Below are positions 1 to 64,000 of a DNA stretch of 64,000 nt, one piece after another. Source of the stretch: Deltaproteobacteria bacterium (GTDB lineage Bacteria; Myxococcota_A; Polyangia; Fen-1088). Location: NCBI GenBank assembly GCA_033763315.1, contig JANRKS010000024.1:161988-225987 (forward strand), read 5' to 3'. The notes beneath the pieces are model-generated. The model saw only the letters and a program-made list of their open reading frames with translations, was not told the DNA's origin and searched no databases. Each line of letters starts with the position of its first letter. Position 1 is the stretch's first letter. Both the position numbers and the translations under genes were made by a program.

Positions 1-37
1 GCCTCGGGGTTCGTGCAAGCGGCAGGCTGCTTGATGA

Positions 38-358
38 TTAGCTGGCGGCCACGTCGGTGCCGCTGCGCTTGGCAACGCGGACCAACTTGTCGCCGTCTTT
101 ACGGAAGCCAACGCGGGTGCCTTTGGTGGGCTCCTTCGGGTCGGCCAGCATGACGTTCGACACGTGGATGGCGCCTTCGCGCTCACTAATGCCACCACTT
201 TGGTTTTGCTGCGTGGGCTTCGTGTGGCGCTTCTGCATGTTGACCTTTTGGATCACCACGCGATCGGGGCTGTCAAAACGCAAGACCTCACCGGTTTTGC
301 CTTTGTCTTTGCCAGCGGTCACAACAACCGTGTCACCTTTGCGAATCCGAGCGGGCAT
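38..358 (-). CDS. rplX: 50S ribosomal protein L24
   Basis: [24 protein letters not shown] motif, [17 protein letters not shown]...RVAKRSG. The ATG overlaps the upstream rpmG stop (TAATG). Confidence 0.96.
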
Positions 359-519
359 TACTTCGTCTCCTTATAGTCAACATGCTTACGCGCCTTAGGA
401 TCGTATTTCTTGATTTGAATACGATCAGGCGTCGTGCGCTTGTTCTTCGTGGTGGTGTAGCGATGCCCCGTGCCCGCAGAGGACTCGAGTTGGACGATTA
501 CGCGGTTGCCTTTAGCCAT
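358..519 (-). CDS. rpmG: 50S ribosomal protein L33 (cysteine-free type)
   Basis: [53 protein letters not shown], 53 aa, with an AGGAG SD upstream. The track ORF 358..726 is over-extended. Confidence 0.96.
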
Positions 520-635
520 TTGATAACTCTCCTGCCCGAACAAACAAGGTGACGCAGGCCGAACACGGCTCAACCTCACCCCACGCGCGGGCCGAAGGGA
601 ATGCCACGGAAGAGCACAAGGGTCAAGTCCCGTCC

Positions 636-644
636 TGTGGATAA
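636..644. promoter_or_regulatory. Perfect DnaA box TGTGGATAA in the rpmG / kinase divergent intergenic region
   Basis: Exact match to the TTATCCACA consensus. Function is not demonstrated. Confidence 0.35.
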
Positions 645-850
645 AGTGGGAGATCCAAGGTCCGGTGGCTGGACCGGCTGTCACTCGCCGCCCAGCATCC
701 GTCGATCGAGCCTGTTTGCTTGACACATAAAGACAATCCTTCGCCGCCCTTTCGCAGGCAATTGACCGCGTTCATGTGGCTCACAACTTTATCCAGCGGT
801 GAGCCCTGGGGTCCAGCAGAGGACGGTCATGTTACGATGGCTACCCATTC

Positions 851-2977
851 ATGCGCAAACCCGAGCCGCCCCTCAACGAGCACGAGCGTTTACGAGCGCT
901 GGCCAGCTACGAGGTTCTGGATACGCCGCCTGAAAGCACCTTCGATGCCCTCACAACGATCGCCGCCCAGATCGTTAACACGCCCGTGGCTTTGGTTTCA
1001 CTGGTGGATGCAGGCAGGCAATGGTTCAAGTCACGCCATGGCCTTGAGGTGGAGTCCACGCCCCGCGACGTCTCGTTCTGCGGCCACGTGGTGCAAGAGG
1101 GTGGGGCCTTGGTCGTGGTCGACGCGCTGGCGGACCAAAGGTTTGCCGATAACCCATTGGTGGCGGGCGAATTGGGAATTCGCTTTTACGCGGGCATGCC
1201 TTTGCGTGACAGCGAAGGTTTCGTTTTGGGCACGTTGTGCGCCATCGATTTCAAGCCCCGCCAGATCACGGCCGACCAGCGCAAGGCGCTGGAGCTACTT
1301 GCGCAGCAAGTGGTCGCGCTGTTGGAATTGCGGCGCAGCACGCGGCTTCTACAGCAAGAGCGATCGCTACTGTTAGCGCGCGATCAAGAGCTCCGTGAAA
1401 GCCAAGAGCAGTTACGCGCGTTGTTCGAGGGAATGCAAGAAGGCGTCACCCTGCAGGACAGCGATAGCAAGATCATTGCCGCCAACAGCGCAGCCTTCGA
1501 GATTCTTGGTTTGACCAAAGATCAGCTGGAAGGGCGCACGTCTTTGGATCCCAGTTGGCGCTGTGTGCATGAAGACGGATCGCCTTTTCCTGGTGAAACG
1601 CATCCGTCGCTTGTCAGTCTGCAGACCGGCAGGCCCGTGACAAACGTCATCATGGGCGTGCATTCCTCCACCCGGCCGTTGGCATGGATCAGCATCAACG
1701 CGCGCCCTCTGTGGAAGGAAAATGCCACGCGGCCCCACGCGGTGATTGTGACCTTTCGAGACATCACAGACGAGCGAAACGCGGCCGATCTGGCGGCGCG
1801 CTTGGCAACACAGGAGCGGCTGGTCACCACCGGCACGCTGGCCGCAGGCATTGGTCACGAGATCAATTCGCCGTTGACCTACGTGATCTCGAACATCGAT
1901 TTCGCGCAGGAGGAACTGCGCGGCATGACCGATGGCTCAAGCAGCGTGAACATGGGCCGGCTGCGTGAGTTGGTGGACGTCATCACGGAGGCACGTGAGG
2001 GTGCCGAACGCGTGCGACGGATCGTTAGAGGGTTGAAGTCTTTGGCACGCGCGGCCGAGCCGCCACAACCCACCGATCTGCGCAACGTCATCGAAATGGC
2101 GATGAACATGTCGATGCATGAATTGCGGCCCAAGGCCACCGTGCTCGTCTCACCCATTTCGGTGCCGGCCGTTTTGGCGGACGAGTCTCGCCTGACGCAG
2201 GTGCTTGTGAATCTTTTGGTCAATGCCGCGCAGGCTTTCCCCCAAAGCGATCCCACCTGCAACCGCGTTGAGATCAATGTTGTGCCGTCGGCGTCGCACG
2301 TGGCCATCGAAGTGGCTGACAACGGTCCTGGCATCGCTCCCGAGGTGCTGCCTCGAATCTTTGATCCATTCTTCACCACCAAACCCGTGGGCAACGGCAC
2401 CGGCCTCGGCTTGTCCATCTCGCACTCGATCGTTACGTCGTTGGACGGTGAGTTGACCTGCGTCACGCAGCTTGGGATGGGAACCACGTTCCGGGTCGTG
2501 CTGCCGCTGCCAAAAACGCAACCGCCCGTTCGCCCCGCAGATGCGATGCAACCCTCCACGCCCCGCGGCAAAGTGCTGGTGGTTGACGACGACGTGTCGG
2601 TTCTGCGTTCCGTGTCCCGCCTGCTGATGGGCGAAAACGACGTTGTGACCATTAGTGATCCGCGAGAGGCGTACCAAGTGCTTCAGAGCGGTCAGCGATT
2701 TGACGTGGTGTTCTGCGACTTGATGATGCCGCACATGACAGGCGTCGAACTGTTACGCCTGGTTTCACAAACGATTCCCGGGATGGCGGAACGGTTTGTT
2801 CTGATCACCGGTGGCGTCGTCCGAGAGGATATGCAGGAATTTCTGGCTGGGATCAGCAACGAGCGGCTAGAAAAGCCCTTCAGCACGCGGCAGATTCGGG
2901 GGGTTGTGCGGCGGTTCGTCTCCGAAGGCCCTGCCGAAGGTCAGCCGCCTCAGGTCATGGTGACCCACAGCCGATGA
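851..2977 (+). CDS. Hybrid sensor histidine kinase (GAF-PAS-HisKA-HATPase-REC)
   Basis: GAF (ERLRALASYEVLDT...RFYAGMPL), PAS, H-box AGIGHEINSP, N-box NLLVNAAQA, G boxes DNGPG/FTTKPVGNGTGLGL, receiver VVDDD...CDLMMP. Confidence 0.93.
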   Translation: MRKPEPPLNEHERLRALASYEVLDTPPESTFDALTTIAAQIVNTPVALVSLVDAGRQWFKSRHGLEVESTPRDVSFCGHVVQEGGALVVVDALADQRFADNPLVAGELGIRFYAGMPLRDSEGFVLGTLCAIDFKPRQITADQRKALELLAQQVVALLELRRSTRLLQQERSLLLARDQELRESQEQLRALFEGMQEGVTLQDSDSKIIAANSAAFEILGLTKDQLEGRTSLDPSWRCVHEDGSPFPGETHPSLVSLQTGRPVTNVIMGVHSSTRPLAWISINARPLWKENATRPHAVIVTFRDITDERNAADLAARLATQERLVTTGTLAAGIGHEINSPLTYVISNIDFAQEELRGMTDGSSSVNMGRLRELVDVITEAREGAERVRRIVRGLKSLARAAEPPQPTDLRNVIEMAMNMSMHELRPKATVLVSPISVPAVLADESRLTQVLVNLLVNAAQAFPQSDPTCNRVEINVVPSASHVAIEVADNGPGIAPEVLPRIFDPFFTTKPVGNGTGLGLSISHSIVTSLDGELTCVTQLGMGTTFRVVLPLPKTQPPVRPADAMQPSTPRGKVLVVDDDVSVLRSVSRLLMGENDVVTISDPREAYQVLQSGQRFDVVFCDLMMPHMTGVELLRLVSQTIPGMAERFVLITGGVVREDMQEFLAGISNERLEKPFSTRQIRGVVRRFVSEGPAEGQPPQVMVTHSR

Positions 2978-2984
2978 GATCATC

Positions 2985-3365
2985 ATGGCGCGCCCCGCAG
3001 TTGCCAACCCCCACCAAGCAAAGCGGCGTGCCCCCCGCGTGCGGCCAGCCAAGGGCCACCCCATCGAAATCCAAATCATCGGCGGTGAATTCTTGGATAT
3101 TTTCCACGCCCGCAACATCAGCGAAGGTGGCGTGAAGGTTATGGTGCCCCATCTCTTTGAGGGCTGCGACGTGGACCACGAGGTGGATCTCATTGTCACC
3201 CTCCCGGGGGGCCGGCCCTTTAGTACAAGAGGACGCATTCGGCACCGTCAAGATGCGGGCGACGTTCGCGCGTTCGGTGTGCAGTTGATCCGGCTGTCAA
3301 ACGCCGACCGGGCCAGCGTGGCAGCCTACGTGCAAAAGCGTTTAGCCGAGGGCGGCGAGACCTAA
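2985..3365 (+). CDS. PilZ domain protein
   Basis: RxxxR (RRAPR) and NxSxGG (NISEGG) motifs; FGVQL strand. Confidence 0.85.
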   Translation: MARPAVANPHQAKRRAPRVRPAKGHPIEIQIIGGEFLDIFHARNISEGGVKVMVPHLFEGCDVDHEVDLIVTLPGGRPFSTRGRIRHRQDAGDVRAFGVQLIRLSNADRASVAAYVQKRLAEGGET

Positions 3366-3533
3366 AACGGGACTTCCGGCCCAGTGGGCGGGTCGCTGGC
3401 GCGCCTTTCTTCAGGCGACGGCAAACGAAAAGCGGGCCAGAAGTCTTACGCCCGGCTGCTAAGCTCGGGCGGTGTTTTTCGCGGTCCCCCCAGCGCCCTC
3501 GTCGCTTGCATTCTTTCACCCAAGGCACCAGGC

Positions 3534-4313
3534 ATGAAGGTAGGCCTATTCATTCCTTGTTACGTGGATCAGCTCTATCCCGACGTGGCCATGGCCACCG
3601 TCGAGGTGTTGGAGCGGTTCGGCGTGCACGCCGACTTTCCCACAGCACAAACTTGCTGTGGCCAACCGATGGCCAACTCCGGTTGCACCGGTGACACCCG
3701 GCCTTTGGCCGAAGCGTTCTTGCGCATCTTCTCAGGGTACGATTACGTCGTTTGCCCGTCGGGTTCGTGCGTGTCGATGGTTCGCCACCACTACGAAGAA
3801 TACTTCCACAACAACCCCACGTTCGAGGCGCTTAAAGCGCGCACATTCGAGCTGTGCGAGTTCTTGGTGGATGTGCTCAAGATAAAGAGCGTCGCGGGCA
3901 AGTTCCCGCACAAGGTGGGGCTGCATCAAAGCTGCCACGGCCTGCGCGAGCTTCACCTGGGGCCGCCCACCGAGTTGATGAACAAAGGCACGCCCAACAA
4001 GGTCAAGCAGTTGCTAGCTGAACTCGACGGCATCGAATTCACGTCGTTGCAGCGGCCCGATGAGTGCTGTGGGTTCGGCGGCACGTTTGCCGTGGCGGAA
4101 GAGGCTGTGTCTTGCATGATGGGCCAGGATCGCTTGGCCGATCACCAGCAGGCGGGCACGCATGTGTTAACCGCTGCGGATATGTCGTGCTTGATGCATC
4201 TTGAAGGGCTGCTGCGCCGCCAGGGCAAAGACGTGGCTGTGATGCACGTCGCGCAGATCTTGGCGGGGCGCGAACCACAGTTTGCGAGCCAACGAGGAGG
4301 CACCTCATCATGA
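3534..4313 (+). CDS. lutA: Lactate utilization protein A (CCG-domain Fe-S oxidoreductase, LutA/LldE family)
   Basis: MKVGLFIPCYVD, QTCCGQP, PSGSC, HQSCH, ECCGFGGTF. Start moved to the ATG at 3534. Confidence 0.88.
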   Translation: MKVGLFIPCYVDQLYPDVAMATVEVLERFGVHADFPTAQTCCGQPMANSGCTGDTRPLAEAFLRIFSGYDYVVCPSGSCVSMVRHHYEEYFHNNPTFEALKARTFELCEFLVDVLKIKSVAGKFPHKVGLHQSCHGLRELHLGPPTELMNKGTPNKVKQLLAELDGIEFTSLQRPDECCGFGGTFAVAEEAVSCMMGQDRLADHQQAGTHVLTAADMSCLMHLEGLLRRQGKDVAVMHVAQILAGREPQFASQRGGTSS

Positions 4314-5755
4314 GCCACCCATCCGCCCAACCTCACAGCGCGGGCCACCCGGCCGCCGCCGACGCCTTCGTGGCGAACGAACCGCGCGCGCATTGGCACG
4401 ACAAAGCCCTGTGGTTTATCCGCGAGAAGCGTGACCGCGCGGCAGCGTCATTGCCGGAATGGGAGACGTTGCGTGACCGCGCGGCTCAGATCAAGGCGCA
4501 CACGATCGCAAACCTGCCGCACTACCTTGAAGAATTTGAGGCCAACGCGCAGCGCATGGGCGTCAAGGTGCATTGGGCCGCCGACGCCAAAGAGCACAAC
4601 AAGATCGTGCTCGGCATCCTGCAACAACACAACGCCAAGAAGGTTGTGAAGAGCAAGTCGATGCTCACAGAGGAATGCCACCTCAATCCCTTCCTCGAAC
4701 AACATGGCATCGAGGTGGTGGACACGGATCTTGGCGAACGCATTGTGCAGCTGCGCGAGGAGCCACCCAGCCACATCGTGTTGCCTGCGATCCACTTGAA
4801 GAAGCAGGACGTGGGCGACACCTTCGCCACTCACTTGGGCACCACGCCGGGCGCTGACGATCCGCAATACCTCACGGAGGCCGCGCGCGGGCACCTGCGT
4901 GAAAAATTTGTGGCGGCCGATGTGGGCATCACCGGTGTGAATTTCGCGGTTGCCGAAACGGGCGGCATCGTGGTGTGTACGAATGAAGGCAACGCTGATC
5001 TCGGTGTAGCGCTGCCGTCTGTGCACATCGCCTGCATGGGCATCGAGAAGCTGCTGCCGCGCGCCGCCGACTTGGCCGTGTTCGTGCGCTTGTTGGCACG
5101 CTCTGCCACGGGGCAGCCCATCACCACATACACATCACACTTTCACGGGCCGCGCCCCGGCTGTGAGCTGCACATTGTGATGGTGGACAATGGCCGCAGC
5201 GACATCCGCGCCAGTGACGACTTTCGGCGATCGCTTAACTGCATTCGCTGTGGCGCGTGCATGAACACGTGCCCCGTTTACCGCCGCAGTGGTGGCCACA
5301 GCTACGGCAGCACGGTGCCCGGCCCCATCGGTTCGATTCTTTCGCCAGCGATGGAGCCGGAAAAACACAAATCATTGCCGTTCGCGTGCAGCTTGTGCGG
5401 CTCGTGCACAGACGTGTGCCCGGTGAAGATCGATCTGCACCACCAGTTGCTGACGTTCCGCCGCGAGTTGGCGCTCAAGAACCTGATCCCGCTGTCAAAG
5501 CGCGTCTCGATGAAGCTGCTGTCGTTCGTTCTCTCTCGCACGTGGCTGTTCGCCGTGGGCGGCAAAGTTATGCGGTGGGTGATGCCGAAGCTGCCGCGTT
5601 TCATGGTTTACAACCGCATGAACGCCTGGGGCAAACAACGCGAGCTGCCACCGATGCCGCCCCAATCCTTCCGCGAGCTTTACGCCATCCGCAAACACAT
5701 GGTGAACAAGCCCAACGGGGAGGCCTCCAGCCATTCCACAAAGGGCGCGGCATGA
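4310..5755 (+). CDS. lutB: Lactate utilization protein B (LutB/LldF family)
   Basis: KSKSM, DTDLGE, PSHIVLPAIH, TNEGN, CIRCGACMNTCP and CSLCGSCTDVCP 4Fe-4S motifs. Confidence 0.92.
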   Translation: MSHPSAQPHSAGHPAAADAFVANEPRAHWHDKALWFIREKRDRAAASLPEWETLRDRAAQIKAHTIANLPHYLEEFEANAQRMGVKVHWAADAKEHNKIVLGILQQHNAKKVVKSKSMLTEECHLNPFLEQHGIEVVDTDLGERIVQLREEPPSHIVLPAIHLKKQDVGDTFATHLGTTPGADDPQYLTEAARGHLREKFVAADVGITGVNFAVAETGGIVVCTNEGNADLGVALPSVHIACMGIEKLLPRAADLAVFVRLLARSATGQPITTYTSHFHGPRPGCELHIVMVDNGRSDIRASDDFRRSLNCIRCGACMNTCPVYRRSGGHSYGSTVPGPIGSILSPAMEPEKHKSLPFACSLCGSCTDVCPVKIDLHHQLLTFRRELALKNLIPLSKRVSMKLLSFVLSRTWLFAVGGKVMRWVMPKLPRFMVYNRMNAWGKQRELPPMPPQSFRELYAIRKHMVNKPNGEASSHSTKGAA

Positions 5756-6351
5756 ACGCGCGCGAGAAAATCCTTACGAAGCTTCGGCAACAAGTGTTGC
5801 CCGTGCCGCCGTTGCCCGGCCCGGACGGACCGTGGATAACGTACGCCGATAGGGCCGCGCAGTTTTCGGCGGCGTTGGCCACGGTGGGGGGGCAAGCCGT
5901 GCGGGTGGCCTCGCAAGCCGAAGCCTTGTCGCATCTGGCGCAGTTGCCCGTGATGGCGAAGGCCAAACGTGTGGCCTCGTTTTTACCCGACGTTGACCGC
6001 GCGAACGTGGATCTGAACCTCGTCACAGATCCCCACACGCTCGAAGACGTGGACGTCACTTTGGTGCAGGGGCAATTCGGTGTCGCGGAAAACGCGGCCG
6101 TGTGGATCCAGGAAAACAGCGCCCCGCTGCGCGCGAGTTTGTTCATCTGCCAGCACCTGGTGATCTTGCTGCCCGAGCGGGATCTCATCGACAACATGCA
6201 CCAGGCCTATGAACGCATCGGCCGCTTCGGCCCGGGATTCGGCGTCTTTGTGTCAGGACCGTCTAAAACCGCGGACATCGAGCAGTCGCTGGTCATCGGC
6301 GCGCACGGCGCCCGGTCGGCAACCCTTTACCTTCTGCAAAACGATCGATAG
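5752..6351 (+). CDS. lutC: Lactate utilization protein C (LUD domain, LutC/LldG family)
   Basis: MNAREKIL, FGVAENAAVW, FVSGPSKTADIEQSLVIGAHG. ATGA overlap with lutB. Confidence 0.9.
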   Translation: MNAREKILTKLRQQVLPVPPLPGPDGPWITYADRAAQFSAALATVGGQAVRVASQAEALSHLAQLPVMAKAKRVASFLPDVDRANVDLNLVTDPHTLEDVDVTLVQGQFGVAENAAVWIQENSAPLRASLFICQHLVILLPERDLIDNMHQAYERIGRFGPGFGVFVSGPSKTADIEQSLVIGAHGARSATLYLLQNDR

Positions 6352-6361
6352 CCTGCGGGTT

Positions 6362-7192
6362 ATGTCGCTTCCCCCTTTGAGCCGAAGGAACCTGCTGTGG
6401 TCCGCCGCCGCAGGCGTTGCTGCCAGCCAGCTTAGCCACCCCGTCCGTGCCGAAGAGCCTGCCGGTCCGCCACCGGTGCTGCCGCGCACGAAAGGCCCCA
6501 AGAACGCCCTGTTCGTTTACGGTGGATGGGACGGGCATCAACCGGAAAAATGCCGTGACATTTTTGTGCCGTGGCTGAAGAAGCAAGGCTTCAAGGTTAC
6601 GGTGTCCAACAATTTGGACCCATACGCCGACCTCAAGCTCATGTCATCGCTCGATCTCATCGTGCAGATCTGGACGATGGGCACGATCAAGAAGGAACAA
6701 TTGAGCGGCCTGCTCAATGCCGTTCGTGGCGGCGTGGGCATCGCCGGGTGGCACGGCGGCCTAGGTGATGCCTTCCGACAAGAAACCGAATACCAATTCA
6801 TGATTGGCGGCCAATGGGTGGCTCACCCGGGTGGCGTCATCGGATACAAGGTGAATGTGACGGAGCATGAAGATCCGATCACGCGCGGCGTGCCCGACTT
6901 CGACCTCAAGTCGGAGCAATATTACATGCACGTCGATCCGAACAACAAAGTGTTGGCCACCACCAGGTTCACCGCTGAGCACGCGTCATGGATTGAAGAC
7001 GCGGTGATGCCCGTGGCATGGAAGAAGGTGTATGGCAAAGGCCGCGTGTTTTACACGTCCATGGGCCACAACGTGGATGTCTTCGATCGCCCCGAAGCTT
7101 TGGGCATCACCCAACGCGGAATTCTGTGGGCCAGCGACAGCCGCCGCGAAGACACGCAGAACTTGATCTCGCCCGCTTACCCTTCTCGCTGA
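6362..7192 (+). CDS. Tat-exported ThuA-like (class I glutamine amidotransferase-like fold) protein
   Basis: SRRNLL twin-arginine signal; GGWDGHQP, GWHGG, GGQWVAHPG, SEQYYMH, YGKGRVFYTSMGH. Confidence 0.82.
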   Translation: MSLPPLSRRNLLWSAAAGVAASQLSHPVRAEEPAGPPPVLPRTKGPKNALFVYGGWDGHQPEKCRDIFVPWLKKQGFKVTVSNNLDPYADLKLMSSLDLIVQIWTMGTIKKEQLSGLLNAVRGGVGIAGWHGGLGDAFRQETEYQFMIGGQWVAHPGGVIGYKVNVTEHEDPITRGVPDFDLKSEQYYMHVDPNNKVLATTRFTAEHASWIEDAVMPVAWKKVYGKGRVFYTSMGHNVDVFDRPEALGITQRGILWASDSRREDTQNLISPAYPSR

Positions 7193-7200
7193 ACGCCGTC

Positions 7201-8697
7201 ATGAACATTCGCCTCTACAACACGCTCACGAGCCAAAAAGAAGTTTTGGCGCCGCTCAACCCCGGGCATTACCGCATGTACGTGTGCGGCCCCACGGTTT
7301 ACGATCTTGCACACATCGGCCATGCGCGCTGCTACGTCATCTACGACGTGCTCGCGCGGCACCTGCGCGCGCGCGGGCTGCAGGTCACCTACGTTCGCAA
7401 CGTTACAGACGTGGATGATAAGATCATCAACCGTGCCCGTGAGCTGGGCGAAGATCCGGTGGCGCTCGCGGCACGCGTGAGCGTGGCCTATGAGGAAGAT
7501 TTCGCGGCGCTGTTCATCTTGCCGCCCGACATCGAGCCACGCGTAAGCCAACATCTGGATGAGATTCGCGGCTTCATCACGAAGCTGATTGATCGCGGCG
7601 TGGCTTATGAATCAGATGGCGACGTGTATTTTCACGTGCCGGCTTTTCCCGCTTACGGCAAGCTCTCCCACCGCAAAATGGATGAGCTGGCGATGGGCGC
7701 CAGCGGCCGCACGGAAGATGAAGAGGCAGCACGCAAACGCAACCCCGCCGATTTTGCGCTGTGGAAGAAGGCGCATCCAGGTGAGGTAAGTTGGCCGAGC
7801 CCCTGGGGCCCAGGCCGCCCGGGGTGGCACATCGAATGTTCAGCGATGAGCGGCAAACACCTGGGTGAATCGTTTGACTTGCACGGCGGTGGCTTGGATC
7901 TTGTGTTCCCGCACCACGAGAACGAGATTGCGCAAACCGAAGCGTGCACCGGCCACGCCATGGCCACGCTGTGGATGCACAACGGCTTTGTGCAGGTGAA
8001 CAAAGAAAAGATGTCGAAGAGCCTCGGCAACTTCTTCGGTTGCCGCGATGTCTTCGCGAAGGCCGAACCAGAAGCCGTGCGCTTTGGCATGTTCACGGTG
8101 CATTACCGCTCGCCGTTGAACCTCGACTGGACGCAAGACGAGTCGGGCAAGGTCACGGGCTTCCCTTTGTTCGAGGAGGCCGAGCGACGTCTTGAATATC
8201 TTTACGAAGCGCGGCTGCGCGTGGCCGGCATTCCCGATAAGCGCATCGGCGGCAAAGAAGAAGCGCCACCGCCTGAGCTTGGCATGTTCGCAGAACGTCT
8301 GGCGGAAAGCCTGGACGACGATCTGAACATGCCGGTGGCCTTGGCACACACGAACGATTTCCTGCGTGCAGCGAATGAGCTGTGCGATCGGGCGCTGGGC
8401 AAGGGCGGGCAGGTGCCGGCGTCGTGGCTTGCCGCCGCGCAAGGGGGCTTTTCGGCGTTGGCCCAGCACCTGGGCGTGGGCACGCAAGATCCCGAATTGT
8501 TCTTACGGCGCGTGCGCGACCGACGCGCCAAGACGGCCGGCATTGAGCCCGCCTGGGTCGATGAACAACTGGTGGCGCGCGCCAACGCCCGCAAGGACAA
8601 AAACTTCGCGCTTTCGGACCAGGTTCGTGACGTTTTGGCCGCCAAAGGCGTCAAAATTCTGGATACGCCTGCAGGCACCACCTGGAAGCTGGCCTAA
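7201..8697 (+). CDS. cysS: Cysteine--tRNA ligase
   Basis: MYVCGPTVY, HIGH, DFALWK, GRPGWHIECSAM, FPHHENE, KMSKSLGN. Confidence 0.97.
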   Translation: MNIRLYNTLTSQKEVLAPLNPGHYRMYVCGPTVYDLAHIGHARCYVIYDVLARHLRARGLQVTYVRNVTDVDDKIINRARELGEDPVALAARVSVAYEEDFAALFILPPDIEPRVSQHLDEIRGFITKLIDRGVAYESDGDVYFHVPAFPAYGKLSHRKMDELAMGASGRTEDEEAARKRNPADFALWKKAHPGEVSWPSPWGPGRPGWHIECSAMSGKHLGESFDLHGGGLDLVFPHHENEIAQTEACTGHAMATLWMHNGFVQVNKEKMSKSLGNFFGCRDVFAKAEPEAVRFGMFTVHYRSPLNLDWTQDESGKVTGFPLFEEAERRLEYLYEARLRVAGIPDKRIGGKEEAPPPELGMFAERLAESLDDDLNMPVALAHTNDFLRAANELCDRALGKGGQVPASWLAAAQGGFSALAQHLGVGTQDPELFLRRVRDRRAKTAGIEPAWVDEQLVARANARKDKNFALSDQVRDVLAAKGVKILDTPAGTTWKLA

Positions 8698-8785
8698 AAG
8701 GATCAGGAAACGTTCCGCCATTGACGAATGTCGTTCATTTGTCTGTGAGCTGCGGCAGACTCGAGGTTACCTGGGAGGGTAACCT

Positions 8786-9703
8786 TTGCCGCAAGCAGTT
8801 CTACGCGGATGTGTATTGGTTCTTTGGGGCTTTGTGGCCTGTGCACCCGCCGGCGAACCGGACGTTGCCGATTCGGACGATCCCGATGCCGGCAGCGCAC
8901 AGGGGGGCGCCGATGAACCGGCACAAAGTGGCGGCTCGGGTGGCGAGCGGGCGTTGGACGCCGGCGCCCTGGGTGGGCAAGGGCAAGCGGGCAAGGGCGG
9001 CGGCGGTGGCGACACGAAACTCGACGCGGCGCTTTCTACCGATGCAAGCGGCGGTCAGCCCGCGGCGGCTGGTGCCTGCAAAGCCCTGTTCTGCGAAGAT
9101 TTTGAGGCCGCCGATACGATCAACACCAAAGTGTGGACCGTCCGCAACGACAACGGCAACAGCGTCACGCTGGACAAGGGAATGGTGGCGCACGGTCAAC
9201 GATCGGCGAAGTTCCACGCCGCGGCGAACTCACGCCTCTCGATGATCTTCGCCAAGCTCACGCCGCTGGCAGTCCGTCAGCATCTGTGGGGTCGCGCCTA
9301 TTTCTATGTGACGCCTGAACCCCCGGAGGGCCATACGGCATTCGTCACAGCAGGCACGATGGACGGCTATTCGAATAGCGACGATCACCAGGAGATCGCT
9401 GGCTACCAAAACTCTTGGCAGCTCGGCTTCTGGGGCAATGGCGAGATCATCTCGGCGGGCGGCAAGATTCCACTCAAACGCTGGGCATGCATCGAGTGGG
9501 AGATGAACAACGAGGTGGGCAACATGACAGTGTATGTCGACGGCGCCAAAAGCCACGCCGGCGCCGGCTACGGCAAAAACAAAATCGCCAGTGGTTTCAC
9601 GGATGTGGCTTTTGGTTTTCGCAGCTGGCACCCCGCGAACTACGTGGTCGATATTTGGATGGACGACATAGCGATCAGTGACCAGCGCGTGGGCTGCCTT
9701 TAG
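8786..9703 (+). CDS. Putative lipoprotein with Gly-rich linker and beta-sandwich (Cip1/lectin-like) domain
   Basis: Lipobox-like FVAC, Gly/Ala/Asp linker, LFCEDFE...RWACIEW...DIWMDDIAISDQRVGC. Start uncertain. Confidence 0.65.
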   Translation: MPQAVLRGCVLVLWGFVACAPAGEPDVADSDDPDAGSAQGGADEPAQSGGSGGERALDAGALGGQGQAGKGGGGGDTKLDAALSTDASGGQPAAAGACKALFCEDFEAADTINTKVWTVRNDNGNSVTLDKGMVAHGQRSAKFHAAANSRLSMIFAKLTPLAVRQHLWGRAYFYVTPEPPEGHTAFVTAGTMDGYSNSDDHQEIAGYQNSWQLGFWGNGEIISAGGKIPLKRWACIEWEMNNEVGNMTVYVDGAKSHAGAGYGKNKIASGFTDVAFGFRSWHPANYVVDIWMDDIAISDQRVGCL

Positions 9704-9845
9704 ACGCCTGCTTGGCTAAGTGCGAACCGCACTGATGAGAGGAGTGAATTATGTGACGCAAGGATGAACGTCCGCAATACAAGGGCCCGGCTTTCGCGCA
9801 GGCTCTGTAAGTGCGTCTTAGGACGAGAGCCCGTACCATTGATGA

Positions 9846-11489
9846 ATGCTTGGCAAGCAATGTGTTGTTCTATTGCTGTCTGCCGCCGCCTGTACAGGCC
9901 AAGTTGGCAACGTCGAAGTGACTTCGGATCCCGGCCCGACAGGCGGGGGCTCGCAGGGCGGCGCCGGCGGCGTCACACCCAGCGCCGTTGTCCTTCCCGC
10001 CGCAGGCGTGTTTCGTCTCACCGCTGCTCAGTACAAGGCCACCCTGCGTGATCTGTTAGGTGACGAGGTTCCGATGCCCACGCTGGAACGTGACATCGTG
10101 CTCAAGGGTTTTGCGGCCGTGGGCGCTGCAGGCGCGGGCATTGCGGAATCGGCTGCCGAGTCATTTGAGGGCGGCGGATCCGTCGCCGCGGCTTTCGCGT
10201 TTGGGGCCAAAGGCAGCAAGCGTTCACTTCTGACGTGTGCGGGCCAGATGGGACCGGACGAAGCGTGCGTGAAGACATTCGTGCAGTCGTTTGGCCGCAA
10301 AGTTTTTCGGCGGCCGTTAGAGTCAGCAGAGCAAGACAATTATGTGAAGGTATGGAAGGACGCGGCCGCGCTTGAGAAAAGCAGTTGGCGCGGTGTGGAG
10401 CTGCTGGTTGCAGCGATGCTGCAATCTCCGAATTTTCTATTTCGTGTGCAGGAGGGCGAAGTGGATCCCGGCAATCGCGCACGCCGCCGCTACCGAAGTT
10501 TTGAGATGGCCGATAGGTTGTCGTACTTCTTGTGGGGGTCCACACCTGACGATGCCCTTTTGAATGCAGCTGAATCAGGAGCGCTGCTGAGCGCCGCGGG
10601 CGTGGCTGCGCAAGCAAAGCGGTTGGCCGCCTCGCCGCGAGCGCGTGCCGCGTTGGCCAACTTCGTGGCCGAGAAATTGGATCTGGGACAGCTTGACCTC
10701 ATCAGTAAAGACGCCGTTGCGTTTCCGCGCTTCTCACCGGCCTTGGCAGCCACCATGAAAGCTTCCACACAGCGGTTGATTGATTTCGTTCTGTTCGAGA
10801 AATCTGGCGATTTCCTCGACCTCATCGATACGCGCACAACGTTCGTTAACAAGGAACTCGCCGCCATATACAACATCCCCAACATCACGTCTGACACTTT
10901 GGTGCAAGCAACCGCAGAACCGCTGCGGGTTGGCATCCTGGGGCAAGCGTCCTTCTTGGCAGTGAAATCCCACGCAGTGAAAACATCGCCCACGCAGCGA
11001 GGAAAATTCGTGATGGAACGCCTGCTTTGTAATGAAATTCCGGCGCCGGATGCGAGCGTTGACACCACGGTACCCGCCGATGCAAACCTTTCGATGCGCG
11101 ATTTCTTGGAAGAGCACCGCAAGAATCCAACATGCGCCAGCTGTCATAAGCTGATGGATCCAATCGGCGTGGCGTTCGAGAATTTTGATGCGATTGGTGC
11201 GTTTCGCACCAAGGATGCGGGACGCGAGATCGATGCCAGTGGGGCGATTGAGGGTAAGGCATATAGGAACCTTCCGGAGCTTGCAGCCGTATTGCGCTCA
11301 TCGCCCGAGGTCGCCATGTGCGTGGTGAAAGACTTGCTTCGGTACGCCACAGCTGACAGCGCCGCTGAGCAAGACCCAGAGGTCATCGCCGAATTGACGA
11401 AGACGTTCGAGGCCAATGGTAGGCAGCTTCGCGATCTGGCAGCGGCGATTGCGACGAGCGACAGTTTTCGGTTCGCCAGTTCGTTTTAG
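9846..11489 (+). CDS. DUF1592/DUF1588-type (PSD/PSCyt domain) lipoprotein
   Basis: RLTAAQY, FGRKVFRRPL, LQSPNFLFR, RLSYFLWGSTPD, TSPTQRG, CASCH heme motif, FENFDAIG. Confidence 0.85.
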   Translation: MLGKQCVVLLLSAAACTGQVGNVEVTSDPGPTGGGSQGGAGGVTPSAVVLPAAGVFRLTAAQYKATLRDLLGDEVPMPTLERDIVLKGFAAVGAAGAGIAESAAESFEGGGSVAAAFAFGAKGSKRSLLTCAGQMGPDEACVKTFVQSFGRKVFRRPLESAEQDNYVKVWKDAAALEKSSWRGVELLVAAMLQSPNFLFRVQEGEVDPGNRARRRYRSFEMADRLSYFLWGSTPDDALLNAAESGALLSAAGVAAQAKRLAASPRARAALANFVAEKLDLGQLDLISKDAVAFPRFSPALAATMKASTQRLIDFVLFEKSGDFLDLIDTRTTFVNKELAAIYNIPNITSDTLVQATAEPLRVGILGQASFLAVKSHAVKTSPTQRGKFVMERLLCNEIPAPDASVDTTVPADANLSMRDFLEEHRKNPTCASCHKLMDPIGVAFENFDAIGAFRTKDAGREIDASGAIEGKAYRNLPELAAVLRSSPEVAMCVVKDLLRYATADSAAEQDPEVIAELTKTFEANGRQLRDLAAAIATSDSFRFASSF

Positions 11490-11517
11490 CCATTCACAAG
11501 CACGAGGGCATCTGCAC

Positions 11518-12921
11518 ATGCAGCGGAACAACAACAGGTTTTCTCGTCGGACAATTCTACGTGGCGTACTTTACGGAAGCGCGGTTCAAGTAGGCTTGCC
11601 GCTGTTCGAAGAGATGCTGAACGGCCATGGCGACGCGCTGGCAGATGGAACTCCCATCCCGCGCAAATTCGGCGTTTGGTATTTCGGAGATGGCGTGCGC
11701 AATGAGTTCTGGACGCCAAAGGCCAGAGGTGCCAATTGGGACGTCACTGAAGAACTTGCACCGATCGTCAATGCAGCACCAGGAATCAAAGAATATGTGT
11801 CGGTGATCTCCGGCATGGACGCAAAGGGTGATCCTTACGTACACGCAGGCCCTGCGTCAGCTGCGCTCACGGGCACGGGCCTCGACCACCCGGGCGGAGA
11901 CAATGGCACGCCACAGGGGCCTTCGATCGACGTGCTCGTCGCCAAAGAGATTGGCAGCGGCACACCATTTGCGACCGTGCAATCGGGGCTCTACAACTTC
12001 TTGGCCAACGGCTCTGCTTATCACGCGATCTCGCACAACGGTCCCGACGCGCCCAATTACCCTGAGCTTGACGCGCGCAAGATTTACAACCGGCTGTTCG
12101 GCGCTGGCAGCCCAGGTGAACGGCTTGCTGGGAACGCCACGACGCCCGTGGCCGACAACACAGTGGCCTTACGCAAGAGCGCCCTTGATGCCGTGCTGGC
12201 CGATTGCAACAGACTTAAATCACAGGTGAGCTCGGCTTCCAAACAGCGCATCGAACAGCATTGCGAATCGATCCGCAAAATCGAAAGTCGCTTGGTGTCT
12301 TTGCCCGCGTCCGTGGTCGCATGCACCAAGCCGATGTCGCCCACGAACATCACCGACGCGAAAGCGGGCCAGGGCCTCTATGGCAGTTCCAAGGATTACA
12401 AAGAGGTGAACGAAACCATGAGTCTGCTTTTGGCTCACGCGTTGGTCTGCGATCTCACGCGGGTCTTCACCCATTGCTACACGAATCCAGCGGCACACTG
12501 GATCTACGATAAAAGCCTCGTGGGCGGCGGCGTTCCCGGCAGCTTCCACGAATTGACTCACACAGAAGGCGGCACGCAGCCGAATGTCCACAAGGGCGTC
12601 GTTCTTCAGATGGGTCACTTGGGCAACACCGTGAAGGTCTTCAAATCAACGCCGCTTGGCACCGGCAACCTCCTCGACTACATGGCGATGATGGTGACTT
12701 CCGACTGCTCGCGCGGCCAGAACCACGATCCCAAGGACATGCCATTTCTGGTCATCGGAAAAGCAGGTGGCGCACTCAAGGGCAACGTTCACTATCGTGG
12801 CACGGGTGAAAGCGTTACGAAGGCCACGTTTACAGCCGCAAAGGCCGCAGCACCTCAATTGGCTGCGTTCGGCCAAGGTGGCCAACGCGTCACGGATGTT
12901 TTGACCGACGTGATGGCGTAG
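11518..12921 (+). CDS. DUF1552 (HXXSHH-family) Tat-exported protein
   Basis: SRRTILRG twin-arginine signal, LPLFEEM, SIDVLVA, CDLTRV, FHELTH. This family is the usual partner of DUF1592 genes. Confidence 0.82.
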   Translation: MQRNNNRFSRRTILRGVLYGSAVQVGLPLFEEMLNGHGDALADGTPIPRKFGVWYFGDGVRNEFWTPKARGANWDVTEELAPIVNAAPGIKEYVSVISGMDAKGDPYVHAGPASAALTGTGLDHPGGDNGTPQGPSIDVLVAKEIGSGTPFATVQSGLYNFLANGSAYHAISHNGPDAPNYPELDARKIYNRLFGAGSPGERLAGNATTPVADNTVALRKSALDAVLADCNRLKSQVSSASKQRIEQHCESIRKIESRLVSLPASVVACTKPMSPTNITDAKAGQGLYGSSKDYKEVNETMSLLLAHALVCDLTRVFTHCYTNPAAHWIYDKSLVGGGVPGSFHELTHTEGGTQPNVHKGVVLQMGHLGNTVKVFKSTPLGTGNLLDYMAMMVTSDCSRGQNHDPKDMPFLVIGKAGGALKGNVHYRGTGESVTKATFTAAKAAAPQLAAFGQGGQRVTDVLTDVMA

Positions 12922-12924
12922 CGA

Positions 12925-13749
12925 CTAAGGCACCAAAAGGGTGCGGGTCACACCAAACGGCGATTCGTTGGCGGCCGTTTCGGTCGCGCGATACGCGATG
13001 AATGCCCCTGCGGCGGCCAGGACCACCGCGCCCCCTGCCAACCAAATCCAGTTTCGTTTGATCCATGGTTTTGCCGTGGGCGCTGGGATAGCTGCGGCGG
13101 TGGTCACAGTCGTGACGGTCGCAGCTGGTGCCGTCACACGCGCAACCAACGAAGGCGTGACCTCCACAGTTTTGCGTTGCTCGCACTCGATGCTTTCAAT
13201 CCACGGCTCGTACCCGGCGTTGCGCCACTCAACCACGTGGCGGCCCGGGTTTAATCGTTTTTCATACACGCGGTTGCGTTCGGGGCTCGCCACCACGATT
13301 CCATCGATCCGCAACTCACCACCTGAAACAGTGGGGTGCATTCGCAGAAGGCCTGTGTAACTTCGTACGTCATCGGCCAATGCTTCGGCTTCCTGCAATT
13401 GCGCCGGTGCCAACACACCAAAGTCGTTGTTCATCAAGCGTTCAAGCGTTTGCAGTGCGGACGCAGCGTCGGCCATGCGATGAGACGTAACAGCCAAGTT
13501 GAACGCGGTGGCTGGATGCGGCTGCAGACGAAGCGACGCCTCGAACAGCGCGCGCGCCTGAGCATAAGCGGCACGCTGCAACGCTTGCACCCCTTGGTTG
13601 AACAACGCCATAGCCTCTGGCTCTTTCGTGGCGGCCACGGGCGGCGGCGCTGGGTCCGCCGCAGCTCGTGTGGCGAAGGATGCGCATGACAAGACGCAGA
13701 CGAGCAACGTGCCTCGGACAACCGAACGCATCTTCAACGCCACTGCCAC
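12925..13749 (-). CDS. Exported TPR + PEGA domain protein
   Basis: Signal peptide, TPR-like LFNQG...FEASLRLQPHPATAFNLA, PEGA-like LNPGRHVVEWRNAGYEPW, C-terminal hydrophobic segment. Confidence 0.75.
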   Translation of the reverse strand: MAVALKMRSVVRGTLLVCVLSCASFATRAAADPAPPPVAATKEPEAMALFNQGVQALQRAAYAQARALFEASLRLQPHPATAFNLAVTSHRMADAASALQTLERLMNNDFGVLAPAQLQEAEALADDVRSYTGLLRMHPTVSGGELRIDGIVVASPERNRVYEKRLNPGRHVVEWRNAGYEPWIESIECEQRKTVEVTPSLVARVTAPAATVTTVTTAAAIPAPTAKPWIKRNWIWLAGGAVVLAAAGAFIAYRATETAANESPFGVTRTLLVP

Positions 13750-15032
13750 AACCTCAGTTTTTCAGTGGTTTTGCGGTTGCTGCGCTTGCTTGTTTTTGTC
13801 GCCGGTTTTGCCACTTTCGGTGAAGCCACAACTTCTGCTGGAGGCTTGGGTGCTGATACAGCGGGGGCCGCAACGGGCGGGTTGGCCGCGGGTGGTGGAA
13901 CGGGAGGGGACGCGTGCGTTGGAAGCACAGCGGGTTCATTGCGATCTGCATTCGCTCTGATGACAAACAGCACGGCCAACCCCAACATCAATACGCCCAC
14001 CAGCGCCCAAACGCCACGCATGTGAGCTGAACGCGCGCGAACGGGCACGGTTTGCTCTGTGGAATGAGACGCCGCCAACGCCACCCGGACTTGATCGTTG
14101 CGCACGGCTTTCAAAGCAGCAAACCCCGCTTCCATGAACGCCGCCATATCAAAGTTTTCCCCCTCTTGCACAAAAGCGTCCAACACCGTTTGCAACCGTC
14201 GTGCGACGTCATCGGCCGTCTGCGGTCGCAGGTTCGGATCCTTCGCCAACAATTCGAACATGAGCTCCACCACGGCGGAGGGAACGTCGTCGCGCTCCAT
14301 GCCAATGTCGGGGGGCCCTTCGTTGAGGATCTTGCGCGCGGTTTCATCGCCCTCAGCAGCGCCAAACAACCGACGCCCAGACAACATTTCCCAAAAAACC
14401 ACGCCCAACGCGTAAATATCCGCTTTGCGGTCGAAGGGTTCAAAGCGCAGCCGCTCCGGCGCCATGTAGCTCAACTTGCCCTTAAGCACGCCAGTGCGCG
14501 TTTGCGATCCGCTGTCCATGGCCCGTGCCACGCCGAAGTCAGTGAGCCGCGCATTTCCGTCAAAGCCCACAAGGATGTTCTGCGGCGACACGTCCCGGTG
14601 GATGATGCCCAAGGCGTTGCCATGCATGTCGCGTAATTCATGGGCGGCGTGCAACCCTTCGGCCACCTGCATCGCGATCCTGCATGCGGCGGGCACGGGC
14701 AACGGCCCTTGCGCCACCAATTGCGACAGCGGCACCCCGTCGATGTAATCCATGACCAGGAACGGTCCCAGCTGGTCTTGCCCCACATCGACCACGCCCA
14801 CCACATTCGGGTGGTGGATGAGCCCGGCCAGGCGCGCTTCATCAAGGAACATCTCGCGAATGCCAGCGTCATCGGCCAAGTGAGGATGCAAACGCTTCAA
14901 CGCGAACAGACGCACAAAACGCACGTCCTCACGCGCCGCCAAATCCACCCGCCCCATGCCCCCGCGCGCAAGCTCGAACAACGTTCGGTAACGAGAGGGA
15001 GAACCTGTCGCGGCAACACTCATCGGCGGCAC
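13734..15032 (-). CDS. Membrane-anchored Hanks-type serine/threonine protein kinase
   Basis: ARGGMGRV, ALKRL, HRDVSPQN, DFG, GKLSYMAPE, DIYALG; TM helix and Pro-rich tail. Start is GTG 15032 (after TATATT) or ATG 15023. Confidence 0.92.
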   Translation of the reverse strand: MPPMSVAATGSPSRYRTLFELARGGMGRVDLAAREDVRFVRLFALKRLHPHLADDAGIREMFLDEARLAGLIHHPNVVGVVDVGQDQLGPFLVMDYIDGVPLSQLVAQGPLPVPAACRIAMQVAEGLHAAHELRDMHGNALGIIHRDVSPQNILVGFDGNARLTDFGVARAMDSGSQTRTGVLKGKLSYMAPERLRFEPFDRKADIYALGVVFWEMLSGRRLFGAAEGDETARKILNEGPPDIGMERDDVPSAVVELMFELLAKDPNLRPQTADDVARRLQTVLDAFVQEGENFDMAAFMEAGFAALKAVRNDQVRVALAASHSTEQTVPVRARSAHMRGVWALVGVLMLGLAVLFVIRANADRNEPAVLPTHASPPVPPPAANPPVAAPAVSAPKPPAEVVASPKVAKPATKTSKRSNRKTTEKLRLWQWR

Positions 15033-15107
15033 GTTCAAATATAACGCTTCCGCGACCCAACGATGTTGCACTTCCCGTGAATCACGCAGAAAATCATCAG
15101 ACCGTTC

Positions 15108-16715
15108 ATGAGCACCTTTGGATTTGCGGCCCTGCGGCACATCGAACAAGGTGACATCAACAAAGGGCTGCACGCATTGAACGCCATGGCCTCCGGCCCG
15201 CAGCGCGACGCATGGGAGCTGGCGCTTGGCGCGCATACGTCGTTGGCGTCGCCCGAACATTTCGTGCCCCCGAGCCTCACCACGCTTGCTGGCATCGCCA
15301 CCCGTGACCCTGACGTTCACAGCGCGCTGGCCGCGGCGTGCACCGCACTTGAGAAACGCGCCGTCATTGGGCTCGACACCCATGGGTTCGCACAAACGTG
15401 GGCATTGCATCAACAGCTTCAATGTGGCGAGGGCAAACCCGAAACACGTCTGAGCCTTTATGTGTCTCGCGCGTGGGCCAAATACCTCGACATCGAGCCG
15501 CAGGACTTCGACGTGACGATGGCGCAATTGGAATCTGTGCGTCGCGAAGCGGCTGACCATCAACTGTCGGCCTTGTTGATCGAAGCCACTGTGTTGAGTG
15601 GACTGCTCGCGCTCAAGCATGATCAGCACCCAATCGTGCGAGGCTTCGTTCGCCGTGCCGCGCTCATGGCACAAAGCGAAGGCTTGCCCCAGTCGCAGTA
15701 TCTTGCACACGCAGCGCTTGCTAGGTTTCGTCGCTACGAACGCAGACCACATCTGGCCGTGCGCATCTTGGCGTCGTTACGGTCGGTCGCGCCAACCTGT
15801 TGGCGCCCATGGCTCGATTGGGAATGTGTGATGACGGGCATCAGCCGCGTCAACAATGAGACGGCGCCCGTCGCTGTCGATGTCGCGCAGAATCTAGAGC
15901 GCTATTTGCTGGCGGTGTCGAGCGGCGCGCCCGGCGCCAGCGCAGCCGAGCTGGCGCTCATGAAAACAAAGCTTCAAGGCCGCACCGATTTGCTACGAGA
16001 AGCGCGGGCGCTTGAAGGTTGCGTGGATCCCTCGTTGCCGCTGAGCCAGCTGCCACCCGACGTGCTTGCATGGGCACAAGGGACTACGGATGTTGTTCCG
16101 TGTGGCGTCGATGGTGTTTTGTTCGGTCGTAGTGAACACAGCAACGCCATGGCAAGTGTTTACGTTGCACCCCACAAGCCACCGCGGCGCCTGCTTTCGA
16201 TCGCTGCGCCGCTCTTGGCCGCGCAAGAGGCCTTGCCGCGCGTGCAACGTCACAACGCGCGCATCGAAACCGCCGCGGCCACGCTGGCGCTGACGGGCGC
16301 CTCCGGCGTGACAGAAGAAGAGTTCTGGCGGCGCGTTTACGGTTTTGTTTTTGTTCCCGCTTTGCACAAAAGCACGCTTGATGTTCTCCTGCACCGTTTG
16401 CGCGAACGATTTGATGGGACCGCTGAGATCGTGAGGCACGAAGGCCGGCTTCGCTTTGAGCCTTTGCGGCCAATGTTTCTCGTTGATCCGCGAGGTATGC
16501 CAGGCGTCGACGCTTTGCTACTGAAGATGCTCTCTGAGCGCGGTTCCGCCAGCGCGCGCACGGCCGCAGAGACTTTGGCGGTCCCCCTGCGCACCGTGCA
16601 GTCGGCGCTCGCAGATTTGGTGGCCGAGGGCCACTTGAAGATTGAGGGCAAAGGCCGCAACGTGGCCTATGTGGTGGAGGATACCGTGTTTGCTGAGCCC
16701 ACGCGCGGCGCTTGA
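15108..16715 (+). CDS. Helical protein with two C-terminal winged-helix-like domains (putative transcription regulator)
   Basis: OmpR-like segment EEFWRRVYG...TLDVLLHRLRERF, then a second wHTH (SARTAAETLAVPLRTVQSALADLVAEG...GKGRNVAY). Confidence 0.6.
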   Translation: MSTFGFAALRHIEQGDINKGLHALNAMASGPQRDAWELALGAHTSLASPEHFVPPSLTTLAGIATRDPDVHSALAAACTALEKRAVIGLDTHGFAQTWALHQQLQCGEGKPETRLSLYVSRAWAKYLDIEPQDFDVTMAQLESVRREAADHQLSALLIEATVLSGLLALKHDQHPIVRGFVRRAALMAQSEGLPQSQYLAHAALARFRRYERRPHLAVRILASLRSVAPTCWRPWLDWECVMTGISRVNNETAPVAVDVAQNLERYLLAVSSGAPGASAAELALMKTKLQGRTDLLREARALEGCVDPSLPLSQLPPDVLAWAQGTTDVVPCGVDGVLFGRSEHSNAMASVYVAPHKPPRRLLSIAAPLLAAQEALPRVQRHNARIETAAATLALTGASGVTEEEFWRRVYGFVFVPALHKSTLDVLLHRLRERFDGTAEIVRHEGRLRFEPLRPMFLVDPRGMPGVDALLLKMLSERGSASARTAAETLAVPLRTVQSALADLVAEGHLKIEGKGRNVAYVVEDTVFAEPTRGA

Positions 16716-16716
16716 T

Positions 16717-17850
16717 CTAAGGACGCGACGACGACAGCAATGTCAATGTGATGTCATCTATGGCCGTCACCCAGCCCGCGTTTGCATTGCCGCGAACGCT
16801 GATCAACAAGCTGTCATTGCGCCCAAACGGCACCGATGGCAAATCAACGTTTACACTTGCATTGGCGCCGTCAAAGGGCGCTGTGGTGCGCAGCAGCTCC
16901 TCGAACTTTGGCGCCGTTGGTCGCACCGCCACAAGCGCAACGTCCGCTGGAGGTGAATTGCCACCGGCTTGCTGCGCCAGCAGGCCAATGCGTCCGCGAA
17001 TGCTTACGTTCACTGTCAGGCCAGTGGGATTCTGCCAACGCATGACCGGTATCACGGGATCGGCCGCGAGGTGGTCAAAGTATGTGATGTTGGCAGCGGG
17101 CGCCTGATCGTCTCCCACCGCCCAGGAGCCATCGTTGCCGAAGAACGAAGCATCCCAGATCATCAAGCGACGTTGTTGCGCGTACCAGGGCGCGGCCGCG
17201 TTGCCGGTGACGCTTTCGAAAGTCCAGGCGGGTCTTCCCGCTGCATCCTTCGAAGGGTTACCTAGTGTGCGCCCCGCGAGTGTGCCCTTGCCCCAATCGA
17301 TTGCGCGCTTCCAAGTGAAGCCCACAGGGTAGGGCGACGGTTCATGGCAAGGCGGTGCAAGGCACGCCGTGACGGGATCGCAAGGCAGCACCGAGGATTC
17401 CACAGGGGCCTCCGCGGCTGTCACACACACACCGTCCGCGCACGTTTCAGTGGCCTCGCAAATCACTTGCTCGTTGCACAGGCTGGAAAACGTGCGTGCA
17501 ACGTTGAGGGCTTCACCCCGCACATAGCCGCCGTTGATGCGTTGCCACGCAAGCCGTTGTTGGCTGGCAGCGAACAGTTCGGCCAACACGCCAAAGCGTC
17601 GAGTCGCATCGTCACCTGCGGGCTCGAGCGGAATCGTTAGCGGAAAGCGAACGTCGCCGCCAACCATGACTGTCTTATCCAAAGCGAGTTTATCGCCCTG
17701 AGCGCACACCCGAACTCTTAACGCTTTTCCCGGCGCCTCCAGCGCGGGTGCGGTGGCAAGCTCAACGGTGGTGGTGGAGCTTGGATCACAAGCTCCGACG
17801 AAGACAACCGCCGTGCACAGAGCGCTGCATAAGCATCGACGCTTGGTCAT
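16717..17850 (-). CDS. Putative lipoprotein, unknown function
   Basis: Lipobox VGAC, Cys-rich linker (CEATETCADGVC), beta-rich C-terminal domain. Confidence 0.65.
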   Translation of the reverse strand: MTKRRCLCSALCTAVVFVGACDPSSTTTVELATAPALEAPGKALRVRVCAQGDKLALDKTVMVGGDVRFPLTIPLEPAGDDATRRFGVLAELFAASQQRLAWQRINGGYVRGEALNVARTFSSLCNEQVICEATETCADGVCVTAAEAPVESSVLPCDPVTACLAPPCHEPSPYPVGFTWKRAIDWGKGTLAGRTLGNPSKDAAGRPAWTFESVTGNAAAPWYAQQRRLMIWDASFFGNDGSWAVGDDQAPAANITYFDHLAADPVIPVMRWQNPTGLTVNVSIRGRIGLLAQQAGGNSPPADVALVAVRPTAPKFEELLRTTAPFDGANASVNVDLPSVPFGRNDSLLISVRGNANAGWVTAIDDITLTLLSSSRP

Positions 17851-17873
17851 GGGCTTCCTTGGCTTCGACGGCG

Positions 17874-19919
17874 CTAATGGACGCGCTGGCCGGGCTTCGC
17901 GCCGCTGTCCGGCGACAACACAAACACCTCTTTGCCGCCTGGCCCGGCCGCAATCACCATGCCTTCGCTCATGCCGAACTTCATTTTGCGCGGCTTGAGG
18001 TTGGCCACAATCACCACCAACTTACCCACCAACGCGGCCGGTTCGTAGGCGCTCTTTATGCCAGCGAAGATCTGCCGGCGGTGCGCGCCGCCCAAGCTCA
18101 CGGATAACTTCAACAGCTTGTCGGACCCTTCAACCGCCTCGGCGCTAAGCACGCGCGCCACGCGCAGATCCACCTTCGCAAAATCATCGATGCTGCATTC
18201 GGCGGCCAACGGCTCCGCAGCAAAGGCGGCATCATCGTCTGCACTCGAAGCCGCGGGCGCGGGCGCCGCTTGACCATCGGGCGCCACCACCGATGATTCG
18301 ATCACCTTCTGCACCGCCGCCACGTCAAGGCGCTGCATCAAGTGTTTGTAAGGTCGCAACTGTGCGCCCACTTGCGCTTGCTTCGCTTCCGCCCACGCCG
18401 CCAATGGCGCGTTCAAAAGCTCGGCGCTGTCACACGCCAATTGCGGCAGCACAGGCGACAAGTAAATCGCGAGCTGCCGGTACAGATTGATCGCCACCGT
18501 GCAGATGTCTTGCACGTCCTGCGCGCGCGCCGGATCTTTGCGCAGTTTCCAAGGCTCTTTGCGATCGAAATATTCATTCGCGGCGTCAGCCAACGCCATG
18601 ATCAACCGCTGCGCTTTGTTGTATTCCCAGCCATCATAGGCCGCGGCAATTTCATCGCCCGCCGCCGCCGCTTTGGCAAACAAACCTTCGTCGTCCGGAT
18701 ACTGCGCCGACAGGCCCGTGGTTTCCAAGAACTTGGCGCTGCGGCTGGCCAGGTTCACAACCTTGTTCACCAGCTCACCATTCACCTTGCGCGTGAACTC
18801 TTCCAGATCAAGATCGAGATCATCTGGGCGCACGCCCAATTTGCTTGCGTAGTAGTAACGCAACGATTGCGGATCCACATGCTGCGCAAAAGTCTCGGCG
18901 GTGATGTACGTGCCTTTGCTCTTCGACATTTTCTCGCCGTTGACGGTGAGGAAACCGTGAATCTGCACGCGCTTGGGCAAGGTGAACCCCGCCACCTTCA
19001 GCATCACTGGCCAAAACAGCGTGTGAAAGTACGTGATGTCTTTGCCAATGAAGTGATAGACCTCCGTGGCATCTGACTTCCACCAGTCCGCAAAATTGCG
19101 GCTGGTCTTCTCGCACCACTCAAGCGTCGCCGCCAAATACCCTATCGGCGCGTCGAACCACACGTACCAGAAGTGCCCTGGGGCATCGGGGATCTCGAAG
19201 CCAAAGTACGGCGCCGGACGTGACACATCCCAATCGCGCAAAGCCTCCGTCAAGAAGTGCCCCTTAAGGTAATTGGCGATGCTTGGGTGCAAGTGATCAC
19301 CGCCCTGGGTCCATTCCTCAAGGAACGCGCGTTCGCTTTCAATGTTCACGAACAAATGCGTCGCCGAACGAATCTCAGGTGTGGCGCCCGACAACGTGCT
19401 GACCGGATCTTTCAGATCCGTTGGACTATAGGTGCTGCCACACACGTCACAGCTATCGCCATTCTGGTTGGGAGAGGCACACTTGGGACAGGTGCCTTTC
19501 ACAAACCGATCGGCCAAAAACACGCCGGCCGTGGGGTCGAACAGTTGCGAAACCTCGCGTTCGGCCACCAAGCCCTTGTTCCGAAACGCCTGCCAAAATT
19601 CGTGGCACAAACGCCGGTTGGCCTCTGAGTTGGTGCTGCCATAGTGATCAAAAGAAACCGCGAATTTCGCGAAGTCACGTTGGTGCGCGGCATTCGTCTC
19701 GGCCAACAACGCTTCTTCGGATCGGCCTTCGCGTCGCGCCCGCATCATGATGGATGTGCCGTGCGTGTCATCCGCGCACAGGTAGGCCACGTCGTGGCCG
19801 AGCATCCGTTGAAAACGCACCCAAATATCGGTTTGGATGTACTCCACCAAGTGGCCCATGTGAATGGGGCCGTTGGCGTAGGGCAAAGCGCTGGTCACAA
19901 GAATGCGGCGGGGAGTCAT
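17874..19919 (-). CDS. metG: Methionine--tRNA ligase
   Basis: [17 protein letters not shown], Zn knuckles, [14 protein letters not shown]-terminal tRNA-binding domain (DFAKVDLRV...SEGM). Confidence 0.97.
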
Positions 19920-19972
19920 GCGGCCGACTAATTTGCCACACATGGGGCCGCGCGGCACGAAAGGCGATGCTG

Positions 19973-21712
19973 CTAATACAGCCGGCGTACCTGGCTGCCC
20001 GTGTAGTAGTGACCGAGAATGTCTTTGTAACTGTGCCCGGCCTCGGCCATGCCCATCGCCCCCGATTGGCACATACCCACGCCGTGGCCAAAGCCCGCGC
20101 CCAAGAATTCAAACGCCGTTGGGGCTTTGGGGTCACCCACCGGCGTGACCACAAATAAGGCGCTTTTGAGGCCGCCCAGCAACCGGCGGATGTGCAAATC
20201 CCCGCGCGCCACAACAGTGCCCTTGGCGCCCGTCAATTTGACCGCGCCGAGACGCCCGGAAAACCCACGCTCAAGGGTCTCGATGGCACGCACGCTGCCC
20301 ACTTGCGGGTAAACGTCGGCCACCAAACGGTTCATCTCGCTTGATGTCACGGTTTGTTGCCAGCGCATTTGCTTGGCACCGATGGCTGTGCGGCCCGCGT
20401 ACGCGCTTTCGGGTGACAAACGCAAAAACGCAGCGACGTTGCCGGCATTCACGCCCTGAGCGAAGGGCTTCCACTGGGTGCTTTTGGCAGCCAACGCGTC
20501 CAAGCGTCCCCGCAGCGCCGGATCGGCAGCCCCGCCCCAGATCCATTCGTTGTTCTCAGAAATGCCGCCGGAATTGGCGCTGTAACGCGCGTCAACCAGT
20601 TTGCCGTCCGCACGAAACAACACTTGCCCACGCGTGTCGCGCACGGCTTTGGTGGTGCGTGGGTTTGATTTGCCCGCCCCCGAATACACCTGGCACTGCT
20701 GGGTGGAGCACACCAAAAAAGGCTCGGCTTGGTGGCGCATGCCTAGACTCGCCAACAGCGCGGTTCGTGCCGCCACAGCTTGCGTCTTCAGCGCCTCCTC
20801 GTGGCTGTTGGCGTAGATCTCCGAAGGTACCAAACCTTCGAGCAAGCGTTCGGCGTCCACGGCGTTCACGGCCACCAAACTGCCGTCGTTGCCCACAGTC
20901 ACATAGACCTTGCCGTAGTACTGCCGCGTTTCTTTTTTCACGGCCCCCAATTGCGAGCCCCCGCCGCCGTGCTCGACATCCATCACAGTGAGCGTGGCCT
21001 CGTTTTGCTTCGGCGCGAACCACACCACCGAAGAGTTGCGAACAACCACCCCCGAAGCGTGTTTGGCCACCACCAGCCCACGCGGGCGTTCAACAAGTTC
21101 ACGGTAAACCGACGTCTCGATGCCGTGCTTTTTCGCCAAAGCCTCCGCCGTCTTCTTGCCGAGCGGCGGCTTTTCAGGGGCGATGGCCACCAAGGTTTTG
21201 CGGCTATCGAACACGGTGCCTTCAACGCCGAACACCGTGCCCACCTCAAAGCCGCGCGGTGTATAACCGCGCTCCTTCCACAGCGCGATCTGCGCGCGCA
21301 CATCCGTGCCGCCGCCCGAGGGCACCTCGGCAACCACCGTCCATTCCCGAATCACGGCGTTGGTGGGCTTTTCCACACTCACCGTCCATACGCCGGGCCC
21401 CGCATCGATCGCCGCGCCGCCTTCGCCATCGGGCAGCACCAACGTGACGTCACTGCCCCCCACCCGCACCTGGGGCTGGTTGCTCATCAGTTCCACAGTG
21501 ACCAATGGCAAACCGTCGGCGTTAAACGTAAATCCATTGCTGTAAAGGATGCGCAGCTTGTCTTGGCTCGAGGTTTCATCCGCTTGCGCTAGCGCCATAT
21601 GAGGAACGCTGGTGAGGCCAGCCCATAACGTGAGGCAAACCGCGCAAACACGCGTGGCCATCAAACGACCTTTATGGAGCCTTTGCGCAAACCTGGTTGA
21701 TGCCGCAATCAT
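19973..21712 (-). CDS. SpoIID/LytB domain protein (putative peptidoglycan lytic transglycosylase)
   Basis: LEGLVPSEI...[33 protein letters not shown]...ILGHYY; signal peptide. Start uncertain. Confidence 0.85.
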
Positions 21713-21751
21713 TGGTACACCTGGGCTTCATCTTGTGGTGAGATTCGCCTT

Positions 21752-23668
21752 ATGTCACTTCGAGAGCTGGTTTTGTTTGGCACTTCATCTTTGGGCTCAT
21801 CGCCACGCACGCTGCGCGCCGGCCTGCTTTCGGCCGTGCTCGAAGATGGTCAGCTGCGCCGCATCTGTTGGGCGGGCCGCGAGGCCATCCGCGGCATTGC
21901 GTTCTTGATCCGCAACGACAATTGGGGAACGTATCCCGCCAAGCTCAACAACCTGCACGTCGAGGAGAGTGAAACGGGCTTCCGCATCACCTACAACGGT
22001 CACTGCAGCGACGATCGTCAAGCGCTGGATTATAGCGCGGAGATCACGGGGGATGCACAAGGTGCCCTCAGCTTCCGCTGCCACCTGCGCCCGACCACCG
22101 ATTTTTCCACCAACCGCGCGGGCTTCGTGGTGTTGCATCCTTTGAACGGCGTGGCCGGCGAACCAGTCACGGTGCTGCATACTGACGGCAGCACAACCCA
22201 AAGCCACTTTCCCAAACACATCGCACCTTCACAACCGTTGTTCGACATTCGTGCGTTGACCCACGAGGTTTCGCCCGGCATCACCGTGACCTGCACGATG
22301 GAAGGCGACGCTTTTGAGATGGAGGATCAGCGCAACTGGTCCGACGCGTCCTTCAAAACGTACGTGCGGCCGCTCGCCAAACCATTCCCCTACGTTCTGC
22401 CCGCGTTGCAAGAACAAACGCAAGCTGTGTCGTTGCGGTTCTCACAAACGTCACCCGCGCCGCGCATCGCCGTCGACGGGCCACAGCAACAAACGCTGCG
22501 GCTTGGACCCCAAACGGGGCGGATGCCGGCGTTGGCGCTCACGCTGGCGGGCGAAAGTGCAAATCAAGCGCTCGGCCACGTGCAAGGGCCGTTGCGTTTG
22601 TTGGAGCCGCAGTGGCTCGTGGGTCGGTTGACCATGGATGTGCGCGCCGACGAATTGCGCGCTTTGGCGGCGGCACAGCGGCTCACACAAGCACAACTGT
22701 GGCTGGAAGTGGTGGTGCCCTGCCGAAGCGCGCCCCACGAAGAACTGCACCAATTGGCGCGGGCCGCGCGTGAGGCTGGGTTGCAAGTGTCTGCCGTGAC
22801 GATCACGCCTGAGGCGTTGCTGAAGACCGTGCCCGCGGGCTTCACGGTGCCTGGGCTGGCCGGTGGCATGCCCGCCTTGTTGCAAAACGCGCGACGCGAA
22901 TTTGCGGGCGCGTTGATCGGCGCCGGCTCCGCAGCCTATTTCACCGAGCTCAACCGCAATCCGCCGCCGATGGGCGCATATGATTTCGTCACGCACACCA
23001 CGTGCCCCATCATTCACGCCGCCGATGACGATTCGGTCATGGAGACCCTGCAGGCGTTGCCGTGGATCTTCGAATCAACGCGGCAGCTGTCGGCCGCCGC
23101 ACCTTATTGGCTGGGGCCCACGACCATCGGCATGCGCCACAATCCTTACGGCGCGGCGCCAGCACAGAATGCCGCGCACCTGCGGATGGCGATGGCGAAA
23201 GAGGATCCACGCCAACGGGGTTTGTTCGGCGCTGCCTTCTATACGGCGTATGCCGCCGCGGCGGCCCGCGCTGGTTTGACGGTGATGGCGTTTTGTGATC
23301 CCACGGGCCCGTTCGGGCTCATCAACACAGAGCCGCAGCCACAGGTGTTCCCTGCCTACCACGTGTTTAAATGGTTCGCCCAGGCCGCGGGTCGGCCCTG
23401 TTTGGCGGTGGACAACAACCCCGCAGGCGCCATAGAAAGCGTGGCTTACGCAGAAGGCAGCCAACGCGTGTTGTTGTTGTCCAACACGACCGCACAACCA
23501 CAAACCATCCACCTCGCCGATGTGCAAGCTGTGAGCGTGGCTATGCTCGACGAAACGTCCGTGGGCGCAGCGGCCGACGCCACGTGGTCTCTGCGTCCAG
23601 GCGTGACCGACAGGGCCGCGAAAATCACGTTGCAGCCTTACGCTGTGGCACGCGCCATTTTGCCCTAG
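21752..23668 (+). CDS. D-apionate lactonase-like protein (ApnL family)
   Basis: LRAGLLS..., IRNDNWGT, NRAGFVVLHP, FEMEDQRNWSDASFKTY, YFTELNR, HAADDDSVMETL, DPRQRGLFGA. Family recognised from memory. Confidence 0.6.
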   Translation: MSLRELVLFGTSSLGSSPRTLRAGLLSAVLEDGQLRRICWAGREAIRGIAFLIRNDNWGTYPAKLNNLHVEESETGFRITYNGHCSDDRQALDYSAEITGDAQGALSFRCHLRPTTDFSTNRAGFVVLHPLNGVAGEPVTVLHTDGSTTQSHFPKHIAPSQPLFDIRALTHEVSPGITVTCTMEGDAFEMEDQRNWSDASFKTYVRPLAKPFPYVLPALQEQTQAVSLRFSQTSPAPRIAVDGPQQQTLRLGPQTGRMPALALTLAGESANQALGHVQGPLRLLEPQWLVGRLTMDVRADELRALAAAQRLTQAQLWLEVVVPCRSAPHEELHQLARAAREAGLQVSAVTITPEALLKTVPAGFTVPGLAGGMPALLQNARREFAGALIGAGSAAYFTELNRNPPPMGAYDFVTHTTCPIIHAADDDSVMETLQALPWIFESTRQLSAAAPYWLGPTTIGMRHNPYGAAPAQNAAHLRMAMAKEDPRQRGLFGAAFYTAYAAAAARAGLTVMAFCDPTGPFGLINTEPQPQVFPAYHVFKWFAQAAGRPCLAVDNNPAGAIESVAYAEGSQRVLLLSNTTAQPQTIHLADVQAVSVAMLDETSVGAAADATWSLRPGVTDRAAKITLQPYAVARAILP

Positions 23669-23694
23669 CGCCCGCGCAGGCCTAGACTCGTGCC

Positions 23695-24456
23695 ATGATC
23701 AAAACGCTTCATCACGAGGATGTGCGCGAACTCCAATTGGATCGCCCACCCGTCAACGCCTTGGACCCCGCCTTGATCCAAGCCTTGCGGCAAGCGTTGG
23801 CCGCCGCCCGCCATGATGGTGTCAACGGCTTGGTGTTATCAGGGGCGCAGGCGCGCTTCTCGGGCGGCCTGGATGTGCCTGCGTTGCTCACGCTTTCGCG
23901 GGACGAACTGCGCGAGACGTGGATCGACTTTTTCGGTCTGCTTTCGGATCTCGCACATCTGCCGATGCCTTGGGCCGCCGCGCTCACAGGTCACAGCCCC
24001 GCAGGTGGCACAGTGCTCGCGCTTTACGCCGATCACCGCATCATGGCTGAAGGCAAATACGTGATCGGTCTCAACGAGGTGCAGGTGGGGTTGCCGGTGC
24101 CCGAGTTTCTCTATCAGGCGCTCACACATGTTGTGGGCACCCGCGAAGCGCACAGGATGGCGATGACGGGCATCTTGATCGATCCAGCGGAGGCATTGCG
24201 CGTTCACTTGGTGGATCATTTGGCTGTGGGTGATCAAGTGATTCCGCAGGCCGTGAGCTGGGTGCAAGACGTTCTTAAAAAGCCACGCAAGGCGATGTTG
24301 CAAACACGCGCGCTGGCACGTCGCCCGTTGCATGAATCGTTCAAACTGGTGAGCACCACTTTGATCAACGAGATTGTTGATCAGTGGTTCTCCGAAGAGA
24401 CCCAAACCACGCTCAAGAAACTGGCCGCGCGTTTGGGTAAGGTGCCCGCCGCTTAA
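23695..24456 (+). CDS. Enoyl-CoA hydratase/isomerase family (3,2-trans-enoyl-CoA isomerase-like)
   Basis: RPPVNAL, FSGGLD, GHSPAGG, IGLNEVQVGL. Confidence 0.88.
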   Translation: MIKTLHHEDVRELQLDRPPVNALDPALIQALRQALAAARHDGVNGLVLSGAQARFSGGLDVPALLTLSRDELRETWIDFFGLLSDLAHLPMPWAAALTGHSPAGGTVLALYADHRIMAEGKYVIGLNEVQVGLPVPEFLYQALTHVVGTREAHRMAMTGILIDPAEALRVHLVDHLAVGDQVIPQAVSWVQDVLKKPRKAMLQTRALARRPLHESFKLVSTTLINEIVDQWFSEETQTTLKKLAARLGKVPAA

Positions 24457-24464
24457 GTAAGCGA

Positions 24465-25232
24465 TCACAACAAGGTCAACGCAGACGCGTTGGCGGAGCC
24501 GCGTGATCCAAGCCGGTTGTGAAATTCATACGCGTCGCCGCGGTAGATGGTGTGTTCCCACCACAGGGGCGCATCGCCTTGCAGAAAACCAACCGCTGTG
24601 ACCGACAAACACGCGGCGCCCTTTTTCACCCGCAACCGCTCCGCCGCCACCGCGTTGGCGGCCACGGCTCGAATGCTTTGTTCGGCGCCCGAAATGCGCA
24701 GGTTGAACGTTTTGGTCCACAGCGTGTAAAGCGACCCACTGGCGCTTTGTTCATCAAGGGCGGGGCAGTGGCGCGCCACGACGATGCGATGCTCGAAGAT
24801 CACCGGCACACCTTCGGCCAAGCGCAGGCGTTCCATATCAATCAGCGTTTCATCGCCGGCCACACCGAGGCGCGCTGCCACGGCGGGATCGATGTCTGCA
24901 GCAGGCACGCGCGACAAACGTAGAACCTGGGTGCTGGGCGTTTGCCCTTTCGCGGCCGCGCGCGCCGTGAAGCTGACCAAAAGCCCCAGGTCAACGTCAA
25001 TCACGCTTGGCTGCACGAAGGTGCCAAGGCCTTTGCGAAACTCAAGCAGGCGCTCTGAAACCAAGTTCGACAACGCCTTGTTGGCGGTGGCACGACTCAC
25101 TTCAAACCGTTCGGCGATCTGGCGCTCGGTTAAGAAACGCTCGCCGGTTTTGAATTCCCCGGTGCGGATCAGTTCGCGCAAAACGTCGTTGAGCTGCTGG
25201 TAAACGGGCGCTTTGACGAGTTTGGTAACCAT
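24465..25232 (-). CDS. GntR family regulator, HutC subfamily (wHTH + UTRA)
   Basis: YQQL...TERQIAERFEVSRATANKAL...KGLGTFV; UTRA with SLY...AEQSI...YRGDAY. Confidence 0.9.
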   Translation of the reverse strand: MVTKLVKAPVYQQLNDVLRELIRTGEFKTGERFLTERQIAERFEVSRATANKALSNLVSERLLEFRKGLGTFVQPSVIDVDLGLLVSFTARAAAKGQTPSTQVLRLSRVPAADIDPAVAARLGVAGDETLIDMERLRLAEGVPVIFEHRIVVARHCPALDEQSASGSLYTLWTKTFNLRISGAEQSIRAVAANAVAAERLRVKKGAACLSVTAVGFLQGDAPLWWEHTIYRGDAYEFHNRLGSRGSANASALTLL

Positions 25233-25387
25233 AGTAAAGGCGGCTAAGCCACCCTATACGCCATTCGGGTGCCGCCACAAGAGTTACAAAACATGTTCGA
25301 CCTCGAAACCAGTACGCGCGACGAAACCCGAATCAGCAGTGAGCAAGAGCTGACCATGCGCCTACACCTTGGGCGTCGTGCTCGGCG

Positions 25388-25846
25388 CTAGGGAACCACC
25401 GAGACGTTGGTCTTCACCGAATTTGCGATGAAGCACTGATCATGAGCGCGGTGGTGCAGTTGTTCCAACTGCTCCCCGTGCGGCTCTTTGCCACCGGCGA
25501 ATTCAATTTTGGGATGCAACTCAACGTCACTGATCCAGGGCACGCCACGCTCATTCTTCGTGAGCATCCCGACCGCGTTGTCTTCGTACCGAAGCACTTC
25601 AAAGCCGGCCTTGGCGGCCACGAACAGAAACGTCAGCATGTGGCAGCTGGACAAAGAGGCAACGAAGGCTTCTTCCGGATCCACCGCCGCAGGGTTGGAC
25701 CAGGGAGCGGGGACCACGGCCGGCGTTGGGGACGCTGCCACGGTGATGCCGCCATCAAACGACCACGTGTGCTCCCGGGAATACCTGCCCTTGGTGAACT
25801 CTCCGCCTTGAAACTGCCAGACCACTTTCGCCAAATGCGTGCTCAT
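25388..25846 (-). CDS. OsmC/Ohr family protein
   Basis: YSREHTWSFDGG, DPEEAFVASLSSCHML, AHDQCFIANSV. Confidence 0.9.
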   Translation of the reverse strand: MSTHLAKVVWQFQGGEFTKGRYSREHTWSFDGGITVAASPTPAVVPAPWSNPAAVDPEEAFVASLSSCHMLTFLFVAAKAGFEVLRYEDNAVGMLTKNERGVPWISDVELHPKIEFAGGKEPHGEQLEQLHHRAHDQCFIANSVKTNVSVVP

Positions 25847-26134
25847 AGCGGCGGAGCCTAGGACACAGACGGCCAGGCAGCACCGATCCCTGAGAAAATC
25901 CCCGCAATTCCCGTCTTCTCTCGCGCTGAGCCGGAACGCTCCAGGCGATCTTGCCTGGGATGGCTAGCCCCAGGTCGTGGGGTAGGTTAAGATGCGCCTC
26001 AATGATTAGAAGCGAAGGAATGTTTGGTTCACCTGGGAAGGTGCATTGGTGAAGTCTTTGTTTGCACCAATCTTGGATAAACCGCACCAATCACGCCTCA
26101 ACCTAGGGGCGAGCCTCAGCCAGGGGGCACAACG

Positions 26135-26608
26135 ATGAACCGCAATCCTGGCCAAAACAAACGGCAGCGCGAAGCCGAGCGCGACAAGAAGAAGAAGGAA
26201 AAGGCCGCGCGTTTGCAACGAAACCGCGATCTTCGCGCCAAGGGCATCGACCCGGACATGGAAGAGGGCGATCCTGAAGTGCTGCCCGAGATCAGCCTCG
26301 AGGACATCATGAACGCGGGCGTCTCTGGTGTGGCTGCGCGCCCGCCACGCAGCGAACGTGGCCCCACAAAGTTGTTCGTGGGTGGCCTGAGCTGGGAAAC
26401 CAGCAACGAAGAGCTCACGCAGGCGTTTTCCAAGTTCGGCCCGCTTGTGGAAGCCACGATCATCACGGATCGCGCCACGGGCAACCCGCGCGGCTTCGGT
26501 TTCGTAACCTTCGAGACCGCTGGCGCCGCCGCGGAAGCCATCAAACAGATGAACGGCGCCGAACTCGACGGGCGCACCTTGAAGGTGAACCCAGCCGACC
26601 GCGGTTAA
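26135..26608 (+). CDS. RRM RNA-binding protein with a charged N-terminal extension
   Basis: RNP2 KLFVGGL, RNP1 RGFGFVTF, MNGAELDGRTLKVN. Confidence 0.9.
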   Translation: MNRNPGQNKRQREAERDKKKKEKAARLQRNRDLRAKGIDPDMEEGDPEVLPEISLEDIMNAGVSGVAARPPRSERGPTKLFVGGLSWETSNEELTQAFSKFGPLVEATIITDRATGNPRGFGFVTFETAGAAAEAIKQMNGAELDGRTLKVNPADRG

Positions 26609-26704
26609 ACCCGCTTCCTGCTCCAGCCGGCACGGCAACAGCCTGTCGGCCGGTGGCAGCCTAACACCACCATCAAAGGCGACGTCAGGCCGCCACCTTG
26701 GACG

Positions 26705-26905
26705 CTAGGGTGCCTTTTCTTCAACGAAGTATGCGGTTCGGTGGCGCGCGCCCGGTAAGTGCGAATCCCAGCACGACGACGAGCAAAACACCAACTTGAC
26801 GCGACCGTTGTTGCAGGTCGAAACCGAACAACGAATCAAGGTCTTGCCGCGGGCGATCGGCTTGCGGCACATCGAACACACCAACGAGGCGGACGTTTCA
26901 ACCAT
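26705..26905 (-). CDS. Small Cys-rich putative zinc-binding protein (66 aa)
   Basis: CSMC...CSVSTC...FCSSSCWDSH...H; TACAAT -10 hexamer 6 nt before the ATG. Confidence 0.7.
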   Translation of the reverse strand: MVETSASLVCSMCRKPIARGKTLIRCSVSTCNNGRVKLVFCSSSCWDSHLPGARHRTAYFVEEKAP

Positions 26906-26966
26906 CCGCCCATTGTAGCCAACGCCGCGCCCCTGCGCGCGCCGAAGGCAACGAATGCCGGGGCGC

Positions 26967-27785
26967 TCAGCTTTTTCCCAGGCCGCCGGCCACCTTGGTG
27001 GCTTCTTCAACCGCGCGCGCCAGCACCGAACGGATGCGCCCATCTTCAAGCGTTAAAAGGCCCGCGATCGTGCAGCCGCCAGGTGTGGTGACCTGATCTT
27101 TGAGAGCCGCCGGATGCATGCCGGTTTCGAGCACCATACGCGCTGAGCCCTGGATCATCTGAGCAGCCATTGTGAAAGCGACGTCGCGGCGCATGCCCAT
27201 CATGACTGCGCCGTCCGCCAACGATTCGAGGATGAGGTAAGCGAACGCCGGCCCGCTGCCGTTGAGCGCGGTGACCACGTCCATGTTCTTTTCGTCGATC
27301 TCCACGCAGCGCCCGCAGGCCTGGAAGATCTCCATCGCCACAGCCAATTGTGAGTCAGTGACAGAAGCCTCGCGTGCCAGTGCCGTCATGCCTTCACCGA
27401 TGAGCGCCGGGGTGTTTGGCATGGCACGGATGATCGCAATGCCCGGCAACCAGGCCGCGATTTGCTCGAGACGAACGCCGGCCGCCACGCTGATCACAAG
27501 CTTGCCCGCCAAGGCCTTCCGCATTTCATCGCTGTCGAGCGCGGCCTTCATCGTTTGTGGCTTTACGGCCACGACCACCACCGCCGCGGCTTTCGCAACC
27601 TCGCCGGCATCCGTGGTGGTGTTGACGCCATGGCGTTCACCCACGGCGTCGGCTGTGCTCTTATAGCGATCGGCTCCCATCACTTGGGCGGGCGGCAGCT
27701 TCCCCGAACGCAGCACGCCGCGCATGATGGCTTCGCCCATCGTTCCGCATCCGATGAAACCTAGGATCTTGTTGCCTTCGAGCAT
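26967..27785 (-). CDS. proC: Pyrroline-5-carboxylate reductase
   Basis: GFIGCGTMG, AVKPQ, RAMPNTP, GSGPAF, LKDQVTTPGG. Confidence 0.95.
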   Translation of the reverse strand: MLEGNKILGFIGCGTMGEAIMRGVLRSGKLPPAQVMGADRYKSTADAVGERHGVNTTTDAGEVAKAAAVVVVAVKPQTMKAALDSDEMRKALAGKLVISVAAGVRLEQIAAWLPGIAIIRAMPNTPALIGEGMTALAREASVTDSQLAVAMEIFQACGRCVEIDEKNMDVVTALNGSGPAFAYLILESLADGAVMMGMRRDVAFTMAAQMIQGSARMVLETGMHPAALKDQVTTPGGCTIAGLLTLEDGRIRSVLARAVEEATKVAGGLGKS

Positions 27786-27852
27786 GGGGCGCCAATCGTG
27801 GCCGATCCACAGCGCTTCGTAAAGGCCGGCCACCAAAATCAACGGCGGCAGG

Positions 27853-28707
27853 TTAAGGTTTGCGGCTCCAATCGATGAACAGGGCCCGGCCCGGCGGTTG
27901 GCAATGCGGGCAAAAATCTGAGTCCGCGGCACCCACCCGCACTTTGCGCAGCGTGGTCTTACAGCGCGGACAGGGCTGGCCGGCGCGGCCCCGCACCATC
28001 AAGAAATCGCGCAACTTCTCATCAACGGCCGGCCCTTCACGCGCAATGTGCTCGCTTGCCCCGGTAAGTACGCTGCGAACGGCGTTGAACAACACTTCCA
28101 CCGCATGCGGCTGCAGCTGATAGCAAAACGTTTTGGGGTGAATGCCGGCTGCAAATAGGATCTCGTCGGCGTAGGCGTTCCCGATGGAAGCAAGCGCACC
28201 TTTATCCATCAAGAAGTTGCGCACCTGATCGCGCCGGCCACGTATGAGTTCAGCAAACACCGGCAAAGTGAACGCGTGCGACATCACGTCCACGCCCAAG
28301 GTTGCATAAGACGGGATCGTGTTCTCTTGCGCAGGTCGGGCCACGTAAATTTTGCCCATACGCTTGGCATCCAGGTAGCGAAGCTCCTTGCCATTGTCGA
28401 AGCTCAACGCCAACACGAGGCTTTTGGGATCAGCCTTTGGATCAGCCGCGGCCGGGACCATGGCATAGCGGCCGGCCAGCATCGCGTTGACCACCAAGAC
28501 AACGTCTTCAGTGAACGCAAAGCGCATGAAGTGGCCCCGGCGCTCAACCGCCGTGAGAGTGCGCCCCAGGAGCAGGTCGGGTATCTTGGCGTCAATCATG
28601 ACGCGAAATGGCACCGGATCGCCCACCCTCAGCCCAATAATCCGTGCGCCCACGAACACGGGGGCCAGCTGCGATTCCACATGCAAAAGGTCAGGAAGTT
28701 CAGGCAT
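27853..28707 (-). CDS. Divergent Fpg/Nei family DNA glycosylase/AP lyase
   Basis: MPELPD N-terminus, H2TH IGNAYADEILF, CPRC...CPHC zinc finger; AAAGGAG SD. Confidence 0.88.
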   Translation of the reverse strand: MPELPDLLHVESQLAPVFVGARIIGLRVGDPVPFRVMIDAKIPDLLLGRTLTAVERRGHFMRFAFTEDVVLVVNAMLAGRYAMVPAAADPKADPKSLVLALSFDNGKELRYLDAKRMGKIYVARPAQENTIPSYATLGVDVMSHAFTLPVFAELIRGRRDQVRNFLMDKGALASIGNAYADEILFAAGIHPKTFCYQLQPHAVEVLFNAVRSVLTGASEHIAREGPAVDEKLRDFLMVRGRAGQPCPRCKTTLRKVRVGAADSDFCPHCQPPGRALFIDWSRKP

Positions 28708-28889
28708 ATGCGCTCCTTTTAGCGGCTTGAGGCACGACCGGCGCGAGGCCCAACACAACGCAACGCGTCCTAATAAACCCCTTTGTGCGACCACCGATGT
28801 GACGAGATCCCATTTGCGTCCTCAGGGTAGATGGGCGCACAATGCTTGCTGCTACCTAGAGAGATTAATTCATCGTGAAGGAGTGTGTG

Positions 28890-30890
28890 ATGGCGCAACT
28901 TAGAACCATGGCTTCGTTGGCTCCGTGGATTGCGGGCGCTGGTTTGTCATTGGCCGCTTGCTCAGGCAGCAGTGCGCCCTTGCCTGCGCCAGGTGACCCC
29001 ATAACCACGCCCGACGGGCCAAACTCCCCACCAGGCACCATACCTGCGGATGGAACGCCCTTGGCAGGCACGGCGAAAAGTCTGGAAACGCCGCCGCCCC
29101 CGCTGGCGGGTGGCACACTGCTTATGTTGCGCGACGGACGCACGGCCGTGGCGTCCGATCCGGATCGCGACATGATCTTCGTCGCCGACGTCCAAAAGAA
29201 GACGGTTGTGGCCTCTGTTCCTACCAAGGCGGGCGCACAACCCGGCCGCGCCATAGAAGACAGCGATGGCAACGTGCACGTGGTGCTTCGCGAACAAGGC
29301 TCGGTCCTTTCGCTCAAAGCGGGATCGTGGTCGGTCATGGCCGAACAGAAAGTGTGTCCGGCCCCTCGTGGCATCGCCTTCGATGGCAGCCGCGTGTGGG
29401 TGGCCTGTGCGGGCGGGGAATTGGTTCAAGCGGGCAGCGGGGGCAAATCATTCACGCTGGATCGAGATTTGCGCGACGTTGTTTTCACCAACGGCCGTTT
29501 GCTCGTCACACAGTTCCGCTCGGCGAAAGTGCTCACCGTGTCGCCTGAAGACGGCAGCGTGCTGAGCCGGACATCGCCTCCCGGCAGCCGGGAATCTCAA
29601 CAACTTAATTTCAAGATGGCGCCCCCGCCGAATGGCACCGACGCACCCTCTCGCGCCGCGGATCCCGTGGTGGCGTGGCGTATGCGCTTAGCCCCCAATG
29701 GCGGCGCGGTTGTGATGCATCAAGAGGCCACAACAAGCCCCTTGGGCCTCGAGCAAGGCGGCTACGGTGGCGGTCCGTGCAAGGGCGGAGCGATTTCTGC
29801 GGCCGTCACCACCATCAGCAAAGATGGCAGCGTCTCGACCTCGGGCTCATTCTCCTTCGCCACCTTGCCAGTCGACATCGACGTGTCGCCAGATGGCCGC
29901 CGCCTGGCGATGATCTTTGCCGGCAACAACGGCCAAACACCCACCGGTCCGGTCGCGGTTATGAGCGCGCAGAGCGTTGAACAGGGACAATGTATATTCC
30001 CTCACATCGAGAACCCACCGCCGCCCGATTTTGGCGGTACCGGTGGCGGCAGCGGGATGGGTGGCCAAGGTGGCGGCAACGTTGGTGGCGCGGGTGGCGC
30101 CGAGGAAGAACTGCCGCCGCCGGACATCATCAACGCAGATTTTCGCAACAAGCAACCGGTGGCCGTGGCGTTCGCTCGTGACGGCAACGTGATCGTCCAA
30201 TCGCGCGAGCCAGCGGTCCTGACTGTGTTGGGGCGCAATGGCGGTGACATCACCTTGTCCAAGTTGAGCCGCGAAGACAGTGGTCAGCGCGTGTTCCACA
30301 TGAGCACGTCGGCGGGGTTGGCGTGTGCTTCCTGCCATCCTGAAGGAGGCGACGACGGCCGCGTTTGGGAGTTCCAGAAGATCGGCAGCCGACGCACTCA
30401 AAACCTGCGCGGTGGCATCGTGAATCTTGCGCCGTTTCACTGGGATGGCGACATGAAGGATCTTGGCACGCTGATGACCGAGGTGTTCGGTGGTCGCATG
30501 CAAGGCCCACGCGTTGATGGGCCTCACCTCAAGGCGTTGGCGCACTTCATGGACAACATCAAAGAGCTGCCGGCGCAAACGGTTGCCGATAAAGCTGCCG
30601 TCGATCGCGGCCGCCTGTTGTTCAATGACAGCAAAGTGGGATGCGCCACTTGCCACACAGGGCCCATGTTCACCAACAACGCCACCGTTGATGTCGGCAC
30701 AGGCAAAGCCTTCCAAGTGCCCACGCTCAAAGGCCTCGCAGGGCGCGCACCTTATATGCACACGGGCTGCGCAAAAACCTTGGGCGATCGCTTTACTGCA
30801 TCATGCGGCGGCGGCGACAAGCACGGTGTGACGTCCCACCTCAGCACGGCACAACTTGCCGATCTGACGGCCTTCTTAGAGACGCTTTAA
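28890..30890 (+). CDS. Lipoprotein with beta-propeller and di-heme cytochrome c peroxidase/MauG-like domain
   Basis: Lipobox LAAC, propeller-like repeats, CASCH and CATCH, PFHWDG, VPTLKG...APYMHTG. Confidence 0.8.
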   Translation: MAQLRTMASLAPWIAGAGLSLAACSGSSAPLPAPGDPITTPDGPNSPPGTIPADGTPLAGTAKSLETPPPPLAGGTLLMLRDGRTAVASDPDRDMIFVADVQKKTVVASVPTKAGAQPGRAIEDSDGNVHVVLREQGSVLSLKAGSWSVMAEQKVCPAPRGIAFDGSRVWVACAGGELVQAGSGGKSFTLDRDLRDVVFTNGRLLVTQFRSAKVLTVSPEDGSVLSRTSPPGSRESQQLNFKMAPPPNGTDAPSRAADPVVAWRMRLAPNGGAVVMHQEATTSPLGLEQGGYGGGPCKGGAISAAVTTISKDGSVSTSGSFSFATLPVDIDVSPDGRRLAMIFAGNNGQTPTGPVAVMSAQSVEQGQCIFPHIENPPPPDFGGTGGGSGMGGQGGGNVGGAGGAEEELPPPDIINADFRNKQPVAVAFARDGNVIVQSREPAVLTVLGRNGGDITLSKLSREDSGQRVFHMSTSAGLACASCHPEGGDDGRVWEFQKIGSRRTQNLRGGIVNLAPFHWDGDMKDLGTLMTEVFGGRMQGPRVDGPHLKALAHFMDNIKELPAQTVADKAAVDRGRLLFNDSKVGCATCHTGPMFTNNATVDVGTGKAFQVPTLKGLAGRAPYMHTGCAKTLGDRFTASCGGGDKHGVTSHLSTAQLADLTAFLETL

Positions 30891-30904
30891 AAGACGGCCT
30901 GGCA

Positions 30905-32539
30905 TCAGCGAACGGTCGGCTCAGGCAATGGCCCTGTGCCGGCCGTTTTTATTTGTGGCCACAGCAACCAGCTGCAGGTGAACAGACCGAAGACGAACCA
31001 CAGGCACAAAACCACACCCATGCCACCGCGCGCTTGCTGCCAAAATTCGATTGGCCACCAATCAAACCGAACGCGTGCGTAGGACCGTTCGATGTCGAGT
31101 GGCTTTCTCGTATAGCGAGACCATGGCGCATCGTGCGCGGCAACTTGCCAGTCATCGCCTCGGATGGCGTGTTTGAGCATCCAGTAGTGGCCTTCCACGG
31201 GGACAAACGCTGGCAACCACTGCAGTTGATGAACGTCTTCAAAGCAAGCGCCACACAAACCGTCCACTGTGGGTGTGGGCGCCCCCGATCGATCTGGAAC
31301 GCCAAGCCACGCGTCACGCGCGTCCTGTGTGATGCGAATGTAATGGTCCCAGTAAAATGCGGCGCCCAGCAAGGTGACAACCAGGCCGGTCGCACACACA
31401 CCAACAAACAAGAGCAGTCGTGTGCGTGCCCACCAGCGTTGTGCCGTTGCACGTGCGGACCACAGATCGTCAAGCCACACGGCGGCGGGCAACATGAACA
31501 CCGGCACGGCGAAGGTTAGATACCGCGGCCCCCACGCGTAGTCCCCGCTCCAATACAGCATCTTGCCGTAAAGCAAAACAACGGGCCCCGCCAGCAAGAG
31601 GAGCAAACAGGCCATGCGCTTGTGCCGTCGCCAAAACCGCGGCAGAGCAAACAACGACAGCACAAGCGGCGGGCAATAGAGCAGCAGGCTTTTGCCCGGT
31701 GAAAGAAACAGGCCCCACAGGCCCAGCGGCAAGCGCTCCTCGAACACGGGGATGGTGAAGTCGTATCCCTCGTGCCAAGGCGATCCCCAACGCGCCCAGT
31801 TGTAAAACGGGATCAGCGCACACACAGGCACAAACCCAAGCAGACCCCACAGCACAAGGGTTTTCAGCACCGGCCACCGTCGCCAGTGCGTCGCCACCAA
31901 AAACGCTGCCGCCCCCAAGGTCGCCAACGCGAGCACCGTCTTCGCGTCGACCAACAGGCCCGCCGTGATGCCAAGCACCACCGCGCCCCGGCGCGTGGGT
32001 TTTTCGGCGACCTTCGCCGTCTGAAGCAAAAAGGCCGTGAAGCAAGCCGTTTGCAGTGCCTCCGCGTAGGGGGAGCGCGCATACACCCACAACATGGTGC
32101 ACGTGGCCAACACCAAGCCGCTGCACAGGCTCACGCCTAACCCCAACCCCAGCCATTGGCACAACAGTATGAACGTCACGACCGCAAACGCGGCCAAGGC
32201 GGCCGGACCAATGTGGGCGGCAAAAGGCAATGAAAGCTCGTTCGTGCCGGGCCAAATCTTCATCAACCCGTGCCGCACCAGCACGCCAGGAACGTGTTGC
32301 AGCGATTGCAGCAGCGGCGCGATCGCGAACGTCTTGCCACCGCGGCCGGGATGAAGATCGACGGGCCAAGGCGTCGCAATGTTGAATTCGCCGCGGTTGA
32401 CCAGGGCTTCCGCCACCTCGAACATGGGCGTGGCATCCGACCACGGGCGCTCGCGGCTGCCCGTGAGCATGAAGAAGCAAAACAGCACGCCCCCCAACAG
32501 CCACTGGGCGCGCCTCGTGAGGATAAACCGCGGATGCAT
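30905..32539 (-). CDS. Polytopic membrane protein, GT-C glycosyltransferase-like
   Basis: Many TM helices; YARSPYAE, YNWARWGSP, GLFLSPGKSLLLYCP, WGPRYL. Confidence 0.72.
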   Translation of the reverse strand: MHPRFILTRRAQWLLGGVLFCFFMLTGSRERPWSDATPMFEVAEALVNRGEFNIATPWPVDLHPGRGGKTFAIAPLLQSLQHVPGVLVRHGLMKIWPGTNELSLPFAAHIGPAALAAFAVVTFILLCQWLGLGLGVSLCSGLVLATCTMLWVYARSPYAEALQTACFTAFLLQTAKVAEKPTRRGAVVLGITAGLLVDAKTVLALATLGAAAFLVATHWRRWPVLKTLVLWGLLGFVPVCALIPFYNWARWGSPWHEGYDFTIPVFEERLPLGLWGLFLSPGKSLLLYCPPLVLSLFALPRFWRRHKRMACLLLLLAGPVVLLYGKMLYWSGDYAWGPRYLTFAVPVFMLPAAVWLDDLWSARATAQRWWARTRLLLFVGVCATGLVVTLLGAAFYWDHYIRITQDARDAWLGVPDRSGAPTPTVDGLCGACFEDVHQLQWLPAFVPVEGHYWMLKHAIRGDDWQVAAHDAPWSRYTRKPLDIERSYARVRFDWWPIEFWQQARGGMGVVLCLWFVFGLFTCSWLLWPQIKTAGTGPLPEPTVR

Positions 32540-32710
32540 GGCCTGCCGCAGACTATCCGATCGCCCTGCGTTGTCACCAAAGCACGCACATCCAAGGCGG
32601 CGGCAAACGCTGGGCGGCGACAGAACCACCGCGTCAGGACGGTTTTTTCACCACGCGCTTTCAGATTCCGCCGATGGCTGTGTCTACATCTGCAAGGAGA
32701 CACACTGACC

Positions 32711-33691
32711 ATGCGATATCTATATGTGGCGTTTTTAACTTCTGCTTTGGCCACCGCCGCGGGGTGCCGCGTCGAGGATGGGGATGCAGGCGATGAATAC
32801 CGAAAAGGCATCCCAAACCAGGCGACCGTCGAAGTGCAGGTGCCCGGCACCAGCGGACAGGCATTGAGCGTCGCCGGTGAAGGCAAGGTGTCCGAATATT
32901 ATCGGTTGACCCGCGTGGTTAGCCGCGACGTCAACGCTGGGGTTTACCTCGTGCTGAACCTGGTGCGCGACGTTGTGCGCTACCCACCCACGGCCGTCAC
33001 CGCCAACGCAGCGGTATGGGGCCCGTTCTCGGAGGCGCTTGATCCCATCGCGTGGAAAGTCACCGTTACCCGCACAACACCGAACGAGTACGCCTATAAG
33101 TTCGAAGGGCAAGCCAAAGCCAACCCAGCGTCAGCCTTCATCACGGTCCTGTCAGGCGTTCATCGACCTGCGCTCGGTACCGACGGCGCACCCATGGAGG
33201 GCTTCGGAGAAGGCAATTTCCTGTTGGACTTTGAGGCGCGCAACCGGCTGCCCATGCCACAGCGGGACATCGGATCGGCCGCCGTCACCTATTCGCGTCC
33301 TAACTTAGCGACGCCCGTTCAGATCACGGCGAAATTCACGGCCGTCAAAGACGACGAACGCCCCAACCACACGGTGGACGTGGATTACCGCTACAAGCGC
33401 AACGCCGGTGGCAGTGGCGAGCTTGAATTCACCTACAAGCCCGACCGCACCTTGACCGACCCAGGCCAAGTTGCCGTGATGAGCCGCTGGAACGAAACCG
33501 GCGCCGGCCGCGCCGACGTTAAAGCAAAAGGTGGTGCCTTGCCGGCCAACATCGAGGCCACGGCCAATGAATGTTGGAGCAACACCTTCACAAGCGTGTT
33601 CGTGCAAACGAGTTGGGATCCGAGCCTGACTTACGGCACAGAAGCCATGTGTGCCTTCCCCAACGCCACGTACGCAACGTTGATGCTGTAA
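32711..33691 (+). CDS. Lipoprotein of unknown function (paralog of 36696..37610)
   Basis: AGGAGA SD, lipobox TAAGC, VWGPF, SRWNETGAGRAD, ECW. Confidence 0.8.
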   Translation: MRYLYVAFLTSALATAAGCRVEDGDAGDEYRKGIPNQATVEVQVPGTSGQALSVAGEGKVSEYYRLTRVVSRDVNAGVYLVLNLVRDVVRYPPTAVTANAAVWGPFSEALDPIAWKVTVTRTTPNEYAYKFEGQAKANPASAFITVLSGVHRPALGTDGAPMEGFGEGNFLLDFEARNRLPMPQRDIGSAAVTYSRPNLATPVQITAKFTAVKDDERPNHTVDVDYRYKRNAGGSGELEFTYKPDRTLTDPGQVAVMSRWNETGAGRADVKAKGGALPANIEATANECWSNTFTSVFVQTSWDPSLTYGTEAMCAFPNATYATLML

Positions 33692-33702
33692 TACTCTCTA
33701 AC

Positions 33703-33730
33703 GGAGGTGGCGCACCGAAACGCCACCTCC
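33703..33730. other. Perfect 10-bp stem hairpin between the lipoprotein and sigma genes
   Basis: GGAGGTGGCG-CACCGAAA-CGCCACCTCC; no following U-tract on the + strand. Confidence 0.6.
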
Positions 33731-33744
33731 AAGAAGACTCTAAC

Positions 33745-34272
33745 GTGACATTGCGGCTCATACACAAAGAAACGCAACAGCAGCAAAGGCCTGCATTGCG
33801 TGAGCTGTACGAAAACTACGGCGGCTCTGTGTATGGCCGCTGCGTTTACCTTCTGCGCGACAAAGCCAAAGCCGAGGACGCCATGCAGGATGTATTTGCG
33901 AAGGCACTCGAGAACTACAGCCACTTTCGCTCCGAATCCTCGCCGCTCACGTGGCTCATGCAAATCGCGACGCACCATTGTTTGAATCTTTTGCGCAGCG
34001 AACGTGCGCCATGGCGTTCGCGCTTTCGTCGCGAGCAGACCGCAAGGAGTGAAGCGCAAGGAGGTCCCGCCGTGCTTGAGGCGCGCGATTTCGTGCGTCG
34101 GGTGCTGATGCGTTTTGACGCTGAAACACAAACGGTGGCGGTTCTTTATTACGTTGATGAAATGACGTTGGACGAAGTGGCACAGGCCGTGGGCCGGTCC
34201 GTGCCCACCGTTCGCAAACGTTTAGAGGCGTTCGCTTTGGCCATGCGCAACGAGGCAGGCGCGTCATCTTAG
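33745..34272 (+). CDS. ECF-type RNA polymerase sigma factor
   Basis: Region 2 AEDAMQDVF...FRSESSPLTWLMQIATHHCLNLLR; region 4 MTLDEVAQAVGRSVPTVRKRL. GTG start uncertain. Confidence 0.9.
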   Translation: MTLRLIHKETQQQQRPALRELYENYGGSVYGRCVYLLRDKAKAEDAMQDVFAKALENYSHFRSESSPLTWLMQIATHHCLNLLRSERAPWRSRFRREQTARSEAQGGPAVLEARDFVRRVLMRFDAETQTVAVLYYVDEMTLDEVAQAVGRSVPTVRKRLEAFALAMRNEAGASS

Positions 34273-34281
34273 GAGTTTCAC

Positions 34282-35076
34282 GTGAACAACTCAGAAGCAC
34301 GCAAAGATACGTATAGCGAGATCACCTTGCGGCGGTACCGTGCGGGTGAGCTCTCAGCCGACGAGCGACAAGCGATAGCGAACGCCGCCGCGCGCGACAC
34401 TGAACTACGTTTACGTCTGCGTGCACTCGCGGATGAACAAAGTGCGTTCGAAGCCGCGGTGCCATTTGAACGCTTCGTGGGGGGGGTCAGCCGCGCACAG
34501 CGCGAACAGCAGCGCCGGCTGTCAAAGCGCGCTCCGTTGTGGGCGGCGTCCGCAGCAACGATGGCGTTGGCCGCGGCTGCCATGGTGGTGATGGTGATTG
34601 CACCTATGCAACAAACACCAAGCACGCGCACCAAAGGCAGCCATGACGCCTTCACAAGCCACGTGCGCGTCGCCAGCGACAATGGTGAACAGCGCGTAGC
34701 GATGCCCGGTAAGCTGACGTCGCTGCGCAAAGGCGACCGCGTGCGCGTGGGTGTTCAACTTAAAGCCGGGGCAACGTATTTTGCCGCCGTCAGTGTCGAG
34801 CCCTCGGGCGCCACAACAGCGATCTATCCTGAAGGCAACTCGGCTTTGCACATCGTCCCCACCAAGGAGCCCATGTACATGCCCGACAGCGTGGAGTTTA
34901 CGGGGCATGGCGATGAAACGTTGTTTATCCTAACTGCGCCGCAAGCATTTGATGTGGCCGCCGCCGCAGACGCATTAAAAGCGTTGCCCCACACGAACGA
35001 ACCAGCAACGCTTGAGCGCCTCGGCGCAAAGATCCCGGGGTTGGTGGCCATCCCCTACCCATTGCGTAAACCCTGA
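34282..35076 (+). CDS. Putative membrane anti-sigma factor (ASD-like N-terminus, one TM, DUF4384-like extracytoplasmic domain)
   Basis: LRRYRAGELSADERQAI N-terminus, hydrophobic helix, TRTKG, LRKGDRVRV...IYP; directly after the sigma gene with an AGGAG SD. Confidence 0.75.
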   Translation: MNNSEARKDTYSEITLRRYRAGELSADERQAIANAAARDTELRLRLRALADEQSAFEAAVPFERFVGGVSRAQREQQRRLSKRAPLWAASAATMALAAAAMVVMVIAPMQQTPSTRTKGSHDAFTSHVRVASDNGEQRVAMPGKLTSLRKGDRVRVGVQLKAGATYFAAVSVEPSGATTAIYPEGNSALHIVPTKEPMYMPDSVEFTGHGDETLFILTAPQAFDVAAAADALKALPHTNEPATLERLGAKIPGLVAIPYPLRKP

Positions 35077-36686
35077 TGCTATTGCGATCCTTCGTCTTGC
35101 GGCTGACATGTGCGGCGCTGATCGGCGCCAGCATGGCTCCCTCGCGCGTGGTGTGTGCCGCGGATGAACGACGTTTCGCCGTTGTGATCGGCAATGATTT
35201 GGGCGGCAACGATACCCAGCCACTGCTCTACGCGCGCCAAGACGCTCGCCGCATGAAAGACGTGTTGCTTCGGGTGGGTGCCGTCAAAGACGAAAACGCC
35301 ATCAGCTTGTTGGGCGCAGACGCGGCCGCGGTGAGAGCGGCGCTTGCCGACGTGGAGCGACGGGTTCGCCTGGCCACGAACCAAGGCTTACGAACCGCAC
35401 TCATCGTGTATTACTCGGGCCACGCCAAAAACGGCGATTTGCGCCTAGGCACCTCACGCCTACCACTTGATGAACTTCGCGCGCGCGTCAGCCACAGTGG
35501 CGCCACCATTCGACTCGGGATCATCGATGCTTGTCGCTCAGGCGCCGTGACCCGCAGCAAGGGTGCGCGCAGGGCGCCTGCCTTCGAGATTGAAGCCACC
35601 TCCAACGCGCAGGCCGAGGGCACTGTGTTTTTGTCATCCAGCAGCTTCGATGAAGACGCTCAAGAATCGGATCACCTCGAAGGCAGCTTCTTCTCGCATC
35701 ACTTCGTTAACGGGCTGCAAGGCGCCGCCGATCGTTCGGGCGACGGGCGCGTCACTTTATCCGAAGCCTATGCACACGCGTATGCTCAAACCGTTGCCAG
35801 CACAGCGGACAGCGCAGCGGGACCACAACACCCGACCTTCGGTTACGACCTTAAAGGCAATGGCGATTTCGTCCTCTCGGAATACGCGCGTCGCAACGAA
35901 GGCTTGCTGTTTCCAGCCGCGGCACCCGCAGGCACATACTTCGTGATCGATAACCAAGGCGTCATCGCCGCAGAAGTTGATAAGCCGATCAATGAAGTGC
36001 GGCGCATCGCGGTTCGACCGGGGCGTTACATCGTTAAGCGCCGCCTCGAAGATCGGCTACGCATTGGCAATATAACGGTAGCCGCGAACCAACTAAGCAC
36101 GGTGCAAGACGCCAATTTGGCGGACGCGCCATTTTCAGACGATCCAGTCAAGGGCGCCGCACGCGATGTGGCCGGCATCTGGTCTTTGAACGTGGGGCTC
36201 ACATCGCAGGCGTTTTTCGATCAGCCCACGCGCGAGGGGCTGTTTCCCAACAGTGGCTTGCTTGCCGCTGAACTCAGCGTGGCCAATTTTTTCCGTCGTC
36301 ATTGGGTGGCGAGCTTCGACGTCGCTGCGGGCGGCGGCAATGGAGAGGTCGCGCACTTTGCGAGCGCCGTTCCGTTTCGCACGAACCAGTTGAACCTCGG
36401 CACCAGCTTGTGGACCGAGTGGCCTTATTTCGATGGCGATTTGTCGCTGTTCGCTGGCGCGCGCGTCGCGTTTTTGTTTTTGAACCGGCGCTTCGAGGAC
36501 GACGTTCTGCCTGCGCAACATTTTTCAACATTCAGCCCGGGCTTGTTGGCGGGTGCCCGCTACAAGCTGACCCGCGCGGTGACGGCCATGGTGCGGACAC
36601 GGGTGCATTACTTGCTCTACAACGTGGACGAGAACCGCTCGCTTGGCTTCATGGAGCTGGGCGCGGCCTTCGAGTACGGCTTTTAG
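35076..36686 (+). CDS. Exported caspase-family (C14) protease with C-terminal beta-barrel-like domain
   Basis: Signal peptide; RFAVVIGN, YYSGH (His), IIDACRSG (Cys), QES...SFFSH...GAAD..GDGRVTLSEAY; amphipathic strands ending FEYGF. Confidence 0.85.
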   Translation: MLLRSFVLRLTCAALIGASMAPSRVVCAADERRFAVVIGNDLGGNDTQPLLYARQDARRMKDVLLRVGAVKDENAISLLGADAAAVRAALADVERRVRLATNQGLRTALIVYYSGHAKNGDLRLGTSRLPLDELRARVSHSGATIRLGIIDACRSGAVTRSKGARRAPAFEIEATSNAQAEGTVFLSSSSFDEDAQESDHLEGSFFSHHFVNGLQGAADRSGDGRVTLSEAYAHAYAQTVASTADSAAGPQHPTFGYDLKGNGDFVLSEYARRNEGLLFPAAAPAGTYFVIDNQGVIAAEVDKPINEVRRIAVRPGRYIVKRRLEDRLRIGNITVAANQLSTVQDANLADAPFSDDPVKGAARDVAGIWSLNVGLTSQAFFDQPTREGLFPNSGLLAAELSVANFFRRHWVASFDVAAGGGNGEVAHFASAVPFRTNQLNLGTSLWTEWPYFDGDLSLFAGARVAFLFLNRRFEDDVLPAQHFSTFSPGLLAGARYKLTRAVTAMVRTRVHYLLYNVDENRSLGFMELGAAFEYGF

Positions 36687-36695
36687 GAACATGCG

Positions 36696-37610
36696 ATGAT
36701 AAAGACACACCCCCTTCGCGCTGTGACACTGTTGACCCTGGTCGGCCTGACAGCCTGTGGCGGCAACTATTCAAACGACGACATCGAATATCAAACGTCT
36801 GTTCCGCAAGCGGAAGATCTGACGCCAAACATTGCCGCTCAGCTTGTGGCCAACAGCGCGGAAACGTATCGGTTCACCTACGGCATGGTGGGCTCTTACA
36901 GAGCCATACTCGGATTTGTGGCATCGTTGCTTGATCACGTCCGACAGAACCCAGCCACACAACGGCTTGCCAATGGTCGCGTCTGGGGGCCGTTTCCCGA
37001 TCGTGAACACCCGGGTTTTGAAGTAAAGGTGATGATTACGCGCGGTGGTGATGCAGCGGCACCGCAGTTCACGTACAGCGTTGATTTTGCATCCGCACGC
37101 ACGCGGATGTTTGTGCCTGTCATTTTCGGCACCTTCGATCCCCGCGGTGCCATCGGTGACGGCAGCGGACAGGTGACGCTGGATTTCGCAGGGTTACGGT
37201 CCACCGGCTTTCCCGGCGATCGCGACACCACAAACATCATGAAGATCGAGATGGTCCACGGTCGCAAAGATGGATCGCGTACGCTTGAAGTTCACCAAAC
37301 CAACACCGAGGCTGCCGACAACCGGCGCACGGACTTGACTTACGCCGAGGCCCCCGACGGCGCTGCCCGCACTCACTTCGTGATGGCGGTGACCAACAAT
37401 CTGTGGGCGCAAGAGCTGGATGTTGTGAGTGCGTGGCGCAGCGACGGCGCCGGCCGCGGCGAGCTGAAGGTGACGCAAGGATTGGCCACGGGCCTTCTGG
37501 GCATCGACTGTTGGGGCCCATCGACGGTGGCCACATATGTGAGGCGCGATTGGAATGAGGCCGTCAACGCGGGTGACGTCAACACGTGCGTGTTGCCTGC
37601 TCTGCGTTAG
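36696..37610 (+). CDS. Lipoprotein of unknown function (paralog of 32711..33691)
   Basis: Lipobox LTAC, VWGPF, SAWRSDGAGRGE, DCW. Confidence 0.8.
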   Translation: MIKTHPLRAVTLLTLVGLTACGGNYSNDDIEYQTSVPQAEDLTPNIAAQLVANSAETYRFTYGMVGSYRAILGFVASLLDHVRQNPATQRLANGRVWGPFPDREHPGFEVKVMITRGGDAAAPQFTYSVDFASARTRMFVPVIFGTFDPRGAIGDGSGQVTLDFAGLRSTGFPGDRDTTNIMKIEMVHGRKDGSRTLEVHQTNTEAADNRRTDLTYAEAPDGAARTHFVMAVTNNLWAQELDVVSAWRSDGAGRGELKVTQGLATGLLGIDCWGPSTVATYVRRDWNEAVNAGDVNTCVLPALR

Positions 37611-37617
37611 CCACGGC

Positions 37618-38451
37618 TCAGCGGCGTTTTTGGCAGCTCGCACAGAAGAAGGTGGATCGCCCCGCGTCCACCCGCCTGTGCACCTTCGCTCCGCAACGCA
37701 AACACGCTTCGCCTTCGCGCCCATAAACTTTTAGCGAGAACTGATTGCTTCCCGCAAAGCCAGTGCCATCCACATAATCGCGCAACGTGGTGCCTCGGTT
37801 TTCAAGGCCACGGTTGAGCACCAACTGCACGGCTTGCAGCAAGGTGGTTGCGTGTCGCTTGAGCTTGCAAGCCTGTGTCGCTGGATGAATCTTTGCCTCA
37901 AACAGGGCTTCGCTGACATAGATGTTGCCCAACCCCGCCACGCGTCGCTGATCAAGGAGGAACGATTTGATCGGCGCGCGGCTTGTGGCCAAGGAATCGC
38001 GCAGCACCTCTTCGGTGAGATCTTGCAACGGCTCGGGCCCCATGCCTGCCAGCTCCGTAAGGTCACCTTCTTTGGTCGCAACCTTGAACTGCCCAAAGCG
38101 GCGAGGATCGATGAACCGCAGCTCGTCAGCACCAGAAAGAGAGAGAACCACGTGCGTGTGAATGTGACGCGGCTCTTCGCGCTTGCTCACACGCAATTTG
38201 CCGCTCATGCCTAAATGAACCAGCGCCACGGCCTCCGTCTTTGCGCCGTGTACATCAATCAAGATGTATTTGCCGCGCCTTCGGATTGCCTTGATGCGGC
38301 CCGCGCGCAGCAAGCGGCGCAGCGCTGCCTCGTCCACCTGCTTTTGCATGTGCAGCGGCAAGCCGCTGGTCCACACGCTTTCGATTGTGCGCTCACGCAA
38401 GAGCGGCGACAACGATCGCACCACCGTTTCGACTTCAGGCAACTCAGGCAT
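37618..38451 (-). CDS. mutM: Formamidopyrimidine-DNA glycosylase
   Basis: MPELPEVET, RRGKY, HLGMSG, DPRRFG, GLGNIY, C4 zinc finger with GRSTFFC. Confidence 0.95.
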   Translation of the reverse strand: MPELPEVETVVRSLSPLLRERTIESVWTSGLPLHMQKQVDEAALRRLLRAGRIKAIRRRGKYILIDVHGAKTEAVALVHLGMSGKLRVSKREEPRHIHTHVVLSLSGADELRFIDPRRFGQFKVATKEGDLTELAGMGPEPLQDLTEEVLRDSLATSRAPIKSFLLDQRRVAGLGNIYVSEALFEAKIHPATQACKLKRHATTLLQAVQLVLNRGLENRGTTLRDYVDGTGFAGSNQFSLKVYGREGEACLRCGAKVHRRVDAGRSTFFCASCQKRR

Positions 38452-39337
38452 CGTCGCTCACATCATCTTTGTAAGCGCCACCTGTGCCCGCCAGAGGCGC
38501 TCCCGCCGCAGCCATGGCATTGGTCAAAGCACCGAACTCTGCCACGGACAACGTTTCGGCCCGACGTGTTTCGTCGATGCCCGCACCCGCCAACCCAGCG
38601 GCCACAACCGCCGAACCAAAGCCAGCGTCGAGCGCCCGCCGCAACATCTTTCGACGCGCGCCGAATGCATGCCGCACAACGGACGCGAACAAAGCGTCGC
38701 TCACAACCTCTGCCAGCGGCTGGCTTCGAGGCGTCAAGGCAAACACCGTCGACACCACTTGGGGCTGCGGCAAAAACGCATGCGGTGGCACACGAAACAA
38801 GCTCTTCACCTCAGCCACTTGTTGCACCATGACCGACAGGCGACCGTAGACTTTCGAATCGGGGGCCGCCGCCAAGCGGTCAGCCACTTCCTTTTGCACC
38901 ATGAACACCGCACGGCTCACCACCGCACCCCGTGCGGCTTGAGACAAAACGTGAAACAAGATCGGCGTGGTGATTTGGTACGGCAAGTTGCCCGCCACGC
39001 GCAAGGCGCTTCCCGCGGTGGCTGCGGCTGCGGCGAAATCAAAGTCCAACGCGTCGATCGCTTGCACATCAACACGTGCGTTGTTGGCAAACACCTCGCG
39101 CAACACGGCAATCATGTCCGGATCGCGATCCACAGCGATCACACGCCTCGAGCGTTCCGCCAACGCTTCCGTGATCGCTCCCAGGCCTGCACCGATCTCC
39201 ACCACAGTGTGATCCGGCCCGGCTTCCAGGGCGTTCACGATCTTGTGCTTGATGTTGTCGTCGATCAGGAAGTTCTGCCCCCAACTCTTCTTGGGGCGCA
39301 GGTTGAACCGGTTAAGCAATTCCTTCGCGGTGGCCAA
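38444..39337 (-). CDS. rsmA: 16S rRNA adenine dimethyltransferase KsgA
   Basis: KKSWGQNFL, EIGAGLG, NLPYQIT, MVQKEVADR, YGRLSV, RRKML. TTG start after AAGGA. Confidence 0.95.
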   Translation of the reverse strand: MATAKELLNRFNLRPKKSWGQNFLIDDNIKHKIVNALEAGPDHTVVEIGAGLGAITEALAERSRRVIAVDRDPDMIAVLREVFANNARVDVQAIDALDFDFAAAAATAGSALRVAGNLPYQITTPILFHVLSQAARGAVVSRAVFMVQKEVADRLAAAPDSKVYGRLSVMVQQVAEVKSLFRVPPHAFLPQPQVVSTVFALTPRSQPLAEVVSDALFASVVRHAFGARRKMLRRALDAGFGSAVVAAGLAGAGIDETRRAETLSVAEFGALTNAMAAAGAPLAGTGGAYKDDVSDDA

Positions 39338-39347
39338 AATCGTTTCC

Positions 39348-40367
39348 TTAGACCAATGGCAAACCTGGATCAACCGTCAGATCAAAACCCGCGCGCACGC
39401 CTCGCACCAGAAGGCGTGTGCCTGCGGCGGCAATCATGGCGGCGTTGTCCGTGCAGTAGCGAGCTGGTGGTATGTGCAGGCGAAAACCATCTTCAACGGC
39501 AGCCGCGCGCAGCGCTTGTCGCAAACCCTGGTTCGCAGCAACGCCACCGCACACCAGTAGATCCTGCAACCCCTGTTGCAGCAAGGCGCGCCGTGATTTG
39601 CGCACAAGCACGTCCACAACGGCGGCCTGAAAACTCGCGCACACATCCGCCAACGCCTGGCCTGTGGGCAAGGGCTTGCCCGCCAAAAAGGTCGACACAG
39701 CCGTCTTGAGGCCCGAAAAGCTAAACTCGATGTCGTCACGGCCCGCGAAGGCCCGAGGAAAGGCAAACGCGCGCGCATCGCCGCCGGTGGCCAGTCGATC
39801 AATCACGACACCGCCCGGATAGCCCAAGCCCAAAAGCTTCGCCGTTTTGTCGAACGCCTCGCCGGCCGCGTCGTCACGCGTGGCAGACAGCAATTGCGCG
39901 CGCGCACCATCCGCGCTCACCCGCACCAAGGCTGTGTGGCCGCCCGACACGAGCAGCGCCACGTGATCGGCGCGGGGGCCGGGTTCACTCTCTTCGGCAT
40001 GCGCCAAGAACGCCGCCGCCATGTGACCTGCGTGGTGATGAACACCAACCAGCGGCTTGTTCGTGGCGTAGGCCAAAGCCTTCGCCGTTTCCACGCCAAC
40101 CAACAACGCACCCACAAGGCCGGGGCCACACGTCACGGCAATCCCATCCAGATCGTTCCACGTGGCGCCCGCGTCAGCCAGCGCCTTGTTCAAAGTGGGG
40201 ACGATGGTTTCGAGATGATGGCGCGACGCCACCTCCGGCACCACCCCGCCGTAAACCGCGTGAACCGCCGCCTGTGAAGCCACCACGTCCGAAAGCACGC
40301 GGCGGCCGTCGGCCACAATGGCAGCGGCCGTTTCGTCGCACGAACTTTCCAGTCCTAGCACCAGCAA
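39348..40367 (-). CDS. tsaD: tRNA threonylcarbamoyladenosine transferase TsaD
   Basis: LGLESSCDET, GGVVPEVASRHH, GPGL, HxxxH, SGGHT, DDAAGEAFDK, FSFSGLKT, CTDNAAMI. Confidence 0.96.
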   Translation of the reverse strand: MLVLGLESSCDETAAAIVADGRRVLSDVVASQAAVHAVYGGVVPEVASRHHLETIVPTLNKALADAGATWNDLDGIAVTCGPGLVGALLVGVETAKALAYATNKPLVGVHHHAGHMAAAFLAHAEESEPGPRADHVALLVSGGHTALVRVSADGARAQLLSATRDDAAGEAFDKTAKLLGLGYPGGVVIDRLATGGDARAFAFPRAFAGRDDIEFSFSGLKTAVSTFLAGKPLPTGQALADVCASFQAAVVDVLVRKSRRALLQQGLQDLLVCGGVAANQGLRQALRAAAVEDGFRLHIPPARYCTDNAAMIAAAGTRLLVRGVRAGFDLTVDPGLPLV

Positions 40368-40414
40368 GCGGGATCTCCGCAACCACTTTAGCAGCTGCGT
40401 CGCGGACGCCCGGA

Positions 40415-43186
40415 CTACAAGTTCTTCACGATAACCCGGAGGTCCGCCGCGTATTTTCCTGAGGGAGCCAGCTCCAGATATTTGGCGTAGGCCGCCTTCG
40501 CCGCCGCTTTGTGCCCTAACTCTTGCTCCACTTCGCCGATGAACACGTAAGCGTCCGCCAGCTTGGGATTGGCCGAGACGGCGCTTTTGGCCCATTTGAG
40601 CGCTGCCGGGCTGTGGCCGCGATCCAACTCGGCGTGGGCCATCATGACCATCACTTGCGCCTCCTGCGGATGGTCAGCCAAGGCCTGGCCACAGGCTTCC
40701 ATGATGGGCTTGTATTTCTCGCTCGCATAAGCCTTCTTGCAAGCCTCAAGCGATGCCTGCGCGTCCGCTTCCGTGCGTGCTGCCACCACTTCAGGCGGTT
40801 TGGCCGCAGGCACGGGTGCGGGCGCTGGTTTCGCAACGGGCGCCGGGGCGGCCGCAGCAACGGGCCCTGGATCGGCAGGCCGAGGGGCGTCGGCAGGCAA
40901 TTGAACTTTGGGCAGGCCAAGTGGTTCAGGCGTCGCGACCGGTGCAGGAGCCGCGGGTGTCGGAGCAGAGTTTGGAGCGGCGGCCGCGGGCGTGGGCGGA
41001 GCGACAGCCTCGACCTTCACTGTGGGACCATGCGGTTTCTTCAGCGCCACCCACATCACCACGCCGCCCACCAGGACGGACATGATGAACATGACGGCAA
41101 TCTTGCCTTTGTTCGATGGCAGCTCATCGACAAAGGGCTCCGGCTCATCGTCACGACGCGCCGACCCCGAACGGCGGGTTTTCGGCTCGGGCGGTTCACC
41201 CAGCGCCTCTGTGGCGGAAGGGGTGTTCGCCTCCAGCAGCGCCGTGCCTCCCGAGGCCGAAGGTGTGTCGGGGAAAGGTTCAGCCTCAGCCGTCAGGTGT
41301 GCCGGATCGTCTGGCGACTCATCCTGATCCTGGGTGGGCTCCACCTCGCGTTCTGGCGATTCGGCGCTTTCGGCGTTCTCCTGCCGCTCGAGCTCAGAAT
41401 ACGGAATGACCGGCGTGGGATCGTCGGCCTGCCCTCCTAAGATTTCGGCCAACGAAGCGATCTCTTCAGCCGTAGCGAGATCGCTGTGCGACGCCTCAGC
41501 CGCAAACGCCGCCAGCTCCTCATCGTCTTGAGCGGCGGTATCGAGAGCGTCGTCGTCGCCCTCCTGAGACTCATCGCTTACCGGTTCGTCCTCTTCGTCC
41601 CCCTCAAGCAACGCCGCGCGCGTGGCATCATCAATCGAGCTTTGCGCCGTAACAGGCTCTTGCGCCTCACGCCCCACAGGCGCCAGATCTTGCAAAGTTT
41701 CGTCATCCACTGATTCATCGTCAGACTCAGCTGCAAGGGAGTCTTCGTTCGAGGACTCCACGGCACCTTCATCATCAGCTTCCGGCTCATCGGGCGCGCT
41801 CTGCATCTCTTCGATGGGCTGCGCGCCCATGCCAAGCGGCGAGGGTGTGCGGTCGGGATCCAGGCTCGTCTGCGTCGGCACAGGGCTGTCCATCGCAGCT
41901 CGTTCGTCCGGCTCAGGCGCCGGCGTCACACGCACCGGTGCAAAGCCGTGCAGTGTTTTGCCGACCGGCACAGAGCGCAGGTCAACAAGCTCCTCGCTTA
42001 CCACCGCCATGCCCGGCTTCGTGGTGGAAATCCGTCCCGGGGGCAGATCCTCAACGTCTTGAGTGGTGGTAAAGCCGGTCAGCGTCGTGCGTTCCTCAGA
42101 TCCCGTTTCTGCGAGGTTCGTGTCTACGGGTGAAGGCGTGCGCTCGCCCTTGGCCCACGGCGATTCGGAGAGCCAGCGTTCAAGACGACCCATGCGCGTT
42201 TGCCGTGGTTCCGAATGCGCGGGCTTATCGCCTTGCGCTTCATAAATCACGCGATCCGCATGCAAACGGCCAACGATTGAAATGGCTTCTAGATCCGGAA
42301 AGTCACTGTCTTCGATGACCTGCAAGAGTGAGCGACGTCCATCCAACAAGCGCAAGATGGTGTTCACTTCATCAGGAATGTCTGCCAGCCGTTCGGCCAA
42401 GACGTAGTAATCGACTTCGAACACTGTCTCAAGGGGTGGCAGCGAATCCAACAAGCGCGTCCACTCATCCAGCCGACGCATGCCCTCCATCAAGAGCGCT
42501 TGCCCGGAAAGTTCGATGACATCGCGTCGACGTATGTTTTTGAACTCAACCTCGAAGCTACCGTCGTTCCACGAAAACAAGCGGTAAACCGCTTCAACAC
42601 CCGTGAGCCGTCCAGCTTCCGCATCGATCACGCGGCCATCGCGAAAGTAGATCGCGCCGCGACGTCCATCAGCGTTCGAGATGTGCACGATGCCTGACTT
42701 GCGGTTGACTTCGATGGTCTGCACCAAGTCGACGATGCCGATGTCGGCAAGCTCGCCCGCAAATCGTGTGCGCGTGTCTCGGCGCGATTCCAAACGCTCG
42801 CGCTCCCTCCGTTGCAGCAGCATGCGCACGCGCGTGGTGATCTCCTTGATGTAGACGGGCTTGATGAGGTAGTCCTCAACGCCGATCTCAAGGCCGCGAA
42901 TTTTGTCCTCAATGGTCTTGCGACTGGACAAAAAGATAAACGGGATGCGGGCCCAGTCCTGCCGTTCTTTGATCCGACGACAGAGCTCGAAGCCGTCCAT
43001 CTGGGGCATATGAGTGTCGGAAATGACAAGATCGATGGGGGTGTCAGCCAGAACCGCCAGGGCCTCCACGCCGCTGTGGGCGGTCACCACGTCGTAACCG
43101 GCTTTCTTCAGGCTGACGTCCAAAACCCGAAGGCTTTGAGGATCGGCATCCACCAACAAAAGACTTTGTCTCGCCCCAGGATTCAT
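40415..43186 (-). CDS. Response regulator REC + DUF4388-like domain, long acidic linker, TM helix, Pro-rich region, C-terminal TPR
   Basis: LLVDAD...ISDTHMPQMDG...KP receiver; FAGEL...KSG...IYFRDGRVIDA; Asp/Glu-rich region; TM; TPR-like tail. Confidence 0.82.
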   Translation of the reverse strand: MNPGARQSLLLVDADPQSLRVLDVSLKKAGYDVVTAHSGVEALAVLADTPIDLVISDTHMPQMDGFELCRRIKERQDWARIPFIFLSSRKTIEDKIRGLEIGVEDYLIKPVYIKEITTRVRMLLQRRERERLESRRDTRTRFAGELADIGIVDLVQTIEVNRKSGIVHISNADGRRGAIYFRDGRVIDAEAGRLTGVEAVYRLFSWNDGSFEVEFKNIRRRDVIELSGQALLMEGMRRLDEWTRLLDSLPPLETVFEVDYYVLAERLADIPDEVNTILRLLDGRRSLLQVIEDSDFPDLEAISIVGRLHADRVIYEAQGDKPAHSEPRQTRMGRLERWLSESPWAKGERTPSPVDTNLAETGSEERTTLTGFTTTQDVEDLPPGRISTTKPGMAVVSEELVDLRSVPVGKTLHGFAPVRVTPAPEPDERAAMDSPVPTQTSLDPDRTPSPLGMGAQPIEEMQSAPDEPEADDEGAVESSNEDSLAAESDDESVDDETLQDLAPVGREAQEPVTAQSSIDDATRAALLEGDEEDEPVSDESQEGDDDALDTAAQDDEELAAFAAEASHSDLATAEEIASLAEILGGQADDPTPVIPYSELERQENAESAESPEREVEPTQDQDESPDDPAHLTAEAEPFPDTPSASGGTALLEANTPSATEALGEPPEPKTRRSGSARRDDEPEPFVDELPSNKGKIAVMFIMSVLVGGVVMWVALKKPHGPTVKVEAVAPPTPAAAAPNSAPTPAAPAPVATPEPLGLPKVQLPADAPRPADPGPVAAAAPAPVAKPAPAPVPAAKPPEVVAARTEADAQASLEACKKAYASEKYKPIMEACGQALADHPQEAQVMVMMAHAELDRGHSPAALKWAKSAVSANPKLADAYVFIGEVEQELGHKAAAKAAYAKYLELAPSGKYAADLRVIVKNL

Positions 43187-43267
43187 GCCGATTTGCCCGG
43201 CCTCGGATTGTATCCCTTGCGTCAACGACCCGCAAAGGTGCCGCTAAGGTTTAGCGACCTAAGCCTC

Positions 43268-44278
43268 TTAAACGTTCAGTTCCGGTACATGCCGAGCGAG
43301 CACCTGGTGCAGATCCTTGTAGTCCGGCAGGTTCGCCAAGGCATGGCCCACGTAGGACAATGACAAGGGAATGCTGGGCAAGAAGTTCGGATTGCCCCGT
43401 TGCCGATCGATAAAGACGAAGCGCCCCGCGTCCTTGAGTTTGCGTTGGGCTGTTTGCAGATGGAAGAGCCGCCGCGTTTGGTCGAGCTCCAGGCCCCACT
43501 GCACAGAGAAATTATCAATAAAATTAAATACTTGTGTGTTGTCTAGCGGGACATACGAGTCTCGCAGGAGGGCGACCAGGTCGTAAACTTGCGAGCCCAT
43601 AAGAGCGTCCTGAAAGTCAATCACCCGAATCTGGCCAGAGGACTCGACCATGAGATTGCGGCTTTGGAAATCGCGGTGAACCAACACTTGGGGTGCAGCC
43701 GCCAGCTCGGTGGCCATCCGGTCGAATGCAGATTCGACCGCCGCAGAGTCTGACCCGTTAAGCTGGATGCCCCTTCCTTCCTGAAGCAGCCATTGCCGAA
43801 AGTGGTCTAGCTCCCAGCGCAGGAGTTTGAAATCGAAGCGGCGGCCGAAGGCGAGACAATCCGGGTCGGGCGGCAGCTTCTGTAGAGCACCAATGAGTGA
43901 AACCGCCGCTGCATATAGCGAGTGGCTTTGGGAAGGCGGCCGCGCACGAAAGGCCAATTCGAGGGTCTCGTCGCCCAAGTCTTCAAGAACAATCATTCCG
44001 CCGGCGAGATCCTGCCGCAAAACCTGCGGAACGGGGTACCGATGCCCGTGGAGGTAGGCGTGGACGTTGAGGAAGGGGTAAGCCGCTGGTTCGAGCGCCC
44101 GATCTTCGGGTGGCACCACCATCACAACCACGCTGGTGGGCCGGCCGGTGGTTCGCACGCGGTAATAGCGGCGGGTCGAAGCCTGGCCGGCCAGGAGGTC
44201 GACCTTTATGCAGTCCCCTTGGACGACGGCTGCCACGAGCGCGGACATTTCTTGAGGGGGTGTGGCGGCGACTTCCAT
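43268..44278 (-). CDS. APH-family kinase, AmgK-like (MurNAc/GlcNAc kinase)
   Basis: GQASTRRYYR, LEDLGD, VHRDFQSRNLM, IDFQDALMG, YDLVALLRD, QRKLK. Confidence 0.82.
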   Translation of the reverse strand: MEVAATPPQEMSALVAAVVQGDCIKVDLLAGQASTRRYYRVRTTGRPTSVVVMVVPPEDRALEPAAYPFLNVHAYLHGHRYPVPQVLRQDLAGGMIVLEDLGDETLELAFRARPPSQSHSLYAAAVSLIGALQKLPPDPDCLAFGRRFDFKLLRWELDHFRQWLLQEGRGIQLNGSDSAAVESAFDRMATELAAAPQVLVHRDFQSRNLMVESSGQIRVIDFQDALMGSQVYDLVALLRDSYVPLDNTQVFNFIDNFSVQWGLELDQTRRLFHLQTAQRKLKDAGRFVFIDRQRGNPNFLPSIPLSLSYVGHALANLPDYKDLHQVLARHVPELNV

Positions 44279-44303
44279 GTTGTCCTGAACTATAAAGGCC
44301 ACA

Positions 44304-44954
44304 GTGAGCGACATCCAAGTTTCCGACACCGCCGGCGTCGCGGCTTTCCTTGAAGATCTGCAGCAGCCTCTGTCCCTACTCGAGCTGCCCAACATCGCCC
44401 CAGGAGAGCCCGCGGCCGCCCGTTTGTTGGCCTTCTGCCAGCTGCTGCTGAAGTGGAACGCCAGTTTGAACCTCACTGGGGCCCGGAACCTGGCAGACCT
44501 AGTCCATGACCATCTGGCGGACGCCTTCGTGTTGGGCGCTAAGGTTCCATTGGGGACCCAGGTTGTGGACGTGGGCAGCGGCGGCGGTCTGCCCGCTTTG
44601 CCGCTTGCGGTCCTGCGGCCGGATCTGAAGATGACTTTGGTTGAGCCCAGGACGAAACGGGTGGCCTTCCTTCGGACGGCCATCAGGGAACTGGGACTCA
44701 ATGCGGTCGTGCATGCGGGCAAGGTGGAAGATTGGTCGGGATCCCCCGATGTGGCGGTCTCAAGGGCAACCTTTGCGCCGGAAGTCTGGGTATCGATGGC
44801 CCTCGGTCTGGTGCGACCTCAAGGGGTCGCTTACGCGCTGCTCAATGATCATTGGAACCAGGCGACGGTCCCGCAACAACAGCCCACAGGCGTTCACACA
44901 TACCGATTGGTTCGGGGGCAAACGCGGACACTCGCTTGGTTTGCCAAGGGCTAA
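44304..44954 (+). CDS. rsmG: 16S rRNA m7G527 methyltransferase (GidB)
   Basis: LLKWNASLNLT, HLADA, DVGSGGGLP, LVEPRTKRVAFL, SRAT. Confidence 0.93.
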   Translation: MSDIQVSDTAGVAAFLEDLQQPLSLLELPNIAPGEPAAARLLAFCQLLLKWNASLNLTGARNLADLVHDHLADAFVLGAKVPLGTQVVDVGSGGGLPALPLAVLRPDLKMTLVEPRTKRVAFLRTAIRELGLNAVVHAGKVEDWSGSPDVAVSRATFAPEVWVSMALGLVRPQGVAYALLNDHWNQATVPQQQPTGVHTYRLVRGQTRTLAWFAKG

Positions 44955-44970
44955 TGTTCCACGTGGAACG
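44955..44970. other. parS site 1 (ParB-binding palindrome)
   Basis: TGTTCCACGTGGAACG, a 14-bp perfect palindromic core matching the parS consensus; about 10 kb from the origin. Confidence 0.85.
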
Positions 44971-44996
44971 TCCAGCGGGCATGCAGGCCATGACAC

Positions 44997-45012
44997 TGTT
45001 CCACGTGGAACC
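44997..45012. other. parS site 2
   Basis: TGTTCCACGTGGAACC, starting 42 bp after site 1. Confidence 0.85.
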
Positions 45013-45049
45013 CCTTTGACAGCCGATGGTGAAGGGCTAAAGGTTCGTC

Positions 45050-46234
45050 ATGGTTCAAGCGTGGGAGCAGATGCTCTCAGAGGAGCTTTCTGAGTTGCGG
45101 CGCCGCAGCCGCCTCCGCGCGTGTCCCGCGTTTGACGGGAGCAGACGGGCGCGGGACGTCACGATTGACGGCCGACCCGTTAAGTTGTGTTTTTCGTCAA
45201 ATGATTACTTGGGCTTGTCCGCCCACCCGGCCCTCGCGGAAGCCGCCCGCCAAGGCCTCGCCACTTCGGGAGCGGGGGCAAGCGCTTCCCGTTTGGTCAG
45301 CGGCGACCTCCCGCAACATCGCGAACTTGAATTCGCCCTCGCCGAATTCGCGGACGCTGAAGCGTGCCTGCTGTTTCCCACCGGCTACCAGGCCAATCTG
45401 GGGGTGATCTCCTCCCTGGCTGGCCCTCAGGACCTGGTGGTGTCAGACGCCCTAAACCACGCCAGTCTCATCGACGGTTGCCGCCTCTCGCGTGCGACGG
45501 TAAAGGTCTACCCCCACGCTGACGTGTCGGCTGCCGGGTTGGCGCTTGCCACAGATACGAACCCCGTTGGCGAACCATTTCGGCGGAAGTTGCTTGTGAC
45601 GGAGTCGGTCTTCAGCATGGACGGCGATGTGGCGCCCTTGTCCCAGCTTTCCGCGCTGTGCAGGCAAAACCACGCGGCCTTGGTGGTCGACGAGGCTCAT
45701 TCGATGGGCGTACTCGGCCCCGGCGGCAAGGGTTTGTGTATCGAACAAGGAATCAATGCCGACGTTCGGATTGGGACGCTCGGGAAAGCCTTCGGCACGG
45801 CCGGGGGGTTTGTTCTGGGCTCGCGTGTCCTGCGCGACTATTTGGTGAACCGGGCGAGGACCTTCATCTACACCACGGCTTCGCCGCCGTCGGTGGCTGC
45901 GGCGGCGCTGGCGGCGCTGAACCTGGTCCGCGGGGCCGAAGGAGACACCCGGCGGCTGCGTTTGAGCGCACGAATTCGAGAGCTTCACCACGCCCTGGCG
46001 ATCACGCGCGCTCCGACGCCAATCACACCCATTGTGCTCGGCGCAGACGCGTCCGCGCTCGCAGCCTCTGCAGCGCTTTTGGCGCGGGGCATCCATGTCC
46101 AAGCCATTCGGCCTCCGACGGTTCCCGAAGGCACGGCTCGCCTGCGGGTCACGCTCTCGGCCGATCACGAGGATGAGGACATCGAAGCTTTGGTTCGCGT
46201 CCTCCTCGAAACCGGCGGGAAAACATCCACATGA
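45050..46234 (+). CDS. bioF: 8-amino-7-oxononanoate synthase
   Basis: FSSNDYLGL, ASRLVSG, GYQAN, NHASLIDG, VFSMDGD, DEAH, GTLGKA, IRPPTVP. Confidence 0.94.
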   Translation: MVQAWEQMLSEELSELRRRSRLRACPAFDGSRRARDVTIDGRPVKLCFSSNDYLGLSAHPALAEAARQGLATSGAGASASRLVSGDLPQHRELEFALAEFADAEACLLFPTGYQANLGVISSLAGPQDLVVSDALNHASLIDGCRLSRATVKVYPHADVSAAGLALATDTNPVGEPFRRKLLVTESVFSMDGDVAPLSQLSALCRQNHAALVVDEAHSMGVLGPGGKGLCIEQGINADVRIGTLGKAFGTAGGFVLGSRVLRDYLVNRARTFIYTTASPPSVAAAALAALNLVRGAEGDTRRLRLSARIRELHHALAITRAPTPITPIVLGADASALAASAALLARGIHVQAIRPPTVPEGTARLRVTLSADHEDEDIEALVRVLLETGGKTST

Positions 46235-46917
46235 AATCGATTACACAGCTGCAAAATGCGCAAAGATCGGGTTTTTTTGTGGTTGGCACAGACACCGGGG
46301 TTGGCAAGACGACTTTCACGCGCGGCTTGCTGCGCGCTCTACGTGGCAACGGACACCAGCCCGTTCCCTATAAGCCCGTGGAAACGGGGGTTGGCGAGCC
46401 CGAGGGGACCGACGCCGCCGATTTGGCCCGGGCCGCCCAGACACCTTTACACCTTCGCCAGATCTGCCCGTTTTCTTTTCCCTTGCCCGTCGCCCCCGTG
46501 GTGGCCGCCGCAGAGCAGGGCATCGCGCTTTCCGTTCGTGCCTTACAGAACGCCACGCCCCCAGGATCGCCCTTGGTTGTGGAATCGGCAGGTGGGCTGC
46601 TATCGCCGCTTTCCGCCCGGCAAACCAATGCCGACGTTGCCGAAGCGTTCGGCCTGCCTGTTATTTTGGTGGCGCGCAATAGCTTAGGCACCATCAATCA
46701 TTGCGCGCTCGCGCTTGCCGAGCTCCGAAGACGCCAATTGCCCGTGTTCGCGCTGGTGCTGGTCAATGTGGCGCCCCCAGGGCCGGACGGCGGCACCAAC
46801 GCGCGCTGTATAGAGGACCTCTGCGGAGTGCGACCACGACTGACATTGCCGTTCGCCCCCACCGCCACCGACGACGACTTGGCCTCGTTTGTGGCGGATG
46901 CGGGTCCCTGGCTCTAA
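46231..46917 (+). CDS. bioD: Dethiobiotin synthase
   Basis: GTDTGVGKT, YKPVETG, ESAGG, LGTINH. Confidence 0.94.
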   Translation: MKSITQLQNAQRSGFFVVGTDTGVGKTTFTRGLLRALRGNGHQPVPYKPVETGVGEPEGTDAADLARAAQTPLHLRQICPFSFPLPVAPVVAAAEQGIALSVRALQNATPPGSPLVVESAGGLLSPLSARQTNADVAEAFGLPVILVARNSLGTINHCALALAELRRRQLPVFALVLVNVAPPGPDGGTNARCIEDLCGVRPRLTLPFAPTATDDDLASFVADAGPWL

Positions 46918-46923
46918 GCCACC

Positions 46924-47424
46924 CTACTCAGCAGCGGCCGAGGCGGGCCGGCGCCCACCGGTCGGGAAGATCACCACGCGACGGGCGGGTCCTTCTCCCT
47001 CCGACTCTGTTCGCACCTGATCGTGCTCGGCCAAAGCGTTATGAACGATACGACGGTCAGCCGGACTCATCGGTTCGGCGGCGACAGGCCGGCCTGAACG
47101 GATGGCCTTCTCTGCCAATTTACGCGCCAAATCCGATAGAGAATCTTCGCGGCGGCCCCGGTATCCCTCAGCATCAACCACGATCGAAGGCCCTGTTCCA
47201 GGCCTCTTGAAAACAATGCGGTTCACCAGGTATTGCAGAGCATCCAATGTGGCGCCCTTTTTCCCAATGATGATGCCGGACTCAGGACCATGAGCGTCGA
47301 GGATCACGCGTTCACCGTCATCAAACGCACTGACCTCGGCTTCCATGCCCATGCGTTCAAGAATCTCACGCAAAACGCGTGCGGCCTCTTCCCTCTGCTC
47401 CGCCAATCCGCTGCTCGTGCTCAT
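46924..47424 (-). CDS. jag: Jag/EloR (KhpB) family RNA-binding protein, KH + R3H, no Jag_N domain
   Basis: IIGKKGATLDALQYL, DAEGYRGRRE, MSPADRRIVH, ESEGEG. Confidence 0.9.
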   Translation of the reverse strand: MSTSSGLAEQREEAARVLREILERMGMEAEVSAFDDGERVILDAHGPESGIIIGKKGATLDALQYLVNRIVFKRPGTGPSIVVDAEGYRGRREDSLSDLARKLAEKAIRSGRPVAAEPMSPADRRIVHNALAEHDQVRTESEGEGPARRVVIFPTGGRRPASAAAE

Positions 47425-47456
47425 GAAAAACCGATTCCTTTTCTAAACCATCGAAA

Positions 47457-47690
47457 CTAAAGCTTAAATGTCGCCAATGGCGTTGGCAAAGGAGGCGGTG
47501 GCCCCCGATCGTCGGCCTTCGCTGGCGCCCCAGACGGCCGGGATGGCGCTTTCGCGGCACCTTTGCCCGGTTGCGATGGCTGCTTCTTTCGCTCGAGTGT
47601 TTCCCGTTCGGGCGCACCGTCGGCTGCGGATGTATCCGCTAAAGGGGCACCTGCCGGGGCACCTACCGCTTTCGAGTCCGCTTTCGCCAT
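47457..47690 (-). CDS. Small low-complexity hypothetical protein (77 aa) upstream of jag
   Basis: Fills the gap between a promoter-like element and jag; Ala/Pro/Lys-rich. Confidence 0.45.
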   Translation of the reverse strand: MAKADSKAVGAPAGAPLADTSAADGAPERETLERKKQPSQPGKGAAKAPSRPSGAPAKADDRGPPPPLPTPLATFKL

Positions 47691-47715
47691 TGCCGTCCGT
47701 GACTTAGGGCCATTG

Positions 47716-47745
47716 AAGTTACGGTGACCATCCCAGTCCTGTCAA
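47716..47745 (-). promoter_or_regulatory. Sigma70-type promoter for the small ORF and jag
   Basis: TTGACA-18 bp-TAACTT on the minus strand. Confidence 0.55.
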
Positions 47746-47815
47746 CAAGCCACGAGGGGTTTGGAAAAGACCCCCGTTCCTTGCTCTGCCTCGGGACCGC
47801 GGTTACCCTCGTTCC

Positions 47816-49330
47816 GTGACGGTGCAAATCAGTCGGTCGAAGCGTTTGATTCTTGAAAACACGGCCTCTTGTTTAGCCGTTGCCTGTGACGAAGGCGAAG
47901 CGGGCGACGTGTTCGCCCCCGGACCGCTCAGCGACCTGGATGCCGCCCTTGGCGGCGAGCTACGCAAACTAGCGACGGCTGAAAAATTTAAAGGCAAGAA
48001 GGGCCAGACGTTGTCGTTGACGACGCTGGGTAAGATTCCCTCCCAACGTTTGCTCCTGCTGGGAGTGGGGCCCCGCGCGGATGTGTTGGCCCACGATCTG
48101 CGCGCCCTTGCGGGGCGCGCCGTCAAATCTGCCAATGGTTTTGGGTGCCCATCGCTTGCGCTGGTGGCGCCCACGTCGCTATCCACCGGTGCCAATGCGA
48201 TGGATGGCCTGCAAGCCGCGGCCGAAGGCGCCCTGCTCGGTGGGTATCGTTTCGATAAGTACCTTGCTGAAGACAAGCGTACGGCAGCCACGCTCGCCCA
48301 AATCGACCTGGTTGGTTTCGAAGGTGACGACGCTGCCAGCGAGGCCGCCCTGGCACGCGCGCGCAACACAGCCACCGCTGTGGCGCGTGCCCGTGATCTG
48401 GTGAACGAACCCGCCGTGGCGATGACACCCACCATCTTGGCAAACGTCGCCGAAGGCCTAGCCAAAGCGGCTGCGATCGACATCACTGTGCTGGGACTCG
48501 AAGAGTGCCGCAAAGAAAACATGGGCCTGTTTCTTGCGGTTGCCCAAGGCAGCGCCGAGCCTCCACGCTTCATTCATATGGCGTATAAGCCCGCCAACGC
48601 GAAGAAGCGTATCGTGCTCGTGGGCAAAGGCGTGACGTTCGATTCGGGTGGCTTATCGCTCAAGCCGAACGAAGGCATGCTCGACATGAAGGTTGATATG
48701 GCGGGCTCCGCCGCCGTCATTTCAGCCATCGCGGCGGTGGCCGCTGAAAAGCTGCCCATTGAAGTGCACGCGCTCGCGGCCTGCACCGAAAACATGCCTT
48801 CGGGCACGGCTTACCGGTTGGGCGATGTGTTGCGATCAAAAGCGGGAAAAACCGTAGAGATCAACAACACCGACGCCGAAGGCCGCCTGACGCTCGCCGA
48901 CGCCATCACTTATGGCCTGGCGCTTAAGCCCGACCAGATCTTCGACTTCGCCACTTTGACAGGTGCGTGCGTGGTCGCGCTGGGGCCCCACATCGCTGGG
49001 GTGATGAGCAACAACAAACCTTTGGCCGACGCCTGGCTTGACGCCGCCAAAGCGGCGGGCGAAGAGATGTGGCCTTTGCCGTTGCCCGAACGGCTCACAG
49101 ACATGCTTCGTTCCGAAGTGGCCGACATGCGCAACACGGGCGAACGCTGGGGCGGCGCACTCACCGCGGGGCTCTTCCTCAAGACGTTCGTGGGCGACAC
49201 GCCTTGGGTTCACGTCGACATCGCGGGCCCGGCCACCGCAGACAAGGATGCAGGGCACACGTCTAAAGGTGGAACAGGCTTCGCGGTCTCAACCATCCTG
49301 ACGTACCTGCGCCGTATCGCCTCCGTCTGA
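47816..49330 (+). CDS. pepA: Leucyl aminopeptidase (M17)
   Basis: VGKGVTFDSGG, MKVDMAG, ENMP, NTDAEGRL, ATLTGA, WVHVDIAG. Confidence 0.95.
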   Translation: MTVQISRSKRLILENTASCLAVACDEGEAGDVFAPGPLSDLDAALGGELRKLATAEKFKGKKGQTLSLTTLGKIPSQRLLLLGVGPRADVLAHDLRALAGRAVKSANGFGCPSLALVAPTSLSTGANAMDGLQAAAEGALLGGYRFDKYLAEDKRTAATLAQIDLVGFEGDDAASEAALARARNTATAVARARDLVNEPAVAMTPTILANVAEGLAKAAAIDITVLGLEECRKENMGLFLAVAQGSAEPPRFIHMAYKPANAKKRIVLVGKGVTFDSGGLSLKPNEGMLDMKVDMAGSAAVISAIAAVAAEKLPIEVHALAACTENMPSGTAYRLGDVLRSKAGKTVEINNTDAEGRLTLADAITYGLALKPDQIFDFATLTGACVVALGPHIAGVMSNNKPLADAWLDAAKAAGEEMWPLPLPERLTDMLRSEVADMRNTGERWGGALTAGLFLKTFVGDTPWVHVDIAGPATADKDAGHTSKGGTGFAVSTILTYLRRIASV

Positions 49331-49522
49331 CGATCCTAAGTCGTTACGCTGCATTAGCGTCCAACGACTGGCCTAGAACGGGCGCCGTGGGGCGCTTTTC
49401 CGCCCGGCGCGGGGCCTATTTTCGGTCCACACTTAATGAAGGCGCGCCAAATCGAAAAAAAAGAAAAAACATCAACAGATTCAAGAGCCTTGACGAAGCT
49501 TTTGTTTAGTGGTCTTTCTAGC

Positions 49523-49551
49523 TTGCCCGAACTATACCCTCATGGTAGATT
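49523..49551 (+). promoter_or_regulatory. Sigma70-type promoter of the CarD/CdnL gene
   Basis: TTGCCC-17 bp-TAGATT with extended TG; an A-tract lies further upstream. Confidence 0.5.
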
Positions 49552-49611
49552 CCGGCCCGCCTTGAAGCTGAGGGCAAGAGGCAAACCACTCAATTTTAGG
49601 AGTGTCTTTTA

Positions 49612-50103
49612 ATGGAGCCGAATTTTCACGTAGGTGATTTGGCGGTGTACCCAGCCCACGGCGTTGCCGAGGTTATGGGAATCGAAACCCGCGAGATTGC
49701 TTCTTCCAAGCAAACTTTCTACATCCTGAAGATCTTAGACAATGGGATGAAAGTCATGATTCCCACCCGCAATGCCAGCGCTGTTGGTTTGCGAGAACTC
49801 ATCAGGGAAGACGAAGTGGAAGAAGTGTTTGAGATCCTCAAGAGCCGCGAAATTGCGGTTGAGGGTCAAACCTGGAACCGTCGCTACCGCGAGTACATGG
49901 AGAAAATCAAGACGGGTTCCGTTTTTGAAATCGCCGAAGTGCTTCGCGATCTGCAACGCTTGAAGTCCGATAAAGAACTGTCGTTCGGTGAACGCAAAAT
50001 GCTCGACACGGCTCGCACCCTGTTGGTCAAAGAAATCGCCGTGGCGACAAAATCAAACGAAGTGAACATCGAAGAGAAGTTGAACAACATCTTCTCCTGT
50101 TGA
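49612..50103 (+). CDS. cdnL: CarD family RNA polymerase-binding factor (CdnL type)
   Basis: GDLAVYPAHGV, VMIPT...VGLR, TWNRRYREYMEKIKTG, LSFGERKM. 163 aa, no AT-hook domain. Confidence 0.92.
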   Translation: MEPNFHVGDLAVYPAHGVAEVMGIETREIASSKQTFYILKILDNGMKVMIPTRNASAVGLRELIREDEVEEVFEILKSREIAVEGQTWNRRYREYMEKIKTGSVFEIAEVLRDLQRLKSDKELSFGERKMLDTARTLLVKEIAVATKSNEVNIEEKLNNIFSC

Positions 50104-50123
50104 TTCTGGTTTATCCGGAATGA

Positions 50124-50163
50124 AAGAACCCCAGGGGCTCTCGCCACTGGGGTTCTTGATTTT
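50124..50163. terminator. Intrinsic terminator between the convergent cdnL and gyrB genes
   Basis: AAGAACCCCAG...CTGGGGTTCTT stem followed by a T-rich tract. Confidence 0.7.
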
Positions 50164-50222
50164 GTGGCCGATGAACCTGCGCTCCTGCCATTGAAAGCAA
50201 GCGCGCGGTTGAAACACAATCA

Positions 50223-52676
<2,454 letters not shown>

Positions 52677-52838
52677 TTAATCACTCACCTTCAGGGCGCA
52701 CGCGGCGCTAGGTCTTGCCGTCCCTGGTGACCAAAAAGTGGCCCACCCGGTGTTCTGTTTGAATCCAGAAAAAACAAGAGTTTTTCGATATCTACCACAG
52801 TTCCAATTAAGTTGGTAAAGGAAAACACGAACCCGAGC

Positions 52839-53933
52839 TCACCCAAGCAGGAGCTGGCCCGCATCGACGCGAACGTCCGTGCGCGATGGCAGCTGGGGCA
52901 AAAACTCAGGGTCGGTGACGGTGATCAGGGTTTGTCCGTCCAAAGCAGCGATCGTCTCGAACAGCCGCCGCCGCCGTTGCCCGTCAAGTTCACTCGCGAC
53001 GTCGTCAAGGAGCAGCAAAGGGGCCTCACCCAAGGTTTCGCCCAGCAAGGCCAGCTCGGCCAGCTTCAAAGACAGCACGAGCGACCGCAGCTGCCCCTGG
53101 GAGCCATGATCCTTGGCCAAGTGGCCCTTGAGCCCCAGTTCAAGATCGTCAGCGTGCGGCCCGTATCCCGTGAAGCCCCGTCGCAGGTCGAGGTCTCGGC
53201 GTTCGCGCAGGCCGCTCTCGATGGCCGAAGCGAGGTCGGATTCGGTGTGAACGTCGGCAAGGCTTGGGTGGCCCCGGTAGGCGAGGGTGGCGTCGAGGTC
53301 AGCGTGGATCTCGGTGAATAGGGCTTGGAACCGGGGCAGCAGCCGGGCGCACACCTGGCGACGGCGGGTCACCAAACGCGCTCCCGCGCCCCCCAGTTGC
53401 TGATCGTAGCTGTCGAGGAGTGTGGGGTTGCCACCGCGCTTTAGCGCCACGTTGCGGCTCTTGAGGAGCTTGGCGTAGGTGGCAGCCTCCCGGTAATAAC
53501 CTCGATCTTGTCCAAAGATGGCCAGATCCAAGAAGCGCCGCCGGGCCGACGGAGGGGACTTGGGCAGCAACAGATCTTCTGGCACGAACAAGACCATGCC
53601 GAAAGGCGCCAAGGCGGGGCTGTCGCGGCGAATGGTTTTGCCGTCGAGTTTGAAGGACCGGCGTTCCGGAAGGATCTCGGCCTGCAGCAGCCGTTGCAAA
53701 CCCGCTCCCTCGAGTTCCGCTTCGAGCTTGGCGCCCGGCGCTTCCCATGCCCACAGATCCGCGGCCGTGGACGTGCGGAACGAACGAAATGCCAGAAGGT
53801 AATACACAGCCTCAACGACATTCGTTTTGCCCTGGCCGTTGTCGCCCGAGATAACCGTGGCGCGCGGTCCCGGTCTAAACACGGTGGGTGCGAGGTTTCG
53901 CCAGCCGCGGGCGCGCAAGAGGTTAAGGCGCAT
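52839..53933 (-). CDS. recF: DNA replication and repair protein RecF
   Basis: GDNGQGKTN, RRRFLD, GPHADDL, SQGQ, LLLDDVASELD; located between dnaN and gyrB. Confidence 0.95.
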   Translation of the reverse strand: MRLNLLRARGWRNLAPTVFRPGPRATVISGDNGQGKTNVVEAVYYLLAFRSFRTSTAADLWAWEAPGAKLEAELEGAGLQRLLQAEILPERRSFKLDGKTIRRDSPALAPFGMVLFVPEDLLLPKSPPSARRRFLDLAIFGQDRGYYREAATYAKLLKSRNVALKRGGNPTLLDSYDQQLGGAGARLVTRRRQVCARLLPRFQALFTEIHADLDATLAYRGHPSLADVHTESDLASAIESGLRERRDLDLRRGFTGYGPHADDLELGLKGHLAKDHGSQGQLRSLVLSLKLAELALLGETLGEAPLLLLDDVASELDGQRRRRLFETIAALDGQTLITVTDPEFLPQLPSRTDVRVDAGQLLLG

Positions 53934-54001
53934 GAGATGACGTTGAGGCCCCGGTGCGGGACGCGCGGTTCCGGGGCCGTCAGAGGTGTCAGCGGAAGGT
54001 T

Positions 54002-55111
54002 TTAAAGCCGCATAGGCATAACGACACCGAGGTAATCAGTGTTGTCCGACGGGCGAACCACCGCCGGGTCAAGCTCGCCTGCCAGTTCGAGCTGCACTTC
54101 GGGGCTGCCCATTTCGTTGAGCAGTTCGATGAAGTACCGGGCGTTGAATCCCACTTGAACGGGCGCGCCCTTGTATTCAACCTCGATGCGCTCGCGCGCG
54201 TTTCCAAGATCGGGGCTGTCAGCTTCAATCGACAACCATCCCTTATCAAGCGACAAGCGGACGCCCCAGGTCTTGTCCGAAGCCATGATGGCCACGCGTC
54301 GCAAGGCCTCTAGGAAGCCGTCTCGCGGCACGAAGACCTTCCGGTCGTTCTCTGCGGGGATCACCTGCTGGTAGGGCGGGAATTGGCTGTCAGAGAGTTT
54401 TACAGCCAGGCCAATCTCGTCGGCCTTAACCACGAGCTGCCCATCCTTGACGCCGATGCCTACGGGCGATTGGCGGCCTTCCACCACGCGGCGCAGTTCC
54501 ATCACGCCTTTGCGAGGGATTAGGATCCCCTGGGCCAACACCGGGCCCCCTTCAAGCTTGCGTTCAACCTTGGACAAGCGATGGCCGTCCGTCGAGACCA
54601 TCCGGCCAATCTTGCCGTCGCACTCAAACAACACACCGGCTAAATGCTGACGCGTTTCATCCGAAGAGACAGAGAAGATCGTCTTGCCAATCATTTCCGA
54701 CAACGCGTGCGGGTCCACGTTTACGGTTTGCACTTCACTGATGGGCGGAAGCTTCGGGAAATCTTTGTCGGCCATGCCCACGACTTTGAACTCAGCACGA
54801 CCCGATCGGATCTCGGCCCAATTCTGTTCGGTGCGGCGCAGATGCACTTCATCGCCCGACAAGCCCTTGATGATGTCGTGGATCTGTTTGGCCCCCAGGG
54901 TGAGCCCACCTTCTTGTTCCACGCGCGCAGGTAAGTCGGCGACCAACGCCACGTGCAAATCCGTGGCAGCGCAGATCAAACGATCCTTGCCATTCGTCTT
55001 GAACAACACGTTTGCCAATATAGGCAACGTGCCTTTGCGATCTGCGATCCCTGATGCCAGGTGCAGCCCTTTGAGTAATTGCGCTCGATCAATCTTGAAG
55101 TCCACGGACAC
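54002..55111 (-). CDS. dnaN: DNA polymerase III beta clamp
   Basis: LPILANV, ATDL, STDGHRL, FPPYQQVIP, GFNARY, VVMPMRL. Confidence 0.97.
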   Translation of the reverse strand: MSVDFKIDRAQLLKGLHLASGIADRKGTLPILANVLFKTNGKDRLICAATDLHVALVADLPARVEQEGGLTLGAKQIHDIIKGLSGDEVHLRRTEQNWAEIRSGRAEFKVVGMADKDFPKLPPISEVQTVNVDPHALSEMIGKTIFSVSSDETRQHLAGVLFECDGKIGRMVSTDGHRLSKVERKLEGGPVLAQGILIPRKGVMELRRVVEGRQSPVGIGVKDGQLVVKADEIGLAVKLSDSQFPPYQQVIPAENDRKVFVPRDGFLEALRRVAIMASDKTWGVRLSLDKGWLSIEADSPDLGNARERIEVEYKGAPVQVGFNARYFIELLNEMGSPEVQLELAGELDPAVVRPSDNTDYLGVVMPMRL

Positions 55112-55130
55112 CCTCTGTTGAAGGCGTACC

Positions 55131-55357
55131 CTACATTAATTTTTAGGTAAATAGATCAGATCTTAGAGGTCATTAGTAGGGCCTGTGGGAACCTTGAAGA
55201 CGTTGATCTTGCCCAGCTTTACCTGTGGTTTGTCCTGTGGGTGGTTCTGGAGCGATCGTTGATAACCCACAAAAGGCGCGGTGCGCGGAGTTGCCCAGTG
55301 TGCGTCCACACCTTCCCCACACCCCGGCCAACAGGGATATCCACACCTTCATCCACA
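55131..55357. other. Predicted oriC unwinding region (AT-rich tract, DnaA-trios, GGCC, DnaA-box cluster)
   Basis: ATTAATTTTTAGGTAAATAG...CAT TAG TAG GGCC TGTGGGAAC (55171-55192). Box-like 9-mers at 55263, 55313, 55337 (ATATCCACA) and 55349 (TCATCCACA). Confidence 0.75.
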
Positions 55358-55440
55358 GCGCAACGGATGCGGGTGACCACGGAAAACCCCTACGAATGAG
55401 CCTGAAACACGTTCTTCCCGCTTCGTGCGGACCCAAATGC

Positions 55441-55474
55441 AAAAAGCCCGCCGGCGTGAAGCGGGCGGGCTTTT
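55441..55474 (-). terminator. Intrinsic terminator just downstream of dnaA
   Basis: AAAAGCCCGCC...GGCGGGCTTTT inverted repeat with A/T tails on both sides. Confidence 0.75.
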
Positions 55475-55490
55475 CATGGCGAACAAAAGC

Positions 55491-56864
55491 TCAAATGTCG
55501 CGTAGGTGAGACTCGAGCGTGGTGACAATGCTCCGTTGAGCCGCATCGTCTTTCACCATGCGCTCGATCTTCCGTACCGCGCTGATAACCGTCGAGTGGT
55601 CCTTGCCGCCAAAACGGCTGCCAATCTCGGGGTAACTCATGGCTGTGAGTTTGCGGGCCAGATACATCGCGATGGCGCGCGGATGAGCCACGGCACGATG
55701 GCGTTTTGGCCCTTTAAGATCCGCCAGTTTCACACTGAAATACGTTGAGACCTCGCGTTGCACGGCCTCGATGGTGAGGCCGACGGGAGAGCTGGCAACG
55801 ATGTTTTTCAGGGCGTCTTGTGCAAGCTCGAGCGTCAGCGGACGGCTTTCGAAAGACGCGCGGGCGCTCACACGCGCCAATGCGCCTTCAAGGTCGCGCA
55901 CGTTGGTTTTGATGGCGGTGCCGATAAACAACGCGACTTCGTCGGGCAGGTCGATGCGATCAAGCTCCGCCTTTCGTTTCACAATGGCAACGCGCGTTTC
56001 GAGATCAGGCGTACCAACCTCCGCGATCAATCCCCACGTAAAACGGCTGCGCAAGCGGTCTTCAAGGCCGGCCACTTCGCTCGGCAATTTGTCGCAGGTC
56101 ATGACGATCTGCTTGTGGGCGTAGTGAAGCGCGTTAAATGTGTGAAAGAACTCGTCTTGCGAACTGTCTTTGTTCGACAAAAACTGGATGTCGTCGATCA
56201 ACAGCACGTCGGGAAACTCGCGGTAGCGGGCGCGAAACTCCTCCATCTGGTTGGCGCCGCCGCCGCGGTTCATCAAGGAGCTGATGAAGTCTGTGACGAA
56301 ACGCTCGCACGTGACGAACACGACGTTCCATTCGGGGTGCTGACGATAGATTTCGTGTCCAATGGCCTGCAGGAGGTGGGTCTTGCCTACGCCCACGCCA
56401 CCGTAGATGAACAACGGGTTGTACTTTTCCCCAGGCGACTCAGCGACGCTTTGGGACGCTGAGTAAGCGAACCGGTTCGTGGGCCCGACGACGAACTTCT
56501 CGAAGGCGTACCGCGATAGCAGGCTGGGTGGCTTGGCGTGCGCAGGCAGTTCCATGCGCGTGGCGCTGGCCACGGGCATATCCCCCGAACGCTGAGACAC
56601 CCCTGCAGGGCGCGGCTCTTCTTCGATCTCGAACTCGACTGTGAAAGTCTGCAGGGTGCGGTTTTCCAGGTCGCGGAGAATGGACGGGAGGAAGTGATCT
56701 TCAAACCACTCCTTGTGGTAACGGTTGGGGGCGCGGAGTCGGATCTTTCCTTCAACGATTGAAATGCACTCGATCGGCCGAAGCCACAGATTGCGGTGAG
56801 CCGGCTTTACCATTGGCTCGATTGAACGGACGGCTTCTCCCCAAAGTTCGATCATGTTTTCCAC
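55491..56864 (-). CDS. dnaA: Chromosomal replication initiator DnaA
   Basis: YNPLFIYGGVGVGKTHLL, LLIDDIQF, EFFHTFN, RLRSRF, NVRDLEGAL, GGKDHSTV. Confidence 0.98.
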   Translation of the reverse strand: MENMIELWGEAVRSIEPMVKPAHRNLWLRPIECISIVEGKIRLRAPNRYHKEWFEDHFLPSILRDLENRTLQTFTVEFEIEEEPRPAGVSQRSGDMPVASATRMELPAHAKPPSLLSRYAFEKFVVGPTNRFAYSASQSVAESPGEKYNPLFIYGGVGVGKTHLLQAIGHEIYRQHPEWNVVFVTCERFVTDFISSLMNRGGGANQMEEFRARYREFPDVLLIDDIQFLSNKDSSQDEFFHTFNALHYAHKQIVMTCDKLPSEVAGLEDRLRSRFTWGLIAEVGTPDLETRVAIVKRKAELDRIDLPDEVALFIGTAIKTNVRDLEGALARVSARASFESRPLTLELAQDALKNIVASSPVGLTIEAVQREVSTYFSVKLADLKGPKRHRAVAHPRAIAMYLARKLTAMSYPEIGSRFGGKDHSTVISAVRKIERMVKDDAAQRSIVTTLESHLRDI

Positions 56865-57523
56865 AGGTCAGGGCACAGAAATACATGAATAGATCCAGGG
56901 CCTTCGAATACACGATCCCCAGAGTATCCACAGAAAAGCCCCGCGCCTTATCGCCCCGTCGGTTCACCCATGAAGAGGGTCAATCGCCGTGGGTGAGACT
57001 GCTTTGGCGCTGCGAGCGAGGAACTCTCTAGCAGAGCGATTTCCGGCGCAGCAAGCGTGAGAAAGCGCAAAGCCGTAAGCTCGCGAAGATCCGAGGGGTT
57101 TTTGTCCACAAACAATTTTGCAATCTGTATCTTGACGTGCCCATTTCGCCGGGGGGTGTGGATAACTTTCGGATCTCACACAGCTTTTTAGCCGCGCCGG
57201 AGAGGCCGCGGCGGCGTCCCCAGTATTTTGCAGGACATGTTGGATGACCTTTCGGCAAATTCCCATTCCATGGGCTCTGCAGCGATCGTGGTCGGACGCG
57301 CAGCCGTTTTTTGGGCGTCAGCCGAAACGCGGGTGTCACGAACCTGTCACCCGTGGGCGTTTTCGTTCCCAAGGCTGCGAATCACGCATTTTTCCGCGCT
57401 TCACGCGGCTGATCGGTCAAAGCTTACGACCAGGCGGCCGAAGGGCGGCCGAAGGGCCCTTGCCGGGTCAGATCCGGGCCCCCTGCGCGATCTGGGCCAT
57501 GGCGCCAAGGGGCCTGTGGAAAA
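56857..57523. promoter_or_regulatory. DnaA-box array in the dnaA-rpmH intergenic region
   Basis: TTTTCCACA 56857 (over the dnaA start), GTATCCACA 56924, TTGTCCACA 57102, perfect TGTGGATAA 57157, TGTGGAAAA 57515. Confidence 0.75.
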
Positions 57524-57548
57524 CTCCCCAGAGAAGAAGAGCGTTTCA

Positions 57549-57577
57549 TTGACACTGATTTTCGCCAGTGCTACTTA
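57549..57577 (+). promoter_or_regulatory. Sigma70-type promoter of rpmH
   Basis: TTGACA-17 bp-TACTTA with extended TG. Confidence 0.6.
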
Positions 57578-57611
57578 GTCGCTCCCACGCGGTTCGGAAC
57601 CGGAGGACATT

Positions 57612-57761
57612 ATGAAGAGGACATATCAGCCGTCCCGTGTTAGCCGGAAACGGACACACGGATTTCGCAAGCGAATGAAAACCAAAGCCGGGCGCGAGGT
57701 ATTGCGCCGCCGCCGTCGACGCGGCCGCAAGCAGCTCGTGGTAACCGTTCCTAAAAAGTAG
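57612..57761 (+). CDS. rpmH: 50S ribosomal protein L34 (missing from the ORF track)
   Basis: Translated by hand: [49 protein letters not shown]; GGAGG SD. Confidence 0.97.
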
Positions 57762-57830
57762 TTTGTTGCGTGGCGTGGCTTCGGCCGCGCCCAGTTGACA
57801 TTTGCGACGTTGAAACGGTGGAACGTTTAT

Positions 57831-58250
57831 ATGACGGTCGGCCCACCAACTCGCGGTTTAACCAGTGATGACAGCGGTCGTCGCCATGTCCAACGGTTTC
57901 CGCGGAAGCTGCGCGTCCGAAAGCGGACAGAGTTTCTGCGGATTCAAAGCAGCTCCACCAAGGCCTCGGGAAAGAACTACACCCTGATGGCGTCCCCCGC
58001 CGAGACAGCGACCGGGGTCTTTAGGCTCGGCATCACCGTTAGCCGCAAGGTGGGCAACGCCGTTGTACGCAACCGAGTGAAGCGATGGTTGCGCGAAAGT
58101 TTTCGTCGGCATGCGGCAGCGCTCGCCGCACCGGCGAAGGGGACGGATCTTGTGGTCATAGCCCGACCCAGCGCCGCCGCTTCCCGTTTCATTGAGACCC
58201 ACAGTGAACTTGGGCGCTTGATGGATCGGCTTGTGGGCCGTCGTGGCTAG
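57831..58250 (+). CDS. rnpA: Ribonuclease P protein component
   Basis: RLGITVSRKVGNAVVRNRVKRWLRE RNR motif; follows rpmH. Start uncertain. Confidence 0.93.
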   Translation: MTVGPPTRGLTSDDSGRRHVQRFPRKLRVRKRTEFLRIQSSSTKASGKNYTLMASPAETATGVFRLGITVSRKVGNAVVRNRVKRWLRESFRRHAAALAAPAKGTDLVVIARPSAAASRFIETHSELGRLMDRLVGRRG

Positions 58251-58260
58251 GGCCGTCCTC

Positions 58261-58548
58261 ATGCCAGACTCCCCACGCGAGTTACAGAGCTTGCCTTTTG
58301 CCTCGCGTGCGCTCGTGGCCGCTCTGCGGATCTATCAGATTGCTCTATCGCCCCTGTTCGGCAGAGCTTGCCGATTCGAGCCGACGTGTTCAGCCTACGC
58401 GGTGCAGAGCATACGAATCCATGGAGCCTGGTTCGGTTTGTGGTATGCCCTGCGGCGCCTGGCTCGTTGCCACCCGTTTTGTGCGGGCGGGTTCGATCCG
58501 GTACCGCCTGCGCGGGTGTCCGAGCAAAACAAAACAGAAAGCCACTAG
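58261..58548 (+). CDS. yidD: Membrane protein insertion efficiency factor YidD
   Basis: YQIALSP...CRFEPTCSAY...RCHPF..GGFDPVP. Confidence 0.93.
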   Translation: MPDSPRELQSLPFASRALVAALRIYQIALSPLFGRACRFEPTCSAYAVQSIRIHGAWFGLWYALRRLARCHPFCAGGFDPVPPARVSEQNKTESH

Positions 58549-58578
58549 GGGCGCCGCCGGCGTCCCACTAGGTCGTTC

Positions 58579-60273
58579 ATGGAAAACCGGAAGAACCTGA
58601 TCATCGCCGTCGTCTTGTGTGTGGGCATTCTGCTCGTTTGGGAGCGGTTCATCATGCCGAAGCCACAGCCGGTCGAGGCGCCTCGTGGCAGCAACGCGAC
58701 CGCTGTGGCTACGAACAACGCCCAACCCTCGGCAGCCCTCGCAGCCCCCGCAGCCCCTTCAGGCAGCGAACGCGGAAAAGAAGAGATTGTGTCGCTCGAC
58801 ACACCAGACGCCACGTTCGATCTGAGCTCGTGGGGCGCCTCGCTGTTGGCGGTTCACTTGAAGACGGAGAAATTTCGCACGGGTGGCAAAGGCGAGCCGT
58901 TGGAGATCATTCGCGCCCGCACGGGTGATGAAGCGCCGTTTTCGGTGGGGATAGCCAACGCTGCCTTCAGCATACCTGCCAATGCCAAGTGGACCGTGGT
59001 GTCGAAGGCTGCGGATCGCGTTGCGTTTGCGACCGAGATCAACGGCAACACCATCACCAAGACGTTTTCGGCGTCGGCGGAACGTTATCGGTTGCGTTTG
59101 GAAGTGGCCGTGAAGAACGGCACCGCGGCACCGCTTTCGCATCAATTGACGATTGCGGTTTCGGGTCAGCAGGATGCGGCCAAAAAAGGCGGCGGCATGT
59201 TCAGCTATGCCGTGGCCAGCGTCGAAGAGATGGTTTGCCACGTCAATGGCAAGGTGGAACGCCACGACCTTGATAACTTGAAAAAGGAAGCTTTCGCCGC
59301 TGAGGGCATGGTGCGCTGGATCGCCGCTGATGAACGCTTCTTCACAGTTGCTGCGGTGCCACCTTTGCAACCGGCGCAATCCAGCAGCAAATGCCAGCAA
59401 CAGGCAAGCAACGATCGGGGACACGCCACGTTGACGTTGCCGACCCAGACGATCAAGGCGGGAGAGTCTTTGACATACCCGTTCGAGATCTACGCGGGCC
59501 CTAAGTATTCGGAGCTGCTGTCGGCGGTGGCGCCTGGCGTGATCTCGGGGGGCACACCGGCCACCGGTCCCATGGTGGAGGGAGACGCGGAGCTTGACCG
59601 CAGCGTCAACGTCACGTTCGCGTTCTTGTCGCGCCCGATGATGGCCACTTTGAAGGCGTTTCACAAAGTGATCGGGAACTGGGGCCTGTCCATCATCTTG
59701 CTGACGCTCTTGGTGAAATTGATCACCTTCTATCCGGCCCACAAGGCACTGCTTTCGGGCAAGCGGATGGCCAAGCTGGCACCCAAGATTGCGGAGCTCA
59801 AAGAAAAGTATGGCAACGATCGTGAGCGGTTGGGCCGCGAAACGATGGCGCTTTATAAGTCGCAGGGCGTAAATGTGTTGGGTGGCTGTTTGCCATCGCT
59901 GATTCAGATGCCGATCTGGATCGCGCTTTACTCCACTCTTAGCTACTCCGTGGAGCTCTATCGTTCAGCTTTTGTTGGTTACATCCATGATCTCTCGGCG
60001 CCCGATCCCTACTACATCCTGCCGCTGGTGATGGGCGTGACGATGTTCATTCAGATGCGCATGGCTCCGGCCGGCACCGACCCGCAACAGCAAAAGATCA
60101 TGTCGATCATGATGCCGATCATGTTCACGGGCTTTCAGATCTTCTTGCCCGCAGGCTTGGCGGTGTACGTGTTAACCAATTATCTGTTGGGCATTGTTCA
60201 CCAGATGGTCATCAATCGTCTGGAGCGAGGCCCCGTTCCCCCGTCTCCGCTCAAGGCTGCCAAAGCCACCTGA
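58579..60273 (+). CDS. yidC: Membrane protein insertase YidC
   Basis: N-terminal TM, periplasmic domain, YAGPK, GNWGLSII, GGCLP..IQMPIW, DLSAPDPYYILP. Confidence 0.95.
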   Translation: MENRKNLIIAVVLCVGILLVWERFIMPKPQPVEAPRGSNATAVATNNAQPSAALAAPAAPSGSERGKEEIVSLDTPDATFDLSSWGASLLAVHLKTEKFRTGGKGEPLEIIRARTGDEAPFSVGIANAAFSIPANAKWTVVSKAADRVAFATEINGNTITKTFSASAERYRLRLEVAVKNGTAAPLSHQLTIAVSGQQDAAKKGGGMFSYAVASVEEMVCHVNGKVERHDLDNLKKEAFAAEGMVRWIAADERFFTVAAVPPLQPAQSSSKCQQQASNDRGHATLTLPTQTIKAGESLTYPFEIYAGPKYSELLSAVAPGVISGGTPATGPMVEGDAELDRSVNVTFAFLSRPMMATLKAFHKVIGNWGLSIILLTLLVKLITFYPAHKALLSGKRMAKLAPKIAELKEKYGNDRERLGRETMALYKSQGVNVLGGCLPSLIQMPIWIALYSTLSYSVELYRSAFVGYIHDLSAPDPYYILPLVMGVTMFIQMRMAPAGTDPQQQKIMSIMMPIMFTGFQIFLPAGLAVYVLTNYLLGIVHQMVINRLERGPVPPSPLKAAKAT

Positions 60274-60364
60274 CCACGTGCCACGCCGTCATCCGTCCCG
60301 CCATGGCTCTGCTTGTGGTAGTCTCCTTCCGCGTGAGGGGTCGTTACCGGACTGGGGAACGTGA

Positions 60365-60619
60365 ATGACTGAGAGGCTTTCAGATCTCGAGGAAAAGCTC
60401 CGAAGCTCGAAAAGCAAGCTAGAGGCTTTGGCCGAGCGGGCGGCCCAGCTGCGTTCAAAGTTAGAAGCCGATACGGCGCTGGTTTCCTCGATGGAGAAAT
60501 TGGCCGAACTATCGAAACGCGCCCCCAACCCTGTTCTTCAAGAGGATTACCGTGAGGATGACGGTTATTACCTTTCTGACGGTTGGGAGATTGAGCTTGC
60601 GAACGAAGAGGGTAAATAA
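60365..60619 (+). CDS. Small hypothetical coiled-coil protein
   Basis: Heptad Leu pattern and acidic/aromatic C-terminus; fills the gap between yidC and trmB. Confidence 0.55.
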   Translation: MTERLSDLEEKLRSSKSKLEALAERAAQLRSKLEADTALVSSMEKLAELSKRAPNPVLQEDYREDDGYYLSDGWEIELANEEGK

Positions 60620-60631
60620 CGCCCTCGTCTC

Positions 60632-61258
60632 ATGTCATCGCGTCGCATCCGCCACCACGTAAACCCGCTGCGTTCAACCCTTCTGGCCATCAGCCAGGTG
60701 GACATGATTGTGCCGCCGGCGGATGGTCTGCCTGTCGAAGTGGAGTTGGGTTCAGGCGAAGCCTATTTCTTGATGGAGCGCGCGGTTGAGACACCAGGGC
60801 GACACTATGTGGGTGTTGAGATTCGCCGCGAGATGGTGGCGTGGGCCAATGAAGACGCGGTCGCGCGGGGCGTGGCCGACCGGGTGGTGAGTGTGTTTGC
60901 GAACATCTCCGTAGACATGCAGCGGCTGTTTCCGCCCGGGCTGGTTTCGCGCTTCTTCATTAACTTTCCTGATCCGTGGTTCAAGGCGAACCAACACAAA
61001 CGGCGGGTGATTGAACCGTCGCTTGTGAACGAGATGCTGCGGGCCTTACGACCTGACGGCGAGATCTACGTGAACACGGACATCTTCGATCTGGCGCTTG
61101 ACGCGATGACGGCGATGGAGATGGATGAACGGCTGGTCAACGCGGCGGCGCCATGGACGTTTGTGCGGCAGACGCCGTTTGTGGCGCGCTCGCGACGCGA
61201 ACGTCAGTGTGAGCTTGAAGAGCGCAAGATCTGGCGCCTGCACTACCGACGCGTGTGA
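60632..61258 (+). CDS. trmB: tRNA (guanine46-N7)-methyltransferase
   Basis: RIRHHVNP, VELGSG, GVEIR, NFPDPWFKANQHKRR. Confidence 0.88.
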   Translation: MSSRRIRHHVNPLRSTLLAISQVDMIVPPADGLPVEVELGSGEAYFLMERAVETPGRHYVGVEIRREMVAWANEDAVARGVADRVVSVFANISVDMQRLFPPGLVSRFFINFPDPWFKANQHKRRVIEPSLVNEMLRALRPDGEIYVNTDIFDLALDAMTAMEMDERLVNAAAPWTFVRQTPFVARSRRERQCELEERKIWRLHYRRV

Positions 61259-61266
61259 AGCTGTGA

Positions 61267-63294
61267 TCAGGAAAGCTCGACCAGGCGATCCTCAAGCGCT
61301 TTGATCTGATCTCGCACCTCGGCGGCCTTCTCGAACTCAAGATCTTCGGCCATGCGAAACATGTCCTTCTTGAGCTGCTCAAGCGCCTTCGGAATCTGCG
61401 CGACGGGCACTTGATCCACGCTGGCGCCCTTGCGTTTGCCTTTGCCCTTGGCGCGCGGTACGGCCGTTTTGCCCAAGTCATAGAAATCATCGAGCGGCGT
61501 GCCGGCCAGCTCTTCGATGGCTTTGATCACGGTCATCGGCGTGATGCCGTGCGCTTCGTTGTAGGCGTGCTGAATGGCACGACGCCGGTTTGTTTCGTCG
61601 ATCGCCTTCTTCATCGAAGCCGTTTCGCGATCGGCGTACATGATCACGCGCCCGCGCACGTTGCGAGCGGCGCGGCCAATCGTTTGAATGAGCGATCGTT
61701 CGGCGCGCAGGAAGCCCTCTTTGTCGGCATCCAAAATTGCGACGAGCGACACTTCGGGCAAATCCAGGCCTTCGCGCAAAAGGTTGATGCCGACGAGCAC
61801 GTCATATTCACCTAAACGCAAATCACGCAATATCTCGATGCGTTCAAGCGTCTCGATGTCTGAGTGCAGGTAGCGCACGCGAATGCCGAGCTCCGATAGA
61901 TACTCGGTGAGATCCTCAGCCATGCGTTTGGTGAGGGTGGTGACCAGAACGCGATCCTTCATCTCAACCCGCTTGCGGATCTCGCCCACGAGATCGTCCA
62001 CTTGGTTGCCCACCGGCCGCACTTCAATCACGGGATCCAAAAGCCCCGTGGGGCGGATGATCTGCTCCACGACCACGCCTTGAGACTGCTCGACCTCGTA
62101 GGTGCCGGGTGTGGCTGATACGTAGATCGCTTGCGGCACGCGTTGTTTCCATTCCTCGAACATCAGCGGGCGGTTGTCCATCGCCGAAGGCAAACGGAAG
62201 CCGAATTCCACGAGCGTTTCTTTGCGTGCCCGATCGCCTTTGTACATCGATCCGATCTGCGGAATGGTTTGGTGGGATTCATCCACCACCACCAGGAAAT
62301 CCTTGGGAAAGTAATCGATGAGTGTGGGCGGCGGCTCGCCGGAAGCGCGGCCTGACAAGTGGTGCGAATAATTCTCGATGCCTTTGCAGCGGCCCATCTG
62401 CTCAAGCATTTCGAGATCGTACATCGTGCGTTGTTCAAGGCGCTGGGCTTCCACGAGCTTGTTTTCGGCGCGCAGCACGGTAAGGCGCTCACGCAGCTCT
62501 TCACGAATGCCGCGCATCGCGCGCGTCAGTTGCTCGGCCGGCGTGACATAGTGCGAGCCAGGAAAGATAGACACCTCGTCAAGCTTGCGCAGCACTTTGC
62601 CGCGCAGCGGATCGACCTCACTGATGGATTCAATCTCGTCGCCCCACCATTCGATGCGAATGGCTTTTTCGCGTTCATAGGCGGGGAAAACCTCGACAAC
62701 GTCACCTCGCACACGAAAGGTGCCACGCGAAAAATCCACGTCGTTGCGATCGTACTGAATCTCCACCAAGCGGCGCAACACAGCGTCGCGACGCACCTCC
62801 ACCCCCGTTTCCAGATCGATTTTCATGCCCAGGTAAGCTTCGGCGGCGCCGATGCCGTAGATGCATGAAACCGACGCGACGATCAACGAATCACGCCGCG
62901 TAAGCAGGCCGTAAGTGGCCGCATGCCGCATGCGATCGATCTCTTCGTTGATGAGCGAATCTTTCTCGATGTACGTGTCGGTCGAGGGGACGTAGGCCTC
63001 GGGCTGGTAATAATCGTAGTAGCTGACGAAGTAGTGAACGGCGTTGTCGGGAAACAGATTGCGGAACTCGAGGAACAGCTGATGCGCCAATGTTTTGTTG
63101 TGCGCGATCACCAACGTGGGCCGCTGCATGGCTGCCACCACGTTGGCCATTGTGAAGGTTTTGCCGCTGCCCGTGATCCCAAGCAGGACCTGCGCTTCAT
63201 CGTTGCGCTTGACGCCCTCGATGAGTTCCTTGATGGCGCGGGGCTGATCGCCGCGCGGCTCCATTGTGGTGTTAAGTCGAAAGGGGGTGGGCAT
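61267..63294 (-). CDS. uvrB: Excinuclease ABC subunit B
   Basis: [47 protein letters not shown]-terminal UVR domain. Confidence 0.97.
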
Positions 63295-63348
63295 GGCTTG
63301 AACCGTGGCGAACGGGCGCAACGAAGCGCCCGCTGTTAGTGTACGAAC

Positions 63349-64000
63349 ATGTTGCGCGGTTTCTATGCGATCTGCGATGTGAACTTGGCCGAGACGGCGT
63401 CGGTGGGGCTCAAAGCCAAAGTGATTGCGCGGACAGAGGTGCTGCTGGGGGCGGCGCCATGCATGCTGCAGTTGCGGGCCAAGCACGCTCCGGCGGAAGT
63501 GTTGTGGCAATTGGCGGCAGCCGTGAGGCCGTTATGCGCTGAAGCGGGCGTGCCTTTTTGCGTCAACGACCGCCTCGACGTGGCGCTGGCCGTGGGCGCA
63601 GACGCCGTGCACCTGGGGCAGGACGACCTGCCTTTGCATGCTGCCATTGCCGTGCGGGATCGAGGTGGACGGCCACTATCGATTGGCATCTCCACGCACA
63701 ACGAGGCTCAAGCCGCGGCGGCCTGCGCAGGCGGCGCTGATTACATCGGCTTCGGGCCTTTGTTCGCCACGCATACCAAGGAGAACCCCGACCCGGTGGT
63801 GGGCCTTGCGCGGTTGGCAGCCGTCGTAAAGGAGGCGACGGTGCCTGTTGTTGGTATCGGTGGCGTAACACTCGAAACGGTGGTGGCGGTGGCGGCCACG
63901 GGGGCGGCGGCCGCGGCGGTGATTTCAGCGGTGGCCAAGCACGCGAAACCTGCGGCTGCCGGCGCGCTTGTGAACCGTGCGTTTGGGATCGAAGCCCCCC
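63349..64000 (+). CDS. thiE: Thiamine-phosphate synthase (runs off the window end; missing from the ORF track)
   Basis: Translated by hand: [10 protein letters not shown]...LQLRAK...[23 protein letters not shown]...STH...[15 protein letters not shown]...VGIGGV. Confidence 0.9.

Follow-up and report, generated by a model that had tools for sequence, protein, structure and literature searches.

In the RseA/DegS/RseP system, a single-pass anti-sigma factor is first cut at site 1 in the periplasm, down to a short stub, and an M50 site-2 protease then acts. Caspase homologs are abundant in bacteria, and hardly any of them has a known substrate. Orthocaspases are described as cutting after basic residues (PMC6426788). 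Processing of caspases takes place in the p20/p10 linker, and activity of the orthocaspase MaOC1 depends on autoprocessing (PMC5756287). MaOC1 also cleaves the antitoxin of a toxin–antitoxin module located after the MaOC1 gene (PMC7935541), and was described as the sole orthocaspase characterised biochemically as of 2017.

The gene association that is the subject of this report is not new. In Myxococcus xanthus DK1622, four of five metacaspases share an operon with a sigma-70-family factor, and the same sigma–metacaspase arrangement is reported from Anaeromyxobacter, Haliangium, Sorangium, Ralstonia, and Fibrobacter (Asplund-Samuelsson et al. 2012, PMC3501461). This is the same association as at our locus, and the caspase orthologs analyzed here include those of Myxococcus and Corallococcus. 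The main text of that paper discusses the genes under programmed cell death, and the terms “anti-sigma”, “cleavage site”, and “autoprocessing” are absent from it; what is new relative to that main text is the match between motifs, the placement in the periplasm, the anchoring by a barrel, and the reading of the enzyme as a site-1 protease. A literature search, with most subscription journals outside its coverage, returned no prior report of a caspase or metacaspase as the anti-sigma protease in sigma–metacaspase operons, nor was the motif logic found in print.

Other described systems resemble the present one in function. The DdvS/DdvA pair of M. xanthus has a transmembrane anti-sigma factor with a periplasmic TPR-CHAT (caspase-fold) domain (PMC11506125). 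As described there, the likeness lies in the periplasmic caspase-fold module and in a proposed first cut in a flexible linker by the transmembrane (TM) helix, ahead of RseP; DdvA differs in that it joins the anti-sigma factor and the protease-like domain in one protein, in that this domain is CHAT rather than C14 and has an incomplete active site, and in that its cleavage is proposed (PMC11506125). At our locus, the C14 protease stands apart from the anti-sigma factor and has an outer-membrane anchor of its own, and the sequence is enough to name candidate sites. Craspase is Cas7-11 with the TPR-CHAT protein Csx29, and it cuts Csx30 (PMC10028731). According to the accounts of craspase and of CalpL/CalpT/CalpS, a dedicated protease (caspase-fold in craspase) cuts an anti-sigma-like linker and frees an ECF-type sigma factor (PMC10028731; 10.1101/2022.08.17.504292; 10.1101/2023.06.23.546230), and DUF4384, the family resembled by the periplasmic domain of our anti-sigma factor, makes up the C-terminal domain of some Csx30 proteins. 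Unlike the present system, the craspase and CalpL systems are described as cytoplasmic and CRISPR-linked, with RNA or cyclic oligoadenylate as the trigger, and craspase sites follow Met or Leu instead of a basic residue (cited in PMC11506125). MaOC1 and the type II metacaspases are C14 enzymes for which a basic P1 residue and a requirement for autoprocessing are described (PMC5756287; PMC6426788), in likeness to the enzyme proposed here; they differ in having neither a sigma/anti-sigma partner nor a barrel, and a +9 motif mirrored in a partner was not found described in the accessible text of these papers (PMC5756287; PMC7935541; PMC6426788).

The window is a stretch of 64,000 nucleotides from a Deltaproteobacteria bacterium (assembly GCA_033763315.1, contig JANRKS010000024.1, positions 161,988 to 225,987); all features described below are on its forward strand and are given in window coordinates. 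An ECF sigma factor, a single-pass anti-sigma factor, and a C14 caspase that bears a beta-sandwich and an OmpA-like barrel form one module. The sigma factor gene (33745..34272) probably starts with the GTG at 33745, in a frame that is open from 33571. Its product matches Sigma70_r2 (56 bits, cut-off 24) and TIGR02937 (71.1, cut-off 42.9), which identifies it as an ECF-type sigma factor. It is followed by the anti-sigma gene (34282..35076), the stop codon of which overlaps the ATG of the caspase gene (35076..36686) in the sequence TGATG. The module is flanked by two lipoprotein genes that are paralogs of each other (24% identical over 320 columns, E 5e-15): the upstream one (32711..33691) encodes 326 amino acids with the lipobox ...AAGC and matched no Pfam or NCBIfam family; the downstream one (36696..37610) encodes 304 amino acids with the lipobox LTAC and a conserved GNYSNEDL[ED]F after the lipobox Cys.

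This gene order is conserved. Among 80 ortholog loci, a homolog of the upstream lipoprotein is present in 80, of the downstream lipoprotein in 79, of the sigma factor upstream of the caspase in 75, and of the anti-sigma factor directly upstream of the caspase in 77; the three loci that lack the anti-sigma factor start within 192 nt of a contig end. The conserved neighbors of the cluster are the two lipoproteins, and no further protease gene is conserved in the ortholog loci. The organism's own genome has 11 caspase genes, of which 10 have a sigma factor and a one-TM protein upstream. The caspase family comprises 1447 matches at E<=0.001 among 8000 candidates scored, and cultured Myxococcus and Corallococcus are among its carriers. 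A tblastn search of plasmid records, aimed at Ralstonia megaplasmids, gave no match to the module at E<=1e-8. The ECF promoter pattern GGAAC-N14-18-CGT, which is a simple one, occurred in 4 of 73 upstream regions and was absent from the window.

The anti-sigma factor (264 amino acids) begins with a helical anti-sigma domain in the cytoplasm, which is followed by one TM helix, a linker, and a beta-sandwich in the periplasm that resembles DUF4384. Its AF2 model (mean pLDDT 84.9) shows the helical N-terminal domain and the one TM helix expected of a single-pass anti-sigma factor beside its sigma gene. The zf-HC2 family is matched by 15/42 anti-sigma orthologs at E<=0.01, and the H-x3-C-x2-C ligands are at least 90% conserved; the copy in the window is without them (A35, D39, L42). 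The TM helix (residues 87–106, 34540..34599), located from the AF2 helix and a hydrophobicity scan, leads into an unstructured juxtamembrane linker (residues 107–123, 34600..34650; DSSP coil, block pLDDT 53–56), which is hypervariable in length and sequence among relatives, except for the motif discussed below. The linker is followed by a periplasmic beta-sandwich plus alpha/beta domain (residues 124–263, 34651..35070; AF2 block pLDDT 84–97). In the window protein, DUF4384 (PF14326) reaches E 0.0025 and 18.3 bits, which is below the cut-off of 27; 27/42 orthologs match it at E<=0.01 (best 4.7e-6). Fold searches with the periplasmic domain returned generic Ig-like matches only (Foldseek: RhoGDI and PDE6D, best E 1.2e-3), and its best VIA Z score, 7.8, is typical of the best score for models without a clear relative. 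As these matches are generic, the function of the domain cannot be drawn from them.

The caspase (536 amino acids; AF2 mean pLDDT 80.6) matches PF00656 over residues 32–220 with 39.9 bits (cut-off 21.4), and so belongs to Peptidase C14. Its N-terminus (approximately residues 1–29, 35076..35162) is modeled as a helix at 2–19 with pLDDT <50 at 20–28 and, judged by its hydrophobicity, is probably a signal peptide. Residues 31–243 (35166..35804) form a catalytic domain of the caspase/hemoglobinase fold, for which Foldseek found caspase-7, -8, -3, -6, and MALT1 (E 1.3e-5 to 5e-5; TMt 0.55–0.70 for the caspases). A beta-sandwich middle domain follows (residues 254–351, 35835..36128; AF2 strands), and Foldseek alignments to the caspase-Ig3 region of MALT1 span 460–534 columns. 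The C-terminal part (residues 368–536, 36177..36683, ending ...EYGF) is an eight-stranded outer-membrane beta-barrel: AF2 places eight strands over 368–535, the terminal residue is aromatic, Y534 is invariant, and the Foldseek matches are OmpA (E 1.8e-9), Ail, NspA (TMt 0.76), and OmpX, with E values up to 8.7e-6 and TMt of 0.38–0.76, in keeping with an OmpA/OmpX-like barrel. One caspase ortholog (P0084) carries a precomputed match to PF13505. Two other family assignments were considered and rejected. NF047832 (caspase, EACC1-associated type) scored 56.1 bits against a cut-off of 140, i.e., the protein is related but is not a member; and it is not a TPR-CHAT protease, as Peptidase_C14 is its only Pfam match, no CHAT or TPR family was matched at E<=0.01, and it is encoded apart from the anti-sigma factor.

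The catalytic residues are His116 (35421-35423, in SGHA) and Cys153 (35532-35534, in DACRSG), both invariant in 38/38 aligned orthologs and conserved in both of the classes of caspase defined below, as are D56, D151, and E197. The nearest solved sequences are metacaspase-1, -4, and -9, and D56 aligns with the Asp of the metacaspase C-x-x-D (E 0.0013). An acidic S1 pocket gives Arg/Lys specificity in the metacaspase, paracaspase, and orthocaspase branch, and by analogy with metacaspase and MALT1 structures D56, D151, and E197 are candidates for such a pocket.

A preliminary description of the window had drawn attention to a T-R-x-K-G motif present in both proteins, TRTKG just outside the anti-sigma TM helix and TRSKG six residues after the catalytic Cys, and had predicted cleavage there; it had also noted a related PVKG ahead of the barrel region. 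All three positions are borne out. TRTKG (residues 115–119, 34624-34638; codons ACG CGC ACC AAA GGC) begins 9 residues past the AF2 helix, with K118–G119 as the predicted scissile bond. T159 of TRSKG (residues 159–163, 35550-35564; ACC CGC AGC AAG GGT) is 6 residues past Cys153 (DACRSGAVTRSKG), which puts K162 at 9 residues past the Cys. PVKG (residues 357–360, 36144-36155) lies 8 residues ahead of the first barrel strand and is part of DDPVKG (36138..36155), where the linker to the barrel begins; this is the third basic-Gly site. All three sites fall in low-confidence, unstructured segments of the AF2 models: the loop after the catalytic Cys (residues 155–178, 35538..35609), which is in the place of the caspase intersubunit linker, has pLDDT <50, yet its G156, R160, K162, G163, and F170 are invariant; and in the linker region of the third site pLDDT is <50 at 359–365.

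Within the single pair of proteins in the window, the resemblance of the two motifs is at chance level: the pair has 3 shared patterns of the form ab-x-de, 2000 shuffles gave 3.7 +/- 1.9, and 72% of them reached 3. The signal comes from the relatives, comparison with which makes the match significant. In the caspase, R160, K162, and G163 are each found in 38/38 aligned orthologs, as are D355, D356, P357, K359, and G360 of the third site, and R-x-K-G is present in the loop at 80/80 loci. In the anti-sigma orthologs, K118 and G119 are each conserved in 41/42, R116 in 33/42, and Asn at position 115 in 32/42, in comparison with 5–17/42 for the commonest residue at each of the positions just before the motif (105–114). 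Counted by locus, K-G is present in 73/77 anti-sigma factors, with an Arg two residues ahead of the Lys in 60/77. The shared element is R-x-K-G; the leading T of the motif as first described is not conserved in the anti-sigma factor, where Asn is usual. Three intact anti-sigma factors lack K-G (they have NRTMG, NRLMG, and NRIKS), and the P3 Arg is replaced by G, H, Q, S, A, or T at 16/77 loci (by G at eight) while the caspase keeps its Arg. As the caspase motif is invariant within the ortholog set, the set holds no fine co-variation. More widely, a basic residue and a Gly stand at +9/+10 from the catalytic Cys in 137/144 distinct caspase domains. Four of the caspases (C6, L098, L111, and L120) have no neighboring anti-sigma factor and have kept the loop motif, so the loop motif is independent of the anti-sigma factor.

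Two other K-G sequences were considered as sites and rejected. The upstream lipoprotein has Y-R-K-G 12 residues past its lipobox Cys, and its orthologs keep [FY]-R-x-[GA]-[VLF]-P, without the Lys. K260–G261 (YDLKGNG) is conserved in orthologs at a domain junction, but follows no class rule in the paralogs.

The class rule is as follows. The clade to which the window belongs has K-G at the caspase loop, the anti-sigma linker, and the third site; a deep sister clade has R-G at all three. Among K-class pairs (n=105), KG occurs within 50 residues after the anti-sigma TM helix in 95; the control segments have it in 3/105 (the 50 residues ahead of the helix) and 20/105 (the 50 residues beyond the first 50). 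Among R-class pairs (n=24), the 50 residues after the helix have RG in 20, R[GAS] in 24, and KG in 2. In a metagenome replicate of the R-class, Arg stands at +9 in 75/79, and 50/56 pairs have RG after the TM helix. The third site has KG in 103/110 K-class caspases and RG in 26/28 R-class caspases (59/61 in the metagenome replicate). The residues around the sites also have a class-wise consensus: in the K-class, 90% of the loops and 73% of the linkers have Arg at P3; in the R-class, P4 is hydrophobic at all three sites. P1′ in the linkers is small, being G in 95% and 90% of them and otherwise A or S. The exceptions in the R-class are L207 and L226, in which a caspase with R-D accompanies an anti-sigma factor with K-G, and L165, in which a caspase with R-G does so; 14/56 R-class linkers also hold a KG. 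Co-variation at P3 inside the K-class was looked at and set aside: Gly-P3 caspases have a Gly-P3 anti-sigma factor in 3/5 cases and Arg-P3 caspases in 10/92, which is suggestive, but comes from two small clades, with the automated pick in error in some rows (e.g., L106 and C7). The preliminary description had proposed homolog pairs as a test of whether both motifs are conserved and co-vary. Both are found, the co-variation between the classes and none finer inside the ortholog set, and its interpretation is supported.

How much weight this can bear depends on the tree. The K/R difference is one change on the caspase tree, with the R-class as one clade (support 1.0), so Fisher tests on the pair counts overstate the class matching; the evidence amounts to two deep clades, each with its own matched residue. 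A single change would also fit basic-Gly sequences that serve as a turn or domain cap, kept for folding at three domain boundaries, with K or R an ancient substitution pattern inherited by the two clades and the caspase acting on other substrates or on none. The spacing of the anti-sigma motif agrees with this: it lies 6–11 residues (median 6, sd 1.1) before strand residue Arg129 but 18–36 after TM residue Ala98, i.e., it is fixed relative to the folded domain rather than the membrane, and could be a structural N-cap. K260–G261, a further conserved K-G at a junction with no class pattern, agrees with it too, as does the chance-level match within the single pair. Such a cap would, however, have to account for three sites that are spread over two non-homologous proteins, fall in segments modeled as unstructured by AF2, and all switched together and stayed matched over approximately 30% identity. 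It would also have to account for the flanking consensus common to the sites within each class, and for the rarity of KG in the control segment before the TM helix. In addition, the columns in which caspases of the two classes differ (194 D/E, 196 Q/H, and 198 S/W) flank the conserved E197. We regard structural coincidence as unlikely.

On balance, we lean, though not strongly, towards a Lys/Arg-specific caspase that processes itself and acts as the site-1 protease for its anti-sigma factor. The same motif in loops of both proteins, matched across hundreds of relatives, suggests a self-cut, then a cut of the anti-sigma factor, and thereby activation of the sigma factor. The enzyme would belong to the metacaspase/orthocaspase type of C14 proteases, work in the periplasm with specificity for Lys/Arg, and be anchored in the outer membrane through its OmpA-like barrel. 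Its recognition sequence would be a basic residue with Gly after it: R-x-K|G in the lineage of the window, hydrophobic-x-x-R|G in the sister lineage. The enzyme would cut, or be held shut by, its own loop motif 9 residues past the catalytic Cys, corresponding to the caspase p20/p10 linker; the preliminary description had named both options, and self-cleavage and autoinhibition would both fit this motif. It would free itself by a cut at the copy of the motif in the linker that leads to its membrane anchor. It would then cut the motif in the unstructured tether between the anti-sigma TM helix and the periplasmic domain, which would be the site-1 cut; an M50 site-2 protease would then remove the short stub, with release of the sigma factor. 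The gene order, the folds, the catalytic dyad, and the way in which the three motifs are conserved, placed, and matched by class are shown here; the P1 specificity, every cleavage, the order of events, and the signal are parts of this mechanism that we infer. The single-pass anti-sigma factor and the presence of M50 genes are in common with RseA/DegS/RseP: the genome has eight PF02163 matches in six open frames (best E 8.9e-61 and 1.8e-60). The difference is that the proposed site-1 protease is an operon-encoded, outer-membrane-anchored cysteine protease of the caspase family instead of an inner-membrane serine protease with a PDZ sensor.

The matching of motifs would fit binding as well as cutting. 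Perhaps the anti-sigma linker, and the caspase loop too, occupies the active site uncut, with the anti-sigma factor holding or inhibiting the protease, or with the protease as a co-sensor, and the sigma factor released by dissociation or by another site-1 protease. Such docking would be in line with the autoinhibition just mentioned and with the position of the motif, which adjoins a DUF4384-like domain, as DUF4384 is described as often fused to protease domains (10.1101/2022.08.17.504292). Against this, the enzyme looks active as far as sequence can tell, with its catalytic dyad and acidic residues conserved throughout; the small P1′ residue is presumably what a scissile bond would want; and craspase with Csx30, and CalpL with CalpT, are reported to cut (10.1101/2023.06.23.546230). 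A linker that is bound and left uncut is, in our judgment, quite improbable.

A third protease might instead cut all three sites. This could be a paralogous caspase from the same class, acting in a cascade, or a trypsin-like periplasmic enzyme that is unrelated; the encoded caspase would then be a target, not the site-1 protease of its anti-sigma factor. The genome has 8 K-class and 3 R-class caspase genes (7 of the K-class and all 3 of the R-class follow an anti-sigma gene), and their motifs are near-identical within a class, which would make cross-cutting possible; the persistence of the loop motif in caspases without an anti-sigma neighbor could be read in the same way. The strict adjacency of the two genes (77/80) and their overlapping stop and start codons point, however, to a cognate pair, the class-specific changes beside E197 are in the caspase itself, and the cluster conserves no other protease gene. 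We consider the action of another protease very unlikely.

For the self-processing site-1 protease that we favor, geometry matters: an enzyme tethered to the outer membrane is far from a site 12 residues off the inner membrane, unless the enzyme is released. This can be taken further, as a speculative and doubtful extension, to a caspase switch that spans the envelope. The barrel might park a zymogen on the outer membrane, out of reach of its substrate on the inner membrane, so that only protease that has released itself, or that was never inserted, could reach the juxtamembrane K|G; failure of barrel assembly or of the envelope would thereby be reported to transcription. The 8–11 modules per genome, in K-G and R-G classes, might then be parallel, and possibly cross-talking, periplasmic caspase cascades of the Myxococcota acting on ECF sigma factors.

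With these sites, a large family of caspases gains a concrete candidate substrate, with three predicted scissile bonds and two specificity classes. If the proposal is true, a cysteine protease anchored in the outer membrane would join the site-1 proteases by which ECF sigma factors are released, orthogonal triplets of protease, anti-sigma factor, and sigma factor would become available for synthetic circuits, and the sigma–metacaspase operons noted in 2012 would have a mechanism.

Three tightly packed genes, all on the + strand, encode an ECF sigma factor (probably 33745–34272; Sigma70_r2, 56 bits with a cut-off of 24; TIGR02937, 71.1 bits with a cut-off of 42.9), a single-pass anti-sigma factor of 264 amino acids (34282–35076) and a caspase of 536 amino acids (35076–36686; Peptidase_C14, 39.9 bits with a cut-off of 21.4). 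The anti-sigma factor matches only DUF4384, below threshold (18.3 bits against 27), and its stop codon is overlapped by the ATG of the caspase (TGATG). The preliminary description had proposed, from the sequence alone, that a motif T-R-x-K-G is the site at which the caspase cleaves itself or is autoinhibited, and at which it cleaves the anti-sigma factor. The motif is exactly where it had been placed: TRTKG at 34624–34638 in the anti-sigma factor (K118-G119) and TRSKG at 35550–35564 in the caspase (K162-G163), with its first residue six after Cys153; the related PVKG ahead of the barrel region is found at 36144–36155 (K359-G360). In this one pair of proteins, three patterns of the form ab-x-de are shared, where 3.7 are expected from shuffles. 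The match in this single pair is no better than chance, and it is the relatives that carry the case.

A search of a protein collection gave 1447 caspase matches at E<=0.001 among 8000 candidates scored, and those among the 120 matches listed are 52–100% identical over nearly the full length. In an alignment of 38 caspases, the invariant residues include H116, C153, R160, K162, G163, F170, D355, D356, P357, K359 and G360. The best 80 of 359 relatives, from a scan in which each species was represented by one genome, were taken as ortholog loci, their taxa including Polyangia, Myxococcus, Corallococcus and Archangium. An anti-sigma homolog lies directly 5' of the caspase in 77 of these 80 loci (the other three are interrupted by a contig end) and a sigma factor is present in 75. 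The caspase loop has R-x-K-G in all 80, and K-G is at the aligned place in 73 of the 77 anti-sigma factors, the exceptions being NRTMG, NRLMG, NRIKS and one broken frame; Arg stands two residues ahead of the Lys (position P3, where P1 is the basic residue before the putative scissile bond) in 60 of the 77. Within the ortholog set the caspase motif never varies, whereas P3 of the anti-sigma factor does: Gly is found there in eight loci (seven D-G-x-K-G and one N-G-I-K-G). When 41 of the ortholog anti-sigma factors are aligned with the copy in the window, K118 and G119 are each present in 41 of 42, and at positions 105–114 the commonest residue is present in only 5–17 of 42, the linker being variable in length.

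The same alignment bears on the N-terminal part of the anti-sigma factor: at least 90% of the 42 sequences have a zinc-binding H-x3-C-x2-C where the window's copy has Ala, Asp and Leu (residues 35, 39 and 42), and zf-HC2 is detected in 15 of 42. In the window's copy, zinc binding has apparently been lost. The three genes are bracketed by paralogous lipoprotein genes (32711–33691 and 36696–37610; 24% identity, E 5e-15), for whose products Pfam and NCBIfam scans gave no match. Since homologs of the upstream and downstream copies are found in 80/80 and 79/80 ortholog loci, respectively, the conserved unit probably comprises five genes. Following the lipobox Cys, the upstream lipoprotein has a conserved [FY]-R-x-[GA]-[VLF]-P and the downstream one a conserved GNYSNEDL[ED]F. 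The 53-nt gap between the upstream lipoprotein stop and the probable sigma start holds a perfect 10-bp stem-loop (33703–33730) with no T-run downstream; the 63-nt stretch containing it folds with -22.5 kcal/mol (z -3.9), and none of 200 shuffles folds equally well.

For a wider sample, 32 further caspase places from 11 related genomes were added, together with 27 loci from a 301-genome phylum sample, in which a match at E<=1e-20 was obtained for 23 genomes, counting that of the window. By a fixed rule, a caspase was assigned to the K-class (Lys-Gly) or the R-class (Arg-Gly) according to the first [KR]G found between +5 and +16 from the Cys. For the anti-sigma factors, the best hydrophobic 19-mer of the upstream open reading frame was located, and the 50 residues C-terminal to it were scanned for KG or RG. 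The sample contains 144 distinct caspase domains, and in 137 of them the basic residue stands exactly at +9 from the Cys; 114 are K-class, 28 are R-class and two have R-D or R-K there. In the 105 K-class pairs, KG follows the transmembrane helix in 95 and RG in 34; as controls, KG occurs in 3 of 105 in the 50 residues before the helix and in 20 of 105 in the next 50 further on. In the 24 R-class pairs, KG follows the helix in two, RG in 20 and R[GAS] in all 24. Metagenome contigs, scanned separately with an R-class alignment, yielded 79 caspases, with R at +9 in 75 and G at +10 in 74; for the 56 R-class pairs of this replicate, the counts after the helix are 50 for RG, 54 for R[GAS] and 14 for KG.

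A third site, about 200–215 residues after the Cys and just ahead of the C-terminal anchor, has K-G in 103 of 110 K-class caspases (DDPVKG, VRKGG and similar) and R-G in 26 of 28 R-class caspases (59 of 61 in the metagenome replicate). By position-specific counts, the K-class consensus is L-T-R-x-K-G-A-R in loops and N-R-x-K-G-G in linkers, with the P3 Arg in 90% of loops and 73% of linkers; in R-class loops, linkers and third sites alike, P4 is hydrophobic, P2 is small, P1 is R and P1' is G. The likeness within a class thus reaches beyond P1. Two R-class caspases, L148 (G015:C141) and L134 (G276:C25), have K-G at the third site, and the L148 anti-sigma linker has K-G as well (VSKGG); these loci may be mixed, or in transition between the two classes.

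The window's genome has 11 caspase genes, eight K-class and three R-class, and 10 of the 11 directly follow an ECF sigma gene and a gene for a protein with one transmembrane helix; loci L002–L010 are on contigs C28, C6, C11, C9, C20, C7, C5, C22 and C2. Given as caspase loop with anti-sigma linker, the K-class pairs are TRSKG with TRTKG, TRVKG with VRAKG, TRVKG with ERTKG, IRLKG with INIKG, TGSKG with VGIKA, TRVKG with ERIKG, and TRVKG with VRRKA; the R-class pairs are TTRGG with QWRGG, FTRGG with QARGA, and EARGP with SERGN. The R-class caspases on C22 and C2 end in hydrophobic helices and have no barrel. The window's caspase itself contains 48 Arg, 9 Lys and no R-G dipeptide, and three of the nine Lys precede Gly. 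A further K-G, K260-G261 (35853–35858), lies in YDLKGNG at the junction of caspase domain and sandwich, where residues 259–261 have pLDDT <50; L259 and G261 are invariant in caspase orthologs, and in paralogs the K/R class rule is not obeyed at this position.

The argument is weakest in that K and R have switched only once: in a midpoint-rooted FastTree tree all R-class caspases fall into one clade (support 1.0), and because of this the very small Fisher p values (4e-15 for KG) are not independent evidence. What stands is that two deep lineages have each kept the residues at three sites, spread over two proteins, matched to one another. In a few R-class members (L165, L207, L226) the loop contains R but the linker has K-G, and the loop motif persists in caspases without a neighbouring anti-sigma factor. 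The anti-sigma motif lies 6–11 residues (median 6) before Arg129 and 18–36 residues after Ala98, i.e., it is fixed to the folded domain and not to the membrane, a spacing that fits docking via the domain and a structural cap equally well. Comparison confirms the shared motif and gives it far more weight than the single pair does: conservation and co-variation in homolog pairs, which had been suggested as the check, are both seen, and the interpretation as a cleavage site stays a prediction.

The caspase was modelled from the 38-sequence alignment (mean pLDDT 80.6) as a signal-peptide-like helix, a caspase-fold domain (31–243), a beta-sandwich (254–351) and eight long strands (368–535). Foldseek comparisons relate the N-terminal part to caspases-7, -8, -3 and -6 and to MALT1 caspase-Ig3 (E ~1e-5), and the C-terminal part to the barrels of OmpA, Ail, NspA and OmpX (E 1.8e-9 to 8.7e-6). 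Residues with pLDDT <50 are 20–28, 155–178, 259–261, 359–365 and 518–520; of these, 155–178 is the loop immediately after the catalytic strand and contains R160-K162-G163, and 359–365 begins at K359-G360 and connects sandwich to barrel. The anti-sigma model (mean pLDDT 84.9) has cytoplasmic helices, a transmembrane helix (87–106) and a confident beta-rich domain (124–263), with TRTKG in the coil between them (107–123; block pLDDT 53–56). All three motifs are thus predicted to sit in flexible stretches between folded or membrane-embedded parts.

The nearest solved proteins by sequence are metacaspases-1, -4 and -9 (E 0.0013–0.06), and in the alignment the Asp in the metacaspase C-x-x-D stretch corresponds to D56. 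D56, D151 and E197 are kept in both classes, and we take them, after metacaspase and MALT1 structures, to be the putative S1 pocket that accepts Arg or Lys. E197 is flanked by three of the positions at which the two classes differ most clearly: 194 (D/E), 196 (Q/H) and 198 (S/W).

A paper of 2012 described operons that combine sigma factors with metacaspases in M. xanthus and further genera, which include Ralstonia and Fibrobacter outside Myxococcota; the terms "anti-sigma", "cleavage site" and "autoprocessing" are absent from its main text (PMC3501461). M. xanthus DdvA is an anti-sigma factor with a fused periplasmic TPR-CHAT domain, for which cutting of its own juxtamembrane linker ahead of RseP is a proposal only (PMC11506125). 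CHAT proteins occur in the neighbourhood of ECF54 sigma factors (PMC8999054), and, according to 10.1101/2023.06.23.546230, the anti-sigma-like Csx30 is a substrate of the CRISPR-linked protease Csx29, as CalpT is of CalpL. For MaOC1, an orthocaspase, autoprocessing is described as required for activity (PMC5756287). Our search of main texts, with few subscription journals, found no C14 caspase described as a protease acting on an adjacent anti-sigma factor and no motif reported as common to the two.

The simplest account, which is a prediction, is that the three class-matched, flexible basic-Gly sites are candidate substrates of a Lys- or Arg-specific active site. In executioner caspases the cut falls about 12 residues beyond the catalytic Cys, and K162-G163, nine residues after it, would be the position of self-processing; possibly the enzyme's own loop site is a pseudosubstrate instead of a substrate. 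With the three sites as substrates, a cut at the anchor site, K359-G360, would detach the enzyme from the outer membrane. Such a release seems to be needed, since no more than 12 residues separate the anti-sigma site from the inner membrane. Cleavage between K118 and G119 would leave an anti-sigma stub short enough for a site-2 protease of the M50 family, to which the window's genome has eight matches in six open frames.
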